64,000 nt of DNA from an uncultured Clostridium sp. (GCA_947650745.1 CANSWM010000001.1:1589-65588), one strand, 5' to 3'; counted from the first letter of the stretch, positions 1-64,000 are shown. Numbers and translations: made by a program. Notes: generated by a model from the sequence alone, not told the origin.

Positions 1-290
1 TTGCCTCTAATATATTGTCTCTTTAATTCTGTTCCTAATTTTAAGGGCAATATTCTTTCAATTTCTTTATCCTTTTTTATGATTTTGTCAATTTCAACAA
101 TTCTTGTTTCTGTATCAGCATGGTTATAATCTTCACATAAAAATTGATATCTTCCGTCTTCTTCCCCTCTTTTTATATATAAAATAGGTTTATCCTCTTC
201 TAATATGTGCCTACATGTTATACACATTTCATCAGGACTATCTTTCTTACTGTTGTTGTTTTCCTCTTTCTTTTTAAATAAATTAAACAA
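1..290 (-). CDS. hypothetical protein (partial; C-terminal part lies beyond window start)
   Basis: Minus-strand frame is open from TTG 290-288 (GGAGG at 304-300) to position 1: LFNLFKKKEENNNSKKDSPDEMCITCRHILEEDKPILYIKRGEEDGRYQFLCEDY... It is absent from the ORF track because it is truncated. Confidence 0.35.
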   Translation of the reverse strand, partial: MFNLFKKKEENNNSKKDSPDEMCITCRHILEEDKPILYIKRGEEDGRYQFLCEDYNHADTETRIVEIDKIIKKDKEIERILPLKLGTELKRQYIRG

Positions 291-306
291 CTTTAATTAC
301 CTCCTT

Positions 307-783
307 TTAAATTGAATCTTGAATTTGCTCTAATCCTTGCTTATCTGTTTTCTTTATTGAAATAAGTGTAGCATTTGCAAATATTGATTCTATATTTTCT
401 TGGGCTTTTTTATCTGTATATTTAAAAGTAAATTCATAATCTTTTCTAATCTCAATATTATTTACTAAACTTTTTTGCACCTTTACTGTTTTTACTTCTT
501 CTTCTTGAAATTGTCTAATTGTTAAGTAGATATAGTTTTCATCATTACTACCAGCTACATTTAATACATTATATGTTTTTGTAAAAGTAGAATTTTCTGT
601 ATTATTGTTTACATCATTACTTATAGTATTAACCGGATTAGAACTAGTATTTTCAGTTTTAAAATTAAAATCTGCCCTATTTGTAACATCCTTTTCAATT
701 AAAATGTATACAGTGGCTACTCCAATAAGTATAATTAATACTACAATTAAAATTCCAATAAGTATCTTCTTATTTTTGTACAT
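307..783 (-). CDS. hypothetical membrane-anchored protein
   Basis: 158-aa ORF with one N-terminal TM helix (ILIGILIVVLIILIGVATVYILI) and an Asn/Thr-rich linker. No family recognised. Confidence 0.55.
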   Translation of the reverse strand: MYKNKKILIGILIVVLIILIGVATVYILIEKDVTNRADFNFKTENTSSNPVNTISNDVNNNTENSTFTKTYNVLNVAGSNDENYIYLTIRQFQEEEVKTVKVQKSLVNNIEIRKDYEFTFKYTDKKAQENIESIFANATLISIKKTDKQGLEQIQDSI

Positions 784-910
784 TTTACCACCACTTTACC
801 TTTCCTAATCGTTATAATAACATAAATAAGAGTAATTATCAATACTTCAAAAGGAGATAGCAATTAAACTATCTCCTTTGCAAGTTTCCACTTATATATT
901 TTTTTATTAT

Positions 911-1699
911 TTAATAAACATTTACACCTTTATTTAATAATTTATTACTTACTAAATAAGCCATAAAAATGTATATTGCATATACAAATATTCCAACCAT
1001 CATTGTACTTTTTACAGCATTTGAGCTAACTTCTATATTATTAAATATTGACATTATTTCTGAATTTAACATTCCTGCGATATAAAGTACTGATAATGAA
1101 ATTGCTGATAATATCATATATATTCCAAAACCAATTATAATAGATTTTATTGTTTTTAGATTATTTGATTTATGTCCTATTATAATTCCTAGTATCCCAG
1201 ATATTAGCATAAACAAAAACTCAAAAAATATGGTAATTACTAAAACTACTATTAAACTAAAAACTGAACTATTAAAGAAAATCGCTGACTGTTCTAAGGA
1301 ATTTTTTAGTTCTTGCCAAGAATTTTCATTTAAACATACAATAGCAAGACATGTAATTATAACAATAAACGAAGTTAGTAATGTAATTATTGCTGTTAAA
1401 ATTTTTGATAAAAATATTTTATTTTTGCTTACTGGAAGTGTATGAGTTAAATATGATTCATCTTTATAAACATTTTTTATGAATCTTGCCCAATTTCTCA
1501 TAAAGCAATTTATCAATATGTTTATTAACATTGCAATTACAATTCCTGAGCATATTTTATCTATTATTAACAATATTAAAGTTTGATGAACACTTTCAAC
1601 AGCTCTTGTAATTATTGAAAAGAAAATGGCCAAGATGTAGAATACTATCAAAGGTTTATAACACCATTTCAAATCGTATTTTAATAACTTTTTTAACAT
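911..1699 (-). CDS. ABC-2-type transporter permease (partner of the adjacent ATPase)
   Basis: 262-aa polytopic membrane ORF. Its start overlaps the stop of the upstream ATPase ORF (1693-1699). Confidence 0.6.
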   Translation of the reverse strand: MLKKLLKYDLKWCYKPLIVFYILAIFFSIITRAVESVHQTLILLIIDKICSGIVIAMLINILINCFMRNWARFIKNVYKDESYLTHTLPVSKNKIFLSKILTAIITLLTSFIVIITCLAIVCLNENSWQELKNSLEQSAIFFNSSVFSLIVVLVITIFFEFLFMLISGILGIIIGHKSNNLKTIKSIIIGFGIYMILSAISLSVLYIAGMLNSEIMSIFNNIEVSSNAVKSTMMVGIFVYAIYIFMAYLVSNKLLNKGVNVY

Positions 1700-2388
1700 T
1701 TAAAACACCTCCTAAATATTTCGTCTATTGAAGCATTTTCTTTTGTTCTTAGTTCATCTGCTGCTGATGTTAAAATAATTTTACCTTTGTCAATAAAAAT
1801 GACTTCGTCTAATATTCTTTCAATATCACTTATTAAATGTGTTGATATAATTACACTTGCTCCTTGGTTAAAATTTGAAAGAATTGTATCTAGAATATAG
1901 TCTCTTGTTGCTGGGTCTATTCCTCCTAAAGGTTCATCTAAAATATAAAGCTCTGCTTCTCTACTCATAACTAATATTAGTTGTAATTTTTCTTGCATTC
2001 CTTTTGACATTTTGCTTATTTTTATATTTATGTCTAAATTTAAATCTTTTAACAACTTGTTTGCTTTTTCTTTGCTAAAGTCATCATAAAATTCCTCAAA
2101 AAATGTTAGTATTTGTGAAATTGTCATACTTTTATCTAAATATGTTCTTTCAGGTAAATATGATATGATTTTTTTAGAATTTATACCAGGCTTTTCTCCA
2201 TTAATTAGTATTTCTCCACTTGAAGGAGTTAACAAATCATTCATTAATTTTATTAATGTGGTTTTTCCCATTCCGTTTTTCCCAAGTAATCCTATAATTT
2301 TTCCTCTTGGAATGGTTAGATTAATATTATCTAGAATTTTTTTATTATCAAATTCTTTGTATAAATTATTACACTTAACTAATTCCAT
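1693..2388 (-). CDS. ABC transporter ATP-binding protein
   Basis: Walker A GKNGMGKTT, signature MSKGMQEKL, Walker B LYILDEP. Confidence 0.9.
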   Translation of the reverse strand: MELVKCNNLYKEFDNKKILDNINLTIPRGKIIGLLGKNGMGKTTLIKLMNDLLTPSSGEILINGEKPGINSKKIISYLPERTYLDKSMTISQILTFFEEFYDDFSKEKANKLLKDLNLDINIKISKMSKGMQEKLQLILVMSREAELYILDEPLGGIDPATRDYILDTILSNFNQGASVIISTHLISDIERILDEVIFIDKGKIILTSAADELRTKENASIDEIFRRCFKC

Positions 2389-2749
2389 CTTTACCTCCTA
2401 ATTCTTGCAAGTAACTTACTGCAGAATCGTAACTTATGCCTATGCTTTTCATACTATTAAGATAATTATTGACTTTTTCTTTTGCTAAATCTTTTTTTAT
2501 CTTTTCAATTAGCTTTTCATCTTCTGTTACATATTTTCCATTTGTTCTTTCTGTAAAAATTAATTTTTCATTTTCTAGTTCTACTAATGCTTTTTGCATT
2601 GTGTTAGGATTAACCTTCATTATAAGTGCTAGCTCTCTTACAGGAGGTAATTTTTCCCCTTTTTTAAACTTACCAGAAACTATATAGGTTCTTATCATTT
2701 CAACTAACTGAATATATATTGGTCTTTCATTATCAAAAATATAGTTCAT
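2375..2749 (-). CDS. GntR (YtrA-subfamily) transcriptional regulator
   Basis: 124-aa ORF with winged-HTH segment LPPVRELALIMKVNPNTMQKAL. It overlaps the downstream ABC ATPase, the usual YtrA-ABC operon layout. Confidence 0.85.
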   Translation of the reverse strand: MNYIFDNERPIYIQLVEMIRTYIVSGKFKKGEKLPPVRELALIMKVNPNTMQKALVELENEKLIFTERTNGKYVTEDEKLIEKIKKDLAKEKVNNYLNSMKSIGISYDSAVSYLQELGGKDGIS

Positions 2750-2907
2750 AAGTATCTCCCTTCATTATTGTATTACTTGCTTAATACAATAATACTATTT
2801 TGTTTTTAATTTGTCAAGAAAAATACTTAAAATTTCTAATTTTTTGTAACTAATCAGAGGTAAAATATAAAGGAAATGATGTAGGCGCAACTAGTGGTAT
2901 ACTTCAA

Positions 2908-3996
2908 TTATTTAAGTGATGAGCTATTATTAATTAGCATTACACTATATTCAAATAAAATGTCTTTATCTGTAAATTCTATGTATTTACTTAATATTTT
3001 AGGTGATATATATCTTGTGTCAATTACTGTTATTTTACTATATTCTTCTACTAACAATGGAACTAGGCTGCTTCCATATGAATCTCTAAAAACAATTAAC
3101 TCTTTATTTGTATTATTATTTGGATTTTCTATTGTTAGCAGCGATACTGCTCCTGATAGATATATATCATATTTGTCTTGTGAATTTATTTTATCTATAT
3201 CATATATTTTAGTTTTATTATTTTTTTCATAATTATATACTACACAACTTTCTATTTCTTCATTTGTTAATATTCGTATTTCATCTTCTCCGGAATCTAA
3301 AGGAAATTGTCCTGAATAAACGCCTTTAAAACTAGTTATTTTCTTTTCTTCATATGTAGTTTTTCTAGTTAAGTGCATTTTGTTTTTTATTTTACTTACT
3401 ACATTTTGTAATTTTTCTTGCTTCCAATGTGAATCTGTGGAATAGTAGCTAGATAGCTCCAACTCATCAAATATATCAATATATTCTGCCCATTCCAAAT
3501 TATTCTTCATTATTTTTTTCATTTTTTCATAATCTAATTTTAAATTATTTTCATTTATAAAATAATTTTTATCTGGAACAATTGTATAATAAATTTTATT
3601 ATTTTTTTTTAAATATAATTTGTTTATTTCATTCATTTTATTGGTTATATTTATAACTGATTTTTCGTTTAATGGATAGATTTGTTCTATCAATTTTTCA
3701 TTATATTTATATATATTATTACTATCTTGTTTTTTTAATATATTTATTTCTATATTTGTTTTTAATTTTCTAAATTCTTCTCTTTGAATAAATTGATCCA
3801 TAGTGTATGTATCAAATTTTTCAAAAAAACTCCCATTAAATAGCTCACTAATTGAAAAATGTGGAAATTCCTGCAATTTTCTTCTTTCTGCTGATGATAT
3901 TGTTTTATCTTTTTTTATTATATTTATAACAAGCATTATAATAATGAGGCATAAAAAGCATGTTGTTACTACTATATTTTTTAGTTTATCATTCAT
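2908..3996 (-). CDS. DHHW-family protein (accessory to MBOAT O-acyltransferase)
   Basis: N-terminal TM helix and YYSTDSHW motif. It lies immediately downstream of an MBOAT gene. Confidence 0.75.
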   Translation of the reverse strand: MNDKLKNIVVTTCFLCLIIIMLVINIIKKDKTISSAERRKLQEFPHFSISELFNGSFFEKFDTYTMDQFIQREEFRKLKTNIEINILKKQDSNNIYKYNEKLIEQIYPLNEKSVINITNKMNEINKLYLKKNNKIYYTIVPDKNYFINENNLKLDYEKMKKIMKNNLEWAEYIDIFDELELSSYYSTDSHWKQEKLQNVVSKIKNKMHLTRKTTYEEKKITSFKGVYSGQFPLDSGEDEIRILTNEEIESCVVYNYEKNNKTKIYDIDKINSQDKYDIYLSGAVSLLTIENPNNNTNKELIVFRDSYGSSLVPLLVEEYSKITVIDTRYISPKILSKYIEFTDKDILFEYSVMLINNSSSLK

Positions 3997-4007
3997 TTTT
4001 CTACCTC

Positions 4008-5399
4008 CTAAAATCTAAAATATAAAAATGGATTATATGAATTATCTACTAAATAAGCTGTAACTACTAAAATTAAAGCAACAATTATTATCGGTTCTAA
4101 AATATTTAGTATTTTATTTATTTTTTCATTCATTTTTAATTTTAATATAACATTTTTTAGAATTGGTGTTGCTCCAATAATTGCAATTAATATAACAATA
4201 AAATAACTTCTTAAATGATATATTGTATATTTATTTATAAAATTTTCTCCATTTGCTCCAAATAAGCCTATTATATTTTGCCATGCTTCCATCATATTTT
4301 CTGAATTAAATATCACAAAACTTATCATAACAATAAATAACACATAAATTCTTTTAAAAAAATTTGGCCATTTTTCTAAACATTTTCCTAAAAATACTTT
4401 TTCTATAATAAGAATAATTCCAAACATTAATCCCCATATAACAAAATTCCAACTTGCTCCATGCCAAATTCCTGTAAGCATCCATACTATTAATATGTTT
4501 CTAATTTGTTTCTTTAGTCCTTTTCTATTTCCTCCAAGTGGTATATATACATAATCTTTAAACCAAGAACTCAAAGATATATGCCATCTTCTCCAAAATT
4601 CTGTTATGCTTTTTGAAACATACGGATAATTAAAATTCTCTAAAAAGTGAAATCCAAATATTCTTCCTAGACCTATTGCCATATCTGAATATGCTGAAAA
4701 GTCAAAGTAAATTTGTAACATATAGCTAATAGCAAATATCCAATAAAATAATATACTTTTTTCATCTGCGCTAGTAAATTTAGTACATAATTCTCCTAAC
4801 ATATTTGCTAAGAGAACCTTTTTACTAAGACCTATTGTAAATCTTTCTACTCCATAAGCAAAATTTTCAAAATTATGCTCTCTTTTATCTAGTTCTTTTT
4901 CTATTGTTTCATACCTTACAATTGGACCTGCGATTAACTGTGGAAACAATGATACATATGTTGCAAGTTTTAAAAAATTTTTTTGTACTTTTACTTTGCC
5001 TCTATATACATCTATTACATAACTTAAAATTTGGAATGTATAAAATGATATTCCTATTGGTAGGGCTATTTTTAATGCTAAAATATTAGTATGTAATATG
5101 CTATTTACATTTGTTATTATAAAATCTGTATATTTAAATATGCATAATAGACCAATATGTATGAGTATTGTTATAACTAATAGGCTTTTTTTCTTATACT
5201 TATCTATTAATATTGCTCCAATATATGCTATTAAGATTTCAGATAGCATTAGAAAAATATATTTAGGTTCTCCATAAAAATAAAATAAAATTGAAGTAAT
5301 AAATAATATAAAATTACGCATTTTTTTAGGTACTGCGAAATATAAAATAATAACTACAGGTAAAAAATAATACAAAAAACTTACACTTGTAAATAACAT
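4008..5399 (-). CDS. MBOAT-family membrane O-acyltransferase (AlgI/DltB-like)
   Basis: 463-aa polytopic protein with WRRWHISLSSWFKDYVYIPLGGNR and TGIWHGASW (conserved His region of MBOAT). Confidence 0.9.
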   Translation of the reverse strand: MLFTSVSFLYYFLPVVIILYFAVPKKMRNFILFITSILFYFYGEPKYIFLMLSEILIAYIGAILIDKYKKKSLLVITILIHIGLLCIFKYTDFIITNVNSILHTNILALKIALPIGISFYTFQILSYVIDVYRGKVKVQKNFLKLATYVSLFPQLIAGPIVRYETIEKELDKREHNFENFAYGVERFTIGLSKKVLLANMLGELCTKFTSADEKSILFYWIFAISYMLQIYFDFSAYSDMAIGLGRIFGFHFLENFNYPYVSKSITEFWRRWHISLSSWFKDYVYIPLGGNRKGLKKQIRNILIVWMLTGIWHGASWNFVIWGLMFGIILIIEKVFLGKCLEKWPNFFKRIYVLFIVMISFVIFNSENMMEAWQNIIGLFGANGENFINKYTIYHLRSYFIVILIAIIGATPILKNVILKLKMNEKINKILNILEPIIIVALILVVTAYLVDNSYNPFLYFRF

Positions 5400-5471
5400 T
5401 TTTCCTCCTCTTTAGATTAACAATAAAGCTTCCATTTTTTTGGAAGCTTATCTACATCATATTATTTAAAA

Positions 5472-6044
5472 TTAAAGTTCTGGTGGTAAATCAAAATCTA
5501 ATTCTTCAGATTTTTCTAATTCTTTTCCTATATCATTTCCAACAAAATTTTTAAATTCATTATATACTGGTTTTGCCCATTCTTCGCTAGACATTACTAA
5601 GAATATAATATTTTCATAATTTGTAATATATAATTTTTCTGCTGAAACACATATCCATCTTCTCATGTCTATATTATCAAACATTTCTTGTTTCATTTGC
5701 TCTACATTTGCTTTTTCATTTACCTTAACAACTGCTAATGAATATGCTTGTGAACTCATAAATGGTACTGATACCACTAATTCCTCTACATTTTCGTTTG
5801 ATTTTAATCCAGTAAAAGTTGCAAGTTGCATTTCGTCTGAAACATCTATTACAGCTGTTTCTAATTCTGGTAATTCTACTTTACCACTAGAATAAATAGT
5901 ATTAATCATATTTTGCATTTCTTCTGCTGTTTGAAGTTTTAATTCTTTGTTTTCTCCATCTTTAGATTTTACAAATATAATGCCTGCTACTATAATAACT
6001 ATAATTGCTAATATTGCAATTATTATAATTGCTGTTTTTTTCAT
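5472..6044 (-). CDS. DUF4358-like exported protein
   Basis: 190-aa ORF with an N-terminal TM/signal anchor. Its position upstream of MBOAT/DHHW is typical for this family. Assignment is from memory of the family, not a search. Confidence 0.5.
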   Translation of the reverse strand: MKKTAIIIIAILAIIVIIVAGIIFVKSKDGENKELKLQTAEEMQNMINTIYSSGKVELPELETAVIDVSDEMQLATFTGLKSNENVEELVVSVPFMSSQAYSLAVVKVNEKANVEQMKQEMFDNIDMRRWICVSAEKLYITNYENIIFLVMSSEEWAKPVYNEFKNFVGNDIGKELEKSEELDFDLPPEL

Positions 6045-6132
6045 TTTTTCCTCCTTTTAAATCTTATGTTTTAATATGATTTGATTATATTACATTAATC
6101 ATTATTTGTAAATATATAATTGTCCATTTTAT

Positions 6133-7347
6133 TTATTTTTCTAGATACATTACATCAATATCTACATCTCCTTTAATTCCTTTTACTCTTCCTATGCTAC
6201 TCATTTGCCAAATCGAATATTCTCCATTGTATGTTGCTTTATTATTATACTGCGCCAACCATGTTTCATGATTTGTTGGATACCATATTTTTTCTAAATA
6301 TGTTTTGCTACTATATAACATTCCTTTATATCCTGATTCTTCTAAAATGTCTAAAAAGGTATTTGCTACTTTATTTATTGTATTAAGGCTCATTCCTGCT
6401 CCATTAAATGAATTCCAACTTTCCCAGTCAAAAGCTACTGGTAGGTCAATTTCATAATCTTTTAAGTGTTCTTTTACCCAATTTGCTTGCTCTATTGCCT
6501 GATTTACATTTTTTGCATAAGAATAAAAGTAAATTCCAACAGGTATTCCTGCTGCCTTTGCTCCTTCTATATTTGCAACAAAATATGGGTCTTCTACATA
6601 ATCTCCATCATAGTCTGTTTGATATCCTACTCTAATCATTGCAAATTCTATTCCATCTTCTTTTACTTCTTGCCAATTTATTTCACCTTGCCATTTAGAA
6701 ACATCTATACCTATTTTTGTTTTTTCTGTTTTATAATTGTTCAAAACATCTGATAATTCAAGCGTTTCAGTCTTTGGTTTTGGCCTATTTGTGGTTGTAG
6801 TTTTTTCTTTTACATAAAGTGTAAATTCTTGTTTTGCCTCATTTCCACTTGAATCTGTTACAACATATGTTAATTTATAATTTCCAACAGTGTTAAAATC
6901 ATATTCTCCTAATATTTCTCTTCTAGGGTTATCATCAATATCATCTGCGCTCAATAGTACCTGTGTTAAGTCTTTATTATTTCCAACTTCTACTGAATAT
7001 GAACTGCCACTAAAAATTTTTGGTGCATTTACATCTACTACTTTTATTACAAACTCAGATTTTCTTTTTTTATTTTTTATATTTTTGAAATCAAATGTAA
7101 CTTTAATTTCTCCTAAATTTTCTGTATTTATTTCATTATCTTCAATTAAACTTCCATTAATGTTTTCTATGAAATCAGATATTTTTGCCTTTTTTCCATA
7201 TTCAATAGTCATATTCTCTTTTAATGTAATCGCCTCTTTATCTAACCTTTTATTTTCTTGTTCGTCAATGTATAGCCATACTCCAATGCCTGCTACTAAT
7301 ATAATTATTAGTAATATCACAAATATAATTATTTTTTTCATATACAC
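6133..7347 (-). CDS. GH25 family lysozyme (muramidase) with N-terminal anchor and Ig-like region
   Basis: C-terminal domain has IGIDVSKWQGEINWQEVKEDGIEFAMIRVGY ... VAFDWESW, characteristic of GH25. N-terminal TM helix. Confidence 0.85.
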   Translation of the reverse strand: MYMKKIIIFVILLIIILVAGIGVWLYIDEQENKRLDKEAITLKENMTIEYGKKAKISDFIENINGSLIEDNEINTENLGEIKVTFDFKNIKNKKRKSEFVIKVVDVNAPKIFSGSSYSVEVGNNKDLTQVLLSADDIDDNPRREILGEYDFNTVGNYKLTYVVTDSSGNEAKQEFTLYVKEKTTTTNRPKPKTETLELSDVLNNYKTEKTKIGIDVSKWQGEINWQEVKEDGIEFAMIRVGYQTDYDGDYVEDPYFVANIEGAKAAGIPVGIYFYSYAKNVNQAIEQANWVKEHLKDYEIDLPVAFDWESWNSFNGAGMSLNTINKVANTFLDILEESGYKGMLYSSKTYLEKIWYPTNHETWLAQYNNKATYNGEYSIWQMSSIGRVKGIKGDVDIDVMYLEK

Positions 7348-7534
7348 TCTCTTTTCTATAAAGTAATTTTATTAATAATAACATATAAGCAAATAATCTG
7401 CAACCAATTATTTTCTTTTAAACATCTACATCTTAACTTTGTAACAACTTAAACGCCTTGGAGAGCAGAATGCAAAAAAATAATATAGAATCTACCCGTT
7501 GCAGAACATTATTCAATTTCAAACCTCTGAATAG

Positions 7535-9016
7535 CTACTCTAAATGTATAATTTTGGTTGCAACATTTTTTATAAAAGTTTCGTCATGCTCTACAAATAT
7601 AATTGTAGGTTTATATCTTATAACAGCTTCTTCTATTTGCATTCTTGTTAAAATATCTATATAATTAAGTGGTTCATCCCATATATAAAGATTGGCACTT
7701 TCTGAAATACTTTTAGCAATTAAAATCTTTTTCTTTTGCCCTTCACTCATTTCTTCTATGTTTTTATTAAATTCTAAGTTTGAAACTCCCATTTTAGATA
7801 ACATGGCTTTAAAAATGCTCTCATTTATTTTATTTTTAATCGCAAATTCTTTTAAATTTCCAGATAAATTTTCTGTGCTTTGTGATACATAGGATAGTTT
7901 TAAATCATTTACAATCTTTAAATTTCCTTCATATTGTATTTCATTTCCTAGAATTAATTTTAATATACTAGATTTTCCCACACCGTTTTTCCCTGTAATT
8001 GCAACTCTTTCTTCGTTTTTTATTTCAAATGATATTTTATTAAATATTTCTTTATTGTCATATTTTATCTGAAAATCATTAGCTATTATTAATGGATTTC
8101 TTTTGTTTTCTAATGGCAAAATTTTTAATGTATCATTTCTATCAATATTTTTTAATAAGCTTGTCTTCTCCTCTATAGCATTTTCAATTCTTTTTTCCAT
8201 AACTTTTGACTTTTTCATCATTTTGGCTGCTTGATGACCTACATATCCTCTATCTATACTTGAGCCTGAGTTTGTTGTATTATATTTAGATTTTTCTATT
8301 TTATCTGACCAATTTGTTGTATTTCTTGCTGCTATTTCTAATCTATTTATATCTTTAGTTAGTTTTTCATTTTGAGTTAATTCAAAATTATCTCTAGCAG
8401 CTTTATTTTGTTGCCATGAAGAAAAATTCCCCTTTTGAATTTCTATATTAGTATTATTTATGGAAATAATGTGATCTACAACTTTATCTAAGAATTCTCT
8501 ATCATGAGATACTAATATAAAACCACTTTTCTTTTTTAAGTATTCTGCTAAATTATTTCTTGTTTCGATATCTAAATGATTTGTAGGCTCATCAATAAGT
8601 AAAAATTTATTACCTTTTAAAAATAAACTTACTAGAAGAATTTTAACTTGTTCTCCTCCACTTAAATTATTAAAATCTCTATAAAGTACTTCTGGGTCAG
8701 TATTTAATAAATTTAATTCTTTTATAATTTCCCAGTCTTCACTATTTGGTGTTATCTCATTAACAATTTCTATTGCCATTCTTTCTTTATCTTTTACTTC
8801 AAACGGAAAATATTCAAAATCGGTCACTTTGGATATTATTCCTGTATATTCATATTTTCCTAGTAATAGTTTCAAAAATGTGGTTTTTCCCTTTCCATTT
8901 CTTCCAATTAATCCTAATTTCCAATTTGTATCTATATTAAACGTAACATTTTCAAATACATTGTGGTTACTACCTTCATATCGAAATGTTAAATTATTTA
9001 CATTTATTAAAGACAT
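7535..9016 (-). CDS. ABC-F ribosomal-protection-type ATPase, Lsa-like
   Basis: 493 aa with two ABC cassettes and no TM domain. N-terminus ...NIDTNWKLGLIGRNGKGKTTFLKLL resembles Lsa family members. Has LSGGE signature, Walker B LLIDEPTNHLD and an inter-domain linker. Confidence 0.85.
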   Translation of the reverse strand: MSLINVNNLTFRYEGSNHNVFENVTFNIDTNWKLGLIGRNGKGKTTFLKLLLGKYEYTGIISKVTDFEYFPFEVKDKERMAIEIVNEITPNSEDWEIIKELNLLNTDPEVLYRDFNNLSGGEQVKILLVSLFLKGNKFLLIDEPTNHLDIETRNNLAEYLKKKSGFILVSHDREFLDKVVDHIISINNTNIEIQKGNFSSWQQNKAARDNFELTQNEKLTKDINRLEIAARNTTNWSDKIEKSKYNTTNSGSSIDRGYVGHQAAKMMKKSKVMEKRIENAIEEKTSLLKNIDRNDTLKILPLENKRNPLIIANDFQIKYDNKEIFNKISFEIKNEERVAITGKNGVGKSSILKLILGNEIQYEGNLKIVNDLKLSYVSQSTENLSGNLKEFAIKNKINESIFKAMLSKMGVSNLEFNKNIEEMSEGQKKKILIAKSISESANLYIWDEPLNYIDILTRMQIEEAVIRYKPTIIFVEHDETFIKNVATKIIHLE

Positions 9017-9105
9017 TTCTTCACCATCTTTTCCTTATTGTTTTATTTAAATCATTATAGCATATCTACTAAAAATACAAAACACTTTTTAAAATTTTAA
9101 ATTTA

Positions 9106-9154
9106 TTAAGTAGAAGATTGTACTTTTATAATTAAAATACAATCTTCTACTTAA
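9106..9154 (-). terminator. 17-bp perfect stem hairpin between the DUF1893 operon and the ABC-F gene (terminator or attenuator)
   Basis: ttaagtagaagattgta (9106-9122) pairs with tacaatcttctacttaa (9138-9154). AT-rich tail on the minus strand. Confidence 0.5.
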
Positions 9155-9165
9155 TAAATTATTTC

Positions 9166-9573
9166 TTATATATTTAGCATTTCGTTATAAATCTTAGAAA
9201 TATCTTTTTCATCTTTATATTTATTTTCCATAGGGCACATTCTTGTTTTTTCATTATTTTGAATATAATCGGTTAAGGTTTTATATTCAAATTTTACATT
9301 ATTTTCTTCTAATACTGAAATTGCATATTTACTCATCACATCCGCATAAATTTCTTTAACTCCTGCTAATACTAAAATGGAACCTGCTACTTTTCCTATC
9401 ACTTTATCTGCTATTATTGCATCTTTTAATGCATTTTTATCTTTGTTTAGTATTTCTTTTATATCTTTTATACGATTTTGGTAATATTCTTTGCAGTTTC
9501 CGTTTTTATATAATACAACTAAACTCGCACCTGTTTTATATAATTTTTCTTTTACTAATTCTAACTTAGTCAT
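9166..9573 (-). CDS. DUF1893 (TM1506-like) domain protein
   Basis: 135 aa. ADKVIGKVAGSILVLAGVKEIYADVMS and C-terminal RMCPMEN resemble the family consensus as I recall it. Confidence 0.6.
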   Translation of the reverse strand: MTKLELVKEKLYKTGASLVVLYKNGNCKEYYQNRIKDIKEILNKDKNALKDAIIADKVIGKVAGSILVLAGVKEIYADVMSKYAISVLEENNVKFEYKTLTDYIQNNEKTRMCPMENKYKDEKDISKIYNEMLNI

Positions 9574-10132
9574 TTTTTAATTTCAACCTTTTATTCATTT
9601 CTTTTGTAATAAATGGAATGCATATTAGCTGTATAATTATACCGGGTACTCCTATTTTTATACTTTCAATTACTGAAATTCCATAACTAGAAAAATTAAA
9701 AACATTAACAGCTGCAAATAATATACCAGCATATAAAATTCTTCCTAAAATTATTGTACCAATTAATGATATATATGAATTATATTTTTTGTTAAATATG
9801 CTAAGAAGCACACCATATATTAAAAGTTCTATTAACATATATGGTAATCTTTCTTGAGATGGCATGCCTGTAAGTAAATAGCTAAATATTACTGAGATTC
9901 CTGCAACAACTAAACTACTTGTTGTTCCAAATGTTAATGCAGCAATTAAAATAGCAAAGTGCATTGGTAAAAATACTTGCCCTGCTGAGCTTCCTTGTAA
10001 AATATGAAATATTCTAGGAAGTGCTATTCCTATTCCACTTAAAAGAATAGTTCCAATTATATATTTAGCTTTTCTCTTGGATAATATTTCAGATAAGCTT
10101 TTTTGTTTTTTTATGTTTTCTATTTTTTCCAT
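9566..10132 (-). CDS. polytopic membrane protein, possibly an ECF-transporter S component
   Basis: 188 aa with about 5-6 TM helices. Overlaps the downstream DUF1893 gene. Confidence 0.45.
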   Translation of the reverse strand: MEKIENIKKQKSLSEILSKRKAKYIIGTILLSGIGIALPRIFHILQGSSAGQVFLPMHFAILIAALTFGTTSSLVVAGISVIFSYLLTGMPSQERLPYMLIELLIYGVLLSIFNKKYNSYISLIGTIILGRILYAGILFAAVNVFNFSSYGISVIESIKIGVPGIIIQLICIPFITKEMNKRLKLKND

Positions 10133-10144
10133 ATTAAATTCCTC

Positions 10145-20165: not shown

Positions 20166-20666
20166 TTAATCTCTCCGAATTGTTCTATACAAATAATGTT
20201 TAACATTTGATTCAGTTAAATTCAGACACTTTGATATTTCCTTCATACTCATTTCTAAATTAAAGTATAGATAAAATACTTTAAAAATAATCACTTTTTT
20301 ACTTTTTAAATATTCCCAAATAAAATCTGTATCATATTTATCTAGAAAACTTAATTCTATATTTACATCTGATTGTATTTCATTTACTATTTCAAAATCA
20401 TCCTTACTTGAAAATAAAGAAATTATCTTTTCTTTGTATTTAAACCTATAATAGTCATTAATTTTATGTTTAGCAATTCCTATAATATAAGTTATTGTGA
20501 CATTTCTTTTACTAATAATTGCTTTAAATACTGATAAATAAATATTTTGCAAAATATCTTCTACATCCTCAGGTTTAGAACATTTGCAAACAACATATTT
20601 AGAAACATCCAAATATGTATTTTTATATAGCAAATCAAATTGTTTTAAGCTTTCTTGATCAATCAT
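20166..20666 (-). CDS. sigma-70 family (ECF-like) RNA polymerase sigma factor; possible C-terminal extension to 20129 if CGGA 20174-20177 is recoded
   Basis: Region 2-like DILQNIYLSVFK and region 4 HTH MKEISKCLNLTESNVKHYLYRTI. An in-frame CGG lies 3 codons before the stop. Confidence 0.75.
   Translation of the reverse strand: MIDQESLKQFDLLYKNTYLDVSKYVVCKCSKPEDVEDILQNIYLSVFKAIISKRNVTITYIIGIAKHKINDYYRFKYKEKIISLFSSKDDFEIVNEIQSDVNIELSFLDKYDTDFIWEYLKSKKVIIFKVFYLYFNLEMSMKEISKCLNLTESNVKHYLYRTIRRD
20174..20177 (-). other. in-frame CGGA near the sigma-factor stop (ambiguous: Arg codon or recoding site)
   Basis: aca att CGG Aga gat taa. The alternative reading is LYRTI-G-EIKRKMESESDENV*, ending at 20129 and overlapping the anti-sigma start region. 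Confidence 0.35.
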
Positions 20667-20823
20667 TTTTCTCTCCTCTATATATATTGTCGTAAATAAT
20701 GATAATAAAGTTCCAAATTTTATAATTTTTTATAAAAAAACGACTTAACAATTTCTAAGTGACAAAGAAATTGCAACACTCGCCATAACTATCTAATACG
20801 GAGCTTTTCTACTTTCCTCGCAG

Positions 20824-20847
20824 CGAAAATTCCTACTATATAAAAAA
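20824..20847. repeat. 24-bp perfect inverted repeat, left copy
   Basis: The reverse complement of cgaaaattcctactatataaaaaa equals ttttttatatagtaggaattttcg at 28031-28054. Confidence 0.8.
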
Positions 20848-20899
20848 GCAAGTAATTACATTTTATAATTACCTGCCTTATATATTGTCATTTTTTGTT

Positions 20900-21265
20900 C
20901 TACTTACTTAACATTTTTATTGCTTCATCTTCATTTTCTACAAAAAATATATCTTTACCATTATTGCTTTCATATATGAAATCTTTTAATGGTTTACTTG
21001 TATATTTTGAATAATCTCCATATATAGCAAATTTTGTCTGATAATTTATAAATTTTTGTAAAATTTCTCCTGCTAATCCTTTACTTAATATAAAGAAATC
21101 TTCTATTATTGCATCTTTATTCAATGCTATTTTATTGCAGTTTGTTTCATATTTTATAGTCATAATAAAATCTATTGCTGATTGAACATCTTTTATTATA
21201 ATTTCATTGCTTTTTACTATTGCTATATTGTTTATAATTTTTGTTTCCATTTTTGCTCCTTTCAA
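20900..21265 (-). CDS. DUF4180 domain protein
   Basis: 121 aa. Pattern ...DFFILSKGLAGEILQKFINYQTKFAIYGDYSKY...FIYESNNG resembles DUF4180 as I recall it. Confidence 0.6.
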   Translation of the reverse strand: MKGAKMETKIINNIAIVKSNEIIIKDVQSAIDFIMTIKYETNCNKIALNKDAIIEDFFILSKGLAGEILQKFINYQTKFAIYGDYSKYTSKPLKDFIYESNNGKDIFFVENEDEAIKMLSK

Positions 21266-21333
21266 AATTGTAAGTTGTCAAGATGATTATAACATAAAGG
21301 ACAGATTCACATCTGTCTTATTTATAATTTTTA

Positions 21334-21903
21334 TTATCTATAACTTGCTACTGTACATTTACCACTTTCGTTGTTAAAAGTTGCCCCTAATTTTTGACCT
21401 GTTTTATCTACCCATGTATAACTAAGAGAACCTTTTGATATACTTGTTAATGTTCCCTCTCCACCAATTTTCTGAACAAGTTCTTCATAAGTGAATGAAC
21501 CATTATTTAAATCCTTTTGCAAATCACTTGATGATGGTAGGATTATATTGTCATTTTTTATGCTTTCTTTATCAATTGTTGCTTGAATTGTGACATTATC
21601 ATTGCCAGAAGTTTTGAAACTTATCCAATTTTTAGAATCAAACTTCCAAATTGGATCATTTCCAATCATGGCATCTGTAGTAGATTCAAACCCTATAATA
21701 GTATTGATTTCTTCCACAGTGTTTGTTGATTCAATATGCTTCATAGCTTCTACTATATTATAATTTCCTTTCACTTCTTCTTGTTGATTATTATTATCTC
21801 CCACATTTGAATTATCTTGTTCTCCTAATGCTATAAATCCTAATATCCCCATTATCACTATAAAAATAACAACAATAACTATAACAACTGGTTTATTTTT
21901 CAT
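21334..21903 (-). CDS. hypothetical exported/anchored protein
   Basis: 189 aa with an N-terminal hydrophobic anchor. Confidence 0.4.
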   Translation of the reverse strand: MKNKPVVIVIVVIFIVIMGILGFIALGEQDNSNVGDNNNQQEEVKGNYNIVEAMKHIESTNTVEEINTIIGFESTTDAMIGNDPIWKFDSKNWISFKTSGNDNVTIQATIDKESIKNDNIILPSSSDLQKDLNNGSFTYEELVQKIGGEGTLTSISKGSLSYTWVDKTGQKLGATFNNESGKCTVASYR

Positions 21904-21936
21904 AATTTTTTCCTCCTAAAATCTTTAATACTATAT

Positions 21937-22359
21937 TTATTGTACTTGTTTTTTTGCTTTTGACATATATGTAGCAGATAGCATTAACATTCCAAAAGTT
22001 CCAAACAAGAATACAAAATAAACAATAGCAATTGGCGATGTAGATTTTATTCCTTCTACATTTGCATATAACTTATCATTAGCAAGTAGTGCTTTTACAC
22101 TTTTGCCCTCATAATATCCTGAAAGTCCATGAACATTTTGCAATTCATATTCTTTTCCATTATATTCTACTTTAACTTCATAAAATGTTGTTCTGTTTTG
22201 AGTCTTTTTATTCACAACCTCTTTTGTAGAAGTACTAGTAACAATTGCTGCAATTTCTTCATATTTTACTTCAGTTTTATTCATTAAAAACCAAAAAACA
22301 ATCGTTAAGATTAAACAAATTGCATTAATAATCCACATAAGTGCTACTTTATTTTTCAT
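21937..22359 (-). CDS. hypothetical membrane protein
   Basis: 140 aa with TM helices at both ends. Confidence 0.4.
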   Translation of the reverse strand: MKNKVALMWIINAICLILTIVFWFLMNKTEVKYEEIAAIVTSTSTKEVVNKKTQNRTTFYEVKVEYNGKEYELQNVHGLSGYYEGKSVKALLANDKLYANVEGIKSTSPIAIVYFVFLFGTFGMLMLSATYMSKAKKQVQ

Positions 22360-22473
22360 GATGTATCCATCTCCATTTCCTATAAAATTATATTACTCTT
22401 ATTTGAATTTTTCAACATATTTTAAAAATAATTGTTTTATTTTTCACATTCCTTTTTTCTTCATATTTTACTA

Positions 22474-22941
22474 TCAATTTCCACCCATTACAACTATATA
22501 AATTGTTTTATTATTTTTATCCAAATAAATTTCTGTAACTGAAGCTTCTTCTACAACTTTCGATTTTAAAATTGTTATATTTTCTATTTTTTCCCAGTTA
22601 TATGTTATATTATTGGGATTAAATTTAATTTTTGCTGTCTCTTTTTTTGTGCTTTCAACTTGCTTTATGAAATTATTATAACTTTCCTCTGTTAGTTCTG
22701 CTAAAATATCAATTTGGTATATTGTCGGTCCTATACTCCATTTGCTATATAAATTATAAGAGGTATAATATATATTTTTACTTTCTGGAAAATTATCAAA
22801 TAAACTATAAATTGTTTCTTTATTGTTTTTTAATTCTATATTTGGTTTTATAGTTTGATTTATAATAAAATATATAGAGATTAGAAATACAATGCAAAAT
22901 ACAAATATTATTATAATTCTTCTCCATATAGCTTTAGACAT
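22474..22941 (-). CDS. hypothetical membrane-anchored protein
   Basis: 155 aa with an N-terminal TM helix. Confidence 0.4.
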   Translation of the reverse strand: MSKAIWRRIIIIFVFCIVFLISIYFIINQTIKPNIELKNNKETIYSLFDNFPESKNIYYTSYNLYSKWSIGPTIYQIDILAELTEESYNNFIKQVESTKKETAKIKFNPNNITYNWEKIENITILKSKVVEEASVTEIYLDKNNKTIYIVVMGGN

Positions 22942-22962
22942 CTTTCTATCTCCTATCTACGA

Positions 22963-23001
22963 ATTGTAAGTTATCGCTTAGATGTTATTTAATTTTTTTG
23001 T
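22963..23001. repeat. repeat copy A at the stop of the RhuM-like gene (direct to 19156-19195, inverted to 25643-25664)
   Basis: attgtaagttatcgcttagatgttatttaatttttttgt. The sub-core gtaagttatcgct (22966-22978) is the reverse complement of agcgataacttac (25648-25660). Confidence 0.55.
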
Positions 23002-23991
23002 TTCTGTTACTAATTCATCAAAGTCTGAAATATAGTTTTTATCTTGTATAACTCTATACTTTTTATATTCATCTAAAGCTAACTTATCTGCTATTTCTCT
23101 TTTTATTTTTCCATTATCTTTTAAAATGTTATATTCGTTGATTTTTAAGAATACTTCTAACTTTTCTTTCCACTCTTGCATGGAAATAATCTTGCCTAAT
23201 TTTACTTGTCTTTCTGCATGGTCAAGATACATTGATACTAGATTATTTAATTCTGTAATTTCTTCTTGTGAAAGATAGTTTTTAGCTATTATTACATCTG
23301 TTTCAAGTATTTTTCCATCTGGTGCATTTTTCCAAGTTGTTAATCCCATGTTTTCCTTCTTACTATCAACTCTATTATAAATTATTTCAGGAGCTGTCAT
23401 TCCAGTAATTGCAAAGTGTAACTTGTTCTGAACATTCTTATAAAATTCTTGTGTTGTTTCACTATTTTTATCATAGTCAAAACTACATTCTTTGTATATA
23501 TCAGTGATTTTTTGATAAAATCTTCTTTCACTTGCTCTAATTTCTTTTATCTTAACTAATAATTCATCAAAGTAATCTTTTCCAAATTTCGGTCCATTCT
23601 TTAGCATTTCGCTATTAATAACAAATCCTTTTTTTATATATTCTTTTAAAGTTTTTGTTGCCCAAATTCTAAAATCTGTCGCTTCTTTTGAATTTACTCT
23701 ATAACCAACTGCTATAATTGCATCTAAACTGTAAAAATTTGTATTATATTTTTTTCCGTCCGAAGCAGTTACTCTAATTTTTTGAGTAACTGAATCTTGT
23801 TCTAATTCTTCTGTTTTAAATATATTTTGTAAATGATATGTTATATTATTTTCTGCTACGTTGAATAATTTCGACATTGACTTTTGCGTTAGCCAAAAAT
23901 CTTCTTCATTATATAAAACTTCAACAGATATATTTTCATTATTTCGACTTTGATATATGATTAAATCTTTTAAATTTTCTATATTATTCAA
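22978..23991 (-). CDS. RhuM-family protein
   Basis: 337 aa. WLTQKSMSKLF...YNTNFYSLDAIIAVGYRVNSKEATDFRIWATKTLKEYIKKGF is typical of RhuM-like proteins. Confidence 0.8.
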   Translation of the reverse strand: MNNIENLKDLIIYQSRNNENISVEVLYNEEDFWLTQKSMSKLFNVAENNITYHLQNIFKTEELEQDSVTQKIRVTASDGKKYNTNFYSLDAIIAVGYRVNSKEATDFRIWATKTLKEYIKKGFVINSEMLKNGPKFGKDYFDELLVKIKEIRASERRFYQKITDIYKECSFDYDKNSETTQEFYKNVQNKLHFAITGMTAPEIIYNRVDSKKENMGLTTWKNAPDGKILETDVIIAKNYLSQEEITELNNLVSMYLDHAERQVKLGKIISMQEWKEKLEVFLKINEYNILKDNGKIKREIADKLALDEYKKYRVIQDKNYISDFDELVTETKKLNNI

Positions 23992-24076
23992 TATTAATCA
24001 CCTCTCATTTTTATTTCAGAACTGTTGTTTGTATTTTATAATAAAATAATTGATATGTCAACATTTTTGGTTGAAT

Positions 24077-25606
24077 TTATGTTACATATTTTCTGTGTGA
24101 ATTTTTTACATTATTTTGGCTAACCATAGCATATTCCATTGTAGTATCTATTTTTATATGTCCTAATAACTTTTGTACTTGTTCAACTGGCATACCTTTA
24201 TCAATAGCCATAGTTGCCATTGTTCTTCTGAATTTGTGTGGATGTACTTTATTTATACTTGCTTCTTTTCCTAAATTTCTTATAGCGATTTCAATTCCTG
24301 ATATTCCTAATCTATTATAAGGTCTTATAAGTGATACAAATAGAGCTTCGTTCTTATCTGTTCTTGTTTCCAAATATTTCTTAATATACATTTTACTTTT
24401 TGCACTAAAGTAAACTTCTCTTTCACTATTACCTTTACCCAAAACAATGCAACTTCTTTCTTGAAAATTCATGTCTGTTATGTTTAACCTAGTAAGTTCT
24501 CCCACTCTCATACCAGTTGATATTAATAACTCTAATATTGCTAAATCTCTTACATTTGAACAAGTATCTCTTAACTTTTCTAAGTTCTCATCTGTAAATG
24601 TTTCTTTGACCTTTTTTGTTTCCTTTACTTTATGAATCCTTCTAACTGGACTTTTTACAATATAATCTTCATTTTCTAACCAAGCAAAAAAACTTGATAA
24701 TGTCCTTCTTATATTGTCTATTGTTACCATTCCTGCATTTGAATTGTTTTTATAATTAGCCAAGTAATTTCTTAATATTTCAGTAGTAATTTCACTTATT
24801 GAAAGATTTACAGTATCTAACATTTTAGTTATATTATCTTTATAGTAATTTAAAGTTCTAGTTGAACACCCTTCAATCTCTTTAGATGATATGAATTTAT
24901 TTAATATATCTGTATTATTCATTTGTATTTCTTGATTTTTAGATTGTTCTGTTATTTCAACTTGATAATTTAAGCACATTTCTGTAAGTATCTCTTCTAA
25001 TGTAATTTTTCTTATTTTCTTTCTTATATTGCTTATATGAACTTTTAAAGAACTTTCATCACAATTTTCTGCATCTGTAGTAATTAAATCTAGTAATCTA
25101 TTTTTTGTAACTACCTTATTAGGATTTAATAGCAGTTCTCTCATTATTGTATATTCTGTTCTTGTTAATGTGATTTGATGGCTTTGAATTTTCATAGTCT
25201 TGTTATCTTCTAATAGTTCTATATCCTTATATTTTAAATTTTTATCTTGCTCATGACTCATTCTTAATTGTACTTGTATTCTAGCAAGAAGCTCAATTTT
25301 TTCAAAAAGTTTTGTAATATAGTCATTCGCACCATCAAGCAATACTTTTGCCTTATCTGTAGAAGATGTTTTAGCACTAATAACTATTATTGGTATAGTT
25401 TTATTTACTTTTTTTACTATATCTTCTCCATTTATTCCAGGTAGCATTAAGTCCAAAAGTATTAAATCTATATTATTATTTTTTATTATTGTTAGTGCCT
25501 CTGTTCCAGAATAAGCACTTTTTACAATATAATGTTCTTTTTCAAGAAGTTCTTTAATCAATTTATGAATATCGTTATCATCTTCTACCACTAATATTTT
25601 TTTCAT
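24077..25606 (-). CDS. fusion protein: OmpR-type response regulator (REC + winged helix) joined to a complete tyrosine recombinase/integrase
   Basis: Residues about 1-115 form REC (VVEDD, LILLDLMLPG, ISAKTS, DYITKLF). About 125-205 form an OmpR-type wHTH (TLTRTEYTIMRELL...VHISNIRKKI). About 235-509 form a recombinase (MRVGEL, GKGNSEREV, HPHKFRRT, LLGH, MEYA). The frame is continuous. Confidence 0.8.
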   Translation of the reverse strand: MKKILVVEDDNDIHKLIKELLEKEHYIVKSAYSGTEALTIIKNNNIDLILLDLMLPGINGEDIVKKVNKTIPIIVISAKTSSTDKAKVLLDGANDYITKLFEKIELLARIQVQLRMSHEQDKNLKYKDIELLEDNKTMKIQSHQITLTRTEYTIMRELLLNPNKVVTKNRLLDLITTDAENCDESSLKVHISNIRKKIRKITLEEILTEMCLNYQVEITEQSKNQEIQMNNTDILNKFISSKEIEGCSTRTLNYYKDNITKMLDTVNLSISEITTEILRNYLANYKNNSNAGMVTIDNIRRTLSSFFAWLENEDYIVKSPVRRIHKVKETKKVKETFTDENLEKLRDTCSNVRDLAILELLISTGMRVGELTRLNITDMNFQERSCIVLGKGNSEREVYFSAKSKMYIKKYLETRTDKNEALFVSLIRPYNRLGISGIEIAIRNLGKEASINKVHPHKFRRTMATMAIDKGMPVEQVQKLLGHIKIDTTMEYAMVSQNNVKNSHRKYVT

Positions 25607-25642
25607 TCATATCTCCTAAATTGTTTATTTTTATCATATATA

Positions 25643-25664
25643 ATCTCAGCGATAACTTACTATT
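25643..25664. repeat. inverted partner of repeat copy A
   Basis: atctcagcgataacttactatt compares with the reverse complement of 22957-22984, catctaagcgataacttacaattcgtag. There is a 13-nt perfect core plus flanking matches. It lies between the glycosyltransferase stop and the recombinase-fusion start. Confidence 0.4.
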
Positions 25665-27205
25665 TGCTTATTCTCTTAATTTTTTGCTGCCACATATTTT
25701 TTATTTTATTACATATTTTAAATTTATTAATAGCAACGCCTGCAACAGGTATTAACACTACTATATATGGAACTATATACCTTGACTTTGCTTCCCACAA
25801 AATGTGAAATGCAAATCCTCCTATAAAAATTGTAATTAAAAATATAATATCTAAAGAAATATTTTTTCTATTTTGTATTAGTACAATTAACGTGCATAAG
25901 CATATTAAAATTAGTGAAACTTTTTGGTAAAATGTAAGTGCTTCACTTATGTTTTCTAATTCATAATATCCAACTACTGTATTAACATTTATGCCAGAAT
26001 ATGTATTTTCAGCCCACATTGAGGTTATTTTCATAGTATAAAAATTAAATGCGTAACCTAAATTCTCTGAAAAATATTTTAATCTTGCTTTAATTTCTTC
26101 TGGATATTTTTTTGTTGATTCTTCTATGTTTTTTAAGGCAAATTCTCCTCTTTCTTCACTATACCAGCCATTCCCTCGTCTACTCTCTTCCATTGCCATG
26201 AGAATATAACTTGAATTTGGATAAGCTTTATCTTTATCTAAATCATATTTATTTAAATAGTATCCTTTTAAAATCGTAGATGGAGTAGTTGCAATAATTA
26301 CATACATAATAATTATTAAGCTACCATATAAATTCTGTTTATATCCTCTTTTTGTGATTCCTTTAAATAAATGCATAGCTAGGTACATAACTGTTGCAAT
26401 TACAAATATTAAACTATTCATTCTAAACATATAAGCAAACATTGCAAATATAGAAGCATATATTGCATATTTTATTTTCTTTAAATCTGTATATTTCATC
26501 ATAAAATATGTTGCTGCTAAACTAAGGGCTAGTCCTGGAATATCTCCATAAACAAAAGTAGAAAGCATTGGTAAGGATATAAATGTAAGAATTAAAAGTA
26601 ATGTTAATACTTTATTTACTTTATACTCTTTTGATAAATGTTTACTAATTTTGTAAACCATAATTATAATTAAAATATCGCTAAGAACATTAAAAATTCT
26701 CAAAAAATCTCTTACAGGGCAATGAACTATCTTAAAAAATATACTAAAAATAAATGCAAGTGGAATTTGTTGATGATATCCTTGCATATAATAAGTAAGT
26801 GGCATTCCTGCATAAAAATTTCTCTCAGTTAAAAATTTTAAATCACCTAAATAAAAACTTTCAGCTAAGTCACAAACAGTTCCAGCATCTCCAACAACAG
26901 GAGGACGAACTACTATAATCCATACTATATTAAATATAATATAAATAGCAAATACTCCTATAAATAAATATTTTCTAAGTTTTCTCTTTCTTTCATCTTC
27001 CACATTTTTAAATAGATATAAGTCAAATTTTTTACTTCCAAAAAATAAAGCTAATCCTGCTATAATAATTCCGAGCTATGTATACAATTCCGTTATAACT
27101 AATCGAAATAGTTTCAGTTCTATCAAGCCTTGCAGTAAATAAAAAGTTTAAAATAACAACAAATAATAGAAATAGAATTCCTATTATATAAATAATTTTC
27201 TTCAT
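25660..27205 (-). CDS. GT39/ArnT-like membrane glycosyltransferase; needs a +1 shift at CGGA 27070-27073
   Basis: Track fragments 27032-27241 and 25660-27003 join as MKKIIYIIG...NGIVYIA-G-IIIAGLALFFGSKKFDLYLFKNVEDERKRK... The protein is polytopic and its size and topology are typical for PMT/ArnT-like enzymes. Confidence 0.65.
27070..27073 (-). other. in-frame CGGA, +1 recoding site
   Basis: ata gct CGG Aat... Skipping the C joins 27032-27241 to 25660-27003 (VYIA-G-IIIAGLALFFGSKK...). Confidence 0.7.
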
Positions 27206-27340
27206 TTTTATATCTCCCCTAATTATTCTTATGTTATACAATTAATTATTACTTTTATCAGTAATCATAATATCATACCTAAAAATAATTGTCTATAAAT
27301 AGTTGGTCATTATTTAAATTTTATGTTTTTTCTAAATCTC

Positions 27341-27368
27341 TTGACAAACTAAATAAATTTTATATAAT
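27341..27368 (+). promoter_or_regulatory. sigma-A type promoter of the rubrerythrin gene
   Basis: TTGACA 27341-27346, 16-nt spacer, TATAAT 27363-27368, about 30 nt upstream of the RBS AAAGGAGG. The AT-rich near-palindrome ttatataataaatataa could be a PerR-type box; that is speculative. Confidence 0.5.
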
Positions 27369-27398
27369 AAATATAAACAAATTAAAGGAGGAATAAAT

Positions 27399-27950
27399 AT
27401 GAAAGCATATGTATGTAAAGTTTGTGGATATGTTCACTTTGGAGAAGAAGCTCCTGAAAGATGTCCACAATGTGGGGTTGGAAAAGACCAATTTGAAGAA
27501 AGAAAAGAAAAAGGAACAAATGAATATGCTGATGAGCATAAAATTGGTGTGGCTCAAGGATTAGATGCTGAAGTAGTAAAAGGATTAAAAGATAACTTTA
27601 TGGGAGAATGTACAGAAGTTGGAATGTATCTTGCAATGAGTCGTCAAGCAGACAGAGAAGGTTATCCAGAAGTAGCAGAAGCGTTTAAAAGATATGCATT
27701 TGAAGAAGCTGAGCATGCTGCAAAATTTGCAGAATTATTAGGAGAAGTTGTTTACCCAGATACAAAGAAAAACTTATCTTTAAGAGCGGAAGCAGAATGT
27801 GGAGCTTGCATGGGTAAAAAAGAACTTGCAACAAGAGCAAAAGAATTAGGATATGACGCAATTCATGATACAGTTCATGAAATGTGCAAAGATGAAGCAA
27901 GACATGGAAAAGGTTTTGAAGGATTATTAAAAAGATATTTTGGTGAATAA
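27399..27950 (+). CDS. reverse rubrerythrin (N-terminal rubredoxin-like domain, C-terminal ferritin-like domain)
   Basis: CKVCGY...CPQCG at the N-terminus, then di-iron ExxH motifs ([18 protein letters not shown]). Confidence 0.9.
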
Positions 27951-28000
27951 CATTTTGTAATTTATAATTTAAGACTAAAATATATAATTTCATAAAATAA

Positions 28001-28036
28001 AAATTCTCAATAAAATTTGAGAATTTTTATTTTTTT
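28001..28036 (+). terminator. rho-independent terminator of the rubrerythrin gene
   Basis: aaattctcaa (28001-28010) pairs with ttgagaattt (28017-28026), followed by ttatttttttat. Confidence 0.65.
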
Positions 28037-28054
28037 ATATAGTAGGAATTTTCG
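28031..28054. repeat. 24-bp perfect inverted repeat, right copy
   Basis: ttttttatatagtaggaattttcg is identical to the reverse complement of 20824-20847. Confidence 0.8.
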
Positions 28055-28059
28055 GTTTT

Positions 28060-28635
28060 CTAATAATTTTCTATTAAATTAATTCCTGCTTGTTTCATTA
28101 ATTTAAATGCAATTTCATTATACTCTTCCCTATTATGATTTGGCGCATCATATGTTTCTACTGCATTCTTTGGCACTGTAATTTTTATATCTAAATTTTT
28201 CTCATCAAAATAGTTTTGTAAAGGAATTGCTAAATTAATTATACAAATATCTGTGCAGCATCCTATAATAATAACTTCTTTTAGATTTTTCATTTTATTT
28301 ATGTCTTCTAAAAAACTTTTTGCATATATTGTACTTGTTGAATTCTTTTCATATATTAATGCATCTTCTTCGAAATCTTTTAATTCATTAACTAAGTCAG
28401 CCTCTTTTGTTCCTTCAATGCAATGGTTTGGATATCTTTTAAACTCTCTGCACTCTTCTTTATGAGTATCTTTTACAATAGCAATAATTCCTTCTACATT
28501 TATCTTTTTCATTAAGATTATATGTTCTGGAATTATATGTTCAATATAATTATCTGCCATTGCTCCACTTTTTACAAATCCATTTACCATATCAACATTA
28601 ATAAGTAACTTAGTTATATTCTCTAAATTTTTCAT
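28060..28635 (-). CDS. isochorismatase-family cysteine hydrolase (nicotinamidase-like)
   Basis: 191 aa with INVDMVNGF, the K of KDTH and the catalytic Cys context IIGCCTDICI. A nicotinamidase role is inferred from the nearby pncB/nadE genes. Confidence 0.7.
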   Translation of the reverse strand: MKNLENITKLLINVDMVNGFVKSGAMADNYIEHIIPEHIILMKKINVEGIIAIVKDTHKEECREFKRYPNHCIEGTKEADLVNELKDFEEDALIYEKNSTSTIYAKSFLEDINKMKNLKEVIIIGCCTDICIINLAIPLQNYFDEKNLDIKITVPKNAVETYDAPNHNREEYNEIAFKLMKQAGINLIENY

Positions 28636-28666
28636 CCTTCTTCTCCTTTATTTAATCTTACTAAAT

Positions 28667-29503
28667 TTAAATTTGTAATAGTATGGCTTTATATCTCCGT
28701 ACGCAGCAGTCAAAATATATAATTCCACCGTCTTTATCTAAAGTTTTTAAATTTGGGAAAGTCTTAATCATCTTTCTATCCCCAAAGAATTTATCTATAA
28801 AATTTGCTGTTTTTTCATTTCCATATATTTTTTCATACTCTGCAAATATTACTTCTTTATCTGCAACATTTAAATCGTAGTCATGAACTTTTCTAATTAA
28901 AAACATCTCTAATGCATATGCTGTCAAAATTCCATCTATAATTAAAAAAACTGTAACAGCTAAAGTAATAATTTTTAGTTTCTTTGCAGAAATTTTAGTT
29001 TTAATTTTATTAATAAGTCTTTCAATTTTCGGATGGACATAAGACATAAAATAGACAGCTAAAAATCCCCAAAATATTGAAAAATACACACATATTCTTC
29101 CGTTTATATTAAGTGGCATATTTGAATAATCCCACCACTTAACATGTAATATAACCTCTGCAAACAAGCTTACCCCATATTCTACAATTGAACCTACTAT
29201 AAATCCTCCAATAAAAAGTCTATTGTTATTTTTGTTAAAATATCTAAGAAATAATATCATTACAATAGCACCTATTCCATATATTCCAGAAAATGGTCCA
29301 TATAAAAAGCTCTGCCTACTTTCTAAAGTTCCTTTTGATACTATTGAAAAGAGTACTTCAACAACATATCCTGCAAAACTATATATTATAAAATAAGCAA
29401 GTAATTTCCATATAGATATTCCAAGTATTGTAAATTGTTTCTTTTTTTCTTCTGTTGTTACTGTTTTTCCTTCTAAATTTTCTTCCATACTCATTCTCCA
29501 CAT
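28667..29503 (-). CDS. polytopic membrane protein, paralog of 58000-58648; in-frame CGGA 28695-28698 near the stop (ambiguous)
   Basis: Shares GYVVEVLF...ESRQSFLYGPFSGIYGIGA with GYIYEMIIVLFQKGHFETRQGLIYGPFIQVYGFG of the paralog. The alternative C-terminus is ...CCV-G-DIKPYYYKFKFSKIK*. Confidence 0.6.
   Translation of the reverse strand: MWRMSMEENLEGKTVTTEEKKKQFTILGISIWKLLAYFIIYSFAGYVVEVLFSIVSKGTLESRQSFLYGPFSGIYGIGAIVMILFLRYFNKNNNRLFIGGFIVGSIVEYGVSLFAEVILHVKWWDYSNMPLNINGRICVYFSIFWGFLAVYFMSYVHPKIERLINKIKTKISAKKLKIITLAVTVFLIIDGILTAYALEMFLIRKVHDYDLNVADKEVIFAEYEKIYGNEKTANFIDKFFGDRKMIKTFPNLKTLDKDGGIIYFDCCVRRYKAILLQI
28695..28698 (-). other. in-frame CGGA near a stop (ambiguous)
   Basis: tgc gta CGG Aga tat... 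The 0 frame ends 9 codons later and the +1 frame 15 codons later, so it is not decisive. Confidence 0.3.

Positions 29504-64000: not shown

What the first reader, a model, noticed from the sequence alone, without database searches (positions are those of the whole stretch)
24077..25606. Single ORF fusing a complete OmpR-type response regulator to a complete tyrosine recombinase
The REC domain has an acceptor-Asp context (LILLDLMLPG) and is followed by an OmpR-type winged helix. A roughly 30-aa linker then leads into a XerC/D-like core-binding domain and a catalytic domain carrying R, K, HxxR, H and Y residues.

No cognate kinase is adjacent. A phosphorylation-gated site-specific recombinase would be an unusual regulatory device. 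Alternatively, the fusion arose from a deletion joining two genes.
Basis: partly seen in the sequence, partly recalled or inferred. Interest (0 to 1): 0.7.

Follow-up and report, generated by a model that had tools for sequence, protein, structure and literature searches.

The report
Deletion-made response regulator–integrase chimera
The single gene that seems to join a signalling protein to a DNA recombinase is the scar of a 2.9-kb deletion that removed four gene segments lying between two separate genes in close relatives, so it is very probably a by-product and not a regulatory device.

Summary
The 509-aa ORF at 24077-25606 (minus strand) is real. It contains REC, OmpR-type wHTH, SAM-like core-binding and tyrosine-recombinase catalytic domains, but neither partner is complete. 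The regulator lacks its last 14 residues, which form the wing hairpin. The recombinase lacks its first 24.

Contigs 93-99.6% identical to the window (L009, L104) carry the undeleted arrangement: 21-bp site, RR (219 aa), ABC ATPase, permease, histidine kinase, then integrase (331-aa family). The window matches this with 2,855 bp removed, in frame, at a 9-bp microhomology (ATTAGAAGA, window 24993-25001). The kinase is missing because it lay inside the deletion.

No other instance of the fusion was found among 5.8 billion proteins, the GTDB species representatives, or the JGI metagenomes. All 80 related integrase loci examined encode stand-alone integrases, or truncated ones. The REC domain also carries P100L at a Lys-Pro position that is invariant in 120 homologues.

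Its alternative, a deletion joining two genes, is.

The surroundings are more interesting than the fusion. The integrase is a conserved Xer-like recombinase of uncultured gut Clostridia. Around it, multi-gene modules are bounded by a 21-bp repeat, TAGTAAGTTRTCGCTGAGRTT, in inverted pairs.

The parts
24077..25606 (-). Chimeric ORF of 509 aa: RR residues 1-205 joined in frame to integrase residues 25-331, with the LEE codons shared by both parents.
   Evidence: ORF list. Pfam and NCBIfam domains. Comparison with stand-alone parents.
25274..25597 (-). REC (receiver) domain, aa 4-111. Acceptor Asp52 is present.
   Evidence: Pfam Response_reg, 92.5 bits, full profile 1-111/111.
25307..25309 (-). 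Codon 100, CTT (Leu), where all 120 closest homologues and L009 (CCT) have Pro of the conserved Lys-Pro motif.
   Evidence: Column analysis. L009 sequence. Window sequence.
25001..25177 (-). Truncated OmpR-type winged helix, aa 144-202. The recognition helix is kept and the C-terminal wing hairpin is lost.
   Evidence: Pfam Trans_reg_C, profile 3-61 of 77. The native C-terminus ...RKITLEEYIEAVWGIGFKMKQ* is read from L009.
24993..25001 (-). Deletion joint. The 9-bp microhomology ATTAGAAGA is present once in the RR 3' end (L009 711-719) and once in the integrase 5' end (L009 3566-3574). 2,855 bp are missing between them.
   Evidence: blastn of L009 against the window. The two segments overlap at window 24988-25010. 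Sequence reading of L009 and the window.
24662..24907 (-). Integrase core-binding (SAM-like) domain, aa 234-315.
   Evidence: Pfam Phage_int_SAM_4, 48.4 bits.
24116..24598 (-). Tyrosine recombinase catalytic domain, aa 337-497, with R367, K391, H457, R460, H483 and Y492.
   Evidence: Pfam Phage_integrase, 119 bits. Alignment to XerA 4a8e. Invariant columns of the family.
25642..25662 (-). 21-bp 'L-type' repeat TAGTAAGTTATCGCTGAGATT, 35 bp upstream of the ORF start. It is the left boundary of homology with all related contigs. Its TAG is the stop codon of the upstream PMT_2-like gene (25660-27003).
   Evidence: Motif searches. Homology breakpoints. ORF end.
22964..22984 (+). Inverted 'R-type' copy of the repeat, TTGTAAGTTATCGCTTAGATG. 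It overlaps the RhuM stop codon and forms the right boundary of the integrase unit.
   Evidence: Motif search, 0 expected by chance. The same arrangement occurs in L015 and L028.
22978..23991 (-). RhuM-family gene immediately downstream of the integrase. It is a frequent partner of this integrase in other genomes.
   Evidence: Pfam Virulence_RhuM, 345 bits. Integrase-RhuM adjacency in L025, L044, L046, L055, L079 and others.

Best explanation
The ORF is a chimera created by one 2,855-bp deletion in a gene row that relatives still carry intact. That row is: 21-bp repeat, OmpR-type response regulator (219 aa), ABC ATPase, ABC permease, histidine kinase, then a Xer-like tyrosine recombinase (331 aa), followed in the window by RhuM.

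The deletion ran from codon 206 of the regulator to codon 24 of the recombinase. The break was resolved at a 9-bp microhomology, ATTAGAAGA. This points to illegitimate recombination (slippage or microhomology-mediated) rather than site-specific recombination. It happened to preserve the reading frame.

What the sequences show directly:
- the parental arrangement;
- the exact joint;
- the loss of the wing, the transporter, the kinase and the recombinase N-terminus.

What I infer:
- The product is a non-adaptive by-product.
- The regulator half is probably dead as a transcription factor, because it has no wing, no kinase, and P100L in the receiver.
- The recombinase half keeps both catalytic-core domains. 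It may retain some activity, now transcribed from the regulator's signals.
For: 1. The closest homologues of the C-terminal 311 aa are all stand-alone integrases of about 331 aa, at about 89-92% identity. They align without gaps from their residue 21 onward.

2. The closest homologues of the N-terminal 198 aa are stand-alone 219-aa regulators, up to 99% identical.

3. Contig L009 matches the window at 99.6% over the regulator (L009 47-723 = window 25665-24988). It matches at 98% over the integrase (L009 3557-3877 = window 25010-24690). Between these, L009 carries the RR 3' end, ABC ATPase, permease, HK and integrase 5' end. L104, at 93% identity, shows the same order.

4. The two matches overlap in the window. 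The shared string ATTAGAAGA occurs at both L009 positions and in the same codon phase, so the product stays in frame.

5. The fusion is unique.
- No full-length hit appears among 5.8 billion proteins.
- The junction 28-mer is absent from GTDB species representatives and JGI metagenomes.
- All 80 genome loci examined encode stand-alone or truncated integrases.

6. There are signs of decay.
- P100L sits at a column that is 100% Pro in 120 homologues.
- A related lineage, L105, has reduced the same integrase copy to a 209-bp remnant after the kinase.
- The window carries more than ten other split genes.
Against: - The frame is preserved, and both recombinase domains and all catalytic residues are intact. 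An active chimeric recombinase therefore cannot be excluded.
- No reads are available, so I cannot show that the deletion is fixed in the organism rather than present in a sub-population or produced during library preparation.
- A single Pro-to-Leu change is thin evidence for relaxed selection.
Confidence: 0.9

Rival explanations
1. An evolved signalling device. Phosphorylation of the REC domain gates a fused site-specific recombinase.
For: - The frame is intact, the acceptor Asp is present, and the recombinase core domains and catalytic residues are complete.
- An RBS lies upstream of the start.
Against: - It is a singleton architecture.
- Near-identical relatives have two genes separated by 2.9 kb.
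- The joint cuts through the wHTH and through a conserved N-terminal helix of the integrase.
- The partner kinase was lost in the same event.
- P100L sits at the invariant Lys-Pro of the receiver.
Confidence: 0.03
2. An assembly or library artefact. A chimeric read or a mis-join produced the joint, and the organism actually carries the undeleted row.
For: - The window contains many split genes, which could indicate an error-prone assembly.
- The joint was found nowhere else.
Against: - A 9-bp overlap is far too short for assemblers to collapse.
- Frameshift-type errors do not remove 2.9 kb.
- Both flanks are collinear and in the same orientation as the parental row.
- An independent deletion at the same HK-integrase boundary exists in L105, so such events occur naturally in this locus.
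Confidence: 0.05
3. The deletion was made by the integrase itself, through site-specific recombination between secondary sites.
For: - The locus is rich in 21-bp repeats that mark module boundaries.
- The integrase is adjacent.
Against: The crossover string ATTAGAAGA and its flanks bear no resemblance to the repeat T[AT]GTAA[GT]TT[AG]TCGC. No copy of the repeat lies at either breakpoint.
Confidence: 0.02

Closest known systems
OmpR/PhoB-family response regulators encoded with an ABC transporter and a histidine kinase (RR-ABC-permease-HK modules of Firmicutes)
   Same: - The N-terminal 205 aa are 99% identical to a 219-aa stand-alone regulator.
- In relatives, that regulator heads an RR / ABC ATPase / ABC2-type permease / HisKA-HATPase row.
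   Different: - The window copy lacks the wing hairpin (last 14 aa), the transporter and the kinase.
- It has Leu in place of the invariant Pro after the conserved Lys.
Xer-like 'simple' tyrosine recombinases: XerA of archaea (PDB 4a8e, 5hxy) and XerD (1a0p)
   Same: - The SAM-like core-binding domain and the catalytic domain carry R-K-H-R-H-Y.
- The protein exceeds the NCBIfam XerA cut-off, 236 bits against 220.
   Different: - It carries a roughly 50-aa N-terminal helical extension that XerA and XerD lack.
- It is not at a dif-type site.
- In the window its first 24 aa are replaced by the regulator.
Recombinases of phase-variable type I R-M hsdS invertons, annotated 'xerA' on Lactobacillales plasmids (compare PMC7672463, PMC7096588)
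   Same: - These are the closest annotated relatives, at 56-60% identity over about 95-99% of the integrase part.
- They sit between hsdS genes that are partly in opposite orientation.
- Like them, the Clostridial integrase is surrounded by short inverted repeats.
   Different: - No hsdS, hsdM or hsdR homologue occurs in the window or in any of the 101 integrase loci.
- The repeats bound whole multi-gene modules, not half-genes.
Integron cassette arrays and Acinetobacter pdif modules
   Same: - Modules of unrelated genes lie next to a conserved tyrosine recombinase.
- They are bounded by a short conserved repeat. In places that repeat forms imperfect palindromes of about 53 or 95 bp at module junctions.
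- Inverted site pairs flank modules, as in pdif modules. That comparison rests on my recall of the pdif literature.
   Different: - The integrase is co-oriented with the modules.
- The repeat does not fit GTTRRRY/RYYYAAC, and no IntI-specific features were shown.
- Most junctions carry only one half-site.
- Mobility was inferred from comparisons and not observed.

Membership tests
OmpR/PhoB-family response regulator | Receiver domain with acidic pocket and phospho-acceptor Asp. | tested here: met
   Pfam Response_reg covers the full profile 1-111/111 at 92.5 bits. D9, D10 and D52 are present.
OmpR/PhoB-family response regulator | Conserved Lys followed by cis-Pro at the end of beta-5. | tested here: not met
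   K99 is followed by L100. The column is 100% Pro in 120 homologues, and L009 has CCT.
OmpR/PhoB-family response regulator | Complete winged helix-turn-helix, including the C-terminal beta-hairpin wing. | tested here: not met
   The Trans_reg_C match stops at profile position 61 of 77. The native final 14 aa, YIEAVWGIGFKMKQ, are absent.
OmpR/PhoB-family response regulator | Cognate histidine kinase in the same operon. | tested here: not met
   There is none next to the ORF in the window. It is present in the undeleted relatives L009, L013, L104 and L105.
Tyrosine recombinase (Xer-like) | Catalytic R-K-H-R-H/W-Y residues in a Phage_integrase fold. | tested here: met
   Pfam Phage_integrase at 119 bits. 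R367, K391, H457, R460, H483 and Y492 align with XerA 4a8e and with invariant family columns.
Tyrosine recombinase (Xer-like) | N-terminal SAM-like core-binding domain. | tested here: met
   Phage_int_SAM_4, aa 234-315, 48.4 bits.
The 331-aa Clostridial integrase family itself | Conserved N-terminus M[RK]ELF..FLDNNQRIKLKEIL. | tested here: not met
   The first 24 residues are replaced by regulator sequence.
A natural REC-wHTH-recombinase domain architecture | Recurrence of the same architecture in independent genomes. | tested here: not met
   - No full-length homologue appears among the 120 best of 8,000 hits. All cover 61% of the query.
- The junction 28-mer has 0 matches in GTDB representatives and JGI metagenomes.
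- None of 80 genome loci carries the fusion.
- Distant, unrelated REC-integrase fusions were not searched for.
hsdS-inverton recombinases | Location between inverted hsdS genes of a type I R-M system. | tested here: not met
   tblastn with HsdS, HsdM and HsdR of L102 against the window and 101 integrase loci gave no hits.
Integron integrase (IntI) | IntI-specific additional domain, attI/attC sites with GTTRRRY cores, and intI divergent from the cassettes. | tested here: inconclusive
   - The integrase is co-oriented with neighbouring modules.
- The repeat core TAGTAA|GTTRTCGC does not fit GTTRRRY.
- The IntI-specific insertion was not examined.
- The NCBIfam name 'integron integrase' is generic.

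The most novel reading that the evidence does not exclude
The fusion itself is a scar, but the recombinase half may belong to an undescribed cassette platform of uncultured gut Clostridia.

The platform would consist of a conserved 331-aa Xer-like recombinase, seen in at least 214 species-level genomes at 83-92% identity, and a 21-bp repeat, TAGTAAGTTRTCGCTGAGRTT.
- The repeat lies about 165 bp upstream of the integrase gene.
- In inverted copies it bounds interchangeable multi-gene modules. Examples are the two-component/ABC module, sigma/anti-sigma, radical SAM/TehB and RhuM.
- At some junctions the copies form hairpin-capable composites.

This would work like integron cassettes or pdif modules, but with different sites and a different recombinase clade. 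A less likely addition is that the chimera is still an active recombinase driven by the regulator's expression signals.
Probability: 0.3. Interest if true: 0.6.

Novelty: already known. Interest (0 to 1): 0.15.

Why it matters
As a regulatory invention it does not matter. It is a one-off in-frame deletion product and should not be entered in catalogues of response-regulator output domains.

It is useful in two other ways. First, it is a clean, fully reconstructed example of how striking 'domain fusions' arise by microhomology deletion inside mobile, decaying loci, and of why singleton architectures need a synteny check.

Second, the check exposed a possibly undescribed system. It comprises a highly conserved Xer-like recombinase and a 21-bp boundary repeat that appear to shuffle multi-gene modules in low-GC, uncultured gut Clostridia. 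If confirmed, that would be a cassette-exchange system in a phylum where I recall classical integrons have not been found. I did not check that point in the literature here.

Tried and rejected
1. Split gene hypothesis. I first suspected that a mobile element had split the regulator gene, and looked for the missing wing-coding 3' end elsewhere in the window with a six-frame motif scan. Nothing was found. L009 then showed that the missing piece was deleted, not displaced.

2. Junction search. I searched for the joint in public collections with a 28-mer, and found no match in either GTDB representatives or JGI metagenomes.

3. Other N-terminal fusions. I searched 80 genome loci. There are only short upstream extensions and truncated pseudogenes. 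One unrelated singleton chimera, P0004, appeared in the protein search.

4. Empty-site test. I tried to compare the integrase unit with relatives of the upstream PMT_2-like gene. The relatives found are only 47-61% identical and carry no repeat. They served as a negative control for the motif.

5. Type I R-M association, tested because the closest annotated relatives sit in hsdS invertons. No hsd genes occur in any integrase locus.

6. Rfam and tRNA scans of the region gave nothing.

7. Literature searches for REC-recombinase fusions, integron-like systems in Firmicutes and the repeat sequence gave nothing relevant.

8. The AlphaFold2 model of the stand-alone integrase was poor (mean pLDDT 52.7). 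Only its N-terminal helices were used, with caution.

9. Site-specific origin of the deletion. Rejected because the crossover bears no resemblance to the repeat.

Full report
**Observation**

The window has an uninterrupted 509-aa ORF at 24077..25606 on the minus strand. Pfam finds four domains:
- Response_reg at aa 4-111, covering the full profile;
- Trans_reg_C at aa 144-202;
- Phage_int_SAM_4 at aa 234-315;
- Phage_integrase at aa 337-497.

NCBIfam places the C-terminal part above the cut-off of the XerA-type model. It places the N-terminal part among the OmpR/PhoB regulators, below every equivalog cut-off.

The word 'complete' is not right. The Trans_reg_C match ends at profile position 61 of 77, which means the wing hairpin is absent.

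**Both halves have stand-alone parents**

The whole ORF was searched against 5.8 billion proteins. All 120 listed hits were integrases of about 330 aa (a few up to 392 aa) covering 61% of the query, and no full-length hit appeared. They align without gaps to the C-terminal 311 residues at about 89% identity, starting at integrase residue 21.

The N-terminal 198 residues were searched alone. They find 219-aa stand-alone regulators, the best at 99% identity.

**The undeleted arrangement exists**

The 99% regulator, P0121, lies on contig L009. Its gene order is:
- regulator, 106-765;
- ABC ATPase, 848-1762;
- two permease pieces;
- HisKA/HATPase kinase, 2584-3468;
- the start of an integrase, from 3495.

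blastn shows two matches between L009 and the window:
- L009 47-723 equals window 25665-24988 at 99.6%;
- L009 3557-3877 equals window 25010-24690 at 98%.

The two matches overlap in the window by 23 bp. L104, a separate contig 93% identical to L009, has the same order up to the integrase start.

**The joint**

I read the sequences directly.
- The regulator ends ...AGA AAA ATT ACA TTA GAA GAA TAC ATT GAA..., encoding ...RKITLEEYIEAVWGIGFKMKQ*.
- The integrase begins MKELFIKEVINKTSYFLDDNQRIKLEEILTEMC..., with ...AGA ATA AAA TTA GAA GAG ATA CTT.
- The window reads ...AAA ATT ACA TTA GAA GAG ATA CTT...

The crossover therefore lies inside the shared 9-mer ATTAGAAGA. That string sits at L009 711-719 and 3566-3574, and at window 24993-25001. 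It is in the same codon phase in both genes.

The deletion is 2,855 bp. It removed:
- the last 14 codons of the regulator, which encode the wing;
- the ABC ATPase;
- the permease;
- the kinase;
- the first 24 codons of the integrase.

The 9-mer does not resemble the repeat described below. The event therefore looks like illegitimate, microhomology-mediated deletion and not site-specific recombination. This is an inference.

**The fusion is unique**

- The junction 28-mer has no match in the GTDB species-representative genomes or in the JGI metagenome contigs.
- 214 species representatives encode a relative of the integrase. I examined the 80 best loci. Every integrase ORF there is stand-alone, with the conserved N-terminus M[RK]ELF...FLDNNQRIKLKEIL, or is a truncated pseudogene.

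**Signs of decay**

- The window's receiver domain has Leu100 where all 120 closest homologues, and L009, have the Pro of the Lys-Pro motif.
- In L105, at 88% identity, the integrase copy after the kinase is reduced to a 209-bp remnant. That is an independent deletion at the same boundary.
- The window contains many other split genes.

Together these favour a non-adaptive scar. The recombinase core domains and catalytic residues are nonetheless intact. Residual recombinase activity therefore cannot be excluded.

The AlphaFold2 model of the stand-alone integrase is poor overall, with mean pLDDT 52.7. It does predict N-terminal helices at residues 2-12 and 19-66 with pLDDT of about 77-88. The fusion would remove the first helix and the start of the second. 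This is weak evidence.

**Why the two genes were neighbours**

The regulator and the integrase are part of a mosaic of modules bounded by a 21-bp repeat. In the window there are four copies:
- TAGTAAGTTATCGCTGAGATT at 25642-25662 on the minus strand, 35 bp upstream of the ORF start;
- an inverted copy, TTGTAAGTTATCGCTTAGATG, at 22964-22984, overlapping the RhuM stop;
- further inverted-type copies at 21268-21278 and 19157-19177.

Homology of the window with all related contigs stops at the first repeat. What lies beyond it differs from contig to contig:
- a PMT_2-like gene in the window;
- PurM in L104;
- a flavin reductase in L105;
- another gene in L013.

In about 45 genomes the repeat lies 165-253 bp upstream of the integrase. 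In about 20 others, whole genes sit between the repeat and the integrase. Examples are sigma/anti-sigma in L017 and L031, and the two-component/ABC module in L009.

A 3,515-bp integrase/radical-SAM/TehB module is 99.9% identical in four different contexts. It is bounded by the repeat on the left and a degenerate inverted copy on the right.

The 11-bp core motif is strongly enriched near the integrase:
- 256 occurrences in 1.04 Mb of integrase loci, against about 42 in shuffles;
- 0 occurrences in 0.52 Mb of control loci.

The flanking positions are conserved beyond the searched pattern. Ten junctions have an inverted copy exactly 32 bp before a direct copy, and six more have it 72-74 bp before. 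These composites fold as DNA hairpins with z-scores of -3.5 to -4.4.

I did not observe mobility directly, and I found no description of this system in the searched literature.

**Closest known relatives of the integrase**

- By sequence, the closest solved structures are XerA (4a8e, 5hxy) and XerD.
- The closest annotated relatives, at 56-60% identity, are 'xerA' recombinases inside type I R-M hsdS loci on Lactobacillales plasmids.
- No hsd genes occur in the window or in any of the 101 integrase loci.
- Rfam and tRNA scans were negative.

**Verdict**

The ORF is real, but it is a deletion-generated chimera of two truncated genes.

Interest in the fusion is low. The recombinase-plus-repeat module system around it deserves a separate look.

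Noticed in passing
window 25642-25662(-), 22964-22984(+), 21268-21278(+), 19157-19177(+); loci L001-L101: A 21-bp repeat, consensus TAGTAA[G/T]TT[G/A]TCGCTGAG[A/G]TT, marks module boundaries around a conserved 331-aa Xer-like integrase. It occurs as 'L-type' copies before modules and as inverted 'R-type' copies (TTGTAA...) after them. The core motif occurs 256 times in 1.04 Mb of integrase loci, against about 42 expected and 0 in 0.52 Mb of control loci.
   Followed up: partly
L001 7830-11344; L002, L003, L004, L005-L008 equivalents: A 3,515-bp module (integrase, radical SAM/SPASM protein, TehB-like methyltransferase) is 99.9% identical in at least four different flanking contexts, some next to relaxase/MobC genes. 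It behaves like a discrete mobile unit bounded by the repeat.
   Followed up: partly
L004 4280-4322, L012 355-397, L017 14783-14825, L091 883-925 and others; L027, L038, L040, L057, L063, L071: There are two classes of composite junction. In the first, an inverted copy lies exactly 32 bp before a direct copy, with a third half-site-like copy in the linker. In the second, the spacing is 72-74 bp, and the linker holds a terminator-like hairpin and a TATAAT box. Both classes fold as DNA hairpins (z -3.5 to -4.4).
   Followed up: partly
window 25660-25662; L001 7836-7838; L004 3311-3313; L017 6478-6480: The TAG that opens the L-type repeat (TAGTAA, two stop codons in tandem) serves as the stop codon of the upstream gene in several unrelated contexts: PMT_2-like, QueH-GNAT, radical SAM and QueH. 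In the window, the last roughly 20 residues of the PMT_2-like protein do not align with its relatives. This suggests insertion into gene 3' ends.
   Followed up: no
window 19160-19200 (minus strand): A remnant of a RhuM 3' end (AAGATTAAATAACATCTAAGC) sits next to the R-type repeat at 19157-19177. It duplicates the RhuM end and repeat found at 22964-22990. The joint ACAA|GTTAT, seen here and at L001 11344 and L013 13436, looks like an R end joined directly to the inner part of an L site.
   Followed up: no
L105 12371-12579: In a lineage 88% identical to L009, the integrase that follows the histidine kinase is reduced to a 209-bp internal remnant. This is an independent deletion at the same boundary.
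   Followed up: yes
protein P0004 (392 aa, single contig): This is another singleton N-terminal chimera of the same integrase family. About 70 unrelated residues with no Pfam match replace the first roughly 11 residues of the integrase.
   Followed up: partly
window 31589-33013, 35764-37116, 37134-38469, 40591-43210, 54355-56450, 58709-60432 and others: More than ten genes in the 64-kb window are split into two or three ORFs or are truncated. By my reading of the translations, they include a nicotinate phosphoribosyltransferase, an MFS-like transporter, MgtE, a P-type ATPase, an FtsX permease, and a second OmpR-type regulator with its kinase. This points to either genome decay or an indel-prone assembly. 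The two breaks I looked at are not in obvious homopolymers.
   Followed up: partly
L009 1755-2571; L104, L105, L106 equivalents: The ABC permease of the two-component/ABC module is called as two ORFs (85 aa plus 139-158 aa) in several independent contigs. In L013 it is a single 288-aa gene.
   Followed up: no
L001, L017-L021 (upstream of the integrase): In several genomes the integrase locus lies directly downstream of ruvB-queH. This suggests a conserved chromosomal position for the platform in part of the clade. The window copy is elsewhere, after a PMT_2-like gene.
   Followed up: no
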